Below are positions 1-64,000 of a stretch of DNA of 64,000 nt, piece after piece. A program made the position numbers and the translations under genes. The stretch is taken from the sequence record MN871446.1; one strand, written 5' to 3'. The DNA comes from Klebsiella phage KpLz-2_45. How positions within the stretch are numbered: the stretch's first letter is position 1; every line of letters begins with the position of its first letter. Under the pieces are notes generated by a model. That model made no database searches and was not told the DNA's origin. It saw only the letters and a list, made by a program, of their open reading frames with translations.

Positions 1-657
1 CACAGTGACTTCGAGCATTTTACCCACTGCCAGGTTACTGTTGTCACGTAACGCCTGGAGAGTTTCTTTCGATACCAGTTCAGCGGAAATCGGTTTAGCG
101 CCGCGGGCTGGTTTGTCGTTTTGTTCGTCGATACCCTCATTACTCATCGGATTAGGGTTGTGACCGACGCGCATTGCCTCGGTACTATGAACCGACCAGT
201 TAATGGCCCCGACTTGATTGGCCTTAGCCAAGACATTCATGTTCTCTAAAGACGGCAAACCAAACTTGGTACCGTCCTCAAGCGCGACGGCACCGATGAC
301 GGCGTCAGCAAGGTTGTTCAACGGATCACGTTTCGGATTAAAACGTTCTAAACGTTTAGTGACCGAGATCCCTTTGATTTCGGCAGCAAGGGCGACAGCC
401 TGCATGTAATACCCAGAGAAGATGTTGAGCAGGGTCTGCATCAGATCTTCCATATACGGTTCACGCCATAGATTTTGTTCTACTAACGTGAGTGGCTCAA
501 TACGGGTCGGCTGAGTGTATTCAATGAGTGAATCAGAAAAAACATCACTGGCTCGGTTATTTTTGGCTTCTGCCTTCCAGTTACTACCCGCTGCACCCAC
601 TGCAGTCATCACCGCGGTCATAGTAGGAATGGCAATACTTTCTACTGACAGTTTCAT
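1..657 (-). CDS. hypothetical protein, N-terminal part (gene runs off the window start)
   Basis: ATG at 657 preceded by RBS GAGGAAA; open frame continues to position 1; not in the ORF table because it is incomplete. Confidence 0.5.
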   Translation of the reverse strand, partial: MKLSVESIAIPTMTAVMTAVGAAGSNWKAEAKNNRASDVFSDSLIEYTQPTRIEPLTLVEQNLWREPYMEDLMQTLLNIFSGYYMQAVALAAEIKGISVTKRLERFNPKRDPLNNLADAVIGAVALEDGTKFGLPSLENMNVLAKANQVGAINWSVHSTEAMRVGHNPNPMSNEGIDEQNDKPARGAKPISAELVSKETLQALRDNSNLAVGKMLEVTV

Positions 658-692
658 CTAGTTTCCTCTGTGTTAAATAAAGGAGTGGAGTA

Positions 693-1868
693 ATGGCTTC
701 ATATAACCAAATCATGCAAGACAACCTGGACCTCGTTTTTCGTGCGGGTGGTCTGGGTTCTCGTCGTGCTGCGGCCTATGAAATGTTGTTCGGGTTAAAT
801 TATCGAGCAAGAGGACAGGTCGTTCCGGCGCAACGAGATCAGGTAGGTCTCACATTTTTTACTCGTCCAGACCTGAACTTACACAGGGACAACGTTACAC
901 AAGATAGGACGCTGACCGATTTGATTTCCACTGACGAGATCACGTATCCTCGTGCGATTCGTGCGATTCTCGACCCCGTGGGCTCAAGTGATCCTAACTT
1001 TGATTACAGTTGTAAGTTGGTCAATCCACGTAACCCTTTCATGTGCGTTTTAACGAATACCTTAAAAAGCGTTTCAGGTTTCCCTGACAACGCCATTGGT
1101 AAATACACCAGTAATGAAGGGATTGCCGGTGAACAATGGGGGATGGCAGACGGCTATTACAACATCCGTGGTAACTATCAATTGACAGCTTCATTCGCTA
1201 ACGTTGACGGTTCCCCGGTTCTCAGACTCTTCGATGTCTGGGAACGCTATATGGAAAATATCCGCACCAAAAAGATGAAGCCGTGGAGCCGAAATATTTA
1301 CCGTAATCGAATGGATTACACCACACGTATTTATCGTCTGATATTGGACCCCGGTCGGCGCTTTGTTCAACAGATTGGAGCCACCGGTTATGCGTTCCCT
1401 ATCACTAACCCACGTGGCGGTGTCATGAACTTTGATGCGGACGATAACTACGACCGCAGTACGGATCTGATTTCCATTCAGTTTGACGCTTACGGTGCGA
1501 TTTATGACGATCCGTTATTGATTCGTCAATTTAATAAAGTCGTGGCCATGTTTAACCCGGATCTGCGTATCATCAATGAAACCAGTTTAAACAAAAGTAA
1601 TATCGCGGTGAAGAGTAACAACTATTATCGTGTCACTCCCGATCAACGAGAATACCTGAACTATTATTGTTACCCTCTCATTCATCCGTATACTCGAGAA
1701 CTCTGCTGGTTTATCGAGAAACCGATTTACGACTTAATCATGGCGAACAATTACGCTGTTCCTAACTACGACTATAACGCACTCCCTAACGATACTGATG
1801 ACACTTATACCGGTTATCAGTCTAATGTTTGGGATACCCTTGACCTCACGAAATCAGGAGACAATTAA
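693..1868 (+). CDS. hypothetical protein (possible virion structural protein)
   Basis: 391 aa ORF; RBS AAGGAG upstream; TAATG overlap with the next gene. Confidence 0.6.
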   Translation: MASYNQIMQDNLDLVFRAGGLGSRRAAAYEMLFGLNYRARGQVVPAQRDQVGLTFFTRPDLNLHRDNVTQDRTLTDLISTDEITYPRAIRAILDPVGSSDPNFDYSCKLVNPRNPFMCVLTNTLKSVSGFPDNAIGKYTSNEGIAGEQWGMADGYYNIRGNYQLTASFANVDGSPVLRLFDVWERYMENIRTKKMKPWSRNIYRNRMDYTTRIYRLILDPGRRFVQQIGATGYAFPITNPRGGVMNFDADDNYDRSTDLISIQFDAYGAIYDDPLLIRQFNKVVAMFNPDLRIINETSLNKSNIAVKSNNYYRVTPDQREYLNYYCYPLIHPYTRELCWFIEKPIYDLIMANNYAVPNYDYNALPNDTDDTYTGYQSNVWDTLDLTKSGDN

Positions 1869-4774
1869 TGTCTGATTACGACGTTAGTGCGGCGTTAGCG
1901 CGCGCACCGATTAACCCGGAATCCTTTCAGCGTGTAGGGATCGAATTCCTGACGAGCAAATTGAACGGTGACTCGTTAGTGGATGTAAATGCGCCCGCTA
2001 TTCACTTGCTCGAAGCGAGCAGTTCGATGGCGGCTTATCATATCCAAGAAAACTTTGCGTTAGACCGTCGCCATTATCGTTTACTTGCGCAGAACTACAT
2101 GGACCTTTATGGCCATCTTTCTGACGTTGATTACCTCGGTCGTTTTAGTTCACCGGGGAAAGTCACCATGCGGTACACTGTGAGCTACGATGACATTATT
2201 GCCAGCATGATCGAGGTCCCTGACACCAACCTGAAACGCGTGGTGATTCCGCGTTACACTGAAGTCAGACCAGGCGGTGATTACCCGTTAACGCTTCTCT
2301 ACCCGATTGAGATTCGACAGCTCCCGCATGACGGTTTACAAGTGGTGTTCAACACCGACGAGACCAGTCCGATTCAAACTTTGACTGATAACGTTCTGAA
2401 CTGGCAGTTCTTAAAAGACGCCACGAGCGATCAAGCAACTTATTTGCAGATTGAGATCCCCATGTTCCAGTTGGCCAGGAACAGTATCATCGAACAGATC
2501 TCCGACGGTAATTCTCGTTTCGCGGTACCGTTCACTGACAAATATTACTACGCCCGTGTTTTCCAGGGAACAAGCGGAAATTGGAAAGAACTCGGTACTA
2601 CGCACTCTCTTCAGGTTTACGACGCATCGTCTCCCACGGCGGTATTGCAAGTAGGCGACGGGGTTCTTAACGTTACGATCCCGCCTATCTATTACACAGC
2701 GGGCTTAGTCTCTGGTAACCTTCGTATCGACGTTTATACTACGCAAGGCGAGATCTACGAAGACCTGACTAACTTCGCAACCGAGAAGTTTCAGATCACC
2801 TGGGGAAAAGACGCCGAGATTCCTGATCTCGACAACTACTCATCGAGTATTCCTAACCTCCCTTATGCGTGGACGTCGACAGAAGCGATCACTGGGGGAT
2901 CAGACGGTTTGACGTTTGAGGAACTTCGTGAAAGAAGTATTTTTAACGTTTCTAATAGCGTAGATAATACTCCTATTACTCCGGCACAAATTTCTGCACG
3001 CTTGAATTTGTTAGGGTTTGATATTGTCAAATCCAGAGATGACATTGTTGATCGTCTTTATCTGGCGACCACGAATATGCCTACTGCACCGGAATCAATT
3101 CTCAATGCAGGGATTCCCGCAGCGATGACGACGCTTCAAACCAGTATTGAAAAGTTAACGAAAGTCCAGGGTGTTTACGATAACGGTGATCGTATTACGT
3201 TATCGCCGGAAGTGCTCTTCTCGTTAACTAACGGGGTGTTATCACTGGTCGATAATAACATGCGACCGGAAGTACTGTATAAAACCCCGGAAACATTTGT
3301 CAATGGAATCAACCAAGCGAACTACGCGTTTACTCCGTTCCATTACGTATTAGATACGAGTTCGAATGCGTTCTCATTACGACCGTATTACCTGCAAAAC
3401 CCGGAACAAACCAAACGCCGTTTTATCCGTGACAACGCCACGCTCCTGATTGACGTCAGTACAACCGGTTTCAACATCACCCGTACGACAACAGGCTACC
3501 GACTGACCATTGCTTGCACAGTGGGGCAGAGTTACTTAAACATCGAGGCAAGTAACCGTCATGTTCAGTTGGCCTTTATCCCTGCCGGGGAAAACGCTTA
3601 TGCTTATCTGAACGGAACCTTTATGGGGATTACCGGGAAAACGGCAGTCTGGGCGTTTGACTTTAAAACCAACTTCGATCTGGACAGTGACAACAATCTC
3701 ATTATCACCAACTTCAGTATCTTTGAGGAAGAACCGCGTAAACTGGCATTACCGTTAGAAACGGAGTTTATGTTATTACATGCGGTCAGCGGTGATGTTG
3801 ACGACGGTTATCAGTATTCGGCGATCGACGGATTGCTCGGTGAGTTTTTACTCCCTGACGACACGAAAGGGATCTCGCAAGAGTTTGTTACGCTGAAATT
3901 TGGTACAGCGTTAGAACGACTCTGGCACGGTGCACGTAACGTAGCCGGTTCTTACGTTTATCAGACCTACGCAAGTGACGTCTACGATTATTACACCGCA
4001 GACATCCCGGAATACGATGCAAACGGTGTCCCGGTCTTTGTCATTGAAAATGGTCAACCGGTGATCTCTTATGCTCACAAATCAGGGGATCAAAAAGTGG
4101 ATGGTTCGGGTAACCCGATTGTCTTACATAAGGCGGGCGACCCCGTTTTAGACAGTGGCGGTAATCCGGTTCCCGTATCCGCAAGACCGGTACTTCGTCT
4201 CATCGATCTCTTGATCTTTGACGGTAACTACGCCTACGTCTCTCAGGATACGGATTTGACAGATTTGAAATGGACAGCAAATAATCTGGCTAATACACAA
4301 CTCGAGAAATTAGCGGAATTAGGAAACGCAGTCCTGGAGAAAACCAATATCTACCTCTACCCGAAACGCGGCTTCGGTCCAATTTCGGTTGTCGTTGATG
4401 ACGGGGTGGAGAAAGTTATTGACTCGTCACTGACCTTTTCCGTGAAGTTCTATTTAACTGGGACGGCGTATCGTGATATGGACTACCGGGCTGCGTTACA
4501 AACGTTGACTGCGAAGATTCTGAACGATGGTATCCGAAACGAAACCGTTTCTGTCTCAACACTGGTTACGTTGTTGAAACCACAGCTCGATGAGAACGTA
4601 GTCGGCTTTGATATCAACATGTACGCACAAGGGACGGAGATGACCACCTTCACGCTTTCTGACGCATCGGTTCAACCTACCATTGATCGGGTGATTGAAT
4701 ACACCGAGGACGGTAAATACGCCGTGAAAGAAAACATTGAGTTTCTGTTTAAAAACCATACGGTAAGTAACTAA
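1868..4774 (+). CDS. large hypothetical protein (possible virion structural protein)
   Basis: 968 aa ORF translationally coupled to the upstream gene; followed by a hairpin terminator. Confidence 0.6.
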   Translation: MSDYDVSAALARAPINPESFQRVGIEFLTSKLNGDSLVDVNAPAIHLLEASSSMAAYHIQENFALDRRHYRLLAQNYMDLYGHLSDVDYLGRFSSPGKVTMRYTVSYDDIIASMIEVPDTNLKRVVIPRYTEVRPGGDYPLTLLYPIEIRQLPHDGLQVVFNTDETSPIQTLTDNVLNWQFLKDATSDQATYLQIEIPMFQLARNSIIEQISDGNSRFAVPFTDKYYYARVFQGTSGNWKELGTTHSLQVYDASSPTAVLQVGDGVLNVTIPPIYYTAGLVSGNLRIDVYTTQGEIYEDLTNFATEKFQITWGKDAEIPDLDNYSSSIPNLPYAWTSTEAITGGSDGLTFEELRERSIFNVSNSVDNTPITPAQISARLNLLGFDIVKSRDDIVDRLYLATTNMPTAPESILNAGIPAAMTTLQTSIEKLTKVQGVYDNGDRITLSPEVLFSLTNGVLSLVDNNMRPEVLYKTPETFVNGINQANYAFTPFHYVLDTSSNAFSLRPYYLQNPEQTKRRFIRDNATLLIDVSTTGFNITRTTTGYRLTIACTVGQSYLNIEASNRHVQLAFIPAGENAYAYLNGTFMGITGKTAVWAFDFKTNFDLDSDNNLIITNFSIFEEEPRKLALPLETEFMLLHAVSGDVDDGYQYSAIDGLLGEFLLPDDTKGISQEFVTLKFGTALERLWHGARNVAGSYVYQTYASDVYDYYTADIPEYDANGVPVFVIENGQPVISYAHKSGDQKVDGSGNPIVLHKAGDPVLDSGGNPVPVSARPVLRLIDLLIFDGNYAYVSQDTDLTDLKWTANNLANTQLEKLAELGNAVLEKTNIYLYPKRGFGPISVVVDDGVEKVIDSSLTFSVKFYLTGTAYRDMDYRAALQTLTAKILNDGIRNETVSVSTLVTLLKPQLDENVVGFDINMYAQGTEMTTFTLSDASVQPTIDRVIEYTEDGKYAVKENIEFLFKNHTVSN

Positions 4775-4780
4775 AGCACA

Positions 4781-4815
4781 TAGACTGAGAGGCGAATGCC
4801 TCTCAGTCTATTTAT
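4781..4815. terminator. bidirectional hairpin terminator between convergent genes
   Basis: tagactgagagg-cgaat-gcctctcagtcta perfect 12 bp stem followed by TTTAT. Confidence 0.6.
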
Positions 4816-6050
4816 CACGCATCGGTAGATTCGGGTTGTGCACTAACCATGTAGATGTAAAGCCGTTTCAACCAGCGGCGGTTGTCATCGTAAAAATCCA
4901 GTGAGACGTCCGTCACAAATTGCAGAATGGTCAAACATTCATGGACATGTTCACTGACGTGACGGATCTGCTGAACAACGGTTTTATCACGGTCGTTATA
5001 CTTCGACTGCTCAACTAACTTCTCGGTCGCTGACAATGAAGCATGTACCCGCTTTGAAACCGCAATGATTCGATCACCATCGGCATCGCTGAACAGTAAC
5101 GGGGAGGTTTCGACTTTTAAGTTATCGTACGCATGTTTACAAAGGTCGGCGATCTTGGTGCTGTCAAAAGCAATATCATTATTGACGGCGACTTCTTTAA
5201 GATCGGCCAACGTTTGATAACCGCTTTTGATTTTTTCCAGCGTACTATCACCTTCTGCGTTCAACAACTTAAAGATCTTCTCGAGATCCGTTGACTTAAA
5301 CCCGGTGCTCTCTGCGGAAGTGATCTCGTGACCCTCGTCCCACTTCCCAGTTACTACAGCCTTCACTAACGCTTCAAGGCGGTCCACGTTCGTCTCGAGA
5401 TAGTCAACGATTTTACCCGGATGTCTAATAAAGGCACCGAGTGCTTTGTGCAAGTTTGTATCCGTGATCGCCCTGGCGCTATATTGGCTGTAGTTATCGT
5501 TGATGGCGGCAGCGATAGGGGAAAGCTTTTCGTCGTTAACGATTTCTTCTTTGCTGCGCATCTTAAACTGGAAGCCCAGTTCGTCAACCTTTTTCAGAAA
5601 CGCATCAGTCTCTTCCCGTTTGACCTTCCCGATTGCCTTGTTAAAAAATTCACCAAAGGCTTTGATTTTCTCACCCACCCATTTTAACGCCCGTTTGATC
5701 ATGCTTAAAATGGAATGACCGATCTGTTTAATGATCTCTTCACAGGCGACGTTCTGTTGTGTTTTGGAACGCTTCAGGGTATAGGAGTTAGTCGGGTAAT
5801 GATCGGGGAAGGGGAGAATATTCAGAGCTTCCACTGCCGCCATACTGGCACGATCAACACCGTTCTTCTCCACGTCTTCGAGTGTCTCTTCCAGTGCCTC
5901 AAGTTGCGCATCGTCACCCACACGTTTCACCATGTAAAATGACCACTGGTTATTTAACTCCATGACGATATCGCGGAGATTTTTACCGTCCTCACCGACA
6001 AACGTGAATACGCCGGGTACCGGCTTCACAATTTGATTATTCGTTTCCAT
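4815..6050 (-). CDS. hypothetical protein
   Basis: 411 aa ORF; 14 nt overlap with the downstream gene. Confidence 0.55.
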   Translation of the reverse strand: METNNQIVKPVPGVFTFVGEDGKNLRDIVMELNNQWSFYMVKRVGDDAQLEALEETLEDVEKNGVDRASMAAVEALNILPFPDHYPTNSYTLKRSKTQQNVACEEIIKQIGHSILSMIKRALKWVGEKIKAFGEFFNKAIGKVKREETDAFLKKVDELGFQFKMRSKEEIVNDEKLSPIAAAINDNYSQYSARAITDTNLHKALGAFIRHPGKIVDYLETNVDRLEALVKAVVTGKWDEGHEITSAESTGFKSTDLEKIFKLLNAEGDSTLEKIKSGYQTLADLKEVAVNNDIAFDSTKIADLCKHAYDNLKVETSPLLFSDADGDRIIAVSKRVHASLSATEKLVEQSKYNDRDKTVVQQIRHVSEHVHECLTILQFVTDVSLDFYDDNRRWLKRLYIYMVSAQPESTDA

Positions 6051-7056
6051 TGTCTTGGTTCTCGCTTAAAATGGGTTTCAGCTTAATCATAATGACGGCT
6101 TTGAGAGCGGTATCTTTCTCTGCGTCTAATTGTAATTTTAGATATTGACGCTGGATCGTTAAAGCGCTCTCTTGGACAGAAAGGTGCGTATCCAAAAGGA
6201 ACATTAAAAGACGAATCTGTTCGGCTGTCCGTGTCCAAGCTTGGAGCAACGGTGTTTTCGCTTCGGCCAGTAAAGTTTTAATTAGCGTGTTTTTTACAAT
6301 ATTGAAACGAAGCGCCAAAACCTGGGATTTAACTTCATCTACGCCTTCTCGAATAACTTCCGGGATAAACTCTCTGAGGTTCTGAATAGGGTCATTGGTC
6401 AAATAACTGTTTGGCCAACAGACCTCGTTACCTGAGGTTGGGATGAAGTTTTCTTCGATAGTAGGGAGAAGCGATTCGCTGACGTCACGGTTCCGTAATT
6501 GACGGCAATGTAAATCAAAATGTTTGTGGTAATTCTGGTCGCGGCATTTCTCTAAATTCGAGAAGGTTTCCGCAATGAGTTCTGGGTCGTTATCGAGTAA
6601 CGGATGGATTACCCCGGAAGAAAAACTTCGTGTTCCTTGAATAAGGTCAGGGAGATCCATGTAGATCGTTTTAACGGCCGAAAAATACTCTTCAACCAAA
6701 ACACCGTTACGATAAAATTGATCAGTGAACCCAGTGCGTTTCGCATTGAGTGCCTGAATCGCAACTTTTAAACCCGGATCATCAATCGGCGTATGCGGGC
6801 GAACCGTTCGCATGTACACCAGACAATCATTGATTAAGGTATTCTGTTCGATAAGATTATCGAGTGCTTTCTTGGCGCTAAAGAATAACGCAAGTCCCTC
6901 ATCTACGTAATGTATCTTCGGTAAAAAGACATCGAGCACTGAAGCGCTCGATTGCGCTTCAGTATCCGTAGATTTATCACTGACCATCTCCGCGATTCGA
7001 CAACGAAGACCAGGAGGGAAATGCGGGCGCTGATATTCCAACGTAGTGATGGTCAT
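6037..7056 (-). CDS. hypothetical protein
   Basis: 339 aa ORF in a minus-strand operon 8838 to 4815. Confidence 0.55.
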   Translation of the reverse strand: MTITTLEYQRPHFPPGLRCRIAEMVSDKSTDTEAQSSASVLDVFLPKIHYVDEGLALFFSAKKALDNLIEQNTLINDCLVYMRTVRPHTPIDDPGLKVAIQALNAKRTGFTDQFYRNGVLVEEYFSAVKTIYMDLPDLIQGTRSFSSGVIHPLLDNDPELIAETFSNLEKCRDQNYHKHFDLHCRQLRNRDVSESLLPTIEENFIPTSGNEVCWPNSYLTNDPIQNLREFIPEVIREGVDEVKSQVLALRFNIVKNTLIKTLLAEAKTPLLQAWTRTAEQIRLLMFLLDTHLSVQESALTIQRQYLKLQLDAEKDTALKAVIMIKLKPILSENQDNGNE

Positions 7057-7068
7057 CTTTTTAAACCC

Positions 7069-7530
7069 TTATTTCACTGCCGCTCCCGGACGCGACATAT
7101 CGAGAATAACCGGGGTGATCTTGTCCTTCAATAAGAAGGCGGCATTTGCAACAACCGAGTAGTCCATCCCGTCACCTGCGTATTGCGCCAGGAATACCGC
7201 AGCAGGCGTATTACCGGTCAGTACCGCTTCCACCTCGGCTTGGGTATGGACATGACAGGCACGGTAGCGCCCTAACCACACTTCGTGAACGCCGGCCTGT
7301 ACCAGATTAATATCCACCAGGAAACGTTCGTTAAATTCAGAAACAAACTGGGTGACCTTCCAGCGGTATTGTTCCTGGTACCAAACTGCCGGGTTTTCAA
7401 CGGCGGCATTAGGTAAAGGTAAGGCGTACCCCAAACCGATAGCCAGCGCCAGAGAAAGTCTGACTTTGTCGACACCAACCACTTTAGTCAGCGGTTCAAC
7501 GATGTCTTGGACGAATTGACGATTCATCAT
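7069..7530 (-). CDS. hypothetical protein
   Basis: 153 aa ORF tightly packed in the operon. Confidence 0.5.
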   Translation of the reverse strand: MMNRQFVQDIVEPLTKVVGVDKVRLSLALAIGLGYALPLPNAAVENPAVWYQEQYRWKVTQFVSEFNERFLVDINLVQAGVHEVWLGRYRACHVHTQAEVEAVLTGNTPAAVFLAQYAGDGMDYSVVANAAFLLKDKITPVILDMSRPGAAVK

Positions 7531-7536
7531 TAATCC

Positions 7537-8838
7537 TTATTTCAACGTGTTGAGTAAATTCGCAGCAGCGAAGAGATTGTTATTCGCCACGGCTTGGAGA
7601 TCTTGCAGTAAGATACGTTTTTCTTTTTGGTCGCGTAACTTACTCGAGAAGAACAACCAGAGTTTTTCATAATAGCTTTCTTCATCGAGATTACTTTTCA
7701 GATTGGCAATAACATCGATATTCTGACTCAGCTCCACACGTTCTTCAGGCAGAAGACCAGGTTCTTTCATCCGTTGGATAATATCCTGACGTAACCTTTC
7801 TAAACGCTCGTCTGCTTTATCGTAAACGCGATCTACGGGTTTGATTAAAAGTACCAGTAGTTCAATGTATTTACGGAAGTTAAAACCGAACTTGTTTACC
7901 GCAAAACCAAGAATGAAGAAGAACCGAATAATTTTCATTCCCCATAACTGGAAATGATCTTTGAGTGTTTTCTCGGTCATGTTCTTTTGGATTTTATCCA
8001 ACCCAGTGGCCAGCGGTACGGTCAAACCCATACGGGAAGAAAATTGGTCGGACAGACTCTCCCATGATCGCATGTCGTAAATGCTGGCACCGAATTCAGA
8101 CTTCGTTTGGTCGTAAATATCAGAGAAAATCGAAATGGCCAATACGTCAGGATTGATGTCTTCCTCGGCGACGACATCAAGATTGCTGATTTTAATCCCG
8201 GAGAAGTTTTCCACGCCCATCAGAATTTTGACTTTTTCTTCTGGTGAATTCGATTTCTCAAGACGTTTAACTGTATCAACAAGGATAAAGCAGGTACTGA
8301 AAGTATAAGCCAGGGTCTCGAGATACGTAAAGATGTGACCGACTTCATGGAGAATGATAGCGACCACTTCGTCTGGGTTAACATCCGGGCTAGAGATTAA
8401 CTCTTGGGTCACCATCACCGAACACGGCATTTCCTGGAAAAACCCGCCTACTGTCGCTGTGGCACGGTTCACCCAACCTACCCCATTATTGAGGTTCTTA
8501 TCTATTGCGGCTTTACCGGCACCCGCGTGACCAAGTTGATTGCTGTACGTTCTGACCATCACGCTGTTTTTAACAATAGACGGGGTTTGGGCGATGGCGT
8601 TGAAACCTCTTTCCGGGATTATTTGGAACGTGAGTCCTTTCAGTTTGAAACGGTCTCTCAGGATTCGTTGAAAAATCGTGCAGAATGCTTTGTTTACTTT
8701 TTCATTTACCTCACCGTTACTCTCTGTACGGTAGTCTTCTATCGTAATGATCAGTTTCTTACAAACAGGGTCGTAGCCCTGAAAATCAATTGACTCAAAT
8801 GCAGGCAGTGAGAGTCGGGTAATTTTTTCATCTAACAT
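7537..8838 (-). CDS. zinc metallopeptidase-like protein (HExxH)
   Basis: ILHEVGH motif (HExxH zinc-binding signature) in a 433 aa ORF. Confidence 0.5.
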   Translation of the reverse strand: MLDEKITRLSLPAFESIDFQGYDPVCKKLIITIEDYRTESNGEVNEKVNKAFCTIFQRILRDRFKLKGLTFQIIPERGFNAIAQTPSIVKNSVMVRTYSNQLGHAGAGKAAIDKNLNNGVGWVNRATATVGGFFQEMPCSVMVTQELISSPDVNPDEVVAIILHEVGHIFTYLETLAYTFSTCFILVDTVKRLEKSNSPEEKVKILMGVENFSGIKISNLDVVAEEDINPDVLAISIFSDIYDQTKSEFGASIYDMRSWESLSDQFSSRMGLTVPLATGLDKIQKNMTEKTLKDHFQLWGMKIIRFFFILGFAVNKFGFNFRKYIELLVLLIKPVDRVYDKADERLERLRQDIIQRMKEPGLLPEERVELSQNIDVIANLKSNLDEESYYEKLWLFFSSKLRDQKEKRILLQDLQAVANNNLFAAANLLNTLK

Positions 8839-8964
8839 TTCGTGGCTCCTCAGGGGAAAGCGCTACCATAAAGGAAGGGTTACACAAGAAAGCGACACGC
8901 TCCAAAAAGAAGACGCTATCTATTCCTGTAGACCTTGAAAGTTTGACTCAGGAACCAGCCCGTT

Positions 8965-10701
8965 ATGAAAAATATTAAGCGCGATGACATTGAAGGTTAT
9001 GAGTTTAAAAACTCCTTTTTTGTTCAGTCTGCCAATACGCCTGGAAGCGACCTATTAGTCGTTAAAGAAATTATTCATCTTAAAAATAAAGAACAAGTCC
9101 CTAATCTTCGTTTTATCAAAGACTTTAAACGTCCTTATTACGTTACTCGTGAGAGCCAACGTAAGTACAAAGAAAAACGTGTTTGGGAAAGCCTTGATAA
9201 TCTGCGCCGTTACGAGTGCACGCAATCAGCCTTAGCCTCTGATATTCAACGCAAATTAAAAACCGGTAGAGGCGGCGTAAAAACACTCAATCGCAACCCA
9301 TATCTTTTTGGTACTGATATCACTAGTTCTGTTCTGATCAAACATCAGTACATGACGAAATTCCCGCACCTTAAAAGTTTATACCGTGTCGCGCATCTCG
9401 ATATTGAATTTGACGTGGTCGACGGAACGAACAGTATCAACATGATCTCGGTGTCCTGTGGTGACCGTGTCTTTCAAGCGATCACTAAAGCCTATATCGG
9501 AACGAGTATTGATTTCGTTGAGAAAGTCAAACAGTGCTACGAAAGGGAAGTTGTCCCTATCCTTCGCGAAGTCGATCAGAAGATAAAGCAGTTTAAAGAT
9601 AAAAAGATTCATCACCATTTTGACCTCGAAATCTACGAAGCCGCTGACGAAGCTGATGCGGTACAATGGATCTTTAATATTCTCCACAATGTCTTAAAAC
9701 CTGATATGCTATCGATTTGGAACCTGCCTTACGATACCAAAAAGATGATGCAGGCATTAGACCGGAGGAATATCCCACGTGAGTACGTTTTCAATGATCC
9801 TTCTATCCCTGACGAGTTTAAGTTCTTTAACCTCAAAGAAGGCGAAGCGAAGATCTTTGACGCGAACGGCGTAGGGGAATCAAAAGACCCATGTGACCGT
9901 TGGCACCGTGTTCAATCTCCAGGGCACTTCTTCTGGGTTGACCAGATGTCTGTTCGTCGTGCTGTTCGTAAACACCTGAACAAAGAACCCTCTTATGCCT
10001 TAGGCGACATTCTGTACAAGGAATTGGGTTTTGGTAAGTTGAAAGGCGATAAGGGCGTTCGTTCCACCGGGATCGACTGGCACAAACACATGCAGCGCGA
10101 AGAAAAAGTTTTCTACTGCGTTTACAACATGTTCGATAACATCGGTGCCCAACTCCTCGACGAGAAAACAGAAGACTTACGTTCTACGTTTCCTGCTCAA
10201 TGCGGATTCAGTGAACTGCAGTCGTACGGTTCTCAAGGTCGTAAACTTGCTGATGACTTTTACTTTGATCTCTTAGAGAAAGGGTACGTCTTAACGGGTA
10301 CGTCCGATAAGATGGAGAAAGAGCTCGACAAGCATCTGGTTCCACTCGATGGTTGGATCTCTACGTTAGCAGCGCATCTTATCCACGAAGAGATGGGGAA
10401 CAAAGTCCTTAAAGAGCACCCGGGTACATTCACTAAGATCGTTAAGTGGGTATTGGACATCGACGTTAAGTCTTCCTATCCTTCTACTGGGGTATGGATG
10501 AACCTGTCGCAAGAAACCACGAAACGGGCGATGTGTAAAATCATTGGGGTCGATTTCGAGGAACAAAGACGGGCAGGGTTGAACTTGTGTGCAGGGAGGG
10601 TCAACTCCGTCGAAATTGTGACAAAGCTCTGTAAAGCGCCTACTCAATTACAGATGCTTCAGCGCTTCTGTAAGGCGAAGGGAATTAAACTTGAGGATTG
10701 A
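8965..10701 (+). CDS. DnaQ-like / family-B DNA polymerase 3'-5' exonuclease domain protein (stand-alone)
   Basis: Exo I-like HLDIEFD, Exo II-like YCVYNMFD and Exo III-like YFDLL motifs in order; no polymerase palm motifs in this ORF. Confidence 0.45.
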   Translation: MKNIKRDDIEGYEFKNSFFVQSANTPGSDLLVVKEIIHLKNKEQVPNLRFIKDFKRPYYVTRESQRKYKEKRVWESLDNLRRYECTQSALASDIQRKLKTGRGGVKTLNRNPYLFGTDITSSVLIKHQYMTKFPHLKSLYRVAHLDIEFDVVDGTNSINMISVSCGDRVFQAITKAYIGTSIDFVEKVKQCYEREVVPILREVDQKIKQFKDKKIHHHFDLEIYEAADEADAVQWIFNILHNVLKPDMLSIWNLPYDTKKMMQALDRRNIPREYVFNDPSIPDEFKFFNLKEGEAKIFDANGVGESKDPCDRWHRVQSPGHFFWVDQMSVRRAVRKHLNKEPSYALGDILYKELGFGKLKGDKGVRSTGIDWHKHMQREEKVFYCVYNMFDNIGAQLLDEKTEDLRSTFPAQCGFSELQSYGSQGRKLADDFYFDLLEKGYVLTGTSDKMEKELDKHLVPLDGWISTLAAHLIHEEMGNKVLKEHPGTFTKIVKWVLDIDVKSSYPSTGVWMNLSQETTKRAMCKIIGVDFEEQRRAGLNLCAGRVNSVEIVTKLCKAPTQLQMLQRFCKAKGIKLED

Positions 10702-10733
10702 TATCAAAAAAGAAAAGTAACGGCACAGAGAGG

Positions 10734-10762
10734 CTACTGGAACCCTTAACGGGGTTCCAGTA
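10734..10762. terminator. bidirectional hairpin terminator
   Basis: ctactggaaccc-ttaac-ggggttccagtag between convergent genes. Confidence 0.55.
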
Positions 10763-10810
10763 GCGATTGTGTCTTTAGTATCGACAAAGAACCGTTTTTC
10801 TATTGCGGGT

Positions 10811-12184
10811 TTACTTCAATGCACTCTTCCAGTCAAACTTCTCCACTTTCAATGACCTTCCATGCATCGCACTCATCTGGATACCCATAATTATCGATCC
10901 GACCTCTGTAGCCAGTGCCCCTAAAGCGGTCTTCGTATTCTCGAAACGTTTCCCGATACACTTCACGCAGAAGTTACCGTCGGTCGTGTGGCAAAAAAGC
11001 GGTGAGCGGAACAGATAACGTTTCCCATGTGAGGCAGCGGCGATCTCTGGCGTCATGAGAGTGAGTACGTTCTTCTCATCAAAGAAGTAAGACCAATGAA
11101 AACCTTCCTCATTCTCTTTCGTTACCGTGTGCTCCAGCCCAAGTCTGGAACCGCAATCGTCTTCTGCAATAGCCGTGTTCATGAAGAAGCGACCAATGAA
11201 CTTAGCGGCCTCGCCCCCTAAGGCGGTCATAGCGCCTCGGTTGAAGGAACCGTCGATAAGGGAGTTCGCCATCTCCGGAAGTTTATTGATATCCCATTGC
11301 TCTGACAGCGGGTTTTGAATAACCGTGATTTTGTTTCGGTTTTCAAAGTCGTATTCGATAGCGTGGGAGATATAAGCCTTAGCACGGACGACGTCGAAGT
11401 CTTTAGAACCGGGTCTCAGGAATCCTTTCTCGGGGTCTTGGGACTGGAATTCGATATCGTACTTGATCAGTTCGGACATGATTTTGGCGACAATTGCAGG
11501 ATCGTCAAGTTGGTCCTTATACTGTTCGTACAGTGCCGTACGGCGTTTTGCCATGTCAGGGGCAGTAACGATCGTGTAGGGTGTTGCAGCGGGTGTTGCG
11601 AGCTGACACCAGCCCGTTAAAGAGAAAGCGGCCGGATAGTATTTACTTTCCAGTTCATCGGTGTAGATCTTCTGTGGATCGCGTTCACTGGGGTCTTCCG
11701 GGGGTGTTTCTAACAGTTCGGCAATCTTATCTTCGATCTTGCCTATTTTGATCTCACCCGCTATAAAAGGAATACGGTCTTTGAAAGGGTAACAAAGTAC
11801 CGTTTGATTAACCATGACATTCCCTACAAGTGTAGTGACTTTCTCTTTTACGTTGACGAGGTCGCCTGGTTCTAAATCAATTTTGTCTTTGAACCGGAAA
11901 GGGGCGATACCTGGTTCAGCACCTTGAAGAACTTCCCATTCTTTACTGAAGGGATTAAAGAAGACTACCTGACCGTCTTCCTGGAAAAGTTGAAAGGGGT
12001 ATTCCTCGAAATCTTCGCGACGGGGTTCATCTTTAAAGTAAAGCGGGTACTTCCCGTTCGGTCTGCGCTCAGGGTCTTTCTCCGGGTAGTTGACGATACC
12101 AAAAGCATCGATGACCCATCCTTTATAAAGGAAACTGCCGTAGTTCAGAGCAGTTAATAAATAATCGCGTTTAAGCATGGTCAA
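10811..12184 (-). CDS. multisubunit RNA polymerase beta-prime-like subunit, C-terminal segment
   Basis: AIAEDDCGSRLG resembles bacterial beta-prime LVVTEDDCGT; KCIGKRF...GIQMSAMHG resembles the CAHCYGRDL...AAQSIGEPGTQLTMRTFH trigger-loop region. Confidence 0.6.
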   Translation of the reverse strand: MTMLKRDYLLTALNYGSFLYKGWVIDAFGIVNYPEKDPERRPNGKYPLYFKDEPRREDFEEYPFQLFQEDGQVVFFNPFSKEWEVLQGAEPGIAPFRFKDKIDLEPGDLVNVKEKVTTLVGNVMVNQTVLCYPFKDRIPFIAGEIKIGKIEDKIAELLETPPEDPSERDPQKIYTDELESKYYPAAFSLTGWCQLATPAATPYTIVTAPDMAKRRTALYEQYKDQLDDPAIVAKIMSELIKYDIEFQSQDPEKGFLRPGSKDFDVVRAKAYISHAIEYDFENRNKITVIQNPLSEQWDINKLPEMANSLIDGSFNRGAMTALGGEAAKFIGRFFMNTAIAEDDCGSRLGLEHTVTKENEEGFHWSYFFDEKNVLTLMTPEIAAASHGKRYLFRSPLFCHTTDGNFCVKCIGKRFENTKTALGALATEVGSIIMGIQMSAMHGRSLKVEKFDWKSALK

Positions 12185-13010
12185 ACTCCGGGAGTGGTAA
12201 TTTAGTCACAATTCTTGAAATTGTTAATAGCGTTTTCGGGTCGATGAAATAATGCGGCAGTTCTTCGCCAATACGCTCTTTGATTTTATCGTTCGGAATA
12301 CCAGCAGCAATCGCAGAGAAAACTGCTAACTTACCAATAACCTCCGGTGTATTCTTTTCCTCTGAAAAGTAATAATCCAGGAAATTAGTTAATGGCTCAC
12401 CTACACTACCGCCGTCTTTGAAGAAACGCACTGCTCGTTCGATCCCGTAGAAATTCAGGGCGTTCTTTGTTCTTTCAACCAGGGCGGTGTCGACGGAATC
12501 GTCTTCGGGGAAACGATAGGTCATTTCGTTGAGGTAATCTCGGAGACGATAGAGTAATGAAGGTGAGACTTCGGCGGTGAGTTCAAGGATCTGATTAGTG
12601 TCGAGCGTATTGTCCACCACGTGCAGTACTTCGGCGATTTTTTCTTTTGGGTCCTCGGCGATTTCTAACGCGTACTTAACCGACTGAAGATCCTCGTGTG
12701 AATCGACGTGATATAAAGCCTGACAGATCTTTGCGAGGAGTTCGAGTTTACCGTAAAGCGGTTGGTCATCGCTCAGGTATAGACCGAACTCTTCAATACC
12801 TTCTACCAACAAGTCGGTGACGATCTGGTCGAATTGTGCGACGTTGTCTACTGTCGTAAATTCATCGAGGTAGGTGGTAAACTGATTAAACTGTAGTTCG
12901 AAAGTACCTGGGTCTAAACGATACAAAAACGGCAGTACAACTTTATATGTTGAAACTCTGGCTTCTGACACCGTACGTGTCAGATAGTTGAGTAAATTGT
13001 CGATCAGCAT
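12171..13010 (-). CDS. hypothetical protein
   Basis: 279 aa ORF. Confidence 0.5.
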   Translation of the reverse strand: MLIDNLLNYLTRTVSEARVSTYKVVLPFLYRLDPGTFELQFNQFTTYLDEFTTVDNVAQFDQIVTDLLVEGIEEFGLYLSDDQPLYGKLELLAKICQALYHVDSHEDLQSVKYALEIAEDPKEKIAEVLHVVDNTLDTNQILELTAEVSPSLLYRLRDYLNEMTYRFPEDDSVDTALVERTKNALNFYGIERAVRFFKDGGSVGEPLTNFLDYYFSEEKNTPEVIGKLAVFSAIAAGIPNDKIKERIGEELPHYFIDPKTLLTISRIVTKLPLPEFDHA

Positions 13011-13052
13011 TATTGAGCCCTTATGTAAATTTTAATTCACAGTAAGCGTAAT

Positions 13053-13517
13053 TTGAATGAAAATCTTTTTCTAACTGAGGCAAATGACATGTCTAAAGCA
13101 CGTAAGAAGAAACCCACTAAAAAGCCCGGTTACATGAAGTTACACGGGTTTCAATACATCAATGACATTATTCGGAAATCACCGAAGTTACTCTCCGAAG
13201 CCGCCACTATAGTAGTGCAGTTCGACGCCTTAGATGAAAAAACTCTTTCTTTAGGGGAAATCCTGAAAGGGAAAGAAGAGATCAAGAAGATCGCAGAGAA
13301 AGCACCCTCTATTCGAACGACGCTCGAAGAACTGAAAACCGATTTCGAAACGCTGGTTGCGACACCGGGTAAAAAGGAAGAAGAGCACTTCGCCGATTTG
13401 GTTGGACGTGCTGCTGAATTTATTTCAATGATCACCGAAGACGTGATTGCTCCGATGGCAGAGATCGCGGAGATTGTAGAAAAACGCATTAACCAAAAGG
13501 AAACTGTCAATGTCTGA
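13053..13517 (+). CDS. hypothetical protein
   Basis: 154 aa ORF; ATGtctGA overlap with the next gene. Confidence 0.5.
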   Translation: MNENLFLTEANDMSKARKKKPTKKPGYMKLHGFQYINDIIRKSPKLLSEAATIVVQFDALDEKTLSLGEILKGKEEIKKIAEKAPSIRTTLEELKTDFETLVATPGKKEEEHFADLVGRAAEFISMITEDVIAPMAEIAEIVEKRINQKETVNV

Positions 13518-15234
13518 TTTTGAAAACGAACAGTCCGGTACTGAAGAAACCCCTACTATTCCTACCACGGGTGTAGGTATTCCGGTCACCAAACACGTTA
13601 TCACTGACGACGTGTTTGAGGAAGCGCCGGTAGCAGTCTCCGATGAGACTGTTCAGGAAGACACTGTCACTCCGGCGGAAGAAGAAACCAAACCGGAAGA
13701 AGAGACGGAAGAAAAAGAAGAAGAAGAACATCTTCTCTTTGACGTCGAACCGAATAAAATCGTGATTGATCCGACTCGCCCTATCTTTGTCAGGATCGAT
13801 CCTAATCAACGCGGCATTGCAGCGTTAAGTGTATTACCCACGACGCGTGCTGATGCAGAGACGTTTGAAGAAAGTTTGAATAACGTCACTAACGAAGACC
13901 TTGAATGGATTCTCTCGACTCGTAACGCGACGGATTCAGCGTATCCCGGAAACGGTCTTCTGAAAGCGGCGATACGTAACGGAGCAAAGTGGAAGACTCA
14001 GATCGAGAACCCGACGACAGCAATTCCGCTTTGCGATTACCGCAGTGCGTATAAGATCTTTGATCAACCGGCTACCAAAATTTCGGGTATTGATGCAATC
14101 GATATGTTCACTGCCGGAACTAACCTGGGTCGTCCTGTCACGGTACCGCTGTGGCACTCTGGTTTTTGGGTGAAACTCCGTGCACCGTCGGCTGCATTCT
14201 TAGCGGATATCGACCGTGCCTTAGCCTTCTCGCGTGAAGAGCTGGGTCTGGAAGTCTTTGGGGCGATTGGGGCCAATGACCGTTTGATCTTTGACGAGAT
14301 TCTCGTTGACGCGGCGTTGAAACTCGTTGTAGAAACCAATATCCCGATTGCGAAATCCCCGATGGAATTAAAAGAGGTTATTGACTTCTTTGATATCGAC
14401 AACCTGATCTGGGGTATGGCATTAGCAGCATTCCCGGACGGTTGTGAGATCGCCATTCCGTGCCCGAGCTGCCGTGGTGTGAGTCACGTCAAAGCAAACC
14501 TTCTCCGTATGCGTTTTGTCGACGAGTCGCGTTTGACGCAGGTTCAGATCCGTCAGATGGCCAAAGGGATTAGCCATAAGACAACGCTGGAAGAACTGAA
14601 AAAATACAAAGAAGAGTTCCAAATTCTCAATACCCAGAAATGGGAATGGAACAAACGTACCTTCACCTTCCGTTCGCCGACGATCGAAGAGTACTTAACG
14701 TCAGGTCGAGAGTATATCACTTCGGTTTCCCGTGCGTTAACCGAAACGCTGCGCGATGATATCACCGATGACTACCGTCGCGGTCAGAGCATGAAGTCAA
14801 TCCTTAACACGGAAGAGACAGCGCGGTTCATGCACTTCATTCGTGAGATTCGTATCCCGAACACCAATGAAAAAGGTAATCCGGATAACTACGGGATTGT
14901 TACCGATTCCCATGCTATCCTCGATATCATGCGTTATATTTCGGGTGACTTCGAAGCCAGTGATGGTTTAATCGTGGCAATCAATGATTTCATCAATGAC
15001 GCCATCTGCACTATCATTGGATTCCCTAACGTCAATTGCCCGGCCTGTGGTAAATTCTATCTCTCGAAGACCGGGGAAGCGACAATCATTGTTCCGTTTA
15101 ACCCTGCTGTGGGTTTTTTTATCCTTGCGCAACACAAGATTACGGAAGCGGGGTCGGAGCCACTGACGAATTTAATGACGTTAGGTCTGACCGGTTTGCT
15201 ATCCAAGGTATCGGCCAGCGAGGCTCAGGGTTAA
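13510..15234 (+). CDS. hypothetical protein with acidic N-terminal region
   Basis: 574 aa ORF; E/T-rich N-terminus; translationally coupled. Confidence 0.55.
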   Translation: MSDFENEQSGTEETPTIPTTGVGIPVTKHVITDDVFEEAPVAVSDETVQEDTVTPAEEETKPEEETEEKEEEEHLLFDVEPNKIVIDPTRPIFVRIDPNQRGIAALSVLPTTRADAETFEESLNNVTNEDLEWILSTRNATDSAYPGNGLLKAAIRNGAKWKTQIENPTTAIPLCDYRSAYKIFDQPATKISGIDAIDMFTAGTNLGRPVTVPLWHSGFWVKLRAPSAAFLADIDRALAFSREELGLEVFGAIGANDRLIFDEILVDAALKLVVETNIPIAKSPMELKEVIDFFDIDNLIWGMALAAFPDGCEIAIPCPSCRGVSHVKANLLRMRFVDESRLTQVQIRQMAKGISHKTTLEELKKYKEEFQILNTQKWEWNKRTFTFRSPTIEEYLTSGREYITSVSRALTETLRDDITDDYRRGQSMKSILNTEETARFMHFIREIRIPNTNEKGNPDNYGIVTDSHAILDIMRYISGDFEASDGLIVAINDFINDAICTIIGFPNVNCPACGKFYLSKTGEATIIVPFNPAVGFFILAQHKITEAGSEPLTNLMTLGLTGLLSKVSASEAQG

Positions 15235-15251
15235 TTGAGAAGACAGGCGGA

Positions 15252-15638
15252 TTGGGGAACCTTTCCGCCAAAGTGGCGTTGCGCAGGGCGTACGACCTCG
15301 ATAACGGGATTTACTCTGAAGCAGTAGATGCCAAAGTCCCATTCTCTCTTATTGCGATGCATGAACCTGAAGCGGCTGCAAACAAAGGGAAATGGGATGA
15401 GTTACTCGAAAAATATCACACGCACCAGATTAAAGATTACTTCAACTTTACGTTTACAGATTGGGTGAGTCAACCTAATGATATGGTTGAAAAGCAAATC
15501 AACACTTCTATTCGGTGGCGTGAACGAGAAGTCAATGCTAAATCGGAAGAAACGAAAGAGTTAGAGGCACAACTTTCCCAACAGGGTATTACGGTCCCTA
15601 ACGTTCAAATGATGAAGGAAAAAGGCCATGGCCAATAA
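15252..15638 (+). CDS. hypothetical protein
   Basis: 128 aa ORF. Confidence 0.45.
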   Translation: MGNLSAKVALRRAYDLDNGIYSEAVDAKVPFSLIAMHEPEAAANKGKWDELLEKYHTHQIKDYFNFTFTDWVSQPNDMVEKQINTSIRWREREVNAKSEETKELEAQLSQQGITVPNVQMMKEKGHGQ

Positions 15639-16266
15639 GTTTGATAAAATCCAAAAGAAATCTCAGGAACTCTCTGACGCAGCAGATGCGGTAGCAGAAA
15701 CGGCTGCTTCGGGTGAGAACGACAACGCTCCTGTTTCAGCAACCGTGGCAACCGAGTCTGCGGTAGGTGGCAGCGTGAAAGTAAGCACGGTCTCTGAAAC
15801 TGCGGCTAAGACTTCAGCTGATGTTTACGCTGGAGAAAGCGATGCGGTCAAATTGATCATTGCACACCTCGAAGACTACGTTCTGAAAATGGCGCCAGAA
15901 AAAGCGCAGACTGAATCTTCACTGAAAGAAAATCAGAGCGTGCTCTATCGGACACTGGAACAACTGGTTAATCTGGACAATGTTGCGGATTTTGCGGTCT
16001 GTATGAAACGTCTGTTTGCGCTGGTTCGCAAATACGAAGACGGAGCCTTTGCGCCCAATATGCGTTTTCGCCGTCTGAGCCTTTTAGCGAAGGGTGATAA
16101 ACAACTCGACAAATACATCGCGTTCGTCGACATGGTTTGCGCGTTTGCTACTCCTGCAGTGCGTAAAACTATCATTCAGCGTTACAACTTGGCACGAGCG
16201 GCAGAATTCGCTAAACCGGATTACCGTGAGCGTCTGATTGAATTCGTGAAGGCGATCAGCGGTTAA
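15628..16266 (+). CDS. hypothetical protein
   Basis: 212 aa ORF overlapping the upstream gene by 11 nt. Confidence 0.5.
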   Translation: MANKFDKIQKKSQELSDAADAVAETAASGENDNAPVSATVATESAVGGSVKVSTVSETAAKTSADVYAGESDAVKLIIAHLEDYVLKMAPEKAQTESSLKENQSVLYRTLEQLVNLDNVADFAVCMKRLFALVRKYEDGAFAPNMRFRRLSLLAKGDKQLDKYIAFVDMVCAFATPAVRKTIIQRYNLARAAEFAKPDYRERLIEFVKAISG

Positions 16267-16273
16267 GTTATAA

Positions 16274-16307
16274 CTCCCCTCTTCCCGTAAACACGGGAAG
16301 AGGGGAG
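16274..16307. terminator. bidirectional hairpin terminator
   Basis: ctcccctcttcccg-taaaca-cgggaagaggggag perfect 14 bp stem between convergent genes. Confidence 0.6.
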
Positions 16308-16324
16308 AATATATGTTATTTCAA

Positions 16325-17281
16325 TTAATTCGTTTTATCCCATTCCAACAGAATAAGGTCTACCAACTTTTCTTTTTGAGTCTGGTTAAGACCATCTCCC
16401 AAAAAGAAATAAATAAGGTCTTTTACGACGACTTCTTTTTTATTATCGTAATCAGGGGCGAGGAGAGCGACACGACGTTTTATCTCATCTGGATTAGTCA
16501 GAGAGAGGTCAATGAGAGGTGAATTGATATTAATGAATTTTTCTGTCAAAAAATTCAGTTCAGCAGGGTCATTAAGATCTATCACATACTTATTTCGCGA
16601 GCTTTCATTTACTGGGGTGGGTGTAAAACTCGGATCAGGGCGGTCGTTTGGCATTAACCCAGTTACCGTGAATTGCGGTGTGCGATACGATGAAAGATCT
16701 GGGGATTTACATTTACCAAAAATATCATTGATTTTTTCAGTAATATGTTCTTCATGAGTTGGTTGAGGGGCAATTTCCAACTGGTCGCTGATATATCCGT
16801 TAAAAATAAGATCGAATCCGGTAATGTTAACATTACCATTATTTCCCTCGGCTTCTTTACTCGTGTCTAATGCAGGATAAATATAACGTCCATTGACGGA
16901 TAAACGCGGATAAAAACTGAATTCACCGTCACGTAATCCGTTTGCATATTGGAGGAAATGTTCGTGTGGGGTATTGGGGTTCAGTAATGTGATTTTGACC
17001 GAATAAATTGTTCCGGAAAGATCGCCCTGAAGCTGATGGGTATTTAGGGTGAATTTGGCTTCGGATAAAGAAGGGAAATAATCCATTTGGTTATTTTTAT
17101 TTTTAGCTTCTTCACGAGACACAACGGAAACATAAGCCAAAATAGGCGGAGTAGTTTGTTTTACGGCGCTTATTACCTGGGCTACTTTTTCGATGGGCAG
17201 CAGGCAGGCTTTAGCGACATCCTGCAATGAGAAATAAACGATCATGGAGTCGTTACTTACAATTTTTACTTGATGGTTCAT
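16325..17281 (-). CDS. hypothetical protein
   Basis: 318 aa ORF. Confidence 0.5.
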   Translation of the reverse strand: MNHQVKIVSNDSMIVYFSLQDVAKACLLPIEKVAQVISAVKQTTPPILAYVSVVSREEAKNKNNQMDYFPSLSEAKFTLNTHQLQGDLSGTIYSVKITLLNPNTPHEHFLQYANGLRDGEFSFYPRLSVNGRYIYPALDTSKEAEGNNGNVNITGFDLIFNGYISDQLEIAPQPTHEEHITEKINDIFGKCKSPDLSSYRTPQFTVTGLMPNDRPDPSFTPTPVNESSRNKYVIDLNDPAELNFLTEKFININSPLIDLSLTNPDEIKRRVALLAPDYDNKKEVVVKDLIYFFLGDGLNQTQKEKLVDLILLEWDKTN

Positions 17282-17383
17282 CTTGACCGTACCTTTTCTT
17301 TGTTAGAGCCTCCTAGCGGGCTCATAATAGCTGTGGGTACGTATTTTTTGTTATGAGATCAATTTATCACGAAGGGTCAGATT

Positions 17384-19348
17384 ATGTTTAATTTTGCTAA
17401 AGCCGCATTTGGAATGGTTGAAGTAGAAGAATCGAACGGAAAGATTAAGATCACCGCTATTCGTTCTAAGGACGCTTTAGGGGAAATTTATAATACCTGG
17501 CGTACCTCTCGTATCGAACAAAGTATGTTCACTAAGATTACGCCTTACAGTATCGAATTTTACAGTTTCTTCGCGGTAGAGTTTGTTTACATTCTCGATC
17601 AGATTATCGCCAAACAGGGGCGAAGTATGATTGCGAAGAAAACATTGAAACAAGTGAAAGAAGGTATTCTCACTAATACTTGGATGCGGTCTACTCAGGT
17701 AGATCACGACCCTATTTTGGATCGCAGTAAACTGAGCCTGTTTACCAAAAGCCCGCTGCGCCATCAAATGGAATTCATTGATCATTACGATACTGTTGTT
17801 CCTAAATGGCAGCTCAGCGGTTACTGTATGGCTATGAATACTGGGTCCGGGAAAACCTTGTCTTCGTTAATGATCGCAGAAATGCTCAATGTTGATATCA
17901 TTATCATGGTATCATTAAAAGCGTCTATTTATCGTGTCTGGGAAGATGCGATGCAAAATGATTACAAAAAGACGCCTGAGTACTGGGTTCAGGCACGAGA
18001 TGGATCATTGCCCTCGGGAACATTACCGAAGTATTTAATCTACCATATGGAAGCTATTGGTAAATTACTGGAAGATTCCGGGCGATTCACTGGTAAGAAA
18101 ATTGCATTAATACTCGACGAATCTCACAAACTGAATGAGCTTAGTTCTCAGCGCACTCAAGATATTTTACAATTTTGTAAGCGTATACAACCCGTTACAA
18201 CGCTATGGGCTTCCGCAACACCGATCAAAGCGTATGGTTCAGAAGCTATCCCAATGCTGGCGACGTTTGATAAGATGATGACGTTAGAGGCCATGGAAGC
18301 CTTTAAGAAACTATACGGGAAGTCAAGTAAAAAATGTTTTGACATCATACGTCATCGTATGGGCAATGTCATGTTTAAAGTGGAAATTGTTAAAACCAAC
18401 CCAATCATCGAGAATGTTCCGATCAAACTGAAAGACCCGGATAGGTTTTTACTGTCTACGTTGAAAATGGACATGAAAGACTATATTCTGGAGCGGATTG
18501 AGTACTGGAAAAAACTTGAGCCGCAAGTTAAGTTAGGTTACTATTCTGGCGTAGACAAATATGCTCGTACTGTTAAGACTAAAGAACAAGAAGCTCAACT
18601 AAAACAATACCGACGTTTTGTTGAGCAAATCTCTAAAACCACCGATTACCAAATGGTGAAAGAAGAGATGATGTTCTGTAATAAGTTTGAAAAGAATTTA
18701 ATCGAGCCCTTGCTGCGCGGAGAAGATTTAAAGAATTTCCGTAGTTACAAATCAGTGATCAAATATTTACCGTTAAAAGTTCGTGGTGAGTGTTTAGGTA
18801 ACGTCGTAGGGAAGCGCAGAGAAGAAGTTACACTTGCTTTAATTGCGGAGTGTGATCTTCCTAAATACATTAAAGCGGCAGAGAAGAAAACTATCATTTT
18901 TACTAGCTACGTGAAAGCGGTAGAAATGACAGAAAACTATCTGGTGTCGAAAGGATTCAAACCTGTAACCGTTTACGGGGAAGGTGAGGATTTAACTAAA
19001 CAAGTGAAGCGATTCTTTGATGATAGTAGTATTAACCCATTGATTGCAACCTATCAAAGTTTATCTACTTCGGTTCCCTTGATCGCAGCGAACGTTATTT
19101 TAGCCATCAACGCGCCATTCCGCGATTACATCATGGAACAGGCTATCGGTCGTATCGACCGTATTAACCAAAGTGCCCAAACCTATGTCTTTAAGTTCTA
19201 TTTGGAGACATCGGAACCTAACATCAGTAGTCGAACACTTGATATCTTAACCTGGTCGGAAGAACAAGTGAACCAAATACTTGGTGTGAAAGAGGAGGCG
19301 GTAGCCCTGGAAGCTTGGTCACTTGAAGCCATTCCGCAATACACGTAG
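17384..19348 (+). CDS. SF2 helicase (DExH-type)
   Basis: Walker A AMNTGSGKT and motif II ILDESHKL. Confidence 0.6.
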   Translation: MFNFAKAAFGMVEVEESNGKIKITAIRSKDALGEIYNTWRTSRIEQSMFTKITPYSIEFYSFFAVEFVYILDQIIAKQGRSMIAKKTLKQVKEGILTNTWMRSTQVDHDPILDRSKLSLFTKSPLRHQMEFIDHYDTVVPKWQLSGYCMAMNTGSGKTLSSLMIAEMLNVDIIIMVSLKASIYRVWEDAMQNDYKKTPEYWVQARDGSLPSGTLPKYLIYHMEAIGKLLEDSGRFTGKKIALILDESHKLNELSSQRTQDILQFCKRIQPVTTLWASATPIKAYGSEAIPMLATFDKMMTLEAMEAFKKLYGKSSKKCFDIIRHRMGNVMFKVEIVKTNPIIENVPIKLKDPDRFLLSTLKMDMKDYILERIEYWKKLEPQVKLGYYSGVDKYARTVKTKEQEAQLKQYRRFVEQISKTTDYQMVKEEMMFCNKFEKNLIEPLLRGEDLKNFRSYKSVIKYLPLKVRGECLGNVVGKRREEVTLALIAECDLPKYIKAAEKKTIIFTSYVKAVEMTENYLVSKGFKPVTVYGEGEDLTKQVKRFFDDSSINPLIATYQSLSTSVPLIAANVILAINAPFRDYIMEQAIGRIDRINQSAQTYVFKFYLETSEPNISSRTLDILTWSEEQVNQILGVKEEAVALEAWSLEAIPQYT

Positions 19349-19349
19349 C

Positions 19350-19405
19350 AAAAAAAAAGAATATAGCGGATAGTTTCCCTACTGCCACTAGGCAGTAGGG
19401 AAACT
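19350..19405. terminator. bidirectional terminator
   Basis: A9 run, hairpin tagtttccctactgcc-acta-ggcagtagggaaact, T-run on the minus strand. Confidence 0.6.
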
Positions 19406-19409
19406 TATA

Positions 19410-19793
19410 TTAGTTTGCGTCTGTCAAATCAAGGAATTCAATTCCCATGAAAACACAGAGAGAAGGGTTAGTAGTCGATGAGTTAGCGTACATGACCCGT
19501 ATACGCGTATCATTGAATCGTGAGACGGCCGCGGTAAACTCGATAGGGTGAATGTATTGCTCTGGACGAACCGGGTTCTTGAACGCTTTAGGGAACGCTG
19601 GGGGAAGGTTATCAACCTGATCGTAATTCCATTCTCCCATCGCCGCGTATGTCTTGAGCATGATCGCCGCTTTTTGTTTGGCTTCCGCGACACACGGTTT
19701 AGCATATTTAACATCAGGCGATGCGTATCCTTCTGCTGCAAAGGAGGTGGCGGAAATGACGGAGAGAATCAACGCGATAAAAATGTTTTTCAT
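19410..19793 (-). CDS. small secreted protein (signal peptide)
   Basis: N-terminal MKNIFIALILSVISATSFAA signal-peptide-like segment. Confidence 0.5.
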   Translation of the reverse strand: MKNIFIALILSVISATSFAAEGYASPDVKYAKPCVAEAKQKAAIMLKTYAAMGEWNYDQVDNLPPAFPKAFKNPVRPEQYIHPIEFTAAVSRFNDTRIRVMYANSSTTNPSLCVFMGIEFLDLTDAN

Positions 19794-19834
19794 TTATGAA
19801 TTCCTTATTGACTGAAGTAAGTAGGAGGGGGTGT

Positions 19835-20380
19835 TTAAACACTAACGGCGAAATTAACCATGCCAAGTTCTAAAATTATTTCAGCCAACTTTTTACAGTT
19901 AGCGTAACTTGAATGTTCAAACGTACGAACCATGTCGATGGTTAAGCCATCGATGTTTTCATAGTCTTTCACGTTGAAGGTTTTAAAATTAACTTTACCT
20001 GCATCCGGGTCGTTAACGTAATCAGGTTTAACTGGCAAAACAGAATCGATAATGTCGGAATAAAGTTCCTTAATTACACTCACCGCCATTGCGTCAGTAT
20101 CGTAGCTACTAGTCTCAGTGATGATAGGTCCGATAAAATACAACGTTCCGTCATTGATGCCATAGCTAAAGGCTTGGACGCCGAGTGCTTCAAAAAATTT
20201 TAAGAAGTGACCCCAATGTTCATTTTCATTGTTTTCACGATACGTGTGCGTCGGACAAAATTTGTATTCAATACCCTTATTGTAATGAAAATTACAGTCT
20301 TTAATCTCTGACCCCAAAAATATTTTTGCACACGCTTCAACATATTTTTCGATTACGACTTCAGTTAATTTAATCCGCAT
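19835..20380 (-). CDS. hypothetical protein, paralog of the 20455..20991 product
   Basis: Shared blocks CNFHYN/CNFYYT, FSY, LYFI.PII.E with the neighbouring gene. Confidence 0.5.
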   Translation of the reverse strand: MRIKLTEVVIEKYVEACAKIFLGSEIKDCNFHYNKGIEYKFCPTHTYRENNENEHWGHFLKFFEALGVQAFSYGINDGTLYFIGPIITETSSYDTDAMAVSVIKELYSDIIDSVLPVKPDYVNDPDAGKVNFKTFNVKDYENIDGLTIDMVRTFEHSSYANCKKLAEIILELGMVNFAVSV

Positions 20381-20454
20381 TTTAAATTCCTTAATATTAG
20401 TTTAGTTTGTTTATATTCACTAAATGAAAAATAAATTTCACTTTGACCGGAAAC

Positions 20455-20991
20455 TTAGCCACTGTACTCGATGGAAGTAATGCCAAGATCTCGATAGAGA
20501 CTGGCCGCTTTAAGCGCTTCGAAATACGTTAAGGTATCAAACCTTTCACCGAGAGCGTGAGCAAATTCGGTCGCAGAAGCGTAGCGCTGTGGACAGAACT
20601 CTTTGTAGAATAACCGCTGCTGTTCTGCGATATCGAAATGGCTCGCGGCACAATTACGAAGATACGGTTCGGTGAATAGTTCCCGTATCGTAACTATCGC
20701 GGTTGTATTAACTCGATGTGACGGAGCTTCGCTAATGATCGGGCTGATAAAGTAAAGTTCATTGCGGTCAAAGCAATAACTGAAACCTTTGACGCCGATG
20801 AGATTAAGGTGGTAAAGAAAGTTTTCCCAGGGTGTCTTTTCACCTGGGGTTGGTGCAGACGTCGACTGGAACTTAAAGTCGTACATGTTGGTGTAATAAA
20901 AATTACACGCTGTGACATTCTCAGATAAAAATCTTTTCGCGGCGAGTTCAACGTGTTTCTTAACTTGGTCTTCTGTCAGGACAGTGTTCAT
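20455..20991 (-). CDS. hypothetical protein, paralog of the 19835..20380 product (start moved to internal Met)
   Basis: Internal ATG at 20991 has RBS AAGGAAAGGA; the promoter-like motif at 21014..21033 lies inside the longer tabulated ORF. Confidence 0.45.
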   Translation of the reverse strand: MNTVLTEDQVKKHVELAAKRFLSENVTACNFYYTNMYDFKFQSTSAPTPGEKTPWENFLYHLNLIGVKGFSYCFDRNELYFISPIISEAPSHRVNTTAIVTIRELFTEPYLRNCAASHFDIAEQQRLFYKEFCPQRYASATEFAHALGERFDTLTYFEALKAASLYRDLGITSIEYSG

Positions 20992-21303
20992 TTCCTTTCC
21001 TTTGTTATCGGATTTCAATAGCGTGATATATACACAAAACAGATTGGAGACTGATGTCTCCAATCTGTCAGTTATAAGTAAGGTTTTACTACCGCCCATC
21101 TTTCTTCTTCTGTTAGTTCGTCTAAATCACGACTAGTCGACCCTCTGCTGAAGTTACGACTAAACTTCTCACCTGCTTTATCATCGTCTCCCAAACAAAC
21201 AAATTCGTAGGGAAGTAATAATAACTGTTGTTTCAGTTGAGGGGAAAGGTCAGAACCTAATGCGCTCCAGCTATTTAAGTCCAGGACATGAAGACTGGCT
21301 GAT

Positions 21304-21573
21304 TTAAAGACAGACTCCGTTAAGAATACGGGACCGGGTTTCAGTTCTAATTTCTAAACCAAAAACACCGGCATTACCAAGAAGTCTCGTGAAATAACGG
21401 GCTTCTTTTGGGTTCTTTGTTTTCTTGGGGGCGTCGGGTGTATATACCTGATAACCGCGCAGTTTATAATCGAAACCAAACAAAGGTACGGTAAGACTGG
21501 TTTCTGTTAACCAATTAGTCGGGTAGCGGTTTACGTCGTAATGACGTTCGAGCAAGTGTTCGGTTAAGTTCAT
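21304..21573 (-). CDS. hypothetical protein
   Basis: 89 aa ORF. Confidence 0.35.
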   Translation of the reverse strand: MNLTEHLLERHYDVNRYPTNWLTETSLTVPLFGFDYKLRGYQVYTPDAPKKTKNPKEARYFTRLLGNAGVFGLEIRTETRSRILNGVCL

Positions 21574-21680
21574 GACTTGGTCTCTCTTTTATCTTGAGCT
21601 GAGTGTTTTCATACGGGTTTGCAGTAACTGCGGAAAACAGATTTAATCTTTGCATCCCGATAAAAATAGTAAGTGCGTTC

Positions 21681-21881
21681 TTAGCGAACATAATTCCTCC
21701 TTTGGTTTAATTCTGTTCTGGTCGGTTTTTCAGCATCGATAGGTTCTAGCCAAAAATGTTTACATTCCCTACATTCCCAAGTTATTTCATTGTCGTCCTC
21801 ATCGTATACTTGAGAGCAGTGCATAGCTTGGCACATAGGGCAATCCATCCCGGTCCACTGGAACGTCATGGTTTTGCACAC
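21681..21881 (-). CDS. small zinc-ribbon protein
   Basis: CPMC...C..C...CREC cysteine pairs in 66 aa. Confidence 0.4.
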   Translation of the reverse strand: MCKTMTFQWTGMDCPMCQAMHCSQVYDEDDNEITWECRECKHFWLEPIDAEKPTRTELNQRRNYVR

Positions 21882-22342
21882 AGGTATTTGGTCTGCTCCA
21901 GGAAACCCTGAGACTCATAGAATTTCTGGGCAGTGGTGTTGTACAGGTGGACGGACAAACTAACTTGATCAACGGCTAAATGCTTTGCGAACATCCTAAC
22001 CTGATTCAGTAATGCTTTACCGTAACCATTACGACGGTATAGGCGTTTAACGTAAAGATAACTGATCGACATCCAGTTAATGCTGCCATTAGCGATAGGG
22101 TGCGTATACTCAACAAACCCTACGACATTCTCTTTATCCACTACCAGAAGAATGTTAGTTTGGTCAGTCCAACGATCAACGAGTCTTTCTGTTTTTAACT
22201 CGTTAGTAAGGATGTCGAGATTACTTCTCGATTTCCATAAAGTCGCTTCATTTTTATCCATGACATGAAACATGTCTAAAAGTTCTTTTTCATACTTGAT
22301 AGCTTCCGGATCTTCAGGACCCAGTAATAAAACAAATTCCAT
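21866..22342 (-). CDS. GNAT family N-acetyltransferase
   Basis: RRNGYGKALL acetyl-CoA-binding motif; about 158 aa. Confidence 0.6.
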   Translation of the reverse strand: MEFVLLLGPEDPEAIKYEKELLDMFHVMDKNEATLWKSRSNLDILTNELKTERLVDRWTDQTNILLVVDKENVVGFVEYTHPIANGSINWMSISYLYVKRLYRRNGYGKALLNQVRMFAKHLAVDQVSLSVHLYNTTAQKFYESQGFLEQTKYLCAKP

Positions 22343-22539
22343 AGTTTCTCTCCTGAATTGATGGCATAAAGGGAAGAGCTTCCGCCCTCCCCTTAGCCCG
22401 ATTATTTGAATGTCTCACGACAAGCAAAGTCGTATTGTTGCCACGCTGATTTCTCAGACGAAGCTACCGCGCTGGCATCGCGATTCGGTTAACAGGTGGT
22501 GCTGTTTACATAATAACAGGTCACCGCTGTTAATTTAAA

Positions 22540-22692
22540 TTAGCTGCCCAGTTTATCGCTAACCTTGTCTTTCACTTCGTTAAATTTTTCCGCTACTTTG
22601 TCCAGCGCCGGATCCATTTTAGCTTTGTGTTTACGATAAACAAAGATCGCAATAATTGCAACTACTACTACACCGAGAATAGTACCGATCAT
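22540..22692 (-). CDS. small membrane protein (50 aa)
   Basis: ATG at 22692; one hydrophobic TM segment then a K/D-rich tail; below the 60 aa cutoff of the ORF table. Confidence 0.3.
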   Translation of the reverse strand: MIGTILGVVVVAIIAIFVYRKHKAKMDPALDKVAEKFNEVKDKVSDKLGS

Positions 22693-22752
22693 CTTTTTGC
22701 GCCTTCAATTGATGAAAAAGAAAATGTATGGTTCATAAAATTAACAGCATAA

Positions 22753-22777
22753 AGAGAGGGTCTTTCGACCCTCTCTC
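22753..22777. terminator. hairpin
   Basis: agagagggtc-tttc-gaccctctct 10 bp stem. Confidence 0.4.
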
Positions 22778-23815
22778 GTACTGACTAATAGTCAAAAGGA
22801 TCTCAGTGTTTAGCTCATAGATGACTTATCGCACATCATCCTTTTCATGTTAAGGTCGCCACCGAAACATGTTTATTCTCGGCTATACGAGTTAGCTTAA
22901 TTTCCAGATTTTTAATACCCGATCCCTTCTACGTTGGAGAAATGGATCGAATAGGGTGACGCCCCCGGACATTTTTGCCGGCTCCTTGCACCTCTTTCGC
23001 CGGAATCCCCGGCTGAGGTCTATGGTCTATGGCCGCCTATTTTCGCTCTAAGGCGTAGGCCGCCGAAATTGACAGGCGTCATAATTAGTACCCCTCGGCC
23101 GATTCCGCGGCGCGTTTAACCGGCGGGTCGCCGAAGTCTTTGTCTCACGAGAGTTACCAATAAGTTATTGCTTATTGGACAAATCATTCGGATACGATTC
23201 CGAACTCCCTTCCTACCGAGCCTCTACTACCGAGCAGGAGTCGAACCTGCACTCTCTGTAAACAATATCACTTGACTAGAGCAGTATTGTAAAGGTTACG
23301 TGGACTTTAAAAGTGTAGAATGGGTATCAGTTAATTTGTTGCGGCCGCATACCGGTAACTGACTTCTTCTACTAGCGCCACCACTGACTCCGGTGTCTCG
23401 CCTAGTGGCGTTGTGCGACCCATTAACTCGCACTCTCTCTTTTAAGTCCAACTTTGGTTGATAGGTACCGAATCGAACGGCTATCTCAGGCTCCCATGTT
23501 AAGGCGCCCCTCGTATGAGAGGGGGCCTAATGCCCGCGCTTTACCTTTAAGCTAGCCTATCATTGAATAGGTTCCCTAGCACTCAATGAGTATCATCTAC
23601 ACCAGCAGCGCCCGGTGTTTAGCCGAGATGCAATTATGCTTAAATGGGTCGTATTTAACGGCTCATTTATTCGTCGATGATTTACGTAGGGATAACAAGG
23701 AGACATCCCCCTCAGCACGCCGAGGTCAACTTTTTCCTTAGGTCAAGATTAACTCTCCGCAACATTAAGTCGCCTGGTTAACCCCTGCCTTTAGTCTAAG
23801 CAAGATGTCATTATT

Positions 23816-23905
23816 TGGCAGAGAGTGAGAGATTCGAACTCTCGGTACCCTTTCGGATACACTCCCTTAGCAGGGGAGCGACTTAAACCGCTCATCCAAC
23901 TCTCT
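23816..23905 (-). tRNA. tRNA-Ser (anticodon GCU), class II with long variable arm, CCA encoded
   Basis: Acceptor AGAGAGT/ACTCTCT; anticodon arm CTCCC-CTGCTAA-GGGAG; long V-arm; T-arm GAGAG-TTCGAAT-CTCTC. Confidence 0.8.
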
Positions 23906-23912
23906 ATTAAAA

Positions 23913-23989
23913 TGGCGACTCTTCCAGGACTTGAACCTGGGACCTACAGCTTAACAGGCTGCCGTTCTAACCAACTGAACTAAAGAGTC
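23913..23989 (-). tRNA. tRNA-Asn (anticodon GUU)
   Basis: GACTCTT-TA-GTTC-AGTTGGTTA-GAAC; anticodon loop CTGTTAA; T-arm CCAGG-TTCAAGT-CCTGG; CCA encoded. Confidence 0.85.
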
Positions 23990-23995
23990 ATTATT

Positions 23996-24070
23996 TGGCG
24001 GTGCTACGGAGAATCGAACTCCGGTCTCCTCCGTGACAGGGAGGTATCCTTTCCGCTAGACGATAGCACC
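23996..24070 (-). tRNA. tRNA-Asp (anticodon GUC)
   Basis: GGTGCTA acceptor; anticodon arm CCTCC-CTGTCAC-GGAGG; T-arm CGGAG-TTCGATT-CTCCG; CCA encoded. Confidence 0.85.
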
Positions 24071-24077
24071 TTTTGTT

Positions 24078-24179
24078 TGGTTGTTCCCTTCCGGATTTGA
24101 ACCGGCAACCTCCTGCTAAGCAGTGGGCGGCGCAGTGGCCGCCGATGCAGGCGCTCTACCTAGTTGAGCTACGAGAACA
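24078..24179 (-). tRNA. tRNA-like gene with a 23-30 nt GC-hairpin insertion in the anticodon arm (intron-containing tRNA or pseudogene)
   Basis: Canonical D-arm GCTC-AACTAGGTA-GAGC and T-loop TTCAAAT; anticodon stem CCTGC/GCAGG encloses 30 nt including hairpin GGCGGC-CACTGC-GCCGCC and a direct repeat CCACTGC; acceptor has one mismatch. Confidence 0.4.
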
Positions 24180-24186
24180 TTGAATC

Positions 24187-24262
24187 TGGAGCAAGCAGCG
24201 AGGTTCGAACTCGCGACCTATGACTTGGAAGGACATCGCTCTACCAACTGAGCTATACTTGC
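24187..24262 (-). tRNA. tRNA-Gly (anticodon UCC)
   Basis: GCAAGTA-TA-GCTC-AGTTGGTA-GAGC; anticodon loop CTTCCAA; T-arm GCGAG-TTCGAAC-CTCGC; CCA encoded. Confidence 0.85.
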
Positions 24263-24340
24263 TTTGAATTTCGTTCATAAGATGATGAAATTACTTAATT
24301 TTTGATCCGCGCACCAGTATTCTCGTTAACCAACGGGGAA

Positions 24341-24796
24341 TTATATCTTTGGTTTCTTATTAGCCTTTTTACAGGCAGCTCTGTAACCGACCGTATCAAA
24401 AATACCATTGATGGAATGTTTAATGATTATACCCTGAGAAAGTCCGGTAAATAACGCGGCATCTCTAATCGTGTCATAGATCCACCCATCAATAACCCAA
24501 CAAGTTCTCCGTTTCACGTCGGCGTAATAATGAACTTCTTTACTATCATGATAATTATCACGATCCGTACCAATAGACAAATGCTCAGGATTACAGCAAC
24601 GGGTGTTATGGCAAGAATGTCTTACTACTTTACCAATTGGCACTGGCCCATAAACTGTAGTGAAGACAAATTTATGAGTTGTCCAATATTTACCGTTCCG
24701 TGTAAACTGGCCGTAACCAGCGCTATTGCAAGATTTATTCCAATTCCAGCAACCGGTTACTTTATCTACCGTTGTATTTTCTTTAATAAATTCCAT
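24341..24796 (-). CDS. HNH homing endonuclease
   Basis: GCWNWNKSCNSAGYGQF and HSCHNTRCCNPEHL motifs typical of phage HNH endonucleases; embedded between tRNA genes. Confidence 0.7.
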   Translation of the reverse strand: MEFIKENTTVDKVTGCWNWNKSCNSAGYGQFTRNGKYWTTHKFVFTTVYGPVPIGKVVRHSCHNTRCCNPEHLSIGTDRDNYHDSKEVHYYADVKRRTCWVIDGWIYDTIRDAALFTGLSQGIIIKHSINGIFDTVGYRAACKKANKKPKI

Positions 24797-24894
24797 GTGT
24801 TTATAATCTCTTTCTGTTAATTGTTTATCAACAGAGTGATATATATTTTAAGGAATTTTGGTTGCTCTATCCTGCTGAGCTAAGAGGACGTAGA

Positions 24895-24979
24895 TGGTGC
24901 CCAGGGCGGGGCTCGAACCCGCACGCGATAAAGCGAGGGATTTTAAATCCCTTGTGTCTGCCGATTTCACCACCTGGGC
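24895..24979 (-). tRNA. tRNA-Leu (anticodon UAA), class II
   Basis: GCCCAGG acceptor; 3 bp D-stem; anticodon arm AGGGA-TTTAAAA-TCCCT; long variable arm; T-arm GCGGG-TTCGAGC-CCCGC; CCA encoded. Confidence 0.8.
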
Positions 24980-24984
24980 AAATA

Positions 24985-25060
24985 TGGTGGGTCCAGCAGG
25001 TTTTGAACCTGCGACCAAGCGATTATGAGTCGCCTGCTCTAACCACTGAGCTATGGACCC
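24985..25060 (-). tRNA. tRNA-Ile (anticodon CAU, lysidine type) or Met-elongator
   Basis: Anticodon arm GGCGA-CTCATAA-TCGCT and D-arm identical to E. coli ileX (tRNA-Ile2); T-arm GCAGG-TTCAAAA-CCTGC. Confidence 0.75.
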
Positions 25061-25111
25061 GAAAACGATGTTTTATTAAGAGCACATAAATGTACCCTTT
25101 GTAAAATACCG

Positions 25112-25276
25112 TCAGCTCGATTGTTTCTTTTTCTTTCTGAAAGCAAGCTGCACATAAACGGCAATTGCACCAGCAAGAATAATAAGCAGGACAATATCAA
25201 TCAATACGCCTGCCATTCGAAACAACACCAAAAAGATGACGGCCAGTAATATTAACCAGCCGATCTTTTTCAGCAT
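25112..25276 (-). CDS. small hydrophobic membrane protein (54 aa)
   Basis: MLKKIGWLILLAVIFLVLF... two TM-like segments and a KKKK tail; below the ORF-table size cutoff. Confidence 0.3.
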   Translation of the reverse strand: MLKKIGWLILLAVIFLVLFRMAGVLIDIVLLIILAGAIAVYVQLAFRKKKKQSS

Positions 25277-25279
25277 AAC

Positions 25280-26137
25280 TTATTTTCCCGACGCTGTACC
25301 CTGAACGCGCGCAGAGTTCTTCAGAAGAATTGTAGAGGCATCTTCAAGGAACTGGTCGCTGTCGCCTGAGGTATTCGCTACCACCAGGGTTTTAGTGCAA
25401 GGGACTTTTACTGTCGAATTGAAAAGGATGCCCGAGTCGGTTGTTGCTTTTTCGATCGTGTACACCGCTTTACCGTTCGGCAGTTTTGCATCAGCATTCC
25501 AGGAGTTGAAATCAATGATCTCGAGTCCCGAGTCTTTTTGCATGACTGCGTCCAGGAATTTATTATTCCGGTCGGGTGCAGAAACCCAAAGGAACGCGTC
25601 GTATTCGCCAGTATTCACTTTAGCCAGGGAACGGATACCGCCTTTGGCATACGTTTCAACTTTCGCGTAGTTTTTCTCCAATGTCTGGAGATACTGCCAC
25701 GAAGCGTAAGATCCAGAGGTAGGTTCGCCCACAGCGATCTTCGTACCTTCTTTTAAATCACCTTTACTGGTGACCTTACCGTCTTTCTTGACGGCGACAA
25801 AGACGCACTCGCTGGCCAATTCGCCAATGATATCAACGTTCTGTGCTTCATTGGCATGACGCGAACGCCAGAACTGATAGGCATCAGCTTGGGTAAACCC
25901 GATAGTGGCTTCTCCCGAGGCTACACGATCAAGGTTATCGAGTGAGCCTTTAGAAGGGACAACCGAGGTCTGGTAACCGTACTCACCCAGAGCACTGGCT
26001 AAGTTTACACCATAAATGGCGTTATAGGTTAAACCTTGTTGACCGGTGGTAATAACAATTTTGCCATCGGCCGCGGATACGCCAGCACTCATGCAAAGTA
26101 ACGCTACCGAAATCACGGCAAAAGCAAGTTTCTTCAT
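25280..26137 (-). CDS. periplasmic substrate-binding protein (PBP fold) with signal peptide
   Basis: MKKLAFAVISVALLCMSAGVSA signal peptide at the internal Met (tabulated ORF extends to 26227); mature domain about 260 aa with SBP-like composition. Confidence 0.5.
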   Translation of the reverse strand: MKKLAFAVISVALLCMSAGVSAADGKIVITTGQQGLTYNAIYGVNLASALGEYGYQTSVVPSKGSLDNLDRVASGEATIGFTQADAYQFWRSRHANEAQNVDIIGELASECVFVAVKKDGKVTSKGDLKEGTKIAVGEPTSGSYASWQYLQTLEKNYAKVETYAKGGIRSLAKVNTGEYDAFLWVSAPDRNNKFLDAVMQKDSGLEIIDFNSWNADAKLPNGKAVYTIEKATTDSGILFNSTVKVPCTKTLVVANTSGDSDQFLEDASTILLKNSARVQGTASGK

Positions 26138-26248
26138 TTGCATTCCCTTTAAGGAAAGTATGGGTGTCAAGCGGCATAACCGCCACAGTGAATTTGAGAG
26201 GCTGACAAGTTGGCCCAACATGTGCATTAATCATGTCACGGAATAAAG

Positions 26249-26467
26249 AGGCGCCTTTGTTTCGTGCTACCTGTAAGGGTTTAAGATTAAGTTAGTTGCA
26301 AGTCAGCCCCTCAAAAGGGGCGATGACATCTACAAACTTTCAGCTTTCCTATCTTTGGATTCCGGGCCACAGTAGGAGTAAGTTGAATTATGCCGATTTA
26401 AGGTCAGCCTTATCTGTAGATGTCATCTATTGTAAAAAGACAGGCGCCTGAATTAGCTAGGCGCCTG
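26249..26467. promoter_or_regulatory. regulatory region with repeats upstream of the substrate-binding-protein gene
   Basis: 12 bp inverted repeat ATGACATCTACA (26324..26335) / TGTAGATGTCAT (26416..26427); direct repeat AGGCGCCTG at 26442 and 26459 plus AGGCGCC at 26249. Confidence 0.35.
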
Positions 26468-26672
26468 CGTCGGTGAAGAAGTGTCGTCGTCTCTCCATTC
26501 ATGGAAAGAACCTTGAAAAAGGAATCACCTGTTTATCTTACCAGCCAGCCCGCATTGAGATAAAAGAGTTGTTGTGATTCCCTTGGCGTTCATTCGCAAC
26601 GACAGGGGTTTACTACCGTGAAAAGGAACCTGAAGGTTGGGTTCATAAATGACTGACCAGAGTATTTTTTGA

Positions 26673-26828
26673 TCAATTCGAGTCTTCAGGTAAAGGAGTT
26701 TGCTGGAAATCATCCGACCCGCAGTTCTTACAAAGTAGTGGTTTATCTTGCAGTTTAAATTCCTTTAACTGCTTATCTGTTGGGGAGGTCAAGCAATTTT
26801 TGCATTCGTATTCGTGATGCTTTTTCAT
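26673..26828 (-). CDS. small zinc-ribbon protein (start at internal Met)
   Basis: Strong RBS AAGGAGGG before the ATG at 26828; CKNC...CKNC cysteine pairs. Confidence 0.45.
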   Translation of the reverse strand: MKKHHEYECKNCLTSPTDKQLKEFKLQDKPLLCKNCGSDDFQQTPLPEDSN

Positions 26829-26851
26829 AACCTGTCCCTCCTTGAAGGGAA

Positions 26852-27739
26852 TTAAATAAAGTTCCACTCTGCCCATTCTGGTCGTTTAGAATAGCAACGG
26901 GCGTAAACTTCTCTCGGTTGAATAGATTCTCCCTGAGAGCATTTGAAAGCGTTTTGGTACTCTTTCTTACCTACTTTCACTCTTCGCTTGTAATCCGGGT
27001 TATTCGGATTTTTACTTTTTGGCTTCTGACGAGACTCGGCGAATTTATCACGCCAAACCGGTTTGGTTTTTCTTTCCTGTCCGTAGTCGTCGCTCTGATC
27101 TTCAGTAACCGTAGGGTAACCTTGACGAGTGTCTTTCCACCACATAGAGAAACCTTTTGAAACTGCCCAGCATTTCTCATGGTCGTTCACTAACAAGAAT
27201 CGTGACGCCAGTAAATTGATAGGGGTAGCATCAAAAGCGTTCTGAAGGACTTTGCTACTATGGATACCCAGGCGAAGAAATTCTTCTGTTTGTACTACTG
27301 CGTGCCTTGGCATTCGACTGACTTCACTATAGTACACCGCGGAGTCTTTCGGATGGTAAACTACAACGCCCTCTATCGTCTTATCATTAACGTCGGGAAT
27401 CTTCAATCCGTTAATGATAGTCCAATCCGGGAAATGTTTAGGGTCACGATTTGCAAAGTGTAACCAAACCGTGTCATCTTTCCATTCTGCTTTTTGTAAC
27501 CCGTAACCCATCCGAACCTTAAAGAATTCCTCTTCGTGCTCTTTGAGAAAGCGTTCGTAGAGATCTTTGAAGATAGGGATCAATTCTACCGGTTTACGTG
27601 AAACAAATTGTTGCACCGACCATTCCAATAGGCAATGGGAGAGAATCATCCAATCGCTATTCTCATTAGCCAGTGTAGTCATTGATTTACGGAGCCTATG
27701 GCTCAACGTCAAAATAATGACAACGGTTGAGTTATCCAT
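26852..27739 (-). CDS. hypothetical protein
   Basis: 295 aa ORF with RBS GAGGAA. Confidence 0.5.
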   Translation of the reverse strand: MDNSTVVIILTLSHRLRKSMTTLANENSDWMILSHCLLEWSVQQFVSRKPVELIPIFKDLYERFLKEHEEEFFKVRMGYGLQKAEWKDDTVWLHFANRDPKHFPDWTIINGLKIPDVNDKTIEGVVVYHPKDSAVYYSEVSRMPRHAVVQTEEFLRLGIHSSKVLQNAFDATPINLLASRFLLVNDHEKCWAVSKGFSMWWKDTRQGYPTVTEDQSDDYGQERKTKPVWRDKFAESRQKPKSKNPNNPDYKRRVKVGKKEYQNAFKCSQGESIQPREVYARCYSKRPEWAEWNFI

Positions 27740-27785
27740 AAATTCCTCAATTAAAAAGTGTCTTCTACATTAAAACGGTTTACCG

Positions 27786-27826
27786 TAAAAAAGCATAGGA
27801 GAGAGGAGGGAATTCCCTCCTCTCTC
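27786..27826 (-). terminator. rho-independent terminator ending the tRNA-like cluster transcript
   Basis: GGAGAGAGGAGGG-AATT-CCCTCCTCTCTC stem followed by T6 on the minus strand. Confidence 0.6.
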
Positions 27827-27992
27827 GATTAATTCATTTATCAAAAAGTGATCTCTTTGAAAAAGAAACTTTTGTGGTAAGAAGGGCGGAGGTAAGGATA
27901 TAACCATCCCCAACACCGCCCATAGCCATTCAGCTATAAACAGAATTTAGCGCGACCTATCTAAGAATAAGATTGGAAGTTTTATTTTATAA

Positions 27993-28023
27993 TCTAGTGC
28001 TCTACCGGCTGAGCTATCTGCCT
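27993..28023 (-). other. tRNA 5' half Y (acceptor 5' strand, D-arm, anticodon-stem 5' strand), downstream member of a permuted pair
   Basis: AGGCAGA-TA-GCTC-AGCCGGTA-GAGC-A-CTAGA; followed by a degenerate vestigial 3' part (CTTAG ATAGGTC GCGC TAAATTC). Confidence 0.45.
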
Positions 28024-28050
28024 CCAAGAAACACTCTGTGAATGTGTCCA

Positions 28051-28087
28051 GGTAGGCAGAGCGGAATTCGAATCCGCGACCTCTAGA
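28051..28087 (-). other. tRNA 3' half Y (anticodon-stem 3' strand, V-loop, T-arm, acceptor 3' strand), upstream member of a permuted pair
   Basis: TCTAG-AGGTC-GCGGA-TTCGAAT-TCCGC-TCTGCCT-A-CC; acceptor 7/7 and anticodon stem 5/5 complementary to 5' half Y, which lies 27 nt downstream. Confidence 0.45.
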
Positions 28088-28210
28088 ATTCTTTCCGTAA
28101 AAGAAAGAAAGTTCAGTCCGCTATTTTACTGTTTACTCTTTATCTTTAAGCGTGTGAGGCGATAAGATAAAGTTAACACTAACCATCTGGGTCGCATTAT
28201 GGGTGCATTG

Positions 28211-28242
28211 ATGACTGCGTCTACCAATTCCGCCATTCTCCC
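28211..28242 (-). other. tRNA 5' half X (Leu-type D-arm), downstream member of a permuted pair
   Basis: GGGAGAA-TG-GCGG-AATTGGTAGA-CGC-A-GTCAT(CA); followed by a degenerate 3'-half remnant (TGCACCCAT..ATGCGACCC). Confidence 0.45.
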
Positions 28243-28248
28243 ATAGTT

Positions 28249-28287
28249 TGGTGGGAGAAGAAAGAGTCGAACTTCCAGTGGGGTCAT
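28249..28287 (-). other. tRNA 3' half X (anticodon-stem 3' strand, V-loop, T-arm, acceptor 3' strand, CCA encoded)
   Basis: (TG)ATGAC-CCCACT-GGAAG-TTCGACT-CTTTC-TTCTCCC-A-CCA; acceptor 7/7 and anticodon stem 7/7 complementary to 5' half X, 6 nt downstream. Confidence 0.45.
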
Positions 28288-28378
28288 CACACCTGCAACA
28301 CGGACTAACAATAAAGATAAGGTTGGCCTCAATCTTTATTATCAATGGGCACTCGTGAGAATACCCATTACTAACACA

Positions 28379-29146
28379 TTAAGCAGTGAAGTTTTTCAGA
28401 ATCACGTTGGTCAGTACTTCGCCGATAGAACCCTGAACAACTTCGGTGCAGTTTGCACGCATACGTGCATTAGTGACTTCAACGATCAGTTCGTCGATAT
28501 CACGCAGTGCGTTGGCTTTCTGCATCGGGGTGCAGGCGCCGGAATAACTTTTACGGGTGAAGCTACCAATTACGACGGTGCTTTCCGATTCTTTCACCTG
28601 TGCAGGGTGGTGGTCGGTAGCCGGCGCCAGGATAACCGGAGTGAGTACTTTCTCGGTTTTCGTCGTGACTTCGTCCGTCACGGTACGGAATCCGTAGGTG
28701 CTGTTGCTATCGCGTTCCCATTGTTTGGACGAATCCAGAGTAGGGGCAGCGGCGATCAGTTTGCGCAGTTCCGCCAGGCGTTTTTCCAGGCCCAGGAGTT
28801 CATCTACCGGCACTCCAGAAACGAGGACTTCGCCTTTGAACATGATGTCTGCTTTTGCGACCTGGTTAGTCAGGGCTTTTTGCAGGCGAAGGTCTTCTGC
28901 CGTGGCGAAATATTCGAAGAGGTACTGCAGCGTTTCGGCAACAGTGGTGATCACTGCCTTGCTGGTACTTTCGCTTTTTTCGATCGCGGCGTTGGCGTCG
29001 TTGTCTTCGTGCAGTTTCAGGGTTTTATCAAACCCGCTGAAATATTCAGCCGATTTATTGAATTTTTTACTGGCGTCTTCGATCAGGACTTGCACTTGTT
29101 TGGTGCGAGTGGGTTCTGCTGCCAATACTTCGTGTAACTTAGCCAT
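28379..29146 (-). CDS. hypothetical protein, codon usage typical of highly expressed genes
   Basis: 255 aa ORF with RBS AAGGAAAT; the overlapping plus-strand ORF is a G/F/R-rich antisense artifact. Confidence 0.6.
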   Translation of the reverse strand: MAKLHEVLAAEPTRTKQVQVLIEDASKKFNKSAEYFSGFDKTLKLHEDNDANAAIEKSESTSKAVITTVAETLQYLFEYFATAEDLRLQKALTNQVAKADIMFKGEVLVSGVPVDELLGLEKRLAELRKLIAAAPTLDSSKQWERDSNSTYGFRTVTDEVTTKTEKVLTPVILAPATDHHPAQVKESESTVVIGSFTRKSYSGACTPMQKANALRDIDELIVEVTNARMRANCTEVVQGSIGEVLTNVILKNFTA

Positions 29147-29208
29147 TTGATTTCCTTACGATAAGAGTGAAAATAAAGTTTGTTCATAAACTAGTTAACG
29201 ACGTAAAA

Positions 29209-29241
29209 TAAAAAAAAAGAAAGGGCGTACCCTTTCTTTTT
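29209..29241. terminator. symmetric bidirectional terminator
   Basis: A10, GAAAGGGC-GTA-CCCTTTC, T5. Confidence 0.65.
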
Positions 29242-29247
29242 GGCAGA

Positions 29248-29826
29248 TTAATCTACCATAGCCAACCGTAAAACCACCCCGCTGTAATGACCGCCTAAAT
29301 CCATACGACTGGCCAAAATCCACTGGAAGCCAAACGCTCTCGCAATGTAGCGAAACCCTGCGACATTAACGGCCGGTTCGTACCGATCACCGTCAACATC
29401 ATCCGGCAGATTACGTTGGTGAACTTGTGCCATTAAAGAATCGAAATCTGGGAGTAGCTTATAAGCGTACTCGACTAAAATATCTTTCATCCAGACGACG
29501 TACACCTCGCAGTCAAAACTTTCCATTACCGGAGTAATAGATAACCGCGTAATATTGCGCGCTTTATCTTCCAGCGTATATGCTTTGATTTGACGCACTC
29601 CGGCGGCATAAAGTTCGTCGAGTGTTTCGTTGAGTTCGTAATTAAAAGGGAGATCAAACCCAAGGATATTTTTAGCGTCATTCTCTACGTCCAGGTCAAC
29701 GATGCTCGTTCCAGGGGGCGAGATATGGGTAACCGTGATAAGAATGTGTTTGGCAGTGGAAGCAGAAACTTTTCCGGCCAAGTTAAACGCAGCAACAAAT
29801 TTTCCTAACGAGATTAATTCTGACAT
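29248..29826 (-). CDS. hypothetical protein
   Basis: 192 aa ORF. Confidence 0.5.
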   Translation of the reverse strand: MSELISLGKFVAAFNLAGKVSASTAKHILITVTHISPPGTSIVDLDVENDAKNILGFDLPFNYELNETLDELYAAGVRQIKAYTLEDKARNITRLSITPVMESFDCEVYVVWMKDILVEYAYKLLPDFDSLMAQVHQRNLPDDVDGDRYEPAVNVAGFRYIARAFGFQWILASRMDLGGHYSGVVLRLAMVD

Positions 29827-29837
29827 GTTATTCTCCT

Positions 29838-29878
29838 AAAACAAAATAAGGGCAGGTAGGGGTCGAAACCCCTACCCA
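29838..29878 (-). terminator. rho-independent terminator
   Basis: GGTAGGGGT-TTCG-ACCCCTACC stem followed by a T-rich run on the minus strand. Confidence 0.55.
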
Positions 29879-29883
29879 GTAAA

Positions 29884-30336
29884 TTATTCGGCCATCAGTA
29901 CGTTTTTGCAGGAGAACAAATATTCCTGCTGATCAAAATGATCCCAGTCAACTTCGACATAGATTTTGATCGCATTGGTACGGGCTCCAACTTTGCCCTT
30001 CATGGCGATGTGAACACGCACTGTACCTAAGCCGCATTTACAAACACGGTCAATTGTTTTTGCGACATCCAGCGCGCGAGCACCTTGACCAAAAAGAGAA
30101 ACAAACTCTTTTGCATCAAAACGATCACCATGGGAATGAATGCGATTAGACAAAAGGATACGAGCATTGGCCGCGAAAGCTAACTGTTCGGCTTCTTCCA
30201 GGGTCTCAACGAATTTCACTTCGGGGAGATAACCTGTACTTTCGGCTAAGCCTTTGGTTTTCAGAATGACACGTTGAATCTTGATCTTTTGTTCTTCGGT
30301 AATCATGTACGTACGAATCCTAATTGAGAGTTGCAC
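29884..30336 (-). CDS. hypothetical protein
   Basis: 150 aa ORF; start uncertain (alternative ATG at 30306). Confidence 0.45.
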   Translation of the reverse strand: MQLSIRIRTYMITEEQKIKIQRVILKTKGLAESTGYLPEVKFVETLEEAEQLAFAANARILLSNRIHSHGDRFDAKEFVSLFGQGARALDVAKTIDRVCKCGLGTVRVHIAMKGKVGARTNAIKIYVEVDWDHFDQQEYLFSCKNVLMAE

Positions 30337-30364
30337 AAAGAATAATCACAACGTTAAACTTTGA

Positions 30365-30652
30365 TTAACGAAGCGCAGCATTAAAACGCTGTTTAAATAA
30401 CTTCTGGAAACCCGTTTTCACCATCGGATTAAAGCCGGTTTCGGTACGGTGACGGAATTCAATTGTCGATCCGTTAACGATCAACAGGAGTTTTTGATAG
30501 GGTTCCAGGCCGTCTTCTACCGAGAACGACATCGCATCGACGTTAATAAGATCAATCGCGTGGAACGCGTTATCGGTTTCAATCGTAACGACGTTTCCTT
30601 TTTCGCTGGCCTGGGAATCTACTTTGAAGAGATGTTTGGTATAAACAATCAT
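30365..30652 (-). CDS. hypothetical protein
   Basis: 95 aa ORF. Confidence 0.45.
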   Translation of the reverse strand: MIVYTKHLFKVDSQASEKGNVVTIETDNAFHAIDLINVDAMSFSVEDGLEPYQKLLLIVNGSTIEFRHRTETGFNPMVKTGFQKLFKQRFNAALR

Positions 30653-30664
30653 TTTACCTCCGGA

Positions 30665-31834
30665 TTAAATAAAACTTGTTTTGATCATACTTTCAGTTTC
30701 GATGAAGGTCTCCCAGTTTAATGCTTCCGCCAACGTGATTTTCTCACGACCAGCGAAATCTACCGGTTCGAGATCAACTGCGCTCCGGGCCTTCGCTGCT
30801 TCGGTTTCGTTTAACGTTCTGAATGACAGGGCTTTAAACAAACGGCCGGGGCGAATAATTGCATTATCGACTGACTTGAGGTTAAGTAAGTTAGTTGAGA
30901 TAATGAATTTGACGTTACCGGAAGTGATCCCCTCTGCGGCGTTTAATAAACCGGACATTAAGCTATTACCGTTTTCGCGACGCTCCAGCATAACTAGCTG
31001 GTCTTCGGTGACGAGCCAAGTACCGTCATCCAAATCATGGATATACGGAACAATAGATGGCGAATTGAGTACGTCTGCAGTATCCGCTACAACGACGTTA
31101 TCATTTTTTTGTTCATTTTTCCACCGTATCATTTCACGAATGAACTGACTCTTACCTAACCCTGGTGCACCATAAAGGACTAAAACATTATTGTTTGATT
31201 TATCAAATGCTTCCGCCAATTCCGCAGGGGATAATGAGAAATAAGGCCAGAATCCCTTAAAGTCTTTTATCTCTTTTTTATCTTGCAGTCGTTTGTTCCG
31301 CGCAACGACATTACCGGCAGCATTCAGCGACAAACGAGAAACCGTTTCCGGTAAGCGGGCCGTGAAGAACGTACTGATGATTTCCCCGAACCCTTGACAG
31401 AGATCGTCAGGCCCGTAACAGAATACAAAGTTTTCTGAGACACCGGACCCAAAATAGAGCATCCCTACAATCTCTCCTCGTAGGTTAGCGAGAAGGAATG
31501 CCCCAGGAATAATTTCGGTGTAAACAAAAGTGTCGAATTTCGAGAGGTAATTACGTAACTGATTGGAAAGCAGTTCCTCAACACTTTTCCCTAAGTCGCG
31601 TGCATTCCCTGTTAACCAAAACCCTTTCCTTGAGAAACCCATAGGGCGATTATTGACCCCCAAGAAAATTTTGATCGCTTTTTTAACATGGTCGCCGTTA
31701 CTTCGACCTTCAACATTTATCCGGCAGTAAATATCGAAAAATTCCATCATTTCTTCTTTGAGCTTACCTGAATCGGCGCGTGCATTTGACGTAAAATCTT
31801 TAGTCAAAACATTGTTTTTACTTTCATTAGCCAT
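30665..31834 (-). CDS. P-loop NTPase (SF3-helicase-like), paralog 1
   Basis: Walker A LYGAPGLGKSQF; downstream FIISTN motif-C-like; about 45 percent identical blocks with the 32363..33631 product. Confidence 0.5.
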   Translation of the reverse strand: MANESKNNVLTKDFTSNARADSGKLKEEMMEFFDIYCRINVEGRSNGDHVKKAIKIFLGVNNRPMGFSRKGFWLTGNARDLGKSVEELLSNQLRNYLSKFDTFVYTEIIPGAFLLANLRGEIVGMLYFGSGVSENFVFCYGPDDLCQGFGEIISTFFTARLPETVSRLSLNAAGNVVARNKRLQDKKEIKDFKGFWPYFSLSPAELAEAFDKSNNNVLVLYGAPGLGKSQFIREMIRWKNEQKNDNVVVADTADVLNSPSIVPYIHDLDDGTWLVTEDQLVMLERRENGNSLMSGLLNAAEGITSGNVKFIISTNLLNLKSVDNAIIRPGRLFKALSFRTLNETEAAKARSAVDLEPVDFAGREKITLAEALNWETFIETESMIKTSFI

Positions 31835-31938
31835 TTAGATTTCCTTATTAAACAAAGTTAGTTATTGACAAGTACAACCACCAGAGAAAATACTCCCGTA
31901 GCACTTTTCGCAGATGACATCTTCAATGGTCAGTATAA

Positions 31939-32283
31939 TCATTTCTTTTTCCTACTTGGGGATTTCATCCCGGTTTCCAAAATACTGAGTTGTACTTCCA
32001 TCTCAGCGAGCGCTTTGTCAACCGACGCTAATTCCTTCACAAGCGTTTTATCCGACCCTGCACTCACTGCGGCAGTGTGGCGGTCAAATTCGATCACTTT
32101 CTCAACGTCCCCTACGGGACATTCTAAAACATGGGCTATTTCTTCATCAGAAAGCCCACGTGCCCTTAAGACTGTAGGAGAGAGCTCTGCACTGAATTCA
32201 GGAAATAACCGCTCACGTTCGATCTGGCGACCTAAACGATACGTTTGGCGATCGAGGCTATTAAACTTCGTTTTGCGTGCCAT
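31939..32283 (-). CDS. small HTH-like DNA-binding protein (start at internal Met)
   Basis: RBS TAAGGAG before the ATG at 32283; LSDEEIAHVLECPVGDVEKVI helix-turn-helix-like segment; the promoter motif lies upstream inside the longer tabulated ORF. Confidence 0.4.
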   Translation of the reverse strand: MARKTKFNSLDRQTYRLGRQIERERLFPEFSAELSPTVLRARGLSDEEIAHVLECPVGDVEKVIEFDRHTAAVSAGSDKTLVKELASVDKALAEMEVQLSILETGMKSPSRKKK

Positions 32284-32362
32284 GTCATTTGGACTCCTTA
32301 GGGTATCTACGTAAGTGATATATACGTAAATAGACATGGGGCGGGAATTACCGCCCATACGG

Positions 32363-33631
32363 TTAACGACCGATAAAGCCGCCTTGTTTGATCTCGCTTT
32401 GCAGCGCCTGATACGCTTCCCAGTTTAATGCTTCCGCTAAGCTGAGTTTGGACACGTTACCGAAATCAATTGGAGGATGCCCTATCGCAGCGCGGGCGGC
32501 ATTAGCTTGATCAGCTGTTAACGCTTTGAACGGGATGACGCGTAAAGTACGACCTGGACGATACAGGGCATGATCAACGTCTTTTAACGACGTGATGTTA
32601 GTTGAGATAATGAATTTGACATTACCAGAGGTGATCCCTTCGGCAGCATTCAGTATCCCAGCCATCAGACTGTTACCCATATCACGTGCTTCGATCATTT
32701 CATGGGCGTCTTCAGTCACCAACCAGCTGTTACTTGGCATGTCGTGAACGTAAGGTGTAAACCGCGGGGATTTAAATACCGGGTTATCGTCGCAAACAAA
32801 TACGGTACCGTAAGAGTTCTCATCTTTCCACTTGATCATCTCGGCGATATATTGGCTCTTACCTAACCCTGGCTCGCCGTACAAAATCAGTACGTTCGAG
32901 TCACTGGCTTCAAACTCGGCTGCCATCTCACGAGGTGACTTGGGTGCGAATGGCCAAAAGGCTTTTGGATCGGTAACTGTGCGCCGTTGTTTCAGTGTTT
33001 TATATTGACTTTGAACATCATTGTTACCTGTTAAACAGAGCCGACGAATGGTAATATTCTTCTCTTTATTCTGGAAGCTGTTGAAAATATCTTTGAGGAT
33101 TTTCCCGATCGAAAAGTCACCAACGTAAAAAAATCTTTGTTGGCTACCATTATCTTCTATTTGGCATGTCCCTACAATTTTATCATCACGAAAGATAAAG
33201 AAGCTCCTGTGGCTAAATGGTTCAGTATAGATTCCGTACTGATTCATTTTGTCCAAGAAAAGTTTCAGTACTTCCATTTCAAATTGAAAGGCCGTATCAC
33301 CAAAAGGACGTTCGTAGTTAATGAACGTTTGAATACTCACTGCTTCCCTTTCAAGCAGTTGAAAGAAACGCATTAGCAATACCTGACTATTTAAGTTTTC
33401 GCTAACTCGTTCTACCGTGGGGTAAAGTCCTTTAAAAATCAGACGGTGGAATTCTTTAATTTCTTCGTACTTTTTAGCGCGAGATGCTTCATTAAGCGGT
33501 GGGTAATTCAATAATATCTCATGGAAAATCGCAGTACGAGAAGATAATAGAGTATTAGTTTCTTCTTCAACTGCTTCTTCCCAAGGTGCTAGAAGTTCTA
33601 CTGATTCTTCGCGGAAAGCATGTAAGGACAT
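32363..33631 (-). CDS. P-loop NTPase (SF3-helicase-like), paralog 2
   Basis: Walker A LYGEPGLGKSQY; FIISTN; shared C-terminal blocks with paralog 1. Confidence 0.5.
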   Translation of the reverse strand: MSLHAFREESVELLAPWEEAVEEETNTLLSSRTAIFHEILLNYPPLNEASRAKKYEEIKEFHRLIFKGLYPTVERVSENLNSQVLLMRFFQLLEREAVSIQTFINYERPFGDTAFQFEMEVLKLFLDKMNQYGIYTEPFSHRSFFIFRDDKIVGTCQIEDNGSQQRFFYVGDFSIGKILKDIFNSFQNKEKNITIRRLCLTGNNDVQSQYKTLKQRRTVTDPKAFWPFAPKSPREMAAEFEASDSNVLILYGEPGLGKSQYIAEMIKWKDENSYGTVFVCDDNPVFKSPRFTPYVHDMPSNSWLVTEDAHEMIEARDMGNSLMAGILNAAEGITSGNVKFIISTNITSLKDVDHALYRPGRTLRVIPFKALTADQANAARAAIGHPPIDFGNVSKLSLAEALNWEAYQALQSEIKQGGFIGR

Positions 33632-33657
33632 TGACTGTCTCCTTGAACAAAATGGAT

Positions 33658-34296
33658 TTAATTAATGGGAACTAAAACAGGATGATTCTCTGCTTTACTG
33701 ACTAATTGCGCCTTTGTCTTCTTGTCACCAATCATGGCGTTTCCTTTCCCTGAAACAAACTTCACAAAACCCTCGCCTTTACCCAATTGGTTGGCTATTA
33801 CCCTACCTTGTTTTTCAATAAAACGCCGATCTGTCCCTAAGGCTTTATTCGCCAATTCCCCGTCAACAAAAGCACTTCCGAAATAATTAACGCGAAACAC
33901 CTTTGTCTTGCCGCCCAACAAGTAAGGAACTTCTATTCCTTTTTCGGGTAACGCGTCAACGTACTTTAACGAAGAGAAAATAACGCGCGCACTTCTCCCT
34001 TTCTCAACCCCTTTGTGAATCAACATGACGATATCGTCCGCTAAGGTCTTCCAGCTATAGGGGTATAAGTTCCCGTGGAAATAAATCCCGATCAGTTGCG
34101 ACAATTCCCCTTGGGTATTTATTGCCATTAACCCGTCGAAGTCACGCACTTTGTGCATATCGCAGGTTAAGCTCACAATTGCGCGCTCACCAAAGAAGAT
34201 ACTGGCTTTTACCAACTCCCCGTGTTTACCTACTTCACCGATAATCGATTGTTTTTTATCCGTGTACCGAAAAGTTGTATTCAACACTCGACTCAT
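33658..34296 (-). CDS. hypothetical protein
   Basis: 212 aa ORF. Confidence 0.5.
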   Translation of the reverse strand: MSRVLNTTFRYTDKKQSIIGEVGKHGELVKASIFFGERAIVSLTCDMHKVRDFDGLMAINTQGELSQLIGIYFHGNLYPYSWKTLADDIVMLIHKGVEKGRSARVIFSSLKYVDALPEKGIEVPYLLGGKTKVFRVNYFGSAFVDGELANKALGTDRRFIEKQGRVIANQLGKGEGFVKFVSGKGNAMIGDKKTKAQLVSKAENHPVLVPIN

Positions 34297-34308
34297 GTCG
34301 TCCCCTCT

Positions 34309-34656
34309 TTAAACCAATAACCCTAAAGCAATACCAAAAAGCGTACCGATGAAAATCCCTAAGACAACGGGTTTAAATGCACTACTCAGCGATCCATTAC
34401 GCTCTAAGAGACGTTCCCTTTCTTTGGCCAGTAATTCCTGTTCTTTCTCGTTTAACGCGTCAGCGTGGCGCTGAGCGTCTTCTGCGGTCTCATACACCGA
34501 GAAAGTCCGACAACCAAATTGATCAGTTTCATGCGTATAACGGTATTCGTCGTCGTAGCTCGTGACCTTTCTGTCCATGGGTAAGTCGTTAATCGACAAC
34601 TGATATTTATTGTACATCACGACGTAACCCTTTTTGTATCGATTGATTCCGTACAT
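34309..34656 (-). CDS. hypothetical protein with C-terminal transmembrane anchor
   Basis: C-terminal VVLGIFIGTLFGIALGLLV hydrophobic segment. Confidence 0.45.
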   Translation of the reverse strand: MYGINRYKKGYVVMYNKYQLSINDLPMDRKVTSYDDEYRYTHETDQFGCRTFSVYETAEDAQRHADALNEKEQELLAKERERLLERNGSLSSAFKPVVLGIFIGTLFGIALGLLV

Positions 34657-34700
34657 TTCATTTCCTCCGTTAAGTAATGAATTTTATCGAGGGGTATTTT

Positions 34701-35042
34701 TTATTTTTCCTGTATATCAAATTCCCGGTAGCGTCTAATAAATTCTAACACTCCTTTTGCCCACCGGGCGTTAAAAGTGGCTCTGTCCAGCGAATGGTAC
34801 AGGATGACAGTATCATCCTGCCAACCCTCTTTACTTTTCCGTAGCCAATCGATAAAGAGACGTAACCCTTCGGCTTTTTCAGATTCTTGAATAAAGCGTG
34901 TATACTGGTCGACGTCCTGAGGATCTTCTTTCTTTAAACGTAAGAGATCCTTTTGAAGCTGATTCACGATTAACTCAAAACGAGCAGTGTAACGATCCTC
35001 CTGAGTTAATCGGTTAAAATCCAAATAGGGTTCTTTGGTCAT
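34701..35042 (-). CDS. hypothetical protein
   Basis: 113 aa ORF. Confidence 0.45.
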   Translation of the reverse strand: MTKEPYLDFNRLTQEDRYTARFELIVNQLQKDLLRLKKEDPQDVDQYTRFIQESEKAEGLRLFIDWLRKSKEGWQDDTVILYHSLDRATFNARWAKGVLEFIRRYREFDIQEK

Positions 35043-35066
35043 TTCTTTTCCCTTTCCCTTTAAAAC

Positions 35067-35465
35067 TCAATTGATTGCCGTAGACTTCTCTACACTGCCG
35101 TAACGGTTAATAACTAATTCAGTACCGTCTCGTTCAAAGTACGGCTGAAGAACCATTACCCCATTACTGTTATCAATGACCTTGTAAAAGACGGCTGAAA
35201 CACCGTACTCGTTGTAAACGACGGCTTTAATGCAATGTTCAAAGGTCTCCTCGTTTAACGTTTGGAAGGGGATCATCATGAAACCGTCGCCTTCTTTTTT
35301 GTTGATGTAAATAACATTGTCCCCTGGAACGAGTTCTTCTAACGTACTCGGGTTGTAGAAGTCAAAGTTACCTGCGGGGGTTCCCAGGGTGATATCTTTC
35401 GTTCTTACTTTGGTCATCTGTGGGGTATTCATTTTTCTTCCTTCAATGAAACATAAAACATCCAT
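35067..35465 (-). CDS. hypothetical protein
   Basis: 132 aa ORF. Confidence 0.45.
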   Translation of the reverse strand: MDVLCFIEGRKMNTPQMTKVRTKDITLGTPAGNFDFYNPSTLEELVPGDNVIYINKKEGDGFMMIPFQTLNEETFEHCIKAVVYNEYGVSAVFYKVIDNSNGVMVLQPYFERDGTELVINRYGSVEKSTAIN

Positions 35466-36163
35466 CTTTGAGTGTTGTGAGCAAAATCACCTTTAATCAC
35501 GACGCTCTCTGTAGGGTTGTTCTCGGACGAGAACAACCTTTCTGCTGCATCCCTGATAATCTGGATGTTATCACGGAAAAGGTCGCTCTGTTGTAGACGG
35601 TGAGTTTCCCTGAAACCAAATGCCTCAAACGGAATATTTTGGAACTCCTTTAAACCCCTTTCGACTAAGAAGTCTTGATCATCCGTATGAAAACCTCCCA
35701 GAGCCTTATAATTTTCTGGGGGAACTATGGCTATCTGCCAATTTCCGGCTGAATAACAAGGGAGTTCAGTCAGAATGAATTCTATCTCTTTGTGCTCAGA
35801 ATCGATAATGTTAGGGCCTTTTAACTCTTTAATAATCTGAGAAATCCTGGCCGAAGAGAGTTCGTACATCTCCGCTAATTTCCTTTGTGGGATACCGGAT
35901 AAAAACCCCACGCCAATATTCAGCTTTTTGATCTCTGCTAAGATCGCTTTTGTTTCCGCAAGCATCTTATCAATCTCAGGGTTAGCTTGACCCAGCTTAT
36001 GCTGATACTCTAACCTTTCAACAATAGTCTTTGTTAAAGTTAATAAGTCAGTCTGTGTATTTGTCCATTTCACTAACTCCTCAATACTCAACGATTTCTT
36101 CATCTTTTCCTCCTCAAGAGACATAATCCCAGAGGAGAGTTTTATACTCTCTCTCCAGGTCAA
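35429..36163 (-). CDS. putative transcription regulator with sigma-70 region-4-like HTH
   Basis: IPQRKLAEMYELSSARISQIIKEL resembles a sigma region 4.2 HTH. Confidence 0.4.
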   Translation of the reverse strand: MTWRESIKLSSGIMSLEEEKMKKSLSIEELVKWTNTQTDLLTLTKTIVERLEYQHKLGQANPEIDKMLAETKAILAEIKKLNIGVGFLSGIPQRKLAEMYELSSARISQIIKELKGPNIIDSEHKEIEFILTELPCYSAGNWQIAIVPPENYKALGGFHTDDQDFLVERGLKEFQNIPFEAFGFRETHRLQQSDLFRDNIQIIRDAAERLFSSENNPTESVVIKGDFAHNTQRWMFYVSLKEEK

Positions 36164-36439
36164 TTATTCGTATTGTTAACTACCAGCGTAATCTTCATTT
36201 CAATCAGATTACTTGAAGGAGTATTACTCCCTTCCGGTACCTCTTTACCTTAACCGAGAGTTCACTGTGTTCACTCTCTCTAAGGAAGGTACCTGCAGTA
36301 CGTAATAGCTAACTGTTTCGGATTGGTGCATTATTTAAAACCACCCCCTTTCCCCCAAAACTTTATTTTTACCATTACCCTCAAAGTGACCAGTAAAACG
36401 ACCTTTGATTCACATATAAAGAAAAAGCGTTAAAAAATA

Positions 36440-37411
36440 TTAATTACTTTTCTCAATAAACCGATAACGAAATAATTCAGTTTCAATAATCGGGAAATAG
36501 GATCTGTCACGGTATTCGTTTAAGATCAAATTGTGGTAAAAAATCGCCTTCTTAAACTCGCTATCTGATTTATGAACATCCCTATAACGATTGATAGAGG
36601 GTCTTTCATAATACGCGTAACCAAGAGAAACGATCAGGTTGATGAGTTTACTTTGAGTATCGATCCCATCTAAGGATTCGTAGTGATCGAAATAATCTTT
36701 GTAAACATTATCGGATGGATCTAAAACGAAACGATCAAAATTCCAGCCAGAGTGCCTGATGACCAACTGGTATTTTTCTGGATTGCGTAGAATAAGATCC
36801 AGTGGAACACCCAGTCCAAACTCATCTTCGTTATCGCCATGATAAAGAGAATTAACCTCTCGATCAATGAGTTCAATAACACGTTCCTCTGGTAAATTAA
36901 CCGAAAATTGAAGCTCCTTCATTCTGCGAATATTGGCAATGACCCCAGCTAACTCCGGATCTTTAGGTTTCCTTAATAACCCTACCCCAAAGTCGGTGTC
37001 AATTTGAAAGGTACATTTATCGGAAGTTAAATTTTCGATATACCGCCGGGCAGCCTCTTGAAAATATTCAGTTATTTGACTATCGTCAAGGGCTAAATCG
37101 GTAAAGCAATATTCGGCCTCAGCAAAACGCCGAAATAAATCAACCACGGTTTCTTTCCGTTTCTTCTTATCCCATGAAGGATTAAAATGAGTACTGGTAG
37201 CAACGTTGGATCGGAATAAAGAATCACCCGGTAGCCGTACCATAACCCCATTTCGCTGACTGAAAAATTGTACAGCAATGAGATCTTGTTGATCTATTCC
37301 AAAAAGATGATTGAACCGTTCAATTGAGTTCTCTAAATCTTTACCATCGAAATAAATGTCGAGATCATTATTTTCTTCTACTTGCTCCGTGCGATACAGT
37401 GTCTTTTTCAT
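36440..37411 (-). CDS. hypothetical protein
   Basis: 323 aa ORF, last gene of the macro-domain operon. Confidence 0.45.
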   Translation of the reverse strand: MKKTLYRTEQVEENNDLDIYFDGKDLENSIERFNHLFGIDQQDLIAVQFFSQRNGVMVRLPGDSLFRSNVATSTHFNPSWDKKKRKETVVDLFRRFAEAEYCFTDLALDDSQITEYFQEAARRYIENLTSDKCTFQIDTDFGVGLLRKPKDPELAGVIANIRRMKELQFSVNLPEERVIELIDREVNSLYHGDNEDEFGLGVPLDLILRNPEKYQLVIRHSGWNFDRFVLDPSDNVYKDYFDHYESLDGIDTQSKLINLIVSLGYAYYERPSINRYRDVHKSDSEFKKAIFYHNLILNEYRDRSYFPIIETELFRYRFIEKSN

Positions 37412-37650
37412 GCGACCTTCTCCCCGTACTTCAAATTGACGACAAACCCAACTTTCTCTAACCCGGAAAGATCTCTCTGACCTAACATGCGAAGGAAAGT
37501 TTGATTAATGACAATCTGGCTACGGATCCCGACAGGCAGTCGTTTTCTTTCACGTAACGCTTCACGAATACGTTTACGAAAATTCTTACAAGTTTCTTCA
37601 TCCAGCGTCGCCAGCTTTTTCAGATCGTGTTCAATCAGTGCTAAAGTCAT
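37408..37650 (-). CDS. hypothetical protein
   Basis: 80 aa ORF with ATGA overlap. Confidence 0.4.
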   Translation of the reverse strand: MTLALIEHDLKKLATLDEETCKNFRKRIREALRERKRLPVGIRSQIVINQTFLRMLGQRDLSGLEKVGFVVNLKYGEKVA

Positions 37651-37663
37651 GTTATTTTCCTTT

Positions 37664-38029
37664 TTAGTGTTTAATGAGTCTGTTGAAGTATTCGTCAGGG
37701 ATAGTAACTAAGGGTTGAGATTTCCCTTCGCTGATTAATCCGATCGGAAAACCCTGATCACTGTACCCGATGATTTTCACTAATCGGATATGTTTAAGGT
37801 GTCCCGATTGATAAACAACATTATTCCGTCGTTTCCATTCTTCGATCAACCGCTGTTCTTCGAAGAAGTCATTGGCGGTCGTTAAATAACCCTCAGGAAT
37901 CTCTGAGGGCGTTTTCACTGCAATAAGGTAGTACTTATCCAAAACTAACTGATCGATGCTCAGAGGCGCATTCAGGAACCCTGACATCGGTCGAGTTTGG
38001 TTAGCGGTAATATCGATCGTGACTTTCAT
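37664..38029 (-). CDS. hypothetical protein
   Basis: 121 aa ORF. Confidence 0.45.
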   Translation of the reverse strand: MKVTIDITANQTRPMSGFLNAPLSIDQLVLDKYYLIAVKTPSEIPEGYLTTANDFFEEQRLIEEWKRRNNVVYQSGHLKHIRLVKIIGYSDQGFPIGLISEGKSQPLVTIPDEYFNRLIKH

Positions 38030-38038
38030 CCTTCGTCC

Positions 38039-38482
38039 TTAAAAATACAAATGAACATCAACTAAGGCTGCACCCAATTCATCGTCTGTCATCCTCCTCA
38101 CGATGACCGGGTCTAACTTACCGTTACCACAGCCCAAATGCGTTAATGCAAGCGTGTTGACCTGTTCCCGTTCTACAAAGACTGCGATCCGTTTTAAACA
38201 GGCTTCTACCCACGGGTACCGAGAAGGGTAACGCCAATGGTCTTTAGTCGCCGCCAGTAACAGTCGCGTCCCGTCGTTCGCTTCCGTATACCAGACGTTC
38301 CCTGGTTTCCATTGGGCTTTATCGCACTGCGCTCTATACCGCGCGTAGACCTCAGGGTAGCGTTGCTTGCATGTCAAGGCGACTCCAGCACCCATTGCCC
38401 CTACGCAATTTACGGTTACGACCTTTACGACCTCAGCCTCTTCCTCAAACAAATCCCCTTTCCGCAAATATAAAATACCCAC
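38039..38482 (-). CDS. macro-domain protein (ADP-ribose binding / ADP-ribosyl hydrolase family)
   Basis: VVTVNCVGAMGAGVAL matches the macro-domain N-terminal signature; THLGCGNGKLD matches the distal phosphate-binding loop; 147 aa. Confidence 0.6.
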   Translation of the reverse strand: MGILYLRKGDLFEEEAEVVKVVTVNCVGAMGAGVALTCKQRYPEVYARYRAQCDKAQWKPGNVWYTEANDGTRLLLAATKDHWRYPSRYPWVEACLKRIAVFVEREQVNTLALTHLGCGNGKLDPVIVRRMTDDELGAALVDVHLYF

Positions 38483-38584
38483 TTTCTTCTCCTGTTCTCA
38501 TTATCGTTAAATGCTTCACAGAATCCATCCTCAGCGGTTTTCTCTTCAAACCCGACCAAAGATATCTCTAAACAAAGAAAATGG

Positions 38585-39265
38585 TTAACGTTGCCAAATA
38601 GGGAGATTTCTTTTCTTCAGGTCTTTTACCCGTGACATCCAAAACCGATGACTCAGTCGATACGGATACGGTAACAATACCCGACCATTATCCACAGGTT
38701 CAATCGAGTCAGTAAAGTACGCGTTCGGACTGGAGATCGGATAGGTCGTCACGACGACATCGGTACCTGCCTTCTGTCTCTTTTCTAAACGCCTTTGAAA
38801 CCGCCGGAGCTTGTAACGGTTTGCTTTTCGTCTTTGAGGTTCTACCGCCAACCCGTAGTACTGCACAAACGCTTTGAGCGCTACAGTTAAACGAGCGTAG
38901 GGAGAGAGTGCCACTTTATCCCAATCCACTACGTGCCCTGAACCATCGTGTTCCACATCCATATTCGGGAACATCTCACCGACCAACCAATACTCGCTGA
39001 CACTGGTACTATAGCCCAGGGGTTGGAGCGAATCGAAGGCTTTCCCATCGACCTCAATCCACGCGTGCCAGCCGTGGTCATTCCAGACGGCGCTATAGCC
39101 TTTCTTCAGGAGCGCGACACTCAGCGCTTGTCGAACTTGATAACAGCACCCGTTACTGAGAATGAATCGACTCTCGTCGACTGTTTCGTATTTCGGTCCT
39201 GTCAGATGAAATAATGTAATCAACGTTTTTAAGCAATCTTGTACGTACAACTGAGCTTCGGTCAT
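38585..39265 (-). CDS. transglutaminase-like cysteine peptidase
   Basis: Cys-His-Asp core: NGCCYQ ... HAWIEVDGKAFD. Confidence 0.5.
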   Translation of the reverse strand: MTEAQLYVQDCLKTLITLFHLTGPKYETVDESRFILSNGCCYQVRQALSVALLKKGYSAVWNDHGWHAWIEVDGKAFDSLQPLGYSTSVSEYWLVGEMFPNMDVEHDGSGHVVDWDKVALSPYARLTVALKAFVQYYGLAVEPQRRKANRYKLRRFQRRLEKRQKAGTDVVVTTYPISSPNAYFTDSIEPVDNGRVLLPYPYRLSHRFWMSRVKDLKKRNLPIWQR

Positions 39266-39639
39266 TTCTCCTCCGTTTGGTATTTTAAGAGCATAAAACG
39301 AAGTCCCTCACGGACTCCGATAAATAGTTAATCAAATAGTATTTAAAAAATGATTACCCTAAAAGAATAGGTCAACCCCAGTAACCGGCAAGGATGTCGT
39401 TCAGTCTACTCGATCTCGCTCCGTTCCGTATCCTCCCCCTCTACGAGTGTGAGTCTACTACACTACTCTCGCTCTCGTTCCCTTCACTCCTCTCTTCTTG
39501 CCGGTTTCAATTTTGTTCATAATAATAAAAGTAGTAAAATTTTAATTTCCTCTATTCGAACGTTAGAGAGAATAGATTAGGAATATTTATTTCTTAGTTT
39601 ATTTAATCCTTGAATTAACGATACTAAAGAATCTTTCGA

Positions 39640-39682
39640 TAGAAAGAAATAAAACTCTCCCTCCTTCCGTCAGGAGAGAGAT
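39640..39682 (-). terminator. rho-independent terminator
   Basis: CTCTCC...GGAGAG hairpin followed by TTTTATTTC on the minus strand. Confidence 0.5.
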
Positions 39683-39717
39683 TGCCGTTCGGTATAAGTG
39701 AATAGGCGGCGGGGCGA

Positions 39718-40200
39718 TCAGCAGCGGCGAACCAGGTTGGCGGCTTTGAACATGGCCCGCGCCTTGTCGTCGAAGTGCGTCTCGTTTAAAATTCCTTCTC
39801 GTTTTAATTTCGTAAAGAAGCCGCAGCTTTGCAAGTCCCATGGATGCCAATAGACTTCTTTATCCTCTGCCTCTGGCATAATCGCTTTTACCAATTCTAC
39901 TGCTAAGCCGGTTCCCCGATAACTAGACCTCACGTAAAGCATTCCTTCCCAGACTCGTTTGTTCCCGCGTTCCCCTGGTATTAATACCACAACAGCGTCT
40001 TCCCGGTAGAAAATCGCTCGGCATGGAATCTCTCCTTGCCGTTGGTCGTAGAGCGCCTCTAACATTTTCCCTTTGTACAAATAGAGTTCGTGTTCCAGAC
40101 ACAAACGATAAATCTCGCTGCTGTCGTTAATCTGTACGAAAGTCTCTTTAAAACGTTCCGTGATAGTCTCTACGCTTTTTATTAGTTTTGGACGAGTCAT
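39718..40200 (-). CDS. GNAT family acetyltransferase
   Basis: YRGTGLAVELV acetyl-CoA-binding motif; 160 aa. Confidence 0.55.
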   Translation of the reverse strand: MTRPKLIKSVETITERFKETFVQINDSSEIYRLCLEHELYLYKGKMLEALYDQRQGEIPCRAIFYREDAVVVLIPGERGNKRVWEGMLYVRSSYRGTGLAVELVKAIMPEAEDKEVYWHPWDLQSCGFFTKLKREGILNETHFDDKARAMFKAANLVRRC

Positions 40201-40377
40201 TTTATTCCCCTGAAAATGAAATCGCTTACAGAGCTTCCTGTTAGCTCTATTAAGGTAATATATGTTTTAAACCAACTTCACTGGTTAATTAACTTCTTAC
40301 TATTTTAACGATAACAAAATAATTACACAGGCGCACGACTGAGAGAGGCAAAACCTCTCTCAGTCGATGTGTTTTAC

Positions 40378-42561
40378 TTAGATGATCTGATTCAAGTGTG
40401 CGGTACGTGTGCTCAATACCCTTCCCCGGAAGAGTACCTCTTTACTCCGCCAGTAGTCGAGATGTTTATCAATGTTCATGCAAACAAAGCAATGATAACT
40501 CTGTGGGAATTTCTTCTCCCCTTTGAGTTCACGCAAACGCCCTAACGCCTGAACGTTCGCGTTTGGTGAGTCAATCGCAACGGTCAGATAGGCTTGCGTC
40601 AAGTTAGGGATATCCACCGCGGTACCGGATTTACCAATCGTACTGAAAATGATATCCGAATCCAGTAACAATTGATAATCGTCTCCTGATGTAAAGGAGT
40701 TGATCACCAGTTCCGGGAGACGTTTCCTGAAGAACGTGGCCAGGCGCTGGCACATCTCAATAGTCGCCGAGAAGATTAACAGCTTATGTTCCCTTTTCCT
40801 CTTCTCTAACCAGTTATCCTTGGTGTAGTCAAAAAGCGATTCTTGCCACCGTTGCTCTCGTTGCCTGTCTGCCATGATCCAGGCTTCGTACGTCGTATGA
40901 CTGTACGACCCTTGACCTCCGACGACTTTCGCTTTCTGCCAATCCTTCAGATTATACTGGACTTTCACCAGATCGATATACCTACTTGGTTGCCCGCCAT
41001 TTCGCCGCAGTTTTTTCGGTAAGAAGGTTTCGTAGATGAAAAGTTGAAAATCCATCTTAGCCAATAACGTAGCGGTCAAATAAATCTTTTTCGGAACATG
41101 CGAATAGAGATCAGAGACAAAGTTCGCATGAATTTCTTTATGCGCTTCATCAATGATAACCAGACCTATCCCCAGAAACTCCCAGAGATCTCTCGGATTG
41201 ATATCTTCGCAATCAGTCCCAACCACTCTCCCGTTATTCCAGTTCTTGTAAAAGTCCCTCAACGTGGCTGTGGAAATGAAAATCGCCTTAACATTATCAA
41301 TACCGGTAGTCTTCGCTTCCCGTAATAAACGATAGAGCTTTACACAACCGCAGCACGAACGAACCTCTTCCGGCTTGAGATTGAGTTTAGCGTAAAACTC
41401 CGGTATCCATCGATCCTCGTAGCCGCCGAGTGTTACCACCGCAAAACGGGTTCCGTTATTCTTTGCCATCGCCAATGAACAAGCCGTGTTATGGGTCACG
41501 ATATAGTCATCGGTGATGTAGAGATGTTCAGGGTCATCAATCATGATGCACTGAGTGGCCTCAGGCTCGCGTTCTTCGATTGAAGTAATAGCTAACCGCT
41601 CTTGGGTGAAATCGACACGTAATGTGTCCCTTGCCTCATCTAAGTAGGCAAGGCCACCATAAGCCCGTGCGGTATATTGTATTGCCTCCAACAATTCAAG
41701 GCCCCCTAAACTAACCGTAAACTCCATTTCGTCCTGCGAGGTCTCTGTTACCATTCGGAAGTCGGCAGGTAAAGTCTGACCGAGAATGAGCGGCACAGAG
41801 AAAGAACTTTCCCCTAGCCGGTCTTTTATTTCGCGGGTCGTGATAACTTTATCTTGTTGTTCCTCGTTTTCTCGTACTGACCAGAGATGTTCCGGGTTAA
41901 CATCGGTATACCGCCCATCAGCAAAGTGGATACGCCAGACGTCAGTCACGCCCTGCGGGAAGACCCCTATGACAGAAGCGAGGCGCCTCTTAGGTGTCAC
42001 GACCTGTTGCCCGACTTTCATCTCGCCCATGGTTAACCAACCGTCAGGGACTCTGATCTTAGAAGAAAGCGTCTGAGCCTTACCGAACCCAGGCTCTGCG
42101 GTGATCGCTTTCTGGATACCGGGACCCGAACCGAATTCAATAATCGGCACCTGGTTATCCCACGGTGTGAAGTCCATCTCAAACTCAAACTTCACCGGTT
42201 CGTACATCGGAACAACATCGATTTCAAACGTGCAGCCATTCCATTGGTATTTTTCCGCTTCCTGTTTAAAGCGTTCCAGTGTGTTGATGTGGAAACACGT
42301 CTCTTCCGTTTCAAGGTCTCGGCGTGCGTAAACCTTGGTAGGTTCCATTCGGAATCGCCCACGTTTCTTCACTAAGTTTTTCTCAATAAAGTGCTCAGTG
42401 AATTGTCGACGGAATTGTCGGCCTTTGGCGGTATAGGCAAAAACGGAAAAGTAGTGGCTATATTGCGTGATACGTAGATCCAATGTCTTAGCCCTCACAG
42501 GTGATAATCGAATCTCGTAGATTCTTTTCTCTAGGTATAGGTCTCTATAGGAATTACTCAC
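40378..42561 (-). CDS. SF2 (DEAH-type) helicase interrupted by an intein
   Basis: Extein motifs GFGK|TACSLAMA (motif I split by the intein), VIIDEAHK (II), LTATL (III), QALGRLRE (VI). Confidence 0.65.
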   Translation of the reverse strand: MSNSYRDLYLEKRIYEIRLSPVRAKTLDLRITQYSHYFSVFAYTAKGRQFRRQFTEHFIEKNLVKKRGRFRMEPTKVYARRDLETEETCFHINTLERFKQEAEKYQWNGCTFEIDVVPMYEPVKFEFEMDFTPWDNQVPIIEFGSGPGIQKAITAEPGFGKAQTLSSKIRVPDGWLTMGEMKVGQQVVTPKRRLASVIGVFPQGVTDVWRIHFADGRYTDVNPEHLWSVRENEEQQDKVITTREIKDRLGESSFSVPLILGQTLPADFRMVTETSQDEMEFTVSLGGLELLEAIQYTARAYGGLAYLDEARDTLRVDFTQERLAITSIEEREPEATQCIMIDDPEHLYITDDYIVTHNTACSLAMAKNNGTRFAVVTLGGYEDRWIPEFYAKLNLKPEEVRSCCGCVKLYRLLREAKTTGIDNVKAIFISTATLRDFYKNWNNGRVVGTDCEDINPRDLWEFLGIGLVIIDEAHKEIHANFVSDLYSHVPKKIYLTATLLAKMDFQLFIYETFLPKKLRRNGGQPSRYIDLVKVQYNLKDWQKAKVVGGQGSYSHTTYEAWIMADRQREQRWQESLFDYTKDNWLEKRKREHKLLIFSATIEMCQRLATFFRKRLPELVINSFTSGDDYQLLLDSDIIFSTIGKSGTAVDIPNLTQAYLTVAIDSPNANVQALGRLRELKGEKKFPQSYHCFVCMNIDKHLDYWRSKEVLFRGRVLSTRTAHLNQII
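41488..42078 (-). mobile_element. mini-intein (197 aa, no endonuclease domain), probably class 3 (Ala1, WCT)
   Basis: Inserted between GFGK and T of Walker A; Hint block A-like PDGWLTMGEMKVGQ; block B TDVNPEHLW (His..Trp); block F EATQCIMIDD (Cys); C-terminal VTHN then +1 Thr. Confidence 0.6.
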
Positions 42562-42585
42562 TTAGTGTAAAAATACCGTAGATAA

Positions 42586-42622
42586 AACAAAAAAAAGAAG
42601 GAGGGAATTACCCCTCCTTCTC
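42586..42622. terminator. symmetric bidirectional terminator
   Basis: A8, GAAGGAGGG-AATTA-CCCCTCCTTC, T-run on the minus strand. Confidence 0.6.
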
Positions 42623-42627
42623 TCACC

Positions 42628-44595
42628 TTAGATACGTTTTAAACGCATTTCCTTATCGACATCCAACAACAGATAGTCGAAGGGATGGTTCTCTTTAATC
42701 GGGTCATACGAGCCCGGAGAGAGCATGTTTTGATACTGCTTCTCGTAAGCACATTTCACCGAGAGACTCCGTCCAGACATGATATCGGATTTCGTAGCGA
42801 AGTAACGTCCCGTCCCTTTCTTCGGTAAACGGAAATCGCCATTCTTCGGATCACGCGACATCATGGCGTAAAGGACAATTTCCACAATCGCCAGGTTAAC
42901 CGAGAACTTACGGTTCGTCATTTCCGAAATGTCTTTCAACGCCATCGCCAGAATGTCAGGGTCGGTTAAGTCATACCGTAACCGCTCTTTCGATTCCTTA
43001 CTCGACATGAAGATATTGGATTTTAACTCCATCATCATCTCGAGCGTCGAGCTATGACGTTCCGGGAATTTCAGAATACTTTCTGAAGGGTCCCAGTTTT
43101 TCAGATCAACCCGAATCTTACGCCCTAAGTTCTGGAAACCGTAATCCTTCATGTGCTGAATAAAGGCAGCGGTTAAGAACGGTTTATAAGACGAATGACT
43201 TGTAGCGATCAATTCTTCCTTGATAGTCCCTTTGACATCGCCTTGGTGAACGATGATCATGACGTCTTCTACGCCTGAAATACGGCGGAGGTCATTTTGA
43301 CTGAACTCGGTCATCGCATGAATATCGGAAAGACGTGGCAGATACGCCATATCGATTTCGATTTCCACATGATGATTCCAGATCGCCTCAGACAGCATCA
43401 GCTCAGAAATATCCGACGCATTGACCATATAGTCCTTATAGAACGGATCGATTTCAAAACCTTCCGTCTCAGCAGAGCGCAGAAGGTGTTTCGTCGAGAT
43501 AACGTCCTGAGAGACCTTTTCGTTCTGGGTTACGGTTGCAGCATGTCCCAGGTTAGTGCCTCGTTGTACGGATCGCGCCAACTGGCCCATACAGGTGCTA
43601 CAGACTACGCCGTCATCGGGGTGCCAACAACACGCCACATTCCGCAGCTGGATCGTTTTCCCTACCAGGAAGACGTCTCCTGCCTTAATGGCTTTGAGTT
43701 GTCCTGTTTCAGTGAGATAAAACTTACCGGGTAAGATATTATCCAGTTCGTTTTTCTTCACCGTCCACGGGATCGTTTCCGTACTTCCGCAATCCCCCAT
43801 CCAAATGCTCTTCACAACGTACGTAAAGAGCTGCAGCTCACGGTTATAATACTCCGTCTGCTTAACAGGATCGTCCGTCGCCTGGAGCGCTTTAGAGGCG
43901 TCTCTGGAGATCATGGCGAAGAAACTGGCCCGATGTATCCCTTCGAAGAAACCCGCATTGACGACGTTAGGAAAGATGCTCTGATCAACTTCAGAACACC
44001 ACCCTCGTTTCCCGATGACCTGGTGGAACTGCGCCATCTTCGTCTGACCGATGTGACAGGCCAGCGCCATGCTGTTCCCTTGTAAGAAGGGGTCAGTGGC
44101 AATCACACGGGAAATCACCCCGTATGCACGGTTGACCCCGCCAGGGCTCGGTTCCATGTTATAGAGCGCATTCTGGATCTCAGGGCGGTCGTAGATATCC
44201 AATAACGTCAGAACATCAACGGTATCGATATACGCCTCGCCGCGCGTCGTGAAGGCATTGTGTAACCGGTTATTGCCGCGATAGATAGCAGCCTGTAGGT
44301 TTTCAATGTCTTCATGCGGATACGCTTCGAGAACAACCTCCTTCATGCGGTTGAGGATTTTTAATTCCAACCCCGGCGAATCAAAGTCATCCCAGAGATG
44401 ATGACGAATACTGATTTGTGCGTCAGGGTAGTCTCGAAATACCTCCCAGAAATACCAACTAACAATCGTCTGCGACCAATCTGTAATGATCTCGCCATCA
44501 CTGAAGACTAAACGAAATCGATCGTGGTCGTGTTCCTTTTTCCAGAGTTCTTCCTCGGTCCAGTGTACGATGTCTTCTGCCCACACAACTTGCAT
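42628..44595 (-). CDS. hypothetical protein translationally coupled to the RNAP beta-like gene (candidate RNAP subunit)
   Basis: TAATG overlap with the upstream beta-like gene; Cys cluster CCWHPDDGVVCSTCMG; no NADFDGD. Confidence 0.45.
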   Translation of the reverse strand: MQVVWAEDIVHWTEEELWKKEHDHDRFRLVFSDGEIITDWSQTIVSWYFWEVFRDYPDAQISIRHHLWDDFDSPGLELKILNRMKEVVLEAYPHEDIENLQAAIYRGNNRLHNAFTTRGEAYIDTVDVLTLLDIYDRPEIQNALYNMEPSPGGVNRAYGVISRVIATDPFLQGNSMALACHIGQTKMAQFHQVIGKRGWCSEVDQSIFPNVVNAGFFEGIHRASFFAMISRDASKALQATDDPVKQTEYYNRELQLFTYVVKSIWMGDCGSTETIPWTVKKNELDNILPGKFYLTETGQLKAIKAGDVFLVGKTIQLRNVACCWHPDDGVVCSTCMGQLARSVQRGTNLGHAATVTQNEKVSQDVISTKHLLRSAETEGFEIDPFYKDYMVNASDISELMLSEAIWNHHVEIEIDMAYLPRLSDIHAMTEFSQNDLRRISGVEDVMIIVHQGDVKGTIKEELIATSHSSYKPFLTAAFIQHMKDYGFQNLGRKIRVDLKNWDPSESILKFPERHSSTLEMMMELKSNIFMSSKESKERLRYDLTDPDILAMALKDISEMTNRKFSVNLAIVEIVLYAMMSRDPKNGDFRLPKKGTGRYFATKSDIMSGRSLSVKCAYEKQYQNMLSPGSYDPIKENHPFDYLLLDVDKEMRLKRI

Positions 44596-46865
44596 TATTC
44601 ATCCTCTTCGAGCGCGTCGTTATCTTCTTCTGGAATTTCAAACTCATCTTCCAGTTCCGGGTCTTCATCGTAGTTGATTTCTATTTCAGGAATGTCGGAG
44701 AAATCGTCTCTGTAACCCGGCTTGGTTCGGGTTGCCGCTCGGATTTTCTCTTCTTCCACTGGGGTAATGTTATCCACGTTCATGTACGCCATTTTCACCC
44801 CTGAGCAATAGAGTGTATTGTTCAGATAGTTCAGCGCCATGCTGTTACCCAGCGGGATCTCGTTACGGTCAATACAGAAATCGAGATCAACAGGGTTTTC
44901 CGCAGAGATAATCTTACTCCATTGGTATTCCTGCGCTTTCGGGTTATTGGCACGATCCAGCATATCAGCCGCCCACTTCCCGCCAACGATACCAACATAG
45001 TTTCGAATCTCCGATTCACCGAAGAGACGGAACGGGATTTTACGGAAAGGTAAGTTGAAACGCTCACGACCGGAAGGCTTGGTAGGAACACCATGCACCT
45101 GTCGTTTAGCGATATCCACTGCACCCCAGTCATGGCCGGTTTTCTCAAGGACAATGACCTTGATTTCCCCGATCATCGTTGGCTTCGTACTGGTAACACG
45201 TTCGCCCAGATCATTGATCCAGGTAACATGCTCAACCGGTTCAGGAAATGCCTCACGTAACCGCCGACATTGTTCTGCCCCCAGGCCCGGTGTGTACGGC
45301 GGCATATAGGCGAAAATCGCATCTTCTGCCACGGCATCAACGTGTTGTTTAATCCGATCAAACGACCAATTTTGCTGATCAATCTTATCGAGATAAACAG
45401 GCGTCGCCGCCCGATAATAACGACGAAGTAATTCGTAACATTCGAGATACGTCTCCTTACTCTTACTCTCCTTCAGCATGGCACGAATCGGTTTCTCCAC
45501 CCGCTGTTCGGCGATGTAATTACAATACTGCTCGATGAACATACTGGGGTTCATTCGGTTTGCAATGCTGAAACCGTCAACGATCAGGTCAGCAGTCGTT
45601 CCGTCTTCATAACGCGGCATTTTAGCACGAGGTTTCTTCGCACAGATAACGCCTTTCATGCCATAGTCAGTCGAGAGCTTATAACCGATAGTGGGGGTGA
45701 TGTCGTACATGAAAGAGATCTTCACGTACAGCGTGGGGATGCTCTGTTTCTTTAAACGGAAACGTCGTTTTCCTTCTGGGGCCGAAGTGAAGACGATTGC
45801 ATCGGTGATAAGTCGATGAAGTTTCTTCGACAACGCGGGTTCCTTTCCTTGCCCTGCTTCACGACGCAGTTGACGATAGACTTTGACGATCGCATCCATG
45901 TAACGCAATTTCGCTTTCCACAGACGTGTGATAGCATCATCTTCACCGTATTCTTTCCCGGTGAACTCCGGCATGGCATCCAGTTTATCCCCATCAGACA
46001 TCCACAGGTCGATATCAACGACTCGCGCATTCTCAACGCCTGCTTCGATAAAATATTTCTCATCGAAATAGTAGTCGTAATCTTCCATGGCCTCCGCCGT
46101 CATTTCGACACAACCTAACATGTCGTCATATTCGCGCAGCGCCATTAAGAGTCCGTCTTTACGAATCTGCTCACCTGGTAACGGAAGAGGACGATAACGT
46201 TTACTGTTCCCGTAGGTATTGATCGGATACTTACCTTTAGGAACAATAATCGTGACCTCGCCAAAGCCCGTGGTCTGATTCTCCTTACACCATTCTTCTG
46301 ACACCAGAAAACCGTCTTCGGTCACAGCGTGATGACTTTGGAAGGTTGTTTTGGTACGGGTAGCATAAATGTAATCGCCGTCTGGCGTTACCCCCGGAGA
46401 ACGATTGAGTCGAACTCCTCGTTGAAGAATCTCGCCAGGTCGCATGAGTTTTTGATTCTCTATGACCGGGACGAATTCAAAGCCGAAGCTAGTGTGATGA
46501 GAACAATAGGTATCGTAGTCCAGGTAGTCGTATTCACGCGTTTCCATGTTACGTACGATAACAATCTTTTTCGGGTTACTTTTAAAACTCTCGGAACCTC
46601 GACCCACCTCAAACTTGTCGATTACCGCAATCACTTCCGCAGGGAACTGAACGCGACAACCGAAAGTATATTCGGCATACTCTTTCTCAACACCCACGAA
46701 AAAGCGGGGTCGATTGATCCCTTTTGTGATCAGTTTTTGCTGTATCTGCGATGCCAGCATAACCAAACGAGAAGGCGATGTACAAACTGCCCAGGGTCCG
46801 AGGTGAGTGGCTGTCCCTATCAGATCAACATCCATTTGATGTTCATTAGGTAACTTTTCTCTCAT
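44595..46865 (-). CDS. multisubunit RNA polymerase beta-like subunit (C-terminal catalytic region)
   Basis: DYGMKGVICAK resembles GRHGNKGVISK; TADLIVDGFSIANRMNPS resembles PVDIVLNPLGVPSRMNIGQ; GG..RFGE-like segment. Confidence 0.65.
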   Translation of the reverse strand: MREKLPNEHQMDVDLIGTATHLGPWAVCTSPSRLVMLASQIQQKLITKGINRPRFFVGVEKEYAEYTFGCRVQFPAEVIAVIDKFEVGRGSESFKSNPKKIVIVRNMETREYDYLDYDTYCSHHTSFGFEFVPVIENQKLMRPGEILQRGVRLNRSPGVTPDGDYIYATRTKTTFQSHHAVTEDGFLVSEEWCKENQTTGFGEVTIIVPKGKYPINTYGNSKRYRPLPLPGEQIRKDGLLMALREYDDMLGCVEMTAEAMEDYDYYFDEKYFIEAGVENARVVDIDLWMSDGDKLDAMPEFTGKEYGEDDAITRLWKAKLRYMDAIVKVYRQLRREAGQGKEPALSKKLHRLITDAIVFTSAPEGKRRFRLKKQSIPTLYVKISFMYDITPTIGYKLSTDYGMKGVICAKKPRAKMPRYEDGTTADLIVDGFSIANRMNPSMFIEQYCNYIAEQRVEKPIRAMLKESKSKETYLECYELLRRYYRAATPVYLDKIDQQNWSFDRIKQHVDAVAEDAIFAYMPPYTPGLGAEQCRRLREAFPEPVEHVTWINDLGERVTSTKPTMIGEIKVIVLEKTGHDWGAVDIAKRQVHGVPTKPSGRERFNLPFRKIPFRLFGESEIRNYVGIVGGKWAADMLDRANNPKAQEYQWSKIISAENPVDLDFCIDRNEIPLGNSMALNYLNNTLYCSGVKMAYMNVDNITPVEEEKIRAATRTKPGYRDDFSDIPEIEINYDEDPELEDEFEIPEEDNDALEEDE

Positions 46866-46936
46866 GACAGACTAAACCCCTTTATGCTTCTTTCACGATA
46901 GTTAAAAATAGATTTAGACTCAGTGTCTAAACAGCC

Positions 46937-46956
46937 TTCAATAGAGTGATATATTC
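46937..46956 (-). promoter_or_regulatory. phage promoter-like motif (TTCAATAGAGTGATATATTC on plus, ATATATCACTCTATTGAA on the transcribed strand) upstream of the RNAP beta-like gene
   Basis: Near-identical copies at 21014..21033, 24828..24847, 32308..32325, 52109..52128, 60401..60420, and a weaker copy at 40244..40265, each 23-90 nt upstream of a minus-strand start codon. Confidence 0.5.
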
Positions 46957-46982
46957 TTTAAGTCAGTTGGAGAAACCTTGTT

Positions 46983-47333
46983 ATGGCAGAACCTTTAATA
47001 ACGAAATTGAGGAACCCAGGACAACCTCAATATTACACGGAAAGTTGGCTGAATTGTGTTGAAGATCATTTACTGTTCCTTCAAGACCCAGGGAACGGCG
47101 AAACTTACCGTCCCACGGGAATGGAGCGAGCACGGTATAAAGGAAGGTTCTACGCTTTCCTCCGTGACGTAGCGAAGGTAACACAACCACAATACTTTTA
47201 CCCTTATCTTCGTGCTAACAACATGACATCACCTGATCAATTCGGGGAAAAGTTTGATTTGCTCATCTTCCCTTCAATCAATAAAATCGAGCAGATATAC
47301 ACGCGGTATACGTCGTCTCTGCCGACGAATTAA
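46983..47333 (+). CDS. hypothetical protein
   Basis: 116 aa plus-strand ORF in a gap between minus-strand operons. Confidence 0.35.
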   Translation: MAEPLITKLRNPGQPQYYTESWLNCVEDHLLFLQDPGNGETYRPTGMERARYKGRFYAFLRDVAKVTQPQYFYPYLRANNMTSPDQFGEKFDLLIFPSINKIEQIYTRYTSSLPTN

Positions 47334-47374
47334 AAGGTTTTCTATATCATTAGACCCAGCCGTTGAAAATGAGA

Positions 47375-47413
47375 AAACAAAAAATAAAGAGAAGAGGCGA
47401 AAACCTCTTCTCG
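47375..47413 (-). terminator. rho-independent terminator
   Basis: GAGAAGAGG-TTTTCG-CCTCTTCTC then T-run on the minus strand. Confidence 0.55.
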
Positions 47414-47424
47414 TTTATAACGAA

Positions 47425-47655
47425 TTAATTGGGTTCGAAAACATCGGGCGAGTAGCTAAGAAAGTTGTCTACAGCACCGACCGGTATTTCCAGAAACGCA
47501 GCAATTTCTTCGTTGAGATAACCCCGTTCAGCCGCCGATACCACCAAACGATGTAAGTGATTATCGATCGTTGTCCGGTAGAGATTAACTTGTGCCTCGA
47601 CGTCGTCGAGGATAAGTTTCATCTGCGAATCTTCTTTTGATTGACGCATTTTCAT
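47425..47655 (-). CDS. hypothetical protein
   Basis: 76 aa ORF. Confidence 0.4.
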   Translation of the reverse strand: MKMRQSKEDSQMKLILDDVEAQVNLYRTTIDNHLHRLVVSAAERGYLNEEIAAFLEIPVGAVDNFLSYSPDVFEPN

Positions 47656-47674
47656 CTCCTTAAAAGAACAGATT

Positions 47675-47706
47675 GAGAGAGGGCAAATGCCCTCTCTCGG
47701 TTTTAT
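47675..47706. terminator. hairpin terminator
   Basis: GAGAGAGGGC-AAAT-GCCCTCTCTC then GGTTTTAT. Confidence 0.5.
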
Positions 47707-47709
47707 GTC

Positions 47710-48963
47710 TTAACGATGGAAACGGTTGCGAGAACCAAACGCGCTTCGTTCTCCGAATCCGCTTCCGCGACGGTCGTAGTCACGATCATCATAACGGTCG
47801 AGCAAGGAGCGAGGACGTGAACCACGACGGTCATCGTCATAATCACGATCGTCCCGGTCGTCATGAGAAACACGACGCAATAAACCACCGCCACGGCGAT
47901 CGTCTTCGTAACGACGATCATTACGACTCCCGCCGATTAAACTCCGCGGTTCATCACGACGCTCATCTGTTGAACGAAGTACTTGCCGACGGCCAGAGGA
48001 AACTTCACGACGTTGTTCGCGTTCTTCACGAATACGTTCGCGGTTTTCCGCTTTAGCCTTAGGCTTCGCCAGCTCGTCTTCGTTCGCTTCGCCTTCGTTA
48101 CCTTCCAGCGGCGGAATGTCATTACGATACTCCGTCAGCTCCGCCATGTTCTTAACCCAGTTCGTTCCGATCAACAGACCTTTCATTTCTTCAAAGTCTT
48201 CCTGGAATACTTTCGTGACCTTATTCAGATCAAACGCCAGATTTGCAAACGCCATCATCAGCGAATGGAAATTTGGCGCGACCGATGAACGACTACCATA
48301 GCTGTATTCGTCAATCGATTTATCGAAGTTGGGGAAAATGTGACGGAGCAGGTTAAACAGCGCTGCACGGTCACGAACGCGGAAGGTGACATCGAAGATT
48401 TTCTTATCTTCGTTATTCTCCTGGTCCGCAATCGGGAAGGTGGTTACCGCCACGCGAGAATACTCCTCGCCTTTCCATACGCCGCCACGTTTGATGAAGA
48501 TGTTGATAAACGCGTTATCGCCTTTAAAGGTCAACTTCGACATCATCAATTTACGGGTATCTTCAACCGTACGTTTATCGGCTTCCGGTAAGAGGCGAAG
48601 ATAGTCGCGTTGCTCCGGCGTCAGTTTTGCATGGCGATCTGTGTCCGCGGCCAGTTCGGTCAGGAAACAGATCATCGTTGCCCCAACCTGATAGAGTCGG
48701 TTACAAACACAGAGCGTCAAACGTTCCAGTACTTCGGACTTTTTCCGTTGGGTGTTTTCGGATAGCGGGTGGAACGGGATAGTATTTTCCCAATCCGGAT
48801 TTTTCAGCCATTCGTCGGTCGGAATAACCAACTGACGTTTGTTCATGGTGAAAGGTGCTCTGACGCCCAATGCTTCAAAATAGACGCCGCCCTTCTCATC
48901 CACCTCAAAACCTAACGCGGTAAGAATCTCGCGATAGATTGTAGTCAACTTTTTCTTGTTCAT
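47710..48963 (-). CDS. hypothetical protein with an Arg/Asp/Tyr-rich low-complexity C-terminal tail
   Basis: C-terminal roughly 90 aa composed of RD, RDY, DDR repeats (DRDYDDDRRGSRPRSLLDRYDDRDYDRRG). Confidence 0.55.
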   Translation of the reverse strand: MNKKKLTTIYREILTALGFEVDEKGGVYFEALGVRAPFTMNKRQLVIPTDEWLKNPDWENTIPFHPLSENTQRKKSEVLERLTLCVCNRLYQVGATMICFLTELAADTDRHAKLTPEQRDYLRLLPEADKRTVEDTRKLMMSKLTFKGDNAFINIFIKRGGVWKGEEYSRVAVTTFPIADQENNEDKKIFDVTFRVRDRAALFNLLRHIFPNFDKSIDEYSYGSRSSVAPNFHSLMMAFANLAFDLNKVTKVFQEDFEEMKGLLIGTNWVKNMAELTEYRNDIPPLEGNEGEANEDELAKPKAKAENRERIREEREQRREVSSGRRQVLRSTDERRDEPRSLIGGSRNDRRYEDDRRGGGLLRRVSHDDRDDRDYDDDRRGSRPRSLLDRYDDRDYDRRGSGFGERSAFGSRNRFHR

Positions 48964-48991
48964 TTCTTTTCCTCAAAGAGAATCTTATCGT

Positions 48992-50515
48992 TTAAAAACG
49001 GCCGTTCCCGCCCCAACTGAAACCAGTCAACGCGTCATCGATACGGTTTTCTTCCATGGAGAATTGACTGTCTGCCAATTCGGTGATCGTACTTTGCAAG
49101 TCAGTGACGATCTTAGATGCCAGATCGTAGTCATCGGTTTTCTGCGGTGAGATAAGACCATCGCAATACATCGGAATAACGTAAAGCTCTTCCGGTTGGC
49201 CGTCTAACGACAGATTGATTTTAATGTCCGTGATTGCAGAACAGTCGATCGTACAGGTAACGATCATCTGACCGTTATGGGAAACGGGTTTCGCTACTTG
49301 ATACTCAATCAACTGACGAACCGCGTTCACCGCGCCCGAGACGTTCGAACCCGGAATCAACGGACGTTCACCCCAGACCTCAACCTGCATTTCTCCGATA
49401 TCGTTATCATTACTGAAAGCGATCATGGCATCAGAGATGTGGTTGGTCATCAGGATAGAAGGTACGGCTTGAGAGATGATACGAACGGCTACTGCATCAA
49501 CACCTGCACCGCCGAGGTTGTTCCCACGTCCACGTTCGTAGCTTTTATAACCACGCTCTTCGACCTGTTTCGGATTGATAAACTGCGTGACGGGCTGACC
49601 ACGATAAGTCTCTGGCCAATCTACCATCCGCGCTAAGTCTTCGAGGCGAATGACGCCTTCTTGATAGAAGTCGCATTCTTGCAGGAACTGTGCAAAGAGT
49701 GGGTTATCTTCTGTTTTGCTCAGGTTAACTGCTCCTGCCGCCAGTTCCGATTTTGACATCTCTTCCCCTGCTAACGCAGAGTCGGGGTTCCAGCTCGGCT
49801 GCTCCATTGTCTCCGCCAGTACACCCGCCTTCAACACCGTCGAGATGTAGTCCGCCGCATTATTCTCACGACGAGAACCCATCTTGATATCGCCCACCAG
49901 ATCAGCACGGGTATCAATAATCTGATCGCCGCCGGAATGGTAACGCTGATAATCCTGGATACCTACGTCATTGAAGATATCGTGCGGACGAATTAAACGC
50001 TCGCCACGGTCACGGCGAAGACCACGCTGGCCTTCGTTACGACCCCGACCACGGATAACGTACTCAGAGGATTCAATTCGTGGACGCAGAATACGGCCAC
50101 GGCCCGTATCGAGAACGGTGTCACGGATGATGATGGAGTTATTGATGAAGAGATCCATTTGGTCATCCAGTTCACCGCTGACCATGCTGACGCCGTTATA
50201 ATCGGTGAACCCGGTCAGTACCTGACGTTGGGTAGATCCCGCATAGTCAGAGATCAGGAACGTGATAATGAAACTCAAACGTTTCTCACCCCAACCCCCG
50301 GGGATATCAATAATCGAACCGCGTTTTGCAGTCATGCTGATCGCATCGTTAACGGCTGTAGATAACGAAATCGAGTTGATGTTTCTGCCGCGATCAGTTG
50401 CTTTGACAAGACGGTCTTTCACGCCATTGTCGAAATGAGTCGTGAATGAGCTACCGTATTGGTCATCGTAATTAGAAGTGGTGAAGAAGAATGCACTAAT
50501 TACTGTCGGTTTCAT
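48992..50515 (-). CDS. hypothetical protein
   Basis: 507 aa ORF. Confidence 0.5.
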   Translation of the reverse strand: MKPTVISAFFFTTSNYDDQYGSSFTTHFDNGVKDRLVKATDRGRNINSISLSTAVNDAISMTAKRGSIIDIPGGWGEKRLSFIITFLISDYAGSTQRQVLTGFTDYNGVSMVSGELDDQMDLFINNSIIIRDTVLDTGRGRILRPRIESSEYVIRGRGRNEGQRGLRRDRGERLIRPHDIFNDVGIQDYQRYHSGGDQIIDTRADLVGDIKMGSRRENNAADYISTVLKAGVLAETMEQPSWNPDSALAGEEMSKSELAAGAVNLSKTEDNPLFAQFLQECDFYQEGVIRLEDLARMVDWPETYRGQPVTQFINPKQVEERGYKSYERGRGNNLGGAGVDAVAVRIISQAVPSILMTNHISDAMIAFSNDNDIGEMQVEVWGERPLIPGSNVSGAVNAVRQLIEYQVAKPVSHNGQMIVTCTIDCSAITDIKINLSLDGQPEELYVIPMYCDGLISPQKTDDYDLASKIVTDLQSTITELADSQFSMEENRIDDALTGFSWGGNGRF

Positions 50516-50543
50516 TTACAGGTTCCTTTTCGGTAGTTTGGTA

Positions 50544-52085
50544 TTAAGGTTTAGCAATGGTAGAACGCGTCTTAATGAAGATAATGAACTCAGCCAATAA
50601 CTGTTTAAAGTTAGGCGGTACCATTAATCCGCGATGATTATCTTCAATCATCGTACTTTCGTTTGCGATCTCAGCAACGACGTCGCGTTGCCAATAGTTG
50701 TTCGCAAATTCATTATAGAAGGCGTTAACGGCGATTTCGCCGGGAGTTTTTAGCATGGCTTTAGAGCGGGCAGACCCTAAAGTTGAATAGCGTCGATATG
50801 GATAAATTTCATTGAAGACATTCAGTTGCTCCTCTTTGATTTGTCCTGCATTGAAGATATTTTGGATTCTTTCTTTCTGCGTAGCACCAATCAAGTCCGC
50901 CAGCGCCGCGAACCCGTTTTGATAAAGATAGACCTGCGCAATAGAGATCAGATCAATCGCTCCGCTGCGCTCCGTATGCGGAATAGAACGCGTAACAACC
51001 TGTTGATGTAACGTCACCGCCACCAACTTCAGTTGCGCTTCGTTCGGGTTGAAAAACTTCCTGGACTTATTACGCGCAATCACCGAGAAAAGTAACGCTT
51101 GGTCGTAGTCATCACCGAGAATACGACTGGCTTTCGCCCGCAGTTCTTTCGCCCAATAGTCAAATGCGATACGTTCGCCGTCAGAAATACTTTCCCTGAC
51201 TTTATAACTTTCCGCCGTAGACAGGTTATCTTCTTCCCCGCCTGAGTCTTTGACCATGGTCTTTGGCCTGACGTCATCTTTGCCGCTCCGTCCGCCGTCA
51301 CTTGGAAGCTGCGTTTTGATCGCGCTCCACATCTTACTGATCAGGTTAACGGTTTCGACTTGATCATCGTCATCATCATGACTCAACTGAATCACTGACA
51401 GCCGACTCACCACGAGATACGCCAACATCCATTCGGGAATATCCGCTGAACCGATCCCAAAGATGATATTCTTCATCCCCGGTGTCGTCCCCGAAACCAC
51501 CGCATCTACGAATTCACGGAAACGTTCCATCGCCTGTGATTCATAGATTTCAGTTCGACGTAAAAGCTGTTGCGCGTAGATCTCTTTGTTGGATTCTGCC
51601 ATTGCGGATTCCAACGCCAAGAACTCACTCCAGATCGGCACCATTGCTTTCAGAGCAATCGACATCACGGTCAGTTGACGATAATCCGGTTCCAGATATG
51701 TTTGCTCTGGACGATCATCTTCCAGCAAAGACGTTTTCAAATCTGGGGGTAAACGGATATCGCTGTAGTGACGCATCCAGTGATCGATCAAGGCTAACGG
51801 CAAGAACTGATAAAGTTCAATGATGTCCTCGTTGACCATTTTACTCGTGGTATTGAATTCGTACGCATTGTCCAGTTTATCACGAATGTTACGATAAACT
51901 AAGAAGACCTTTTCCTGAATGTCTTCTTCGAGATAAGAGAAGAATCGATTAATGTCACGAAACGTTGTTTCGTTCCAGGTTAATTTCTTCATCTCCCAAA
52001 AGAGCGTGTCGTATTCCCCGTGACTCATGCAGAGTACACGTGTTTTTGCTCGACCACCTAAACTTTCATCAAAATAAAATTGCAT
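50544..52085 (-). CDS. hypothetical protein
   Basis: 513 aa ORF; RBS GAGGAAAAA; promoter motif upstream. Confidence 0.55.
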   Translation of the reverse strand: MQFYFDESLGGRAKTRVLCMSHGEYDTLFWEMKKLTWNETTFRDINRFFSYLEEDIQEKVFLVYRNIRDKLDNAYEFNTTSKMVNEDIIELYQFLPLALIDHWMRHYSDIRLPPDLKTSLLEDDRPEQTYLEPDYRQLTVMSIALKAMVPIWSEFLALESAMAESNKEIYAQQLLRRTEIYESQAMERFREFVDAVVSGTTPGMKNIIFGIGSADIPEWMLAYLVVSRLSVIQLSHDDDDDQVETVNLISKMWSAIKTQLPSDGGRSGKDDVRPKTMVKDSGGEEDNLSTAESYKVRESISDGERIAFDYWAKELRAKASRILGDDYDQALLFSVIARNKSRKFFNPNEAQLKLVAVTLHQQVVTRSIPHTERSGAIDLISIAQVYLYQNGFAALADLIGATQKERIQNIFNAGQIKEEQLNVFNEIYPYRRYSTLGSARSKAMLKTPGEIAVNAFYNEFANNYWQRDVVAEIANESTMIEDNHRGLMVPPNFKQLLAEFIIFIKTRSTIAKP

Positions 52086-52179
52086 GGTTTTTCCTCGGGT
52101 TTACGGCTATCAATAGAGTAATATATGCACGAAAACAAATGGAACCGAGCGAGTCTCACGACTCGCTCGGGTATTCCTG

Positions 52180-53016
52180 TTACCAAGGAACGTCGTTATC
52201 AAAAGTGCCTTGCGGCGCCGCAGGTGCAGCAGGTTGAGAAGACGCTTGGTTGCCGCCACCCCAACTATTACCGCCGTTACCGCCACCGGAATTGTTGTTC
52301 CAGTTCCCGCCGCCGTTACCGCCTTGACGTTTAGCGAAGTTCTGCTGGTTCTGCTGACGGTTACGGTCTTTCGCTTCTTGAACTTCTTGGTCAGACATAT
52401 AACCCGCTTTCAGAATGCTGTTAACGTGATCCCACCAGATGTCTGCACGAGCACGGGCCGCCAGAGAAGAAACATAACCGTTAGTCAGGACTTCACCGGA
52501 AGAAAGACGCAGCTGTGTCATCTTCGGCGGAGTGAAGTAGAACTTCACGTTATCGCGCCCTTTCATCATCAGACCAATGAAAACGCCTTCCTGGTCTTTA
52601 CCTACAACAACCATGACTTCGGTTTCAGGGCGATCGAGCTTTTTGCCGAACATGAAAGTTGTCATACTTTCAAGTTTAACGATCGAAAGCGGCTGTCCGT
52701 TCTCATCCTGTGCGCGACCCGAAGCAATGTCTTCGATCGCTATTGTGATCATTCTGAACTGCGTCAACGAAGGGTAGAAATCGATTTTCCCGTCACGACC
52801 TTGTTTACGCAGGTTCACACCCATTTTGATATCACGGACTTTAACGTGATTACCATCAACTTTGTGATAACGGAAATCGACGAACAGAAACGGTTCTTTA
52901 CCGTCACTGCTTTGTGTTGCAGGTGCGCTCAAACGGCAGTCCCAAGCATCCATCGCGCGAAGAGGACGTCCGAGATCAAATGTACTGTTGTTAGCCATAA
53001 CTAGCCTTAATTTCAC
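52180..53016 (-). CDS. SSB-like protein (Gly/Asn-rich linker and acidic C-terminal tip)
   Basis: C-terminus GGNGGGNWNNNSGGGNGGNSWGGGNQ...PAAPAAPQGTFDNDVPW resembles SSB tails ending DFDDDIPF. Confidence 0.45.
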   Translation of the reverse strand: MKLRLVMANNSTFDLGRPLRAMDAWDCRLSAPATQSSDGKEPFLFVDFRYHKVDGNHVKVRDIKMGVNLRKQGRDGKIDFYPSLTQFRMITIAIEDIASGRAQDENGQPLSIVKLESMTTFMFGKKLDRPETEVMVVVGKDQEGVFIGLMMKGRDNVKFYFTPPKMTQLRLSSGEVLTNGYVSSLAARARADIWWDHVNSILKAGYMSDQEVQEAKDRNRQQNQQNFAKRQGGNGGGNWNNNSGGGNGGNSWGGGNQASSQPAAPAAPQGTFDNDVPW

Positions 53017-53068
53017 GGTTAAGAAAAGGGTATCGTATTAACTCACCCTCGCGTAAAAACTGAGACTC

Positions 53069-53914
53069 TTAGAAAAGTCTTTTTAGCATCTCAGCAGTGT
53101 AGCGGTCGTTCATCCAGTTCAGGTTGAGCCTTATTTTGTCCATCGTTGTCATCGTTGTCCATTTGAAACGTTCTGACAATTCAAGAACAGCCTCCCTCAC
53201 CGGTTTGGGGTAACGCATAAAAAGAATATTTCGGTCACCGAAGACCTGAATCGTGAACGCGTTAAATGGAATCCTCGGGTAGAGCTTTCCATCCGTCAAT
53301 TTGGTGTTCCACTGACTCTTCGATTTGATCGCACCTGAATACGATTCAATCAAACGTAATTGCGTAAACTCAGTACGGGAAAGTAAGTCAATGGAGTAAT
53401 GAGTCATAATCAGAGCTTTGATCGGTTCCCCTTTTAACTGAGAGCCTTTATCAAAGTCGACATAGCGTCCGATGGGTCGACGTAAAACCTCATCGATAAC
53501 ATTGTCCATTAAATGACGAAACGTTTTCTGAAGCGGAGTCTTCGGGTTAAACAAAATCGCGTGACGATAATCCCGTAGCAAGTTGGCGTATTCACGGTGA
53601 TATAAGGTAACTTTGTCAAGTTTCCCTTGCCCGTACTGAAGAATTTGATGGAGCTCTTCTTCGAGGGTATCAGCAAATGCTGCAACCACCGCCTGATTAG
53701 TACGCTGGCTTTTATCCTGCATCAGAGACCCTACAAGCGCTTTTCTGTCTTCGCCGTCTAACGCATCGTAGATGTTACGATAAAGCGTCCGTGTGTTGAT
53801 CCAGAGCCCTCCGTAACGTTTGTTTGGTTCAAGGGTCTCCATAGCCAAACTGGTACCAATGCTGAGCGGTAGTTCCCCTACCGCTCTTCTCGCAAGGATG
53901 TCGTAGATATTCAT
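53069..53914 (-). CDS. hypothetical protein
   Basis: 281 aa ORF. Confidence 0.5.
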   Translation of the reverse strand: MNIYDILARRAVGELPLSIGTSLAMETLEPNKRYGGLWINTRTLYRNIYDALDGEDRKALVGSLMQDKSQRTNQAVVAAFADTLEEELHQILQYGQGKLDKVTLYHREYANLLRDYRHAILFNPKTPLQKTFRHLMDNVIDEVLRRPIGRYVDFDKGSQLKGEPIKALIMTHYSIDLLSRTEFTQLRLIESYSGAIKSKSQWNTKLTDGKLYPRIPFNAFTIQVFGDRNILFMRYPKPVREAVLELSERFKWTTMTTMDKIRLNLNWMNDRYTAEMLKRLF

Positions 53915-54147
53915 TCTGCTCCTTGGTCGACGTTCTTACTTTTGGTCACCGAGCTTAAAATCGCATAGATGACCCGGGCCAAAATCAATGCGAACAACGC
54001 TAATGTCGCATGAGCGGGAACGTTGTAGTCATTAGGGTGAAAGAGACTGGCGAAAGAGGACATAAACCAAAATAAAAACCAAAATCCTGATGCCGCAATA
54101 ATCTCCAGAATAATGTTCGTCGCCGGCTTATCCATCTTATTCCTCAA
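53911..54147 (-). CDS. small membrane protein
   Basis: 78 aa with two hydrophobic segments. Confidence 0.4.
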   Translation of the reverse strand: MRNKMDKPATNIILEIIAASGFWFLFWFMSSFASLFHPNDYNVPAHATLALFALILARVIYAILSSVTKSKNVDQGAE

Positions 54148-55258
54148 TTAATTCATTCAATAACGAAAGAGTCTTTTCAATTTTACTTGCCGGGATTTGT
54201 TCGTTCTCCCAGCGCTGTTTGAACAGAGGTTGAATACTTGACGGCGTGATAGGAGTAAACTCAAAACGTTTCTGAGTGAACGTGCTCCCCGCCACCGTTT
54301 GGGTTTTCTTTCCTCTTCTGATCTCACTGAGTTCATAATCAGGGAAAGTAGATTTAAGAATTTCCATCCACGCCGTCACCGGGTCATCGGACATAAACTC
54401 TAACCTTATCGCCGAGCCTTTCGGGAGATCACTCTGCCTGTCGATGAGATCGATAATTTCCGGGAAATCTAAACCGATAGTAGAAAGCGTACGGTATATT
54501 TTCGCCTGCTGATTAATCCGGCGTTTAAAGTCGACCTCTTTCCCGTTTAAGAACGTCAGTTCGATCACACCTTTAGGTTCTTCTTCCCCATGACCAAGTC
54601 GCTCCAATGAACCCACAGAGACCCATTTCAGATACCGACTGTGGTTATGGATATGCCCAGAGAGAATGACCAGGGAGACAAGATCACTCCATTTCACCGC
54701 ATCGTGTAACGCAGGGGAATGAATCCCAGGCAACTGATAAGTACAACCCCCATGAACAATAGCGATATCGACTTTTTCCAGCCCGCGAGAATGAATCAAA
54801 TCCTTAACCTGCTGGAGCGTTAGTTCCGCGTTATGAGTCCATTCATCGGGAAGGTAAAGTACGTTGATATCCCACGCCTCAAAATATTCGATACTCAACG
54901 TATCAACGTATTTCAGTTGCGCGTCAATCCCCTCGCCGTCGTTGATAAAATCGAAAATCTGATTCTGTCGACGGTCATGAGAGTTGGTCCCTTCTAATAC
55001 ACGGAGTAAAATGTTCCATTTTTTACAATAGCGCAAGAGGTGACGAACACCTTCAATTGCGTAGTAGATATCGGGTTCATTGAAACTGACCAAATGATCG
55101 AAGTAATCCCCTGACACCGTGAGGATGTCTAAATCGGGCTTTTCTTCCATCGGGTAAAGTCGCCTTAACCCCGCAAGCATTCGAGGGGATTTGGTTCGCT
55201 TATGGAAGAAGTGAATATCGCTGACAGCACCTATTGTGAGTTTTTTGTCAGAAATCAT
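54137..55258 (-). CDS. calcineurin-like metallophosphoesterase (SbcD/Mre11-like nuclease candidate)
   Basis: Motifs GAVSDIH, TVSGDYFDH, EGTNSHD, SGHIHNH in canonical order. Confidence 0.6.
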   Translation of the reverse strand: MISDKKLTIGAVSDIHFFHKRTKSPRMLAGLRRLYPMEEKPDLDILTVSGDYFDHLVSFNEPDIYYAIEGVRHLLRYCKKWNILLRVLEGTNSHDRRQNQIFDFINDGEGIDAQLKYVDTLSIEYFEAWDINVLYLPDEWTHNAELTLQQVKDLIHSRGLEKVDIAIVHGGCTYQLPGIHSPALHDAVKWSDLVSLVILSGHIHNHSRYLKWVSVGSLERLGHGEEEPKGVIELTFLNGKEVDFKRRINQQAKIYRTLSTIGLDFPEIIDLIDRQSDLPKGSAIRLEFMSDDPVTAWMEILKSTFPDYELSEIRRGKKTQTVAGSTFTQKRFEFTPITPSSIQPLFKQRWENEQIPASKIEKTLSLLNELIEE

Positions 55259-55805
55259 AATCGTCCGGTTGACTCAGTGAAGAGGGAGTTACAGGAGCAG
55301 CGTTCCCTTTACCTGTCGTTATTGTCGTTTGGCCAGGATAAGGGTAACCACAGTGCATCCTGATTTCGTGGAGGTGACGTTGCCACATTTCTTTATCGGC
55401 TGTTTCAAGCGCGAGTGAGGAGTAGATTTTCTCGCTCATGGCTTCGCCCTGTTTACGCATCCGATTCATAACCGTTTTTATCTCCATCCCGATGGAAAAT
55501 AACGAATTATGTTCGCCGGTGTAACGAGGTTGGAAATCGCCGAGAATAGGCGGGAAAACCCATTTAATCGTTCTATCCTCATCGAAGAGGAAAACCGGTT
55601 TATTCCGCCCAAACGCAATCAGGCGTTCCCACTCCTCTAACGCTTGTGTTTGGACAGCGGGTTCGGTATTAAAGAAACGTGGCGCCCAATTGGCTGCAAA
55701 ATCCCGCATACTGAGCTTACTGATCATCTCTGCGGAATATTGCATAACGTCGCTCAGATCCCGTTCCAGGTCTTCTCGTGTTAGCTTAGGCGTTGCATCA
55801 GTCAT
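55248..55805 (-). CDS. hypothetical protein
   Basis: 185 aa ORF. Confidence 0.45.
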   Translation of the reverse strand: MTDATPKLTREDLERDLSDVMQYSAEMISKLSMRDFAANWAPRFFNTEPAVQTQALEEWERLIAFGRNKPVFLFDEDRTIKWVFPPILGDFQPRYTGEHNSLFSIGMEIKTVMNRMRKQGEAMSEKIYSSLALETADKEMWQRHLHEIRMHCGYPYPGQTTITTGKGNAAPVTPSSLSQPDDYDF

Positions 55806-56196
55806 TGTTTAAAACCCCCAAAACATTTTTAATTACACCGTTGTAATACTCAATAATTCGTGAGAAGTCGTAACTCTTCCCTTCTCGCGTAAAACGCACT
55901 TTGAAGATTACACCGAAGGTATCTTTTGTCTCGTCGATTTCAGGCGTAACCAGGACTTTTACGTCGGAAAAATGCGTACTGAATAAAGTAGTGTATTGTT
56001 CCGTCATTTCCGTACAAAGGCTATTCGGGTCATCCGAGTACCTTTGTATCATCATGTCAAGGGAAATGATTTGACCGTGATACAGTTCAGACTGACTGTC
56101 CTTTGCCCAAATAGAGGAAGCGAATAATTCATCGGCAATCACAAAAGGATTTTTCGTATAACCGTGACCGTTTAAACTGGGGTGTACAGTGGCCAT
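55798..56196 (-). CDS. hypothetical protein
   Basis: 132 aa ORF. Confidence 0.45.
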   Translation of the reverse strand: MATVHPSLNGHGYTKNPFVIADELFASSIWAKDSQSELYHGQIISLDMMIQRYSDDPNSLCTEMTEQYTTLFSTHFSDVKVLVTPEIDETKDTFGVIFKVRFTREGKSYDFSRIIEYYNGVIKNVLGVLNND

Positions 56197-56245
56197 TTTT
56201 TACTCCTAGTTATTAAGTTTGGTCTACAGAAATACAGAACAGAAA

Positions 56246-56279
56246 CAAAAAAGAAAGGGGCGAACCCCTTTCTTTTATT
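56246..56279. terminator. symmetric bidirectional terminator
   Basis: A-run, GAAAGGGG-CGAA-CCCCTTTC, T-run. Confidence 0.6.
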
Positions 56280-56282
56280 ATT

Positions 56283-56903
56283 TTACAGTTTCTCACCTAA
56301 CGGACTGAAGGGGTCAATGCCTTCATCAATCGCGTTATTGATCACGTCAAAGGTCGCGCAAAGTTCCATCTGCTGTTCCAACGTCAGATGTTCTTCACCT
56401 TCAACATCACAAGCGCCATAGGTGTATTCCACCCACCACTCCCCTTTACTGTTTTTCTCTGCAACTCCATTGCGAATCGCTTTCCAGTAAGGGTCGTTTT
56501 CCGGCGTAGTCTCAAACACAAAGGCGTCGCGTTTAGAACCCCAGCCGTGCGTACTCTGGCGATCCCAAAGTGAACGGGTTCTCGGACTACTGAGTAACCA
56601 ACGTCGCATCTTCAGCGGTGCACTGGCCACTTCCTCAGGACTGTCCAAGAACTGAATAATGTTATCACGATAGAGACCGCGTTTACTGCTGTTCAAACGC
56701 TTGAGCTGACTTCTGACTGTGTCATCATAAAGCGATGAAATCATTGTCTTCGCCGAGTTCAGCATTCCTTTCGCCCGGTCAGACAGATTGGAACTAAAAC
56801 GCTCCAGTCTATCGTAAGAGCGCTGAATGTCCTCACGATCGGGAAGACCGAAGGCCGCTGCCCTAAAAACAGACTCACCGCCATCGATAATTGCAATTTT
56901 CAA
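56283..56903 (-). CDS. hypothetical protein
   Basis: 206 aa ORF with ATGA overlap to the upstream gene. Confidence 0.5.
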   Translation of the reverse strand: MKIAIIDGGESVFRAAAFGLPDREDIQRSYDRLERFSSNLSDRAKGMLNSAKTMISSLYDDTVRSQLKRLNSSKRGLYRDNIIQFLDSPEEVASAPLKMRRWLLSSPRTRSLWDRQSTHGWGSKRDAFVFETTPENDPYWKAIRNGVAEKNSKGEWWVEYTYGACDVEGEEHLTLEQQMELCATFDVINNAIDEGIDPFSPLGEKL

Positions 56904-58354
56904 AAGTGTCTCCCGTATAAGAAATTGTTGATTGTGGAACGCACAGGTTTCCCAATCTCCATGTTGCTATTCAAACTCAGAGGTTTATTGAGATCGAAAG
57001 TCCCCGTGTGCGGAGAAAGCTTCCGTATAGCAATAAAGTCCTCACGTGAAAGAATAGGCATTCCCGCGAGCTGGTCCCCATCGAAATCGCAGTTAGGGGC
57101 TCGGAGCACGAGTAAGCTTAGGCCGATGGTATTGTCGTGAGGGTCTGTCTTGAAGCGTGTAACGAACAGAGACTGTACTGAACGCAGGTTTAAGGTCGGG
57201 TTACGACCCAAGATCTGCGGTAAGCCACGTTTACCCTGAAGCGTTTCGTAAGGAGAACGATCAATCAGACGATTGAGAAGATCGTGCATGTACGGGTCGT
57301 ATTGCCCTACACAATCCAAAATGAACCGCTCACTCTGCGCCAAGGTTAATCCGTCACGCATTAACATCCCAAGAAGATGCGTATGATACAAGGTTATACC
57401 CATACCCCAAGGCATGTGCATTTCTTCGTAGTCATGTGCACCGGACAACGAACTCACCACGCCACGATAAGTCGGTCCTGTACGAGAACCGAAGATCTGT
57501 TTACGATACCAACCAGGTTTCGAACCCAAAACATTCTTATCGACAAACTCACGATACGCAATCAGCATTGTTAATGCTTTAAACGTATTATGCTCACGGG
57601 TGTTTTGATAACGGGGTTCCTCTTTCCCAACGAGTCCGTAAATGGCCCTTGCTGCGTCAACCACATTGACATAGCCCTCCGCGCAAAAGCGCGTTTTGTT
57701 TGAGAGTTCTGTAATGATACTACGCCGACTGGGTAACGGGATATATTGCGAAAAGAGGAGATGACGATTGTTGCGCATGAAGTCATAAACTTCGGTTCGC
57801 TTCTGGTCGGGTTTGAAGACAGGGGCCGTCATCAGTAATTCCAGAATTTCGTCGAAGTGATCAATGAAGTGGTTATACCCTCTTGGTATCCCTAACTTCT
57901 TGAATCGTTCATAGACTATGCTGTTGCGATTCTTAGGCTCATACCGCGTATTACAGAGCCATTCTATCGCACTAAAATCGTCTTGCTTAAAAGCCCGCAT
58001 TAACATATCGAGCGCATTAACGCGTATAAAGGCTCTAACGCCATGAGGGACTTTCATCCAAACACTGGACTCAAAACCTCGGTCAATCGGTGACATCACT
58101 TCAGTGTCACAATACGGACACACGGTATTGGCGGTGCCAGGTTTGGTTGAGGTATTATAACGACCAGTGGTCATCCCACATTCACACGAGGGTAACGTAT
58201 CGATCACGTCGCCTTCATACTCTGTCATGGTTAATTCACGGACAGGGTCAATGAGTTCATATTCGTCGGAACGAATTTCATTGAGAATAATAGGAGGACG
58301 TTTGAGCCGTTGTATGTCTTTGTCGTAGTCAGGTAACGCGTAATAAATGCCCAT
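56900..58354 (-). CDS. multisubunit RNA polymerase beta-prime-like subunit, N-terminal catalytic segment
   Basis: RAPNCDFDGDQLAGMP matches the universal NADFDGD Mg-binding motif. Confidence 0.65.
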   Translation of the reverse strand: MGIYYALPDYDKDIQRLKRPPIILNEIRSDEYELIDPVRELTMTEYEGDVIDTLPSCECGMTTGRYNTSTKPGTANTVCPYCDTEVMSPIDRGFESSVWMKVPHGVRAFIRVNALDMLMRAFKQDDFSAIEWLCNTRYEPKNRNSIVYERFKKLGIPRGYNHFIDHFDEILELLMTAPVFKPDQKRTEVYDFMRNNRHLLFSQYIPLPSRRSIITELSNKTRFCAEGYVNVVDAARAIYGLVGKEEPRYQNTREHNTFKALTMLIAYREFVDKNVLGSKPGWYRKQIFGSRTGPTYRGVVSSLSGAHDYEEMHMPWGMGITLYHTHLLGMLMRDGLTLAQSERFILDCVGQYDPYMHDLLNRLIDRSPYETLQGKRGLPQILGRNPTLNLRSVQSLFVTRFKTDPHDNTIGLSLLVLRAPNCDFDGDQLAGMPILSREDFIAIRKLSPHTGTFDLNKPLSLNSNMEIGKPVRSTINNFLYGRHF

Positions 58355-58384
58355 GATTCCCCTCTAAGCATTAAAAGTCAAGAC

Positions 58385-58416
58385 AAAAAAAGAAAGGACC
58401 GAAGTCCTTTCTTTTT
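58385..58416. terminator. symmetric bidirectional terminator
   Basis: A7, GAAAGGAC-CGAA-GTCCTTTC, T5. Confidence 0.65.
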
Positions 58417-58437
58417 AGAGTATTACCAAACTACGAA

Positions 58438-60339
58438 TTAACGACCGCCGAAACCGTAAGAAGAACGGGCACGAGAACGGAAACCTGCACCGTCATAGCC
58501 GTTGGATTCGTAACGAGAGGTATAACCACGACGGCTGGTACGGCCATCCTGAGTAATACCATCAGCGGTAACCACCATGCCTGCTGCAGACAGTGCGCGG
58601 GTCAGGCCGAACAGCCAGTTGGCGTTCACTTCGATGACGTCTGCACGGTCGGTGATCTGATACTGACCGCCGGTGTAGTCTTCGATGATTTTTTCCATCT
58701 GGTCCATACGGACTTGCAGATCGATCGAATCGTCGTTCAGGCAACGATCGTAATCGGCAACCACCTGCGGAGATTTCAGACCGAAGTTGGTCAGAATTTC
58801 GTAGTAACCGATTTCACGCAGGTCACGTTTATGACCCTGTTCGTCGATCCAGGTGCCCAGCAGTTGCGGCATGTCGCGGATGATACCCACGTCGTACAGA
58901 TCTGAGGTGTTCATGATGGTAGAGAAACGATCGCCGGAGATGTTGTCGGCGGCTTCGATCAGCACGTCAACAGCTTCTTTACGGTTCGGGTTCGTTTCGT
59001 CGCACGCATCAACCAGCAGCTGCAGCAGCGGGGTGTTGATGGAAGAACGCGGGATCTGGATCTGAACGATCTGGCTGTTCTCACGAACAACGTTAGCCAC
59101 CAGGCCAGCCCATTCGTCGTCGTTCAGAACTTCCGGGAGTTTTTCAAACTCGCCTTTCAGTTCATAGGTCAGAGCTTCAGCGGTACGCAGCGCGCCTTTG
59201 GTGTTCAGCGGACGCAGACCCTGAATCAGAGCCGGTTCAGTCATCAGTGCAGATACCTGTGCCAGAGAGAACATCAGGTATTCAGGAATCGCCACGCATT
59301 TCAGATCGCTGATCACCAGAGCGATACCGTAGATACGGGTATCGAAGTCTTCCGCTTTCTTTTTGCGCAGTGCAAAGAAACTGTTGGACTGCTCTTCTTC
59401 GCCTTTGTAATACAGGTCGACGTGGGAGATCAGACCGGCCAGCTGAGTGGACTCACGCTCGGACAATACGTTAACAATACCGCCACGACGTTCGTCACGC
59501 GGCGCCACCATCAGATCAACAACGATATCGGCGCGATGCGGCATTTCGGTGATGTCGTCAGCAACGTCACCTTGATGGAACGCGATGTTCGCCAGCAGAT
59601 CGTTATTTTTCAGGTCCAGCGCCGCAATGCTGAACTCGTTAGTGGTCAGGATCGCGTTAACGGAATAGATGATCTGGTTGATCACGGCAGAAGCGATACG
59701 CTCCAGTTCTGCGTCGGTCGGTTTGTCCAGGAAGATCGGGGACGCCGCCAGATGCTGAACCTGGCCGGTGAATGCCGGGTTGGACAGGGCAATCAGATCG
59801 TCCAGGGACTCTTTATAGCCGATCGCTTCGTACTGGTCGTTAGCGGTGGTGGTGAAACGCACGGTGTGGTCACGACCAACCTGCACGGCCTGTTTCGGCA
59901 TCACGGTGTTACCCACGAAGATCACGGTAGACGCGAAGATCATGCCGTTGTCTTTCAGACGGGCAGCGATGACCGCAGCGTCCAGTTTCATTTGGGTATC
60001 TTTGCCTGTTGCCGGCGTTACCGTCCATTCCAGGACACCGTTCAGGCTGATCGCGGCGCTGTGCTGTTTCTGGATTTCTTTGGTCAGTTCGACGAATTTG
60101 GCTACGTCGCCTGCCGCAGAGTTCAGGGACAGTACTGGCGCATCTTTACGGAAGTTATAGGATGAAGTCACTTTTTTCTCCTGACGGGAATCATTTTCGT
60201 TGGAACGGGTGTAAAAGGAACGGCGGCGTGCAGAGGATTCTTCCTGGCGACCTTCGTCGCGAGAAGTTTCCTGCGCACCAGTTTCTACTGCTGCTTCTTC
60301 TGCTTTGTTTTTGTTGTGATCGTCATCACGTAAGGCCAT
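58438..60339 (-). CDS. abundant-protein candidate with disordered N-terminus and RG-rich C-terminal tail
   Basis: 633 aa; host-optimal codon usage; N-terminal 60 aa charged and disordered; C-terminal GRTSRRGYTSRYESNGYDGAGFRSRARSSYGFGGR. Confidence 0.55.
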   Translation of the reverse strand: MALRDDDHNKNKAEEAAVETGAQETSRDEGRQEESSARRRSFYTRSNENDSRQEKKVTSSYNFRKDAPVLSLNSAAGDVAKFVELTKEIQKQHSAAISLNGVLEWTVTPATGKDTQMKLDAAVIAARLKDNGMIFASTVIFVGNTVMPKQAVQVGRDHTVRFTTTANDQYEAIGYKESLDDLIALSNPAFTGQVQHLAASPIFLDKPTDAELERIASAVINQIIYSVNAILTTNEFSIAALDLKNNDLLANIAFHQGDVADDITEMPHRADIVVDLMVAPRDERRGGIVNVLSERESTQLAGLISHVDLYYKGEEEQSNSFFALRKKKAEDFDTRIYGIALVISDLKCVAIPEYLMFSLAQVSALMTEPALIQGLRPLNTKGALRTAEALTYELKGEFEKLPEVLNDDEWAGLVANVVRENSQIVQIQIPRSSINTPLLQLLVDACDETNPNRKEAVDVLIEAADNISGDRFSTIMNTSDLYDVGIIRDMPQLLGTWIDEQGHKRDLREIGYYEILTNFGLKSPQVVADYDRCLNDDSIDLQVRMDQMEKIIEDYTGGQYQITDRADVIEVNANWLFGLTRALSAAGMVVTADGITQDGRTSRRGYTSRYESNGYDGAGFRSRARSSYGFGGR

Positions 60340-60623
60340 CTTTAAATCTCCTAGGAGTTAAAACAATTTTTATCGCGATTCTGAAGGTACTCATTACCTT
60401 CTTCACTATTGTGATATAGATGTGAAAAAAGTTTGAAATGGGTCTTTTATAGCGATGAGATATAATAGACCTCACTCAATAGAGAGTCAATCGGGTTTCC
60501 GATTAGAACTTTCTACATATAATAGTCATTATGCCCATTTAGGGCTAGTCCTTCGTTATGAAGGAGTTCTTTCATAATATAGCAGATGCACTTTAAAAAT
60601 GATTAGTCGCTCGGAGAAAACTA

Positions 60624-61718
60624 ATGATCTCAGCTTTCGAATTTCTAAACCGTCAATCCGTGAAGACGTTTTTTCCGGGACAACTCACCTTGCTGCGCAA
60701 CAATGCCGACATTAATTTAAAGAACATTAAACAACATTACCGTAATAGCATCCGTGCTGTTGAGAGTGATCATATACTGATTCAGATACTTCAACATTTA
60801 CCGTCACGGGTAGACATGAACGATGAACAGTATTATCGATTCTGCCACTCCGCCAGTAAACTGACACACAGGGCGTTGAACCTCAATACGGAAACCGTGC
60901 TTTCTGGTAAAGCCAGTAAACCATGGTTTTACGGTCAAGGTATGACCGAGTTCTACATCGTTGAGGAAAAAGATCTCCCTTATCGATTCGACGCAAAGAA
61001 CTACTGGCAAGAACTTATTCCAGTACGCCCAATTTCGCACAATCTGACAGGGCTTTCTTTTAACGCCCGTGACGGGCAGTACTTTAGTCACTATAAAGGA
61101 AACGCTTTCCTGTCTATCGACATCGGTCTTCTGGCAGTCCAGTATCGGCACTGGTCGCAGTTTAACGTCGGTACAGAAGCGAACCCGCATCCCGTTTCTA
61201 TCAACCAATTTGTTTATCAGTACCCTTTAGTCAACATGATCGAAGAGGACATGAATTTTTGTTTCTTCAATCGTCTTCGGTTGTCGACAGGGTATATCCC
61301 GGTTAACGATGACGCCGCACGACACGGCTTGGCAATCTACGATTTACGTCCACTGGTTGATAAAGTCTGGGAACAGTGGTTACAACGCGCCAGAAGCGCT
61401 CCGCGGCGCTTCATTGACCTTCCGGCACAAATCCCCGGGTTATTTACAGAAACACTTCTTGAAGCGATTACGATCCCGGATATCTTTTTCAACCGTCAGA
61501 ACCTCGGTCTTTACACATTGGCAAATTTACCGTACTTAAGTACCCTGTCCCGTCTTTCTGGTGAAACAGGGTCTAAAGACAACGGTAGTGTAAAAACTCA
61601 ACTGGAACGTTGGTACGCGCGTTTTGTTAACGGAGGTTACCTGACACCGATAACGGGGATTAATCCTCAAGATACTCTACAGGTTCTGTTGGACGAAGTG
61701 CTGATTCCACTTCGTTAA
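60624..61718 (+). CDS. hypothetical protein
   Basis: 364 aa ORF transcribed divergently from the 58438..60339 gene and convergent with 61660..63876. Confidence 0.5.
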   Translation: MISAFEFLNRQSVKTFFPGQLTLLRNNADINLKNIKQHYRNSIRAVESDHILIQILQHLPSRVDMNDEQYYRFCHSASKLTHRALNLNTETVLSGKASKPWFYGQGMTEFYIVEEKDLPYRFDAKNYWQELIPVRPISHNLTGLSFNARDGQYFSHYKGNAFLSIDIGLLAVQYRHWSQFNVGTEANPHPVSINQFVYQYPLVNMIEEDMNFCFFNRLRLSTGYIPVNDDAARHGLAIYDLRPLVDKVWEQWLQRARSAPRRFIDLPAQIPGLFTETLLEAITIPDIFFNRQNLGLYTLANLPYLSTLSRLSGETGSKDNGSVKTQLERWYARFVNGGYLTPITGINPQDTLQVLLDEVLIPLR

Positions 61719-63876
61719 AGTCAGAGAAAGCATCCTCACGAGAAATTTGATCAAAGACCAGTTTAGATTGGTCTTTATCAAAGAGGTAGTATTCCAGTGA
61801 CTCAAGAACCAGGTAGAAAGGTGACATGGCGCTGCCGATAATTTTACGAATGTTTGTCGCCTCAAGGATATCCTCTGGAATCCCGATTGACATGACAATA
61901 CTTTCTGGCAGCAGGATACGACCCAAATAAGTCTTATTCTTCGCTGCCAGGAATTGTCGCATTCGTTTCGCCATTTCCTGATCTTTCCAGTTCGCTAACC
62001 ATTTCTCCGTTTTGGTTTTCGTATCGTGGATAATACTGAACGACAACGCTGAGTATGGCGGCGGTTCAATAAGACCAAACTTCGGCGCAAAGACTTCTTG
62101 CCACAGTTCGTAGTTCAGATACGGCGTATTCTGTTCTTCGGTCTTCTTAGTGTACCCTTCCTCTTCTTTAACACGTGCCGCTTTAAGGTACGTGGTCTCC
62201 CCTTTACGAATCGATTCGTAGATCGTATACTCCCACCGGGCTACCCACCGTAAGTAACGGCTCAGTTCCAACATTTTCCCTTCCGTAACACTGTCGACAA
62301 TCTCTTCGATCATCAAATCAAGATCTTTACGTACTCCGGCTGGTGAGTTGGAAGCAATGAGCTCTACGCCTTTCTTCTCTCGGTCTTCGATATAGACCCC
62401 TTCTTGTACGCGTTTGTTTGCCGCATAGTGCTTAGCACGACTGGTCAACATGAACACCGGGAAAAGGAATTCGTTCTTCATTGCCAGACGGAAGACTTCT
62501 TTCTCGTCCTGAACACCCATGTTTACGGTCATGGTAGCAAGGTTATGCGTGGTCGTCTGCGAGACAAGGAACGCAATCCCTTCAGCTAGAATGATGTTTT
62601 CTTTCGTTAGCAAATCATTATCAGAGTACCAACGAATCCAATCCTGAACCGTAAAGATAGCGGAGTCGGTATCAGACCCTACACCACTGCGTCTAACGGC
62701 ATGGGGGAAGTCAGAAATCAGGAACGGGATGTTTCTTGACATCAGGAACGTATCGATGATTTCTTTATATTTGTCCAGCGTCTGGTAAATGAGTGCACAG
62801 GTGGAACCTAAACGCCAGTAATCGGCTTTAGCAATAACTTCTTCGTGGAACGGGTTTTTATCGCCAATGATTTCCGGGAACATAACCGTGATCTGTGCGA
62901 TGGTGTCTTCATCGACAAACTTCATCCATCCTTCGTAGTCAGGTACCGGCGTTTCTGCTGGAGTGACTAAACCACGAATCAGATCCCTTACAATCGCCTC
63001 GTTGAACTGACGAATATGATAAAGGTCGCCCATGTAAACGAACGCTGCTCGTTCGTAATCGCTACAGCCTTTCAGGAAACGTTTTAAATTGCGGTCTCCC
63101 CCTTCTGATCGCCAGTAGAGGTCAGACGAATACGACAGTACCGCTAACGTTTCTTCAACCGACGGGATATGCAGATTAAACTTCTTAACGGTATTTTCTA
63201 CTTTTGCCCAATCGGTCAGTTCAAGAATACTGGTCAAGTTAGCGTAGACAACATCAGGTCGCCAATAGTGGCGAGAGCCAGACAATAAACGGTCATTGTT
63301 GGAGTTGGCAATACCGTTGGCAATACGACAGCAACTTGTCAATACCGGGTGCGTTGAGCGGTCGTAAAGCGGTGAGTGCTCAGAACGGTGGTTACCGGAG
63401 ATGGCGTTGTTCAGAATCTTTTTGTTGTTCTGATTGTTGTTGTGGAAGGTTGCCTTAATAAAGTTACCGACTTTCTTCGCTTCAAACATTTCATGTTTTT
63501 CGGCGGAGCGCTTTTTCAAGTTACCTTTGATATATTCAGAGAGTAACGATAACTTTTGGTGCGGCGGTAACACGGTCGTGAACGTAGGTGCCATTAACCA
63601 TTCGTTATCGAGAATGTCTTTGAGGTACTGTGAGAAAGGTACCATAATCGGTTTTTGATCCAGATTCTCATCGCGTTCCAACATGCAAAAAACAGGATCG
63701 GTCACGCCGTTATCCGGGTTTTTCAGTTCCTCGACAACAAAGTCACGACATTCTTCGAAAGGTCTTCCAGTGCTGCGTTGTATGAATAAAGCAGTTTGAA
63801 TAATGTACGACTCGTGCACGCCAAGGTCTCGATGGTAATCCTTAGCGGTGCGCGTAAATGGGTTAGAAACTTTCAC
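61660..63876 (-). CDS. hypothetical protein
   Basis: 738 aa ORF. Confidence 0.55.
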   Translation of the reverse strand: MKVSNPFTRTAKDYHRDLGVHESYIIQTALFIQRSTGRPFEECRDFVVEELKNPDNGVTDPVFCMLERDENLDQKPIMVPFSQYLKDILDNEWLMAPTFTTVLPPHQKLSLLSEYIKGNLKKRSAEKHEMFEAKKVGNFIKATFHNNNQNNKKILNNAISGNHRSEHSPLYDRSTHPVLTSCCRIANGIANSNNDRLLSGSRHYWRPDVVYANLTSILELTDWAKVENTVKKFNLHIPSVEETLAVLSYSSDLYWRSEGGDRNLKRFLKGCSDYERAAFVYMGDLYHIRQFNEAIVRDLIRGLVTPAETPVPDYEGWMKFVDEDTIAQITVMFPEIIGDKNPFHEEVIAKADYWRLGSTCALIYQTLDKYKEIIDTFLMSRNIPFLISDFPHAVRRSGVGSDTDSAIFTVQDWIRWYSDNDLLTKENIILAEGIAFLVSQTTTHNLATMTVNMGVQDEKEVFRLAMKNEFLFPVFMLTSRAKHYAANKRVQEGVYIEDREKKGVELIASNSPAGVRKDLDLMIEEIVDSVTEGKMLELSRYLRWVARWEYTIYESIRKGETTYLKAARVKEEEGYTKKTEEQNTPYLNYELWQEVFAPKFGLIEPPPYSALSFSIIHDTKTKTEKWLANWKDQEMAKRMRQFLAAKNKTYLGRILLPESIVMSIGIPEDILEATNIRKIIGSAMSPFYLVLESLEYYLFDKDQSKLVFDQISREDAFSDFNEVESALRPTEPVEYLED

Positions 63877-63924
63877 GCTATCGTCCTATGTAATCGGTCT
63901 TCTACAGGAATAGTACGGTCACTG

Positions 63925-63982
63925 AAAAAAGAAAAAAAGAAAAGATAACCTTCTCCTGTAACCTTTCGGTTACAGGAGAAGA
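63925..63982 (-). terminator. rho-independent terminator for a gene beyond the window end
   Basis: CTTCTCCTGTAACC-GAAAG-GTTACAGGAGAAG then a long T-run on the minus strand. Confidence 0.55.
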
Positions 63983-64000
63983 GAATAGTTAACTGGTGAC

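Follow-up and report, generated by a model that had tools for sequence, protein, structure and literature searches.

The closest described counterparts of the RNAs reported here are the species 1 and species 2 RNAs of phage T4 (rnaC and rnaD), stable RNAs of ~120–140 nt that are encoded at the distal end of the T4 tRNA cluster, on the tRNA strand, and whose function is unknown after 50 years. The rnaC product ends in a T-arm (CCGGGTTCGAATCCCGG), which is followed by an acceptor-like strand. Two further RNAs of phages and prophages, ROOL and GOLLD, are often found near tRNA islands, and their function is unknown as well. T-loop motifs also serve several RNAs in reading the tRNA elbow, among them stem I of the T-box, the specificity domain of RNase P, and the L1 stalk of the ribosome. 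Phage tRNAs themselves can serve in counter-defense, and phage tRNA arrays are now viewed as tools of that kind, while the non-tRNA RNAs embedded in them have so far been ignored.

Here we describe a locus of this type in the giant Klebsiella phage KpLz-2_45 (record MN871446.1), within a 64,000-nt stretch of DNA that we refer to as the window. As with rnaC and rnaD, its RNA units lie promoter-distal on the tRNA strand; they come after tRNA-Ser and are succeeded by a terminator. It is very likely that the region is, in its anatomy, a head-to-tail row of structured RNA units with a terminator at its end. Taking anatomy and processing jointly, the region is probably the distal non-coding part of a phage tRNA operon (22745–23815, minus strand) and encodes no protein.

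A Gene-Free Row of RNA Units

ORFs of at least 60 aa cover ~90% of the window, and 22343–24340 is its longest stretch without one. An earlier note on this DNA had described the region as free of ORFs, and this is borne out: stop codons occur in all frames of 22693–23815, and the largest ORF there, in any frame, has 51 aa. The eight ORFs of the region with 30 aa or more have no PHROG match at E ≤ 1, and relatives differ by substitutions that are paired across stems and lack codon periodicity. The motifs named in the earlier note are all present, within 1–2 nt of the coordinates given there (Table 1). The GGCCGCC sequence, described as a palindrome, exists as a direct repeat and is no true palindrome, and the region lies upstream of the tRNA array in plus-strand coordinates only, being downstream of tRNA-Ser in the direction of transcription.

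The minus strand carries all tRNAs and flanking genes as well as the RNA units, which continue the array downstream of tRNA-Ser up to a conserved terminator. Four units (M1, A, B, and D2) are tRNA-like, each having a 7-bp acceptor-like stem, a hairpin at the T-arm position, a discriminator base, and CC(A). Inter-unit spacers are 6–9 nt long and A/U-rich, like the spacers between the real tRNAs of the array. Closures made of a 7-bp stem plus N-CC number five on the minus strand and zero on the plus strand (shuffle mean 0.77), and none of 500 shuffles reaches five. In M1 and D2 the stem has six Watson-Crick pairs and one G-U pair and is followed by N-CC without a final A; in A it has six pairs and one mismatch and is followed by A-CC. 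CCA is encoded in B only, the other N-CC ends being without the A. Folded as single sequences, the segments have unremarkable energies (z from −1.2 to −3.3); support for the structures comes from comparison with other phages.

Table 1. Features of the Region, in Order of Transcription of the RNA Units
Feature	Coordinates	Strand	Description
M1, tRNA-like	23699..23809	minus	acceptor-like stem GACATCT/GGATGTC, then T-CC
A, tRNA-like	23570..23692	minus	stem TCCCTAC/CTAGGGA plus A-CC; stem plus N-CC architecture
51-aa ORF	23586-23741	plus	crosses unit A on the opposite strand
B, tRNA-Pro(UGG)-like cloverleaf	23455..23562	minus	ARAGORN intron mode and MFE fold
Hairpin GCCCCTC-GTATGA-GAGGGGGC	23506-23526	plus-strand reading	insertion of the unit B anticodon loop
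Insertion I, 158 nt, lineage-specific	23297..23454	minus	closed by 11-bp stem TGGACTTTAAA/TTTTAAGTCCA
51-aa ORF	23296-23451	minus	falls in lineage-specific insertion I
Candidate promoter TTTACA-18 nt-GATATT	23264..23293	minus	just upstream of core RNA; from consensus scan
Core RNA, 170 nt	23089..23258	minus	between B and D2; alignments A1, A3, and A4
Helix 1 of core, T-arm-like hairpin	23250-23234	minus	followed by hairpin B
T-arm GCAGG-TTCGACT-CCTGC	23234-23250 (exact)	minus	followed by TCGGTAG twice
GG motif 1 of core	23217-23216	minus	followed by GAAGGGAG
Helix 2 of core	23204-23187	minus	
Helix 3 of core	23178-23157	minus	loop CAATAA
Near-invariant 18-nt segment of core	23156-23139	minus	TAACTCTCGTGAGACAAA
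Helix 4 of core	23133-23121	minus	
Helix 5 of core	23111-23098	minus	loop CGGAAT; followed by GAGGGG
D2, tRNA-like	22955..23080	minus	GACGCCT/GGGCGTC plus A-CC; 9 nt after core
GGCCGCC, two copies	23031-23037 and 23058-23064	plus-strand reading	direct repeat inside D2
GGTCTAT GGTCTAT tandem	23017-23030	plus-strand reading	inside D2
D3, conserved hairpin-rich segment	22780..22954	minus	TCGATCC/GGATCGG, CTCG-TATAGC-CGAG, GATGAT/GTCATC
Intrinsic terminator GAGAGGGTC-GAAA-GACCCTCTC plus T-rich tail	22745..22775	minus	perfect 10-bp inverted repeat (I10)
Hairpin GAGAGGGTC-TTTC-GACCCTCTC	22754-22775	plus-strand reading	same element as the terminator

An Rfam scan, which the earlier note had suggested, gives nothing credible in the region at E ≤ 10. 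At gathering threshold only tRNAs are found in the whole window, and the Pistol and snoRNA matches seen in the region when 22000–25500 is searched at E ≤ 10 are at chance level. The tRNA model RF00005 (gathering score 29 bits) has no match inside 22700–23815 even at E ≤ 10, whereas the seven tRNAs at 23816–25060 score 38.9–73.3 bits in the same search; the tmRNA and YrlA models have no match in that interval at E ≤ 10 either. No tmRNA is reported in the window by ARAGORN, and the T-arm at 23234–23250 runs into TCGGTAG-TAGA, with no CCA. The YrlA model (RF02553) reaches 18–22.5 bits, against a gathering score of 69, over real tRNAs outside the region. ROOL and GOLLD models find nothing at gathering threshold in the window or at E ≤ 10 in the region, and the group I intron model (RF00028) finds nothing in 22000–25500 at E ≤ 10, its positive control (locus L032) scoring 73.7 bits. 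An anticodon arm with a 5-bp stem, a 7-nt loop, U33, and a readable anticodon is missing from B, and none occupies the tRNA position in M1, A, or D2. A scan for consensus promoters and terminators was overall not above chance. Two low-stringency ARAGORN predictions, a tRNA-Ser(ACT) that uses the 23234–23250 T-arm and has an intron of 113 nt and a 579-nt tRNA-Leu, were rejected as artifacts of the relaxed threshold.

A Phage RNA Family with Two Predicted Elbows

The window's copy of the core RNA aligns end to end with our covariance model R1 (positions 1–171, 153 bits), the 17 seeds of the model including the window sequence itself; relatives outside the seed (L003, L044, and L046) score 135–162 bits. 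Helices 1, B, C, 2, 3, 4, and 5 occur in order with Watson-Crick or G-U pairs in the window copy. In the 17-sequence alignment 30 of the 37 pairs change on both sides, and 90.2% of pair cells are standard (slid controls, 36%–49%). With 28 sequences the standard cells amount to 93.8% and 32 of the 37 pairs are compensatory, a result matched in none of 500 shuffles. G-U pairs are frequent in the family alignment, which ties the core structure to a single strand. Helix D (CTC/GAG), which shows no variation, is putative.

The core has two T-arm-type hairpins, each with a GG motif downstream of it. The third base of the loop, equivalent to C56, is paired to the second G of that motif, equivalent to G19. 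At the first elbow pair the family has C-G in 19 members, A-U in four, G-C and U-A in one each, and other combinations in two, the window having C23243-G23216. At the second the counts are 24 C-G, one A-U, one U-G, and two other, and the window is the one U-G case. The helix 2 loop of the window (AATCGTAT) departs from the T-loop consensus, and its second motif is TCG instead of TGG; it may be that this phage has a degenerate second elbow. Several family members have T-loops off consensus, and in five a change of U55 to G55 in loop 2 accompanies a change of G18 to A18 in motif 2. As predicted from sequence comparison, the core displays two tRNA-like elbows adjoining a near-invariant 18-nt segment. 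This segment reads UAACUCUGGUGAGACAAA in most members, and its near-invariance is partly one of ascertainment, as most members were found by a pattern drawn from the 18-mer.

The UGNGA pentanucleotides that follow each GG motif of the core resemble T-loop motifs. Several additional pairings were considered and rejected: that of GAAGGGAG with UAACUCU, both of which are near-invariant and show no compensation; that of the 3' GAGGGG with CCUCG, which is not conserved; and that of the helix 5 loop GGAAUC with the T-loop GAUUCC, whose variants do not covary. Alternative pairs from RNAalifold (A1 columns 86–110 and 87–109) clash with hairpin B and were not kept.

The earlier note had seen in the isolated T-arm a sign of tRNA fragments or halves. 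It is instead helix 1 of a 170-nt RNA common to many phages, and the TCGGTAG that follows forms no acceptor strand but falls within a covarying hairpin and linker. The same note's alternative of a large structured ncRNA was right in spirit, since the region is non-coding and dense in conserved RNA structure, with compensatory changes in the stems of its hairpins among relatives.

At least 28 members of the family were found, in diverse phages that include Pseudomonas phage OBP and Salmonella phage SA002. R1 scores 80–179 bits in 25 further non-redundant loci, and ~22 IMG/VR contigs carry a member. Among 185,579 bacterial and archaeal species genomes, only two MAG contigs do so (95–98 bits). 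Cultured phages with a member are OBP, D6, Holyagarpour, Ebordelon, SA002, SXP01, and FBKp24, in none of which is an RNA annotated, and the hosts include Klebsiella, Pseudomonas, Salmonella, and Shewanella along with many uncultured ones. An uncatalogued RNA family with good covariation support is present in well-known jumbo phages (OBP, FBKp24, and SA002), and misannotation occurs in at least one record, that of SA002, which places a 39-aa "hypothetical protein" across its copy of the core RNA. Of the matches to our first IMG/VR pattern, 11 of 32 are chance occurrences inside coding sequence, and two of the six loci found by the second pattern (CCGGTTAAAC..GGAAT..GAGGGG), L041 and L042, are non-members by R1. 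The model has no match in the tRNA regions of Erwinia phages.

The core family is phage-specific and uncatalogued in Rfam, no family of which covers the conserved RNA in a search of seven homologous loci. A full-text search of one literature library for two 15-mers of the most conserved segment found no paper containing them, with the catalogue of 10,006 viral candidate structured RNAs (csRNAs; PMC10690425) lying outside this comparison. Family copies occupy unrelated genomic contexts, and wherever the flanking genes are annotated, the copy points the same way as they do. Neighboring genes in 15 loci are heterogeneous, and no shared protein partner was found among them. About half of the members have no nearby tRNA, which indicates that the tie to tRNA arrays is not obligatory.

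The tRNA-Like Units and Their Neighbors

Unit M1 begins 6 nt (AATAAT) past the CCA of tRNA-Ser(GCT). It has a CCTC/GAGG hairpin immediately 5' of the 3' acceptor strand, and its fold closes with the acceptor-like stem (z = −3.29; 0 of 200 shuffles are equally stable). M1 is found only in the eight closest relatives, which are near-identical, so that covariation can lend it no support. The interior of unit A consists of P2 (ATCATC/GATGAT), a variable hairpin, the element CTCGG-CTAAACA-CCGGG, which resembles an anticodon arm but sits in a non-tRNA topology, and a mini-hairpin (ACTC/GAGT) at the T-arm position. This unit is known from four phage lineages only, across which its acceptor stem, P2, and mini-hairpin show compensatory changes, and its MFE fold agrees with the comparative structure. 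A central 46–65 nt of A recurs at 89%–96% identity in Erwinia phage pEa_SNUABM_10 and Shewanella phage SXP01, adjoining tRNA-Ser(GCT) in both, and FBKp24 has a shorter A. An exact-pattern scan of IMG/VR for this central part gave 0 matches; five matches in a metagenome collection have dissimilar flanks and were dismissed as chance.

In its MFE fold, unit B forms a cloverleaf whose anticodon arm is extended. Its acceptor stem is TGATAGG/CCTATCA with discriminator A, its D arm GCTT/AAGC, and its T-arm loop TTCGATT. The anticodon stem (CGGGC/GCCUG) encloses 40 nt, and the loop carries a 33-nt insertion that includes the GC hairpin listed in Table 1. B is nearly invariant in FBKp24 and Centimanus; one pair of the anticodon stem is G-U here and G-C in both of them. 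In phage MJ359 the unit is annotated as "tRNA-OTHER".

Between B and the core lies insertion I (fold z = −2.48), whose 5' part is similar to that of the core RNA (AGAGAGTGCGAGTT, CGCTAGTAGA); repeats D4, D9, and I11 from the repeat search support this description. Present only in the eight closest, near-identical relatives, and thereby as devoid of covariation support as M1, it is missing at a clean junction in FBKp24 and Centimanus. The sequence of the candidate promoter is invariant in these two phages, and it is possible that it acts as a promoter before the core RNA.

Within D2 are GGCGGCC repeats, the tandem ATAGACC ATAGACC, and a hairpin (GCCGG-GGATT-CCGGC), with a CCGG/CCGG hairpin at the T-arm position. 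D2 is nearly invariant among the window, FBKp24, and Centimanus, whose flanks are ~83% identical, and its interior hairpin shows a compensatory change (GCCGG/CCGGC versus GCCGA/TCGGC). A jumbo-phage contig in IMG/VR (L016) has, in the corresponding place after its core RNA, a tRNA-like unit that is closed by an acceptor stem and ends in ACC. The 5' two-thirds of D3 (fold z = −1.77) are likewise nearly invariant in FBKp24 and Centimanus. The stem plus N-CC scan also found an alternative stem, CGTCACC/GGTGGCG plus A-CC (22961–22854), which overlaps the 3' end of D2 and in FBKp24 is followed by ACT in place of ACC; D3 is a candidate for a unit separate from D2. The terminator is annotated at the same element in FBKp24 and has undergone compensatory changes in relatives (GGGTC/GACCC, GGGCC/GGCCC, and GGACC/GGTCC). 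It is predicted to close the tRNA/ncRNA transcription unit, upstream of the gene for a 50-aa membrane protein.

Alternative Explanations

Phage tRNA arrays turn over rapidly, and the whole region might be functionless debris of this process, made up of decayed tRNA pseudogenes and duplication remnants, which we consider very unlikely. Array content does vary among close relatives, with M1, full-length A, and insertion I missing in FBKp24 and Centimanus, and with an HNH endonuclease gene standing in the array where relatives carry tRNA-Gln, Tyr, and Arg. Insertion I also has the look of a partial copy of the core's 5' portion that has diverged, and the off-consensus T-loops could be read as decay. 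Such a view is at odds with the 32 covarying pairs and the covarying tertiary pairs of the core, maintained across phages of varied hosts, with the near-invariance of B, with that of D2 and much of D3 amid flanking DNA of ~83% identity, and with the compensatory changes of A in four lineages. Only M1 and insertion I may possibly be debris, and these could be recent junk. That the site works as DNA, as a replication origin, packaging site, or protein-binding array, was another proposal of the earlier note in part, and we judge it highly improbable. A large gene-free region with short direct repeats (GGTCTAT twice and GGCCGCC twice) and a cumulative GC skew maximum ~1 kb off, at 21–22 kb, would be compatible with such an element. 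However, the repeats are confined to D2 and not iterated further, gene orientation does not switch at the site, and the skew turn falls outside the region; we suspect, from the FBKp24 annotation, that this turn reflects a change of gene orientation ~2–3 kb to the left. Moreover, the many conserved G-U pairs are valid on a single strand only, acceptor-type closures are restricted to the minus strand, and the core family recurs elsewhere in unrelated contexts, in line with annotated flanking genes. An unrecognized or frameshifted protein gene, or a set of very small ORFs, is improbable in the extreme. It could draw on the two 51-aa ORFs and on the 39-aa annotation in SA002, but one of these ORFs falls in an insertion confined to a single lineage and the other runs antisense across A, and the PHROG search, the stop codons in every frame, and the stem-paired substitutions all speak against coding.

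A narrower alternative concerns B and the similar gene at 24078–24179, which would be genuine decoding tRNAs whose short introns are removed post-transcriptionally. In its intron mode ARAGORN predicts two interrupted tRNAs, a tRNA-Pro(UGG) whose intron has 33 nt and another whose intron has 23 nt. B has a perfect cloverleaf, an encoded CCA, and strong conservation, the gene at 24078–24179 scores 38.9 bits against the Rfam tRNA model, and a similar insertion-bearing tRNA (50 bits) is found in a jumbo-phage contig (L017). To our knowledge, splicing of tRNA introns in bacteria occurs only through self-splicing group I or II introns. A group I match is absent from the region, though the same search detected the intron of L032, and a 33-nt hairpin is too small to be such an intron. 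The predicted insertion site (34/35, within the anticodon) differs from the archaeal and eukaryotic site (37/38), a reading of the B fold by eye noticed no bulge-helix-bulge motif, and B has no Rfam tRNA match at E ≤ 10. Intron-bearing decoding tRNAs are, on this evidence, unlikely.

Proposed Processing and Function

If the region is the non-coding end of a tRNA operon, as we prefer to read it, then it is moderately likely that its units are co-transcribed with the tRNAs, processed by tRNA enzymes, and kept as stable RNAs resembling T4 species 1 and 2. After co-transcription, possibly with an extra promoter before the core, RNase P would cut immediately 5' of every acceptor-like stem, and the 3' ends would be matured by trimming and by the CCA-adding enzyme.

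What these RNAs might do can be suggested with low confidence: they may mimic tRNAs in the infected cell. Elbow-reading factors that the double-elbow RNA would occupy or titrate might be, for example, RNase P, the ribosomal L1 stalk or E site, an enzyme that modifies tRNA, or an immune nuclease directed at tRNA. Anticodon nucleases, in turn, would find in the insertion-bearing tRNA-like RNAs decoys that they cannot cleave. We put forward as a tentative possibility that the 170-nt RNA is the first recognized member of a phage-specific class of double-elbow mimics, which binds a host elbow reader with two adjacent elbows, that the acceptor-closed M1, A, B, and D2, which lack an anticodon, are decoys processed by RNase P, and that together they make up an RNA-only module for counter-defense or translation takeover that is attached to phage tRNA arrays. 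If true, this would give a testable function to an orphan RNA class represented by T4 rnaC and rnaD since the 1970s. The two-elbow structure is in itself a clear and testable hypothesis for the 170-nt RNA. Jumbo phages also have a whole layer of tRNA-like genes that escape standard tRNA finders, namely acceptor-closed units and tRNAs with a hairpin in the anticodon loop.

Comparison with Known Structured RNAs

T4 has two RNAs of this kind, as opposed to at least five units in the present region. The double-elbow architecture is not evident in rnaC and rnaD; R1 has no match at E ≤ 1 in the T4 tRNA region (L047), and no likeness to rnaC or rnaD was seen by eye. With tRNA and tRNA-like modules (the tRNA-like domain of tmRNA and YrlA), the present RNAs share T-arm hairpins that are closed by the G53-C61 pair and have the loop UUCGAUU. 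The core shares with tRNA a Watson-Crick equivalent of G19-C56, the units share 7-bp acceptor-like stems with N-CC(A), and B has the complete cloverleaf. Unlike tRNA, the core has two T-arms and neither an acceptor stem nor an anticodon arm, its order of T-arm and then GG motif is the reverse of that in tRNA, and B has no 7-nt anticodon loop.

The resemblance to ROOL and GOLLD is that of a phage-borne, protein-independent structured RNA beside or between tRNA genes. The core is smaller (170 nt versus ~580 and >800 nt for ROOL and GOLLD), is built of tRNA-type modules, and is found mainly in proteobacterial phages, including jumbo phages, being nearly absent from bacterial genomes. With the elbow-reading RNAs, finally, it has in common the T-loop module as an organizing tertiary motif. 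The T-loops of the core are predicted to pair with its GG motifs as in tRNA's own elbow, which suggests that the core mimics the elbow rather than reads it.

A Noncoding Region Downstream of the tRNA Genes

The genome containing the window is that of a Klebsiella jumbo phage of roughly 300 kb, and the window shares 99% identity with "Serratia phage KpYy_2_45" and with Klebsiella phages LPKP23 and MJ359. Identity over the locus is 91%–95% for Centimanus and 83%–84% for FBKp24 (Maaswegvirus). The tRNA genes and the flanking protein genes all lie on the minus strand, so the region comes after tRNA-Ser(GCT) in the direction of transcription; its distal end is a hairpin annotated as a terminator in FBKp24. 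The absence of ORFs reported in the earlier note is borne out, the largest in any frame within 22693–23815 being 51 aa. ORFs of at least 60 aa cover ~90% of the window, and 22343–24340 is its longest stretch without one. The only other such stretches of at least 300 nt (27774–28125 and 39266–39598) have no match to R1, our covariance model of the core RNA, and no Rfam match at the gathering threshold. The hairpins and repeats listed in the earlier note were all recovered, displaced by at most 1–2 nt, and the T-arm-like hairpin lies exactly where it had been placed (23234–23250). At E ≤ 10, the Rfam scan proposed there gave no credible match in the region; the same search detects seven tRNAs adjoining it.

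Features in and beside the gene-free region (window positions)
Feature	Position	Strand	Description
tRNA genes	23816–25060	minus	
Unit M1	23809–23699	minus	7-bp stem then N-CC; hairpin just 5' of the 3' strand
Unit A	23692–23570	minus	acceptor-like stem and A-CC, inner helix, mini-hairpin in T-arm position
Unit B	23562–23455	minus	tRNA-Pro(UGG) by ARAGORN intron mode
Insertion I	23454–23297	minus	
Core RNA	23258–23089	minus	170-nt double-elbow RNA; 153 bits by R1
Unit D2	23080–22955	minus	7-bp stem then N-CC; hairpin just 5' of the 3' strand

A Double-Elbow RNA Family

The T-arm hairpin had been thought isolated; an IMG/VR pattern search and a covariance model place it in a widespread RNA family. 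Distant BLAST matches form short islands of similarity in Shewanella phage SXP01 and Erwinia phage pEa_SNUABM_10, and the best-conserved island, TAACTCTNGTGAGACAA, was used as the IMG/VR search pattern. It occurs in 32 contigs, ~22 of which have flanking similarity of 60–190 nt; the near-invariance of the core-RNA 18-mer is partly an ascertainment effect of this pattern. An RNAalifold structure from a 23-sequence alignment has compensatory changes in 26 of 30 pairs. In a hand-curated eight-helix structure for 17 sequences, standard pairs make up 90.2% of pair cells and 30/37 pairs show both-sided changes; none of 500 shuffles reaches the real values, and slid controls give 36%–49%. R1, built from this alignment, scores 80–179 bits on 26 loci, including three outside the seed (L003, 135 bits; L044, 144; L046, 162); its E-values are rough, as model calibration was shortened. 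Realignment of 28 members raises pairing to 93.8%, with compensatory changes in 32/37 pairs. G-U pairs are common in the family, which fixes the strand. The structure of the region is strand-specific and under selection.

Helices 1 and 2 resemble tRNA T-arms. Both have a stem of 5 bp closed by a G-C pair, the loop reading UUCGAUU in most members, and each is followed on its 3' side by a conserved GG-UGNGA motif. Tabulating loops against motifs, we found that where the first T-loop lacks its C56 equivalent, the second G of the first GG motif changes to match. Column-pair counts are CG 19, AU 4, GC 1, UA 1, and other 2 for the first elbow, and CG 24, AU 1 (phage OBP), UG 1, and other 2 for the second; five members have G in place of U at the second loop position and, with it, A in place of the motif's first G. 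Such covariations mark the G19-C56 and G18-Psi55 contacts of a tRNA elbow; the core RNA shows them twice and therefore has two elbow-type tertiary pairs. Of the window's two elbows, the first (C23243-G23216) is canonical; the second, which has a non-consensus loop, is the only U-G case in the family. A three-pair helix, CTC/GAG, is putative because it never varies across the family.

Among cultured phages the core RNA is found in Pseudomonas phages OBP, D6, Holyagarpour, and Ebordelon, Salmonella phage SA002, Shewanella phage SXP01, and the FBKp24 group, and in none of them is it annotated as RNA. In SA002 a 39-aa "hypothetical protein" (QKE54521.1) is annotated over it (L056 2552–2671), probably a misannotation. 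A scan of 185,579 bacterial and archaeal species, at one genome per species, turned up the core RNA in only two metagenome-assembled (MAG) contigs, making the family essentially phage-only. tRNAs directly flank it in about half of the loci, the other half having no tRNA within the locus, and the neighboring protein genes have nothing in common across loci. No Rfam family covers the core RNA in the seven loci scanned, and two 15-mers from its most conserved segment matched no paper in the library full text; the catalog of 10,006 candidate viral RNAs in PMC10690425 may already include the family without a name. Its double-elbow fold is distinctive and well supported. An uncultured 258-kb phage contig bearing the core RNA has a group I intron (L032 4445–4755, minus; Rfam 73.7 bits), and SXP01, whose record lists just 193 features over 270 kb and leaves the tRNAs of this stretch unannotated, contains, between tRNA-Asn and the core RNA, an ORF of ~160 aa that is also missing from the annotation (L005 ~2700–3180, minus).

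tRNA-Like Units around the Core RNA

A blind scan for 7-bp stems followed by N-CC, with a span of 70–135 nt, found five on the minus strand and none on the plus strand; 500 dinucleotide shuffles averaged 0.77, and none reached five. Spacers between units are 6–9 nt and A/U-rich, like those of the true tRNAs upstream. In unit A the acceptor-like stem, inner helix, and mini-hairpin all carry compensatory changes among the window, FBKp24, and the Erwinia and Shewanella phages, and the unit adjoins or lies near tRNA-Ser(GCT) in 4/4 phages compared. Unit B has a perfect acceptor stem, discriminator A, encoded CCA, and D and T arms in ARAGORN intron mode, and its minimum free energy fold is the same cloverleaf; its anticodon loop holds a 33-nt insertion, the hairpin seen earlier at 23506–23526. 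It is near-invariant in FBKp24 and Centimanus and is labeled "tRNA-OTHER" in MJ359. D2 and the first two-thirds of D3, a further hairpin-rich segment, hardly vary between FBKp24 and the window, as against ~83% identity for the whole locus, and compensatory changes occur in one D2 hairpin and in the terminator. In a jumbo-phage contig from IMG/VR (L016), the same position 3' of the core RNA is taken by an acceptor-closed unit whose end is ACC. The neighbors of the core RNA carry the acceptor/T-position minihelix and CC recognized by tRNA-processing enzymes.

Comparable units occur elsewhere. A second tRNA-like gene (24078–24179, minus), between tRNA-Asp and tRNA-Gly, has a 23-nt GC-rich hairpin in its anticodon loop and an ambiguous anticodon; default ARAGORN misses it, intron mode calls it, Rfam scores it as tRNA at 38.9 bits, and MJ359 also has it as "tRNA-OTHER." In a 276-kb contig of an uncultured phage, the core RNA is followed directly by a tRNA (L017 3274–3382, plus; Rfam 50 bits) with a ~35-nt hairpin inserted in its anticodon loop. 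tRNAs carrying such insertions appear to be a recurring feature of jumbo phages. Immediately 3' of the core RNA in L016 (~4240–4410, minus) is a giant tRNA-like unit: one acceptor stem (GACGTCA/TGACGTC, then ACC) encloses an anticodon-arm-like hairpin together with two D-arm/T-arm sets, as though it served two tRNA bodies at once; L017 has similar sequence (~3470–3600, plus). ORF-free gaps in the tRNA array of pEa_SNUABM_10 (L006 2948–3337 and 1868–2402) hold further unannotated acceptor-closed units, among them an 83-nt unit, GGAAGTA...TGCTTCC + A + CCA (3249–3331, minus), that ARAGORN does not call, and Erwinia phage Kwan has comparable gaps (L007 2878–3251 and 3330–3867). Within the window's own array, a 151-aa HNH_3 endonuclease ORF (24341–24796, minus; Pfam 43.9 bits) occupies the site where MJ359 and LPKP23 have tRNA-Gln, tRNA-Tyr, a small CDS, and tRNA-Arg; the window is without those three tRNAs, which suggests their replacement in association with a homing endonuclease.

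Alternative Explanations

If the region were decayed debris of the tRNA array, this would fit only M1 and insertion I. The latter is absent from FBKp24 and Centimanus, which have a clean junction in its place; it is present only in the eight closest relatives, and its repeats suggest a diverged partial duplicate of the core RNA's 5' end. Unit B is possibly a real intron-containing tRNA; however, we know of no splicing route for such tRNA introns in these hosts. A hidden protein gene is contradicted by the size of the ORFs, of which the eight of 30–51 aa match no PHROG family, and by a substitution pattern that argues against coding; the region is noncoding.

The earlier note had also raised a replication origin or packaging element, an idea contradicted by strand-specific pairing and by gene orientation that does not switch at the site. 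Cumulative GC skew does have a local maximum at ~21000–22000, ~1 kb off the region. We suspect from the FBKp24 annotation that this turn reflects a change of gene orientation further left, and it may be an orientation effect rather than a replication feature.

Possible Function and Precedents

The units would be co-transcribed with the tRNA array, and a conserved TTTACA-18-GATATT before the core RNA may serve as a second transcription start, although the promoter scan as a whole was not above chance. RNase P, exonucleases, and the CCA-adding enzyme are established in tRNA maturation; here RNase P would cleave on the 5' side of every acceptor-like stem, and the others would finish the 3' ends to leave stable small RNAs. 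Recent work connects phage tRNAs with evasion of defences that target tRNAs, and for this reason we favor, speculatively, a role as tRNA mimics or decoys. The double-elbow RNA would then interact with a factor that reads the tRNA elbow, a speculative step in which we have low confidence.

T4 already provides an example of stable tRNA-like RNAs attached to a phage's tRNA cluster: its rnaC and rnaD occupy the same position as the units here and have no function assigned to date. ROOL and GOLLD are likewise elaborate phage RNAs placed near tRNA islands. The locus described here is richer than that of T4, and the family to which its central RNA belongs has no Rfam match.

Follow-up and report, generated by a model that had tools for sequence, protein, structure and literature searches.

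The window analyzed here is a stretch of 64,000 nucleotides from Klebsiella phage KpLz-2_45 (MN871446.1), which is a Maaswegvirus, a phiKp24-like, nucleus-forming jumbo phage. Its minus strand carries a tRNA array that includes two tRNA-shaped genes with oversized anticodon loops, hereafter t1 and t2. From the head of the array onward, the features of the locus are:

24895..25060, minus strand: canonical tRNA-Leu(UAA) and tRNA-Met/Ile2(CAU), array head
24187..24262, minus strand: canonical tRNA-Gly(UCC), immediately upstream of t1
24078..24179, minus strand: t1, a tRNA-shaped gene with an insert-bearing 30-nt anticodon loop (sequence, Rfam, ARAGORN with introns)
24117..24146, minus strand: anticodon-loop insert of t1, AUC-GGCGGC-CACUGC-GCCGCC-CACUGCUUA (sequence; lineage comparison)
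24126..24143, minus strand: perfect 6-bp hairpin with a 6-nt loop, GGCGGC-CACUGC-GCCGCC, in the t1 insert (sequence)
24120..24138, minus strand: CCACUGC direct-repeat pair, 24138-24132 and 24126-24120, with GCCGC between (sequence)
23816..24070, minus strand: canonical tRNA-Ser(GCU), tRNA-Asn(GUU), and tRNA-Asp(GUC), downstream of t1
23455..23562, minus strand: t2, another tRNA-shaped gene built like t1, its anticodon loop measuring 40 nt (Rfam, ARAGORN with introns, fold)
22745..23454, minus strand: conserved non-coding block of ~700 nt directly after t2, with a terminator-like hairpin at its end (cross-relative identity)

Ser, Asn, Asp, t1, and Gly form a contiguous block, from which an HNH gene separates the Leu and Met genes; t2 is located 0.5 kb downstream of t1. 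The first-pass annotation had placed t1, with 7-nt spacers, inside an otherwise canonical five-tRNA array; the spacer to tRNA-Asp is 7 nt and that to tRNA-Gly 7-8 nt. Read on the minus strand, the 5′ part of t1 is U(-1)-GUUCUCG-UA-GCUC-AACUAGGUA-GAGC-G-CCUGC-(30 nt)-GCAGG and its 3′ part is GCAGG-AGGUU-GCCGG-UUCAAAU-CCGGA-AGGGAAC-A-ACCA, the full 30-nt loop being AUCGGCGGCCACUGCGCCGCCCACUGCUUA. U-1 is 24179, one base 5′ of G1 (24178; Rfam position 1), and the encoded ACCA occupies 24081-24078, placing the CCA end at 24078. What had been said of the sequence at 24078-24179, namely its D arm, T loop, CCA, 30-nt loop, hairpin, and repeat, proved correct throughout, on the minus strand. The Rfam tRNA model (RF00005) scores t1 at 38.9 bits, above its gathering score of 29, and places the insert in the anticodon loop, with an E-value of 5e-6 in a 3-kb search and 1e-4 in the whole 64-kb window. 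ARAGORN misses the gene at default settings; with introns allowed it reports a tRNA-Ser(gct) with a 23-nt intron and the loop CUGCUUA. Genome annotations omit t1 and t2 or label them “tRNA-OTHER,” and the phiKp24 genome paper does not mention them.

The body of t1 points to no single isotype. Other phages have its D arm in their tRNAs for Met, Lys, Trp, and Thr; its best matches in the E. coli collection are prophage and P1-like tRNA-Thr(UGU) genes, with only the D arm and the anticodon stem shared; and its anticodon stem, taken together with the flanks, is an arm common in tRNAs of the Ala type, the metagenome matches listed having ordinary 7-nt loops. None of the isotype marks sought in t1 (G3:U70, A20, and a long variable arm) is present. 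The acceptor/T stack is irregular: most lineages carry G7.A66 and G49.A65 mismatches, and a possible eighth pair, U-1:A73, followed by ACCA, would make it an 8/5 stack in place of the canonical 7/5 one of 12 stacked pairs. Centimanus and the relative L274 have this 8/5 stack with every pair formed.

The ~700-nt block after t2 is 73-93% identical across all relatives and matches no Rfam family. A terminator is annotated in phiKp24 at the place matching its end, and the block probably belongs to the same transcription unit as the array. Further downstream, a pistol ribozyme candidate (19.5 bits vs 34.5) is sub-threshold and was treated as a chance match. Homing-endonuclease genes occur in these arrays, HNH in the window and Centimanus and NUMOD4 in L274. 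Elsewhere in the window, the note “putative tRNA nuclease WapA” carried by a phiKp24 ORF (window 34309-34656) finds no support in Pfam or PDB sequence searches, and homologues of this ORF are confined to close relatives of this phage. Phage relatives were also sought through the synteny of a TAXI-like neighboring gene, which yielded only enterobacterial chromosomal homologues.

The loop of t2 consists of AUU, a hairpin of ~27 nt, UAACAU, and GGGA. The gene scores 34.4 bits with the Rfam tRNA model, and its minimum free energy (MFE) fold is a cloverleaf (z = -2.3). With introns allowed, ARAGORN calls a tRNA-Pro(tgg) with a 33-nt intron, and excising these 33 nt (23528-23496) leaves AUUGGGA, the loop of a tRNA-Pro(UGG). 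The flanking AUU...GGG(A/G) is kept in 5/5 distinct t2 variants and would give U33, the anticodon UGG, and G37. Codon usage is uninformative here, CCA making up 15% of Pro codons.

BLAST searches of t1 and t2 against 50,697 phage records matched the 11 genus genomes only, and all 11 of them; both genes are present in 9/9 distinct array variants examined, the arrays being mosaic. Canonical members of the arrays, by comparison, come and go: tRNA-Asp is missing in L004, L045, L268, and L271, tRNA-Ser in L004 and L268, and the Gln, Tyr, and Arg tRNAs in the window, while phiKp24 has a Gln/Gly hybrid and the array of L274 is reduced to Met, t1, and t2. In every array t2 is the last tRNA-like unit, directly 5′ of the conserved non-coding block. 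The comparison of orthologous arrays that had been proposed found the insert-bearing t1 in all nine variants, with a loop of 18 nt in L274, and none of the 11 genus genomes has the uninterrupted locus that, together with transcripts of the unprocessed long form only, was to have indicated a pseudogene. No uninterrupted t1 orthologue emerged from BLAST of the 50,697 phage records or from D-arm pattern scans of IMG/VR, which returned phiKp24-type copies only, plus one unrelated analogue (L043), and the arrays of more distant jumbo phages, Erwinia Huxley and Kwan and Pseudomonas phiHQ, contain no insert-bearing tRNA of this type.

Conservation within t1 is sharply partitioned. In the most divergent relative, L268, whose neighboring protein is 46% identical to that of the window, the t1 body is identical to the window's at 72/72 positions, compared with 67/77 for Asn and 75/76 for Gly; for Arg (64/77) and Tyr (76/84), genes that are missing in the window, L268 was compared with L001. 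The substitutions that separate the t1 of L268 from that of the window, 7 in number, are all in the 30-nt insert (hypergeometric p ~1e-4). The body is invariant except where the T arm has been remodeled: Centimanus and L274 replace G7.A66 with G-C and G49.A65 with A-U or G.U, and at T-loop positions 54:58 Centimanus t1 and L274 t2 have A:U where the others have U:A. Covariation statistics have no power here, the sequences being too similar and almost none of the pairs ever varying. This counts against a tRNA mimic, as does the hypervariable region within a conserved body, which is also an intron-like pattern.

Within the insert, both structure and repeat vary. Of 200,000 shuffles of the 30-nt t1 loop, 1.1% contained a direct repeat of at least 7 nt, 2.8% a perfect 6-bp hairpin, and 0.07% the two together. 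The hairpin stem has one mismatch in L268 and lacks its 3′ strand in L274, where the insert, 30 nt long in most lineages, measures 18 nt. Centimanus, L273, and KpXa_1 carry mutated versions of the CCACUGC repeat, L268 lacks it, and L274 has a single copy. The tail is CACUGCUUA in window-type copies vs AAACGCCUA in L268, and the 5′ flank is AUC, ACC, or GCC. The L274 loop is short by exactly 12 nt, equal to one repeat copy plus GCCGC, which is the deficit that slippage between the repeats would give. To this extent the earlier view of the repeat as an insertion footprint has something to commend it; however, the L274 loop still measures 18 nt, and L268 keeps the hairpin although the repeat is gone. 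The window contains the hairpin only once; IMG/VR has 16 other exact matches, all of them in unrelated phages, where they form terminators or part of coding sequence, and the exposed loop and tail sequences have no antisense targets within the window besides the genes themselves.

Where a decoding tRNA has an anticodon loop of 7 nt, with U33 and purine 37, t1 has one of 30 nt (18 nt in L274). Any trimming to 7 nt leaves a pyrimidine at 37 in all versions, keeping the first two loop bases puts C at the would-be position 33 in phiKp24 and L274, and among all prefix/suffix combinations of the loop none gives the same anticodon in all lineages (e.g., GCU vs GCC). The first-pass annotation had removed about 23 nt to obtain CUGCUUA, with a Ser-like GCU anticodon. 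ARAGORN makes the same call, but the loop is not conserved, L268 having ACGCCUA in its place. Since no excision yields a conserved t1 anticodon, and also because tRNA-Ser has a long variable arm that is missing from the t1 body, the data do not support a spliced tRNA-Ser. Splicing in general fits t2 better than t1; excision restores a normal tRNA in t2 (Pro UGG, all variants) and not in t1. A bulge-helix-bulge (BHB) motif consists of two 3-nt bulges on opposite strands with a 4-bp helix between them. Checked by hand, t1 has a 3-nt 5′ bulge, a 6-bp helix, and a 9-nt 3′ single strand, and t2 has AUU, a 4-bp helix, and a 1-nt bulge, where cuts would not yield a 7-nt loop; the BHB-type intron once suggested for t1 is accordingly rejected, as is one in t2. 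No splicing endonuclease (EndA/Sen) was recognized among the window ORFs searched against Pfam or the 10 phiKp24 ORFs around RtcB/Tpt1, and no Trl1/Rnl-type ligase was identified; in the genus, RtcB is encoded by 5/11 genomes and Tpt1 by 11/11. A group I intron was also rejected, the inserts being 18-40 nt with no intron-family match in Rfam searches, as was a small ribozyme in the array, where Rfam E-value searches gave tRNA only.

Collectively, these observations lead us to favor, tentatively and with a probability of roughly 0.4, a model in which t1, and probably t2, is a functional non-decoding tRNA-like RNA, a mimic acting through its tRNA body. Both genes are kept in every relative while ordinary tRNAs are lost, and they are therefore probably working tRNA mimics (or unusually spliced tRNAs) rather than broken genes. 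In the proposed mechanism, t1 would be transcribed together with the tRNA array and, as its in-register spacers, cloverleaf, and encoded ACCA suggest, excised like a tRNA by RNase P and 3′ trimming, and it may accumulate as an L-shaped RNA of ~102 nt. The variable structured insert would take the place of the anticodon loop, so that t1 would not read codons, and the invariant body (acceptor, D arm, T arm, and CCA end) would bind or titrate a tRNA-recognizing factor. The most plausible arena would be a conflict over tRNA damage and repair, in which host anticodon or tRNA nucleases are set against phage RNA-repair enzymes; this arena would outweigh DNA-targeting defense for a nucleus-forming phage, whose DNA is shielded. 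The suggestion that t1 may be a structured decoy, which was one of those first put forward, agrees with all comparative data.

Several lines of evidence argue for such a mimic. The D arm (GCUC/GAGC), T loop (UUCAAAU), and encoded ACCA are canonical, and t1 scores above the Rfam threshold; to these can be added the presence of both genes in all 11 genus genomes and in every mosaic array variant, the identity of the t1 body in L268 and the restriction of changes to the insert, the remodeled stem pairs and swapped T-loop pairs, the lack of a common anticodon, and the survival of the gene in L274 with a shortened insert that has no hairpin. In addition, t2 is ~97% identical between lineages whose immediate flanks are unalignable, a YrlA-like tRNA-mimic RNA candidate lies 3.8 kb away in the window, Tpt1/KptA (145 bits in Pfam) is encoded by all 11 genus genomes and RtcB by 5/11, and the phage encodes macro domains and a chimallin homologue. 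Other observations count against a mimic. Folded alone, t1 reaches an MFE 1-4 kcal/mol better than the cloverleaf plus hairpin, with a z-score of only -1.0, so the cloverleaf is not clearly favored, and several variants would allow the insert to pair, through its 5′ half, with the region of the variable loop and T stem. A Pro(UGG) loop that can be regenerated in every t2 variant is unneeded by a pure mimic, and the conservation of the bodies could stem in part from recent recombination among the mosaic arrays.

Splicing is the alternative that t2 brings to the fore. The insert would be a protein-spliced intervening sequence, cut out by an endonuclease at two sites, after which an RNA ligase, either RtcB or a 2′-phosphate-leaving ligase whose junction is cleaned by Tpt1, would join the halves into a decoding tRNA. 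We regard this as possible but doubtful. ARAGORN finds valid cloverleaves for both genes when introns are allowed, the AUUGGG(A/G) loop results from all five t2 variants once 33 nt are removed, the D arm of t2 is the same as that of another phage tRNA-Pro(UGG), in L049, the arrays contain no other tRNA-Pro, Tpt1/KptA (11/11) and RtcB (5/11; 402 bits in Pfam) are encoded in the genus, the insert evolves faster than the exons, and predicted introns in Lak megaphage tRNAs stand unexplained (PMC6784885). Yet the t1 excisions give no lineage-conserved anticodon loop, with U33 unkept and a pyrimidine at 37; the sequences and folds of both genes lack a BHB motif; no endonuclease is recognized among the window ORFs (Pfam) or the 10 phiKp24 ORFs; and RtcB is missing from 6/11 genomes, including the closest relatives of the window. 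Moreover, the would-be loop bases of t2 (1/7 columns variable) are no better conserved than its insert (5/33), supplementary tRNAs are freely lost in the genus while t1 and t2 never are, and neither an irregular 8/5 stack nor changes at T-loop 54:58 are usual in elongator tRNAs. That Maaswegvirus phages carry out protein-catalyzed tRNA splicing in a bacterial cell, an endonuclease excising the 33-nt insert of t2 and the 18-30-nt inserts of t1 and a ligase rejoining the ends, appears rather unlikely; RtcB would act where present and elsewhere a 2′-phosphate-leaving ligase with Tpt1 clean-up, this would yield tRNA-Pro(UGG) together with one other tRNA, and the insert might hide the precursor from host anticodon nucleases until needed.

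The tRNA shape might instead serve in cis, as RNase P or 3′-end “punctuation” or as a structural switch that would cut the polycistronic transcript and free, for example, the ~700-nt conserved non-coding RNA. This is decidedly unlikely. Although t2 always adjoins that block as the last tRNA-like unit and a freely varying anticodon loop suits a purely structural role, any canonical tRNA of the array could provide the same punctuation, and t1 lies between canonical tRNAs, where an extra signal is superfluous; the alternative 10-bp pairing predicted in several t1 variants, which would join the insert's 5′ half to the variable-loop/T-stem region, is mismatched in Centimanus and L268 and thus unconserved. 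It is very unlikely that t1 is a decaying pseudogene, a former tRNA with a Thr/Ala/Lys/Arg-like body struck by a slippage or template-switch insertion. The loop is unable to decode, the direct repeat and 12-nt length polymorphism resemble replication slippage, and G.A mismatches weaken the acceptor/T junction, but the gene is kept in every genome while real tRNAs go, its body shows 0/72 changes vs L268, the changes in its T arm and acceptor restore pairs, its ends are conservation boundaries, and t2 repeats the design. The earlier proposal of a tRNA inactivated by a small insertion fails on the same grounds, t1 being present in every relative with a body more conserved than the neighboring real tRNAs. 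It is extremely unlikely that the insert stems from a small mobile element (a MITE/REP-like hairpin with a target-site duplication), as its footprint or its cargo, or that it is a homing-endonuclease immunity variant. The 7-nt direct repeat that flanks part of the GC hairpin, its single copy in L274, and the homing-endonuclease genes among these arrays would suit this origin; however, the hairpin occurs once in the window and its 16 exact IMG/VR matches all lie in unrelated contexts, the “empty” L274 loop retains 18 nt, L268 has the hairpin without the repeat, and no known element type has a cargo of 5 nt and a duplication of 7 nt.

The usual view of phage tRNA arrays is that they supplement codon usage or supply spare parts when immunity systems cleave tRNAs. 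Among the phages of this genus, however, the array members kept by all are the two that are unable to decode as written. If t1 and t2 are mimics, they would form a class of phage tRNA mimics whose “business end” evolves rapidly and could serve as decoy or cofactor in the tRNA damage/repair conflict. If they are spliced, they would represent protein-dependent tRNA splicing in a bacterial system, which to our knowledge has not been demonstrated so far. Since Klebsiella pneumoniae cultures of phiKp24 and several relatives exist, the question of the “enigmatic phage tRNA intron,” posed by metagenomes in 2019, becomes directly testable.

The nearest phage precedent is the set of tRNA genes with predicted “enigmatic” introns in Lak megaphages (Devoto et al. 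2019, PMC6784885). One Lak intron, 93 nt long and with a T-arm-like sequence inside it, interrupts its tRNA at the canonical site, 37/38, and the same Lak tRNA occurs with and without an intron (PMC6784885). Like these, t1 and t2 are oversized phage tRNA genes missed by bacterial tRNA finders (PMC6784885). They also share an anticodon-loop insert that related phages conserve and that falls far short of the length of a group I intron. Unlike those of Lak, the t1 and t2 inserts measure 18-40 nt and are placed inside the anticodon or ahead of it; the searches turned up no version lacking the insert, the anticodon of t1 is not conserved, and the phage is cultured.

Archaeal and eukaryal tRNA introns have a BHB motif, are cut by an EndA/Sen endonuclease, and are ligated by RtcB or by Trl1 plus Tpt1. 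They are likewise short anticodon-loop inserts, and RtcB and Tpt1 homologues exist in the genus; unlike these systems, t1 and t2 lack a BHB motif and a recognized endonuclease, RtcB is present in 5/11 genomes, and the host is bacterial. Group I introns, ~200 nt or longer with a conserved P1-P9 catalytic core, resemble the t1 and t2 inserts in interrupting the anticodon loop of tRNAs, but the latter are only 18-40 nt. The 8-bp acceptor (with U-1:A73) and 5-bp T stem of Centimanus and L274 t1, 13 pairs in all followed by ACCA, recall the 8/5 acceptor/T stack of bacterial tRNA-Sec, although t1 lacks the long variable arm, 6-bp D stem, and UCA anticodon of that tRNA. The T4 “species 1 and 2” (rnaC/rnaD) are stable non-tRNA RNAs co-processed with the T4 tRNA cluster and, like t1, are co-encoded with a phage tRNA array; unlike t1, they are not cloverleaves with an anticodon-loop insert. 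YrlA and related bacterial Y RNA-like tRNA mimics (RF02553), reportedly described by Chen et al. in 2014, are non-decoding RNAs with tRNA-like D and T arms that occur in some phages and are tied to RtcB-type repair modules; they are circularly permuted, with a Ro-binding stem and no free CCA end, whereas t1 has normal topology and an encoded CCA. The YrlA model scores t1 at 22.5 bits vs a gathering score of 69, in a match overlapping two genes, and no Ro/TROVE protein was recognized. Like YrlA, however, t1 has genuine tRNA-like D and T arms and, as a mimic, would be non-decoding.

Read on the minus strand, on which the tRNA genes of the window lie, the gene under study (t1) is one of two tRNA-shaped genes of the same design, and its sister (t2) was found by the same Rfam search (34.4 bits):

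24179-24078, minus strand: t1, with 30 nt inside the anticodon stem
23562-23455, minus strand: t2, with 40 nt inside the anticodon stem

The layout of t1 is U-GUUCUCG-UA-GCUC-AACUAGGUA-GAGC-G-CCUGC-[AUCGGCGGCCACUGCGCCGCCCACUGCUUA]-GCAGG through the anticodon arm, followed by AGGUU-GCCGG-UUCAAAU-CCGGA-AGGGAAC-A-ACCA. The D arm, T loop, encoded CCA and 5-bp anticodon stem (CCUGC/GCAGG) around the 30-nt loop AUCGGCGGCCACUGCGCCGCCCACUGCUUA, all described in the first-pass annotation, are present in this reading, as are the direct repeat of CCACUGC and a hairpin with perfect GGCGGC/GCCGCC pairing; a 7-nt direct repeat and a perfect 6-bp hairpin occur jointly in 0.07% of shuffled t1 loops. Absent from that annotation were the G.A mismatches at pairs 7:66 and 49:65 and the 3′ end A-ACCA, which makes U(-1):A73 pairing, and hence an 8-bp acceptor stem, possible. 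t1 scores 38.9 bits in Rfam as a tRNA (gathering score 29), with the insert assigned to the anticodon loop. ARAGORN does not call it at default settings and, with introns allowed, returns Ser(GCU) with a 23-nt intron, the same solution that the first-pass annotation had proposed.

Inside the 5-bp anticodon stem of t2, AUU is followed by a hairpin some 27 nt long, which carries a single-base bulge, and then by UAACAUGGGA. Its minimum free energy fold is a cloverleaf (z = -2.3), and ARAGORN reads it as tRNA-Pro(UGG) interrupted by a 33-nt intron. t2 is about 97% identical across lineages whose adjoining 5′ and 3′ flanks do not align, the sole changes in its anticodon stem exchange G-C and G.U, and the AUU...GGG(A/G) of its loop is constant in five of five variants. 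Variable positions number 4 of 33 in the insert and 4 of 75 in the body, a difference that is not significant. In the GenBank record of MJ359 both genes are labelled "tRNA-OTHER," and in the other records they are unannotated; the genome paper of phiKp24 (MW394391) lists nine tRNAs, one a "suppressor," and mentions neither t1 nor t2.

With a genome of about 300 kb, this jumbo phage of Klebsiella belongs to the genus Maaswegvirus (phiKp24/FBKp24-like). It is probably of the nucleus-forming type, because the window encodes a chimallin homolog and split RNA polymerase subunits, and a tubulin-like protein is present in phiKp24:

44595-46865 and 56900-58354: split RNA polymerase beta/beta′ subunits
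58438-60339, minus strand: homolog of chimallin, the phage-nucleus shell protein (Pfam, 75.8 bits)
24341-24796, minus strand: HNH homing-endonuclease ORF between tRNA-Gly and tRNA-Leu (Pfam HNH_3, 43.9 bits)

t1 and t2 are each present in 11 of 11 records of the genus and in no other record of the phage collection. More divergent relatives (L268, the most divergent, and L271/L272, L273 and L274) were reached through neighboring proteins in assembly collections. The resulting sequence set holds seven distinct t1 and five distinct t2, and the tRNA arrays fall into nine distinct, strongly mosaic versions. tRNA-Asp is absent from the arrays of Centimanus (L004), L045, L268 and L271, tRNA-Ser is absent from those of Centimanus and L268, and the L274 array is reduced to Met, t1, a NUMOD4 endonuclease gene and t2. 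Both genes are retained in all nine versions; an uninterrupted loop was found for neither among them. The mosaicism is probably driven by endonuclease traffic: the site of the HNH ORF in the window is occupied in relatives by tRNA-Gln, tRNA-Tyr, a small ORF and tRNA-Arg.

Endonuclease genes also lie between Leu and Met in Centimanus (HNH) and between t1 and t2 in L274 (the NUMOD4 ORF). phiKp24 (about 2095-2169) has a hybrid gene that begins as tRNA-Gln, switches at the T arm and ends as tRNA-Gly; annotated plainly as tRNA-Gln, it is apparently a recombination deletion between adjacent tRNA genes.

Comparison with L268, in which a neighboring protein is just 46% identical to that of the window, places all seven t1 substitutions inside the 30-nt insert, at a hypergeometric probability of about 1e-4, and leaves the body identical at 72 of 72 positions. 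Between the same two arrays tRNA-Asn is identical at 67 of 77 positions and tRNA-Gly at 75 of 76; between L001, another compared genome, and L268 the values are 64 of 77 for Arg and 76 of 84 for Tyr. The L268 insert, GCC-GACGGC-CACUGC-GCCGCC-AAACGCCUA, has one hairpin mismatch and lacks both the direct repeat and the "CUGCUUA" loop of the first-pass annotation. Elsewhere phiKp24 and KpLz_1_41 have ACC in place of AUC, Centimanus and L273 have the hairpin loop CACUGU, and KpXa_1 has an altered first tail base. The loop of L274 is 18 nt (ACCGGCGGCCACUGCUUA), with a single repeat copy and 12 nt missing, and the hairpin is therefore lost. Changes in the t1 body are confined to Centimanus and L274, where they improve pairing (G7.A66 to G-C; G49.A65 to A-U or G.U). 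T-loop pair 54:58 has changed from U:A to A:U in Centimanus t1 and, independently, in L274 t2, and is U:U in L274 t1; the canonical tRNAs of these arrays retain U54:A58, which suggests that the constraints on the T loops of t1 and t2 are unlike those on elongator tRNAs. Overall, the sequences differ too little to support covariation statistics.

This pattern makes a decaying pseudogene very unlikely, and with it the small-insertion inactivation that the first-pass annotation had offered, because t1 is universally retained, its body is invariant, its changes restore pairs and a second gene shares its design. Nor is a spliced tRNA-Ser, another proposal made there, supported: t1 has no long variable arm, position 37 is a pyrimidine in every version, and no conserved anticodon exists, as no combination of k 5′ and 7-k 3′ loop bases yields a common one across all lineages (GCU vs GCC). 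The would-be U33 is often C. The sequences likewise fail to fit a bulge-helix-bulge, t1 having a 3-nt bulge, next to it a 6-bp helix and on the other side a 9-nt single strand, and t2 a 4-bp helix with a mere 1-nt bulge, wrongly placed. Both inserts are too short for a group I intron or ribozyme and match no Rfam family. As for a mobile element, the t1 hairpin is single-copy in the window, and its other occurrences are unrelated terminators or coding sequence.

Of the two readings left, one is that protein enzymes splice out the inserts, and three observations speak for it. A clean tRNA-Pro(UGG) loop can be obtained from t2, a variable insert within conserved exons is a generally intron-like pattern, and Tpt1/KptA (phiKp24 191106-191669; Pfam, 145 bits) is encoded in 11 of 11 genus genomes and is common to many Erwinia jumbo phages. 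Its universality implies some RNA substrate with a 2′-phosphate, or a role in ADP-ribosylation. NAD salvage genes and two proteins with macro domains are present in phiKp24 as well. RtcB (phiKp24 174955-176199; Pfam, 402 bits) is patchy, occurring in 5 of 11 genus genomes and missing from KpXa_1, LPKP23 and MJ359, the records with arrays closest to that of the window. The adjoining 563-aa ORF of phiKp24 has no Pfam match, and neither a splicing endonuclease nor an ATP-dependent RNA ligase was recognized with Pfam in the window ORFs scanned or in ten phiKp24 ORFs. Protein splicing appears unlikely for t1 and less so for t2. For t1 we consider it likelier, at a probability of about 0.4, that the gene specifies a nondecoding tRNA mimic. 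The strongest single argument is that the supplementary tRNAs of the genus are expendable and t1 and t2 are not. Such an RNA would be transcribed, processed in tRNA fashion and stable, and would bind a partner through its invariant body, leaving the former anticodon loop free to change, or driven to change. That t1 instead acts in cis, as a punctuation or switch element, seems improbable.

Further elements lie near the array:

22745-23454, minus strand: GC-rich noncoding block of about 700 nt, directly after t2
25280-26227, minus strand: TAXI/NMT1-like solute-binding protein gene adjoining the array
27966-28093, minus strand: circularly permuted tRNA-like RNA, a weak match to Rfam YrlA

The block after t2 is 73-93% conserved in all relatives, contains T-arm-like hairpins and ends in a terminator-like hairpin; in the window it matches no Rfam family. 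Its first 158 nt are limited to window-type lineages and L268, and the matching region of L268 (12247-12333) holds an extra tRNA-like match (31 bits) whose D loop carries 22 inserted nt. The TAXI/NMT1-like gene looks recently acquired from a host. Homologs 73-75% identical occur on IMG/VR contigs that also bear the enterobacterial sRNA STnc100, and in the Erwinia jumbo phage Kwan a TAXI gene likewise lies next to a tRNA array. The permuted RNA (37.6 bits against the Y RNA-like family, gathering score 69, E = 8e-6) runs from the anticodon-stem 3′ strand through the variable loop, T arm and acceptor 3′ strand plus ACC, then across a linker of about 30 nt to the acceptor 5′ strand, D arm and anticodon-stem 5′ strand. 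At the orthologous locus phiKp24 is annotated with a "suppressor tRNA-Sup-TTA," discussed in its genome paper; no Ro/TROVE protein was recognized.

Other insert-bearing tRNA genes were met in scans of unrelated IMG/VR phage contigs, with inserts in the anticodon region:

L093:6718-6841
L026:3713-3836
L041:3230-3552
L058:4761-4879 (and L065/L067/L073/L076)
L043:13393-13504
L008:5369-5498

The IMG/VR cases include an Asn(GUU) gene with its anticodon interrupted by 51 nt, two adjacent tRNA genes whose common insert, about 55 nt long, points to mobility, a family of tRNAs with a T-arm-like hairpin inside them, and a solitary gene that combines the D arm of t2 with a 44-nt loop and likewise has U-1...A-ACCA ends. 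Thus, insert-bearing phage tRNAs are a recurrent kind. The nearest published phenomenon is the "enigmatic" predicted introns of Lak megaphage tRNAs (PMC6784885), one example of which is 93 nt long and lies at 37/38; insert-free alleles of those tRNAs exist. tRNA-Sec has the 8/5 stack that is possible in t1 and differs in all else, and, in contrast to YrlA-type tRNA mimics, t1 keeps the normal tRNA topology, with its CCA end free.

Follow-up and report, generated by a model that had tools for sequence, protein, structure and literature searches.

The locus described here raises the question of what is encoded by two tRNA-like units whose halves stand in inverted order in the genome of Klebsiella phage KpLz-2_45. 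The units, X and Y, lie on the minus strand of a 64,000-nucleotide stretch of this genome (record MN871446.1; hereafter the window), and the original prediction took them for permuted, or split, tRNA genes of a type not described in phages or bacteria.

Fold of units X and Y

The tRNA-like core of X occupies nucleotides 28289-28209 and that of Y nucleotides 28087-27993, as read directly from the sequence of the minus strand, and in both the elements follow the order closing stem, T arm, 7-bp acceptor hairpin, D arm, closing stem. The X 3'-half, TGATGAC-CCCACT-GGAAG-TTCGACT-CTTTC-TTCTCCC-A-CCA (28289-28249), is followed by the spacer AACTAT and the 5'-half GGGAGAA-TG-GCGG-AATTGGTAGA-CGC-A-GTCATCA (28242-28209). 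The Y 3'-half, TCTAG-AGGTC-GCGGA-TTCGAAT-TCCGC-TCTGCCT-A-CC (28087-28051), is followed by a 27-nt spacer and the 5'-half AGGCAGA-TA-GCTC-AGCCGGTA-GAGC-A-CTAGA (28023-27993). The positions originally assigned were within 2 nt of these, those of Y being exact and the outer ends of X having been placed 2 nt short on each side. As had been claimed, the acceptor strands of the two halves are complementary at 7/7 positions in X and Y, and the closing stems at 7/7 (X) and 5/5 (Y). The resulting circularly permuted cloverleaf, with its ends in the equivalent of the anticodon stem, is the RNAfold minimum-free-energy structure of both units, alone and within the fold of the whole 481-nt intergenic region. 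A strict descriptor, which required a TTCRANN T loop, a T stem of 5 bp, 7/7 pairing in the acceptor, a D stem of 3-4 bp and 5/5 pairing in the closing stem, found X and Y as the sole two matches on both strands of the window and none in 30 shuffles; a relaxed descriptor gave 2 matches in 20 shuffles. The sequence and its folding establish the structure of both units.

Genetic context of the RNA modules

The gene immediately upstream, which the original prediction had missed, encodes a DUF7873 protein of 255 amino acids (28379..29146, minus strand). X is located 90 nt and Y 290 nt downstream of its stop codon at 28379, on the same strand. The leader between the stop codon and X (28288..28378, minus strand) folds into two hairpins according to RNAfold, is 96.7% identical to the equivalent region of the related phage FBKp24, and includes no intrinsic terminator detectable by a terminator scan. 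The first terminator called downstream of DUF7873, X and Y is a strong intrinsic one with a 12-bp stem and a U run (27799..27826, minus strand). When compared with FBKp24, the noncoding DNA from the stop codon to Y is 96-98% conserved versus 88.7% for the DUF7873 coding sequence and 61-67% for the neighboring genes.

The DUF7873 protein is mildly acidic (pI about 5.5-6) and has 12-14 conserved Lys/Arg positions. No characterized relative of its fold was found, and the protein had no match in PHROGs, PADLOC, NCBIfam or a PDB sequence search. Clustering at 50% identity divides the family into about 2,300 clusters, and its members are encoded in tRNA islands of phages as well as chromosomally in Actinomycetota, cyanobacteria, Myxococcota and Chloroflexota. 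A literature search returned no mention of DUF7873 and nothing relevant for FBKp24 or for permuted tRNA in phages.

Conservation, covariation and synteny

The survey of homologous modules covered 156 distinct loci with DUF7873, taken from phages, Actinomycetota, cyanobacteria, Myxococcota and others. Of these, 137 have at least one module (one or two) in the 1.2 kb that follow the gene, on its strand and at a median distance of 200 nt, and a covariance model raised the number of module-bearing loci to about 150 by recovering at least 13 of the 19 that the descriptor had missed. Module density was 1.02 per kb near DUF7873 and 0.0053 per kb elsewhere, an enrichment of roughly 190-fold. A position downstream of DUF7873 is therefore near-obligate in phages and bacteria. 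No other neighboring gene was conserved across the bacterial loci; ABC-F ATPase, isocitrate lyase, kinases and transporters were considered as cassette partners and discarded, their synteny being lineage-specific.

All 20 of the 20 base pairs change on both sides, with 518 double-change cells versus 135 in shuffles, and pairing falls to 38-48% in slid controls. The figure of 99.8% paired positions is circular because the seeds were chosen with a descriptor that demands pairing, which leaves as independent evidence only the enrichment, the comparison with shuffles and the variety of pair types. When the modules were aligned with MAFFT alone, the D arm and the closing stems were misaligned, and a length-normalized gapless alignment was therefore built for the model. 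With a covariance model constructed without the phage clade of the window (R1), Y (30.2 bits, E 1.3e-7) and X (27.8 bits, E 8e-7) ranked first in an unfiltered search of the 64 kb. Conservation and covariation of the fold are thus established, the latter in all four helices over about 150 loci of several phyla.

The modules retain tRNA tertiary signatures, including U8 in 172 of 178, TTCRANT T loops, and N73-CC in 112 of 178; CCA is not universal, as 25% have N-CU. Two types can be told apart, X with a 3-bp D stem and a Leu-like D loop of 10-11 nt, and Y with a GCUC/GAGC D arm. The X type is followed by the Y type in 47 loci, including those of Arthrobacter phage Talia1610, Streptosporangium and Nostoc, and the window has the same order.

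These data bear on the possibility that X and Y are functionless, decaying remnants of tandemly duplicated tRNA genes. A tRNA cluster was identified nearby by ARAGORN, tandem tRNAs can mimic the pattern of YrlA RNAs (a caveat raised in PMC4201824), and there is a marginal 8-mer repeat after Y. Against it, sequence conservation of 96-98%, compared with 61-89% in the flanking genes, and covariation in every stem indicate that the units are under selection, and their halves are unlike any tRNA in the window. A recent origin from the tRNAs of the phage itself was discarded as well (best local match, 15/31 nt). The mutated copy of its own 3' half that had been described after each 5' half does not hold up: after X the resemblance is at chance level (414 of 500 shuffles score as high), and after Y it consists of the shared 8-mer AGGTCGCG only, with 22 of 500 shuffles as high. 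The segment after Y is more plausibly one strand of an outer helix, predicted to pair with AAUAGCGGACU upstream. Synteny, enrichment, covariation and conservation effectively refute decay, to which we assign almost no probability.

Comparison with permuted and split tRNA genes

Permuted tRNA genes have reportedly been found in Cyanidioschyzon merolae, and split tRNAs in Nanoarchaeum and other archaea. These systems generate decoding tRNAs through cleavage by a splicing endonuclease, which depends on a bulge-helix-bulge (BHB) motif, and ligation of a circular intermediate. If X and Y were genes of this kind, their transcripts would be circularized or ligated and then re-cut into functional decoding tRNAs. 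The units do share with those genes a 3' half located before the 5' half, perfectly complementary acceptor strands, and acceptor ends joined by a short spacer, and the UUAUAAA that follows the Y closing stem could resemble an anticodon loop. However, the break in X and Y, which was thought to lie in the anticodon loop, has no such signature and its flanks continue as helices. A rejoined tRNA would need a 5-bp anticodon stem and a 7-nt loop with U33; of 178 homologous modules, 55% have a closing stem of more than 5 bp (7 bp in X), and in only 34% is the equivalent of U33 a T. The X closing helix is extended by GUUGCA/UGCGAC and GGUG/CACC with two bulges, AUG and CAUAA (RNAfold), and what had been described in X as half of a BHB is not one because the helix is continuous and both bulges are on its 3' strand; no BHB is present in Y at the processing junction. 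ARAGORN, which also covers permuted tmRNA genes, made no call at the site, and the homologues adjoin DUF7873 in the chromosomes of bacteria whose own tRNA sets are already complete. To our knowledge, the splicing endonuclease for BHB motifs is absent from bacteria and phages. Rejoining into decoding tRNAs is consequently a highly improbable fate for X and Y.

Relationship to YrlA RNAs and Ro60

The novelty of the fold could not be upheld, since it is already known from the YrlA RNAs, the Y RNA-like RNAs of bacteria. These RNAs are composed of a T arm, a closed acceptor stem-loop and a D arm, have been identified in 254 bacterial species and 22 phages (PMC4201824), and were explicitly termed circularly-permuted-tRNA-like (bioRxiv 10.1101/312249; Wang et al. 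2018); reference data include Rfam RF02553 and the crystal structure 6CU1. The M. smegmatis YrlA is cleaved by RNase P and then receives CCA (PMC4201824; 10.1101/312249). X and Y have the same T arm, closed acceptor stem-loop and D arm, a stem made by the two ends of the RNA that corresponds to the anticodon stem, and the conserved elbow nucleotides. As is the case for YrlA and YrlB, modules of this type are often found in bacteria and phages as a tandem pair beside a protein gene on the same strand.

The Rfam YrlA model scored 37.6 bits on Y, aligning the tRNA-like module alone, and did not match X; the gathering threshold of 69 bits is reached by neither. YrlA-like sites beside the TROVE gene of Rhizobium phage RHph_Y65 also score only 34-37 bits, and this threshold is therefore a weak discriminator. 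No Rfam 15 family reached its curated gathering score on these RNAs, YrlA and beta_tmRNA being the only sub-threshold matches.

The shared fold, the sub-threshold match and a tandem arrangement like that of yrlB and yrlA could mean that X and Y are classical Y RNAs bound by a Ro60 protein supplied by the host or encoded elsewhere in the phage, and in RHph_Y65 a DUF7873 cassette and a TROVE gene are indeed found 5.4 kb apart. On the other hand, both Ro60 and its binding motif are absent at this locus. The motif GNCGAAN0-1G, expected near the 5' end of a YrlA RNA, does not occur on the minus strand between 27900 and 28380, and among the homologues it is present in 9 of 178, without enrichment over the 6.3% of control windows. 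A YrlA RNA would be expected to be encoded within about 4 kb of a Ro60/TROVE gene on the same strand, and no TROVE domain was found in the seven neighboring genes scanned. Searches by tblastn, both run with positive controls, returned 358 phage records with human Ro60 and 99 with a Rhizobium-phage TROVE protein, and the organism summaries of both were free of Klebsiella and Serratia; a local search gave 0 Ro60 matches in the window and likewise none in 169 DUF7873 loci. Phages carrying DUF7873 and those carrying TROVE are mostly non-overlapping. The two kinds of RNA thus have different invariant neighbors, DUF7873 for the modules of the X and Y type and Ro60 for YrlA, and differ also in that the acceptor stem of the former is a full 7 bp and most members encode N73-CC(A). 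That X and Y are bound by Ro60 is very unlikely.

The DUF7873 cassette

We consider it likely that X and Y are a Ro60-independent pair of tRNA-mimic non-coding RNAs of the YrlA type belonging to a DUF7873 cassette, possibly in a complex with the DUF7873 protein. In this reading the RNAs mimic, in circularly permuted order, the acceptor, T and D portions of a tRNA, its "top half and elbow"; the acceptor stem is closed by a loop and the RNA ends leave through the anticodon-stem equivalent, which extends as a helix in place of an anticodon loop. In the cassette the DUF7873 gene is followed by an X-type and then a Y-type module on the same strand, and the three probably form one transcription unit that ends at the terminator at 27826-27799. 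X and Y may be processed out of this transcript, as are yrlB and yrlA from the rsr operon, and act jointly with the DUF7873 protein, perhaps as a ribonucleoprotein; binding of the RNAs by DUF7873 is suggested by synteny as the sole basis. In the cell, a part in tRNA or RNA surveillance is conceivable, as is the decoy function during infection that had been proposed originally.

A cis-acting role should also be weighed, in which X and Y would be elements of the DUF7873 mRNA, a tRNA-like 3' untranslated region cleaved by RNase P that defines or stabilizes the 3' end. MALAT1/mascRNA offers a parallel, as a tRNA-like structure recognized by RNase P downstream of a functional RNA; unlike X and Y, it is eukaryotic, a single element, and in normal tRNA order, whereas the modules have the permuted order, come in pairs and belong to bacteria or phages. 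The constant position of the modules downstream of the gene, on the same strand and at the median distance given above, agrees with this role, as do the lack of a called terminator between the stop codon and X, the RNase P hallmarks of the X-type acceptor loop, and a DUF7873 protein with no obvious RNA-binding fold or charge. Nevertheless, the two modules are distinct, separately conserved and in fixed order; the Y-type acceptor helices, closed and extended, are poor RNase P substrates; the annotators of FBKp24 predicted a promoter between the DUF7873 gene and X; and YrlA and YrlB are co-transcribed with rsr and yet act in trans (PMC4201824; Chen et al. 2014). We regard the cis-acting role as unlikely.

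A permuted tRNA mimic as the near-invariant companion of DUF7873 in several bacterial phyla and many large phages appears not to have been described before. The association provides a first functional lead for DUF7873, a probable RNA partner, shows that tRNA-mimic Y-like RNAs also exist outside Ro60 systems, and could make the protein a candidate for the proposed "effector" that would bind YrlA RNAs at their tRNA-like elbow. Streptomyces and Anabaena/Nostoc, with the cassette in the chromosome, and Klebsiella phages are tractable hosts for the study of such mimics.

Predicted maturation of X

The X RNA (28191..28299, minus strand) was delimited by sequence, RNAfold and the descriptor, and scores with R1 as given above. 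In its extended outer helix one pair is A-U in FBKp24, U-U in LPKP23 and U-G in the window. The D arm is of the tRNA-Leu type, with 91% identity to E. coli tRNA-Leu genes over nt 5-27. The acceptor loop, A-CCA-AACUAU (28243..28252, minus strand), resembles an RNase P substrate in having U-1, G+1 and ACCA, and the predicted cleavage site is between U28243 and G28242, the encoded ACCA ending at 28249. The homologues with a short loop have U at position -1 in 62% of cases, G at +1 in 85%, and CCA at 74-76 in 49%. The processing by RNase P that had been proposed is thus a reasonable expectation for X, and this enzyme also cleaves one YrlA member whose acceptor stem is 7 bp long and which receives CCA.

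Both RNAs are probably recognized by tRNA enzymes. In X, with its 7-bp acceptor, U-1, G+1 and A73-CCA, a cut by RNase P in the acceptor loop followed by trimming to the CCA would leave a tRNA-like molecule in two pieces whose CCA end is free, and Y would keep its closed and extended acceptor helix. A similar arrangement is found in the two-piece tmRNAs, which are made from permuted ssrA genes in alpha- and betaproteobacteria and cyanobacteria. In their permuted tRNA-like domain, as in X and Y, the T arm and the acceptor 3' strand with CCA are followed by a spacer and the acceptor 5' strand, and excision of the spacer leaves two RNA pieces that are joined by base pairing and have a CCA end that can be charged. 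Unlike these tmRNAs, X and Y have neither a tag reading frame nor pseudoknots; ARAGORN detected no tmRNA, and the Rfam beta_tmRNA model scored 24.8 bits on Y versus a gathering score of 84, covering the tRNA-like part alone. More tentatively, DUF7873 and one or two RNAs may represent a widespread, unrecognized Ro60-independent tRNA-mimic ribonucleoprotein in which RNase P together with either 3' trimming or the addition of CCA turns X into a molecule of two pieces that lacks an anticodon, retains the tRNA-Leu-type D arm and exposes a free A73-CCA. If this were so, matured X could be aminoacylated or act as bait for enzymes or nucleases that target tRNA.

Extended structure of Y

X and Y are separated by a spacer that is 96.7% conserved in FBKp24 and is predicted by RNAfold to form a hairpin (CUUUAUCUU ... 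AAGAUAAAG; 28135..28172, minus strand). The extended Y RNA (27948..28123, minus strand, by RNAfold), which includes the core recognized by R1 and by the Rfam YrlA model, consists of an outer helix in which UAGCGGACU (28123-28114) pairs with AGGUCGCGCUA (27958-27948), a hairpin at 28109-28089, the tRNA-like core, 97.9% identical to that of FBKp24, and an A/U-rich 3' linker. The same layout of upstream hairpin, module, linker and outer helix is predicted by RNAfold for phiRSL1 and two further loci (L017 and L018).

The Y acceptor loop (28024..28053, minus strand) is predicted by RNAfold to include a bulged A73, C74-C75 paired to G-2/G-1, and then a hairpin with the loop region AUUCACAGAG, by which the acceptor helix is closed and extended. 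This N-CC-hairpin-GG design recurs with other stem sequences in many phage homologues, such as those of phiRSL1, Vibrio K479 and L014-L018, and in all of these, as in Y, the pairing of C74-C75 should disfavor RNase P.

The hairpin just 5' of the Y core (UUCUUUC-UUUUACG-GAAAGAA; 28089..28109, minus strand, by sequence and RNAfold) was taken by the annotators of related phages for the anticodon arm of a "tRNA-Stop(tta)". The equivalent of nucleotides 28134-28051 is annotated as tRNA-Sup-TTA or tRNA-Stop(tta) in FBKp24, Centimanus and LPKP23, with no corresponding ARAGORN call in the window, and the structure of Y explains these recurrent mis-annotations of jumbo phages.

Two permuted tRNA-like units downstream of a DUF7873 gene

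The source of the window is a Klebsiella jumbo phage of ~300 kb, a member of the FBKp24 group (Maaswegvirus); in this region it shares 99% identity with the 'Serratia phage' KpYy_2_45 and 88.5% with FBKp24 and Centimanus. All genes around the units X and Y are carried by the minus strand, and a tRNA cluster is located 3 kb downstream. A full-length DUF7873 ORF coding for 255 amino acids (28379-29146, minus strand; PF25283, E 2.7e-72) precedes X (28289-28209, minus strand) and Y (28087-27993, minus strand), both delimited by direct reading of the sequence. The units are at the sites originally predicted, except that the outer ends of X had been placed 2 nt short on each side. As the first called terminator downstream is found at 27826-27799 (minus strand), DUF7873, X and Y plausibly constitute a single transcription unit.

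Both units include, in this order, the 5' strand of a closing stem, a short variable loop, a 5-bp T stem with a TTCGANT loop, the 7-nt 3' strand of the acceptor, a loop, the 7-nt 5' strand of the acceptor, U8-N9, a D arm, one nucleotide and the 3' strand of the closing stem. RNAfold produced this permuted cloverleaf for X and Y singly and within the 481-nt intergenic fold, and a strict descriptor of the layout, applied to both strands of the window (128 kb), matched X and Y alone; it matched nothing in 30 shuffles. The inverted two-unit architecture on the minus strand was thus upheld. ARAGORN, proposed earlier as a check, called nothing at the site, nor did Rfam at gathering thresholds. The noncoding DNA between the DUF7873 stop codon and the end of Y is 96-98% identical to that of FBKp24, compared to 88.7% for the DUF7873 coding sequence and 61-67% for the flanking genes.

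The closing stem of X is extended by GGUG/CACC and GUUGCA/UGCGAC, and both bulges are on one strand; therefore this structure, which had been taken as half of a bulge-helix-bulge motif, is not one. One pair of the outer helix is A-U in FBKp24, U-U in LPKP23 and U-G in the window. The D-arm region of X shows 91% identity to E. coli tRNA-Leu genes. According to RNAfold, Y sits within a larger fold with an outer helix formed by UAGCGGACU and AGGUCGCGCUA, a hairpin (7-bp stem, 7-nt loop) directly 5' of the core and an A/U-rich linker on the 3' side, a layout that recurs in the predictions for phiRSL1 and two IMG/VR phages. The vestigial 3'-half copies thought to follow each unit were at chance level after X and marginal after Y, where the segment more plausibly provides the outer helix with its 3' strand. 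In summary, a permuted tRNA-like fold under selection was retained from the original prediction, while novelty of the fold, archaeal-style splicing and vestigial halves were discarded.

Two sequence motifs that may be conserved were also noted by comparison. An AUUC-NNN-GAG-like sequence appears to be kept at the apex of the Y-type acceptor-loop hairpin in the proteobacterial-phage clade (window 28024-28053 and the DUF7873 loci L007, L009, L014 and L016-L018), and the stem below it covaries. A AUCAUCGU-like motif also seems to recur in the linker, which is single-stranded and follows the module on its 3' side.

Association of the modules with DUF7873

In the phage collection, DUF7873 homologues were found in phiRSL1, in Rhizobium, Vibrio, Gordonia, Arthrobacter and Rhodococcus phages and in cyanophages; those fetched with annotation are located within islands of tRNA genes, and ~450 nt without annotation come after them. 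In the first five distant loci examined, the descriptor placed a permuted module in this gap in every case (5/5), with wholly different stem sequences. The sample was then enlarged to 80 IMG/VR and 80 genome loci, each with a DUF7873 alignment, the latter including actinobacterial and cyanobacterial names (Actinomadura, Streptosporangium, Nocardia, Streptomyces, Nostoc, Anabaena, Calothrix) as well as Polyangiaceae, Chloroflexota, Planctomycetota and Burkholderiales MAGs. At least one same-strand module was present in the first 1.2 kb downstream in 137 of the 156 distinct loci with enough downstream sequence (one module in 88, two in 47 and three in 2), at a median distance of 200 nt. Module density was 1.02 per kb downstream of DUF7873 versus 0.0053 per kb elsewhere in the loci, a ~190-fold difference, and at least 13 of the 19 loci lacking a descriptor module had full-length covariance-model matches. 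No other conserved gene was found around DUF7873 in the bacterial loci. Seventeen mainly actinobacterial loci (among L090-L169, the bacterial set) have an ABC-F-type double ABC ATPase, whose class has ribosome-associated factors among its members, directly upstream on the same strand; this adjacency may be lineage synteny only.

Covariation was examined, as the original prediction had proposed, with 67 diverse modules from outside the window's clade, aligned without gaps and normalised for length. Double changes were found at 20/20 base pairs, the double-change cells numbered 518 versus 135 ± 11 in shuffles, and pairing fell to 38-48% with slid partners. As the seeds had been selected with a pairing descriptor, the 99.8% pairing figure is circular in part; the independent evidence is the enrichment beside DUF7873 and the shuffles. 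A covariance model built from this alignment and run unfiltered across the entire window placed Y at the top (30.2 bits, E 1.3e-7), followed by X (27.8 bits, E 8e-7), the remaining matches being partial T-arm matches in the tRNA cluster. The third-ranked match (21 bits; 23216-23258, minus strand) is a lone T-arm-like hairpin, GCAGG-TTCGACT-CCTGC, inside a short stem, without acceptor or D arm.

At 50% identity DUF7873 falls into ~2,280 clusters, and almost all of its proteins have a single domain and ~250 amino acids. The protein is mildly acidic, with conserved Lys/Arg at 12-14 positions and a confident AlphaFold2 model (pLDDT 92.8). Synteny suggests that it may bind X/Y-type RNAs.

Features of the module family

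Over 178 distinct modules, U8 is conserved in 172, T loops are TTCRANT and GG is present in the D loops. The acceptor loop starts with N73-CC in 112 modules (NCCA in ~84) and with N-CU in 45. Short-loop modules have U at -1 in 62% and G at +1 in 85% of the cases, the nucleotides favoured by bacterial RNase P. Long acceptor loops, common in phages, form a hairpin with C74-C75 paired to G-2/G-1, such that the acceptor helix is closed and extended and N73 alone is bulged. Where a locus has two modules, a 3-bp D stem and a D loop of 10-11 nt (class-II tRNA-like) characterise the first and a GCUC/GAGC D arm the second, an order matched by X followed by Y. X is a good candidate to be cut by RNase P, which would generate a two-piece CCA-ended molecule, and Y is the predicted closed form. 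Reconstitution of an anticodon loop is disfavoured because the closing stem exceeds 5 bp in 55% of the modules and the U33 equivalent is T in only 34%.

Relation to YrlA RNAs and Ro60

YrlA RNAs, defined by a permuted module, a 5' GNCGAAN0-1G motif and a Ro60/TROVE gene no more than 4 kb away, were reported from 254 species of bacteria and from 22 phages (Chen et al. 2014, PMC4201824). The architecture, believed to be undescribed in phages or bacteria, was therefore already known in both. The M. smegmatis YrlA, with a 7-bp acceptor stem, is cleaved by RNase P and CCA is added (Chen et al. 2014, PMC4201824); the factor binding the YrlA tRNA-like elbow is unknown (Wang et al. 2018, bioRxiv 10.1101/312249). 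In a permissive scan Y matched Rfam YrlA (RF02553) with 37.6 bits (E 1.5e-6 for an 801-nt stretch; gathering score 69), aligning through the T arm, acceptor hairpin, D arm and inner stem only, with the outer Ro60-binding stems unaligned. Permissive scans of the modules in six test loci revealed no Rfam family at E <= 0.001.

A classical Ro60 Y RNA was considered and rejected: GNCGAA is absent from the minus strand of 27900-28380, and no TROVE domain was found in the seven neighbouring genes scanned. Tblastn with human Ro60 (a query validated by its Ro-like phage matches) found 358 phage records annotated as Ro-like protein, and 99 phage records were found with the Rhizobium phage RHph_Y65 TROVE protein as query; neither organism summary, on which this negative rests, includes a Klebsiella or Serratia phage, and the unlisted categories are too small for the 11 Maaswegvirus records. 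Across the family, Ro60 matches were found in 0 of 169 DUF7873 loci, and the Ro60 motif was not enriched upstream of modules (9/178 versus 6.3% in controls). The most probable reading is that X and Y are YrlA-like tRNA mimics, independent of Ro60, that make up a conserved cassette together with DUF7873, one that appears undescribed in the searchable literature and databases.

RHph_Y65 harbors a DUF7873 cassette, whose proximal module has a sub-threshold YrlA match (36 bits), and also a TROVE (Ro60-like) gene, which starts 5.4 kb beyond the cassette at 12136 and is preceded by two further YrlA-like sites. The sites in this locus (6931-7051, 11205-11319 and 11384-11458) all score 34-37 bits with Rfam YrlA, and this genome would be useful for asking if the DUF7873 and TROVE systems are independent.

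Aberrant tRNA annotations and neighbouring genes

The 'tRNA-Sup-TTA' or 'tRNA-Stop(tta)' annotated in FBKp24, Centimanus and LPKP23 consists of the hairpin upstream of Y plus the 3' half of Y (window 28051-28134, minus strand; 4568-4647, 4563-4646 and 4567-4650 in the related phage loci L001, L002 and L003). In a suppressor tRNA at this site only 4-5 of 7 acceptor positions would pair, so the annotation is probably a recurrent mis-annotation, a false positive. A further aberrant tRNA-like gene in a DUF7873 neighbourhood is an ARAGORN 'tRNA-???' with a two-base anticodon (ct), adjoining the module of an IMG/VR phage (L006/L058, 4640-4711, plus strand).

A 97-nt tRNA-like sequence at 24082-24178 (minus strand; Rfam tRNA 38.9 bits, uncalled by ARAGORN) has normal acceptor, D and T arms, no encoded CCA and a 31-nt 'anticodon loop' containing the GC-rich hairpin GGCGGC-CACTGC-GCCGCC; this may be a phage tRNA that contains an intron or is unusual in another way. 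The interval 24263-24894 (minus strand) is only 632 nt in the window, with no tRNA from ARAGORN or Rfam; in the relatives FBKp24 and LPKP23 the matching interval, from tRNA-Leu to tRNA-Gly or tRNA-Asp, includes tRNA-Arg(tct), a small CDS, tRNA-Tyr and tRNA-Gln. In the stretch that separates the tRNA cluster from the RNA cassette, the phage encodes a periplasmic solute-binding protein homologue (25280-26227, minus strand; NMT1_3 / TAXI-TRAP-like, E 5.9e-13).
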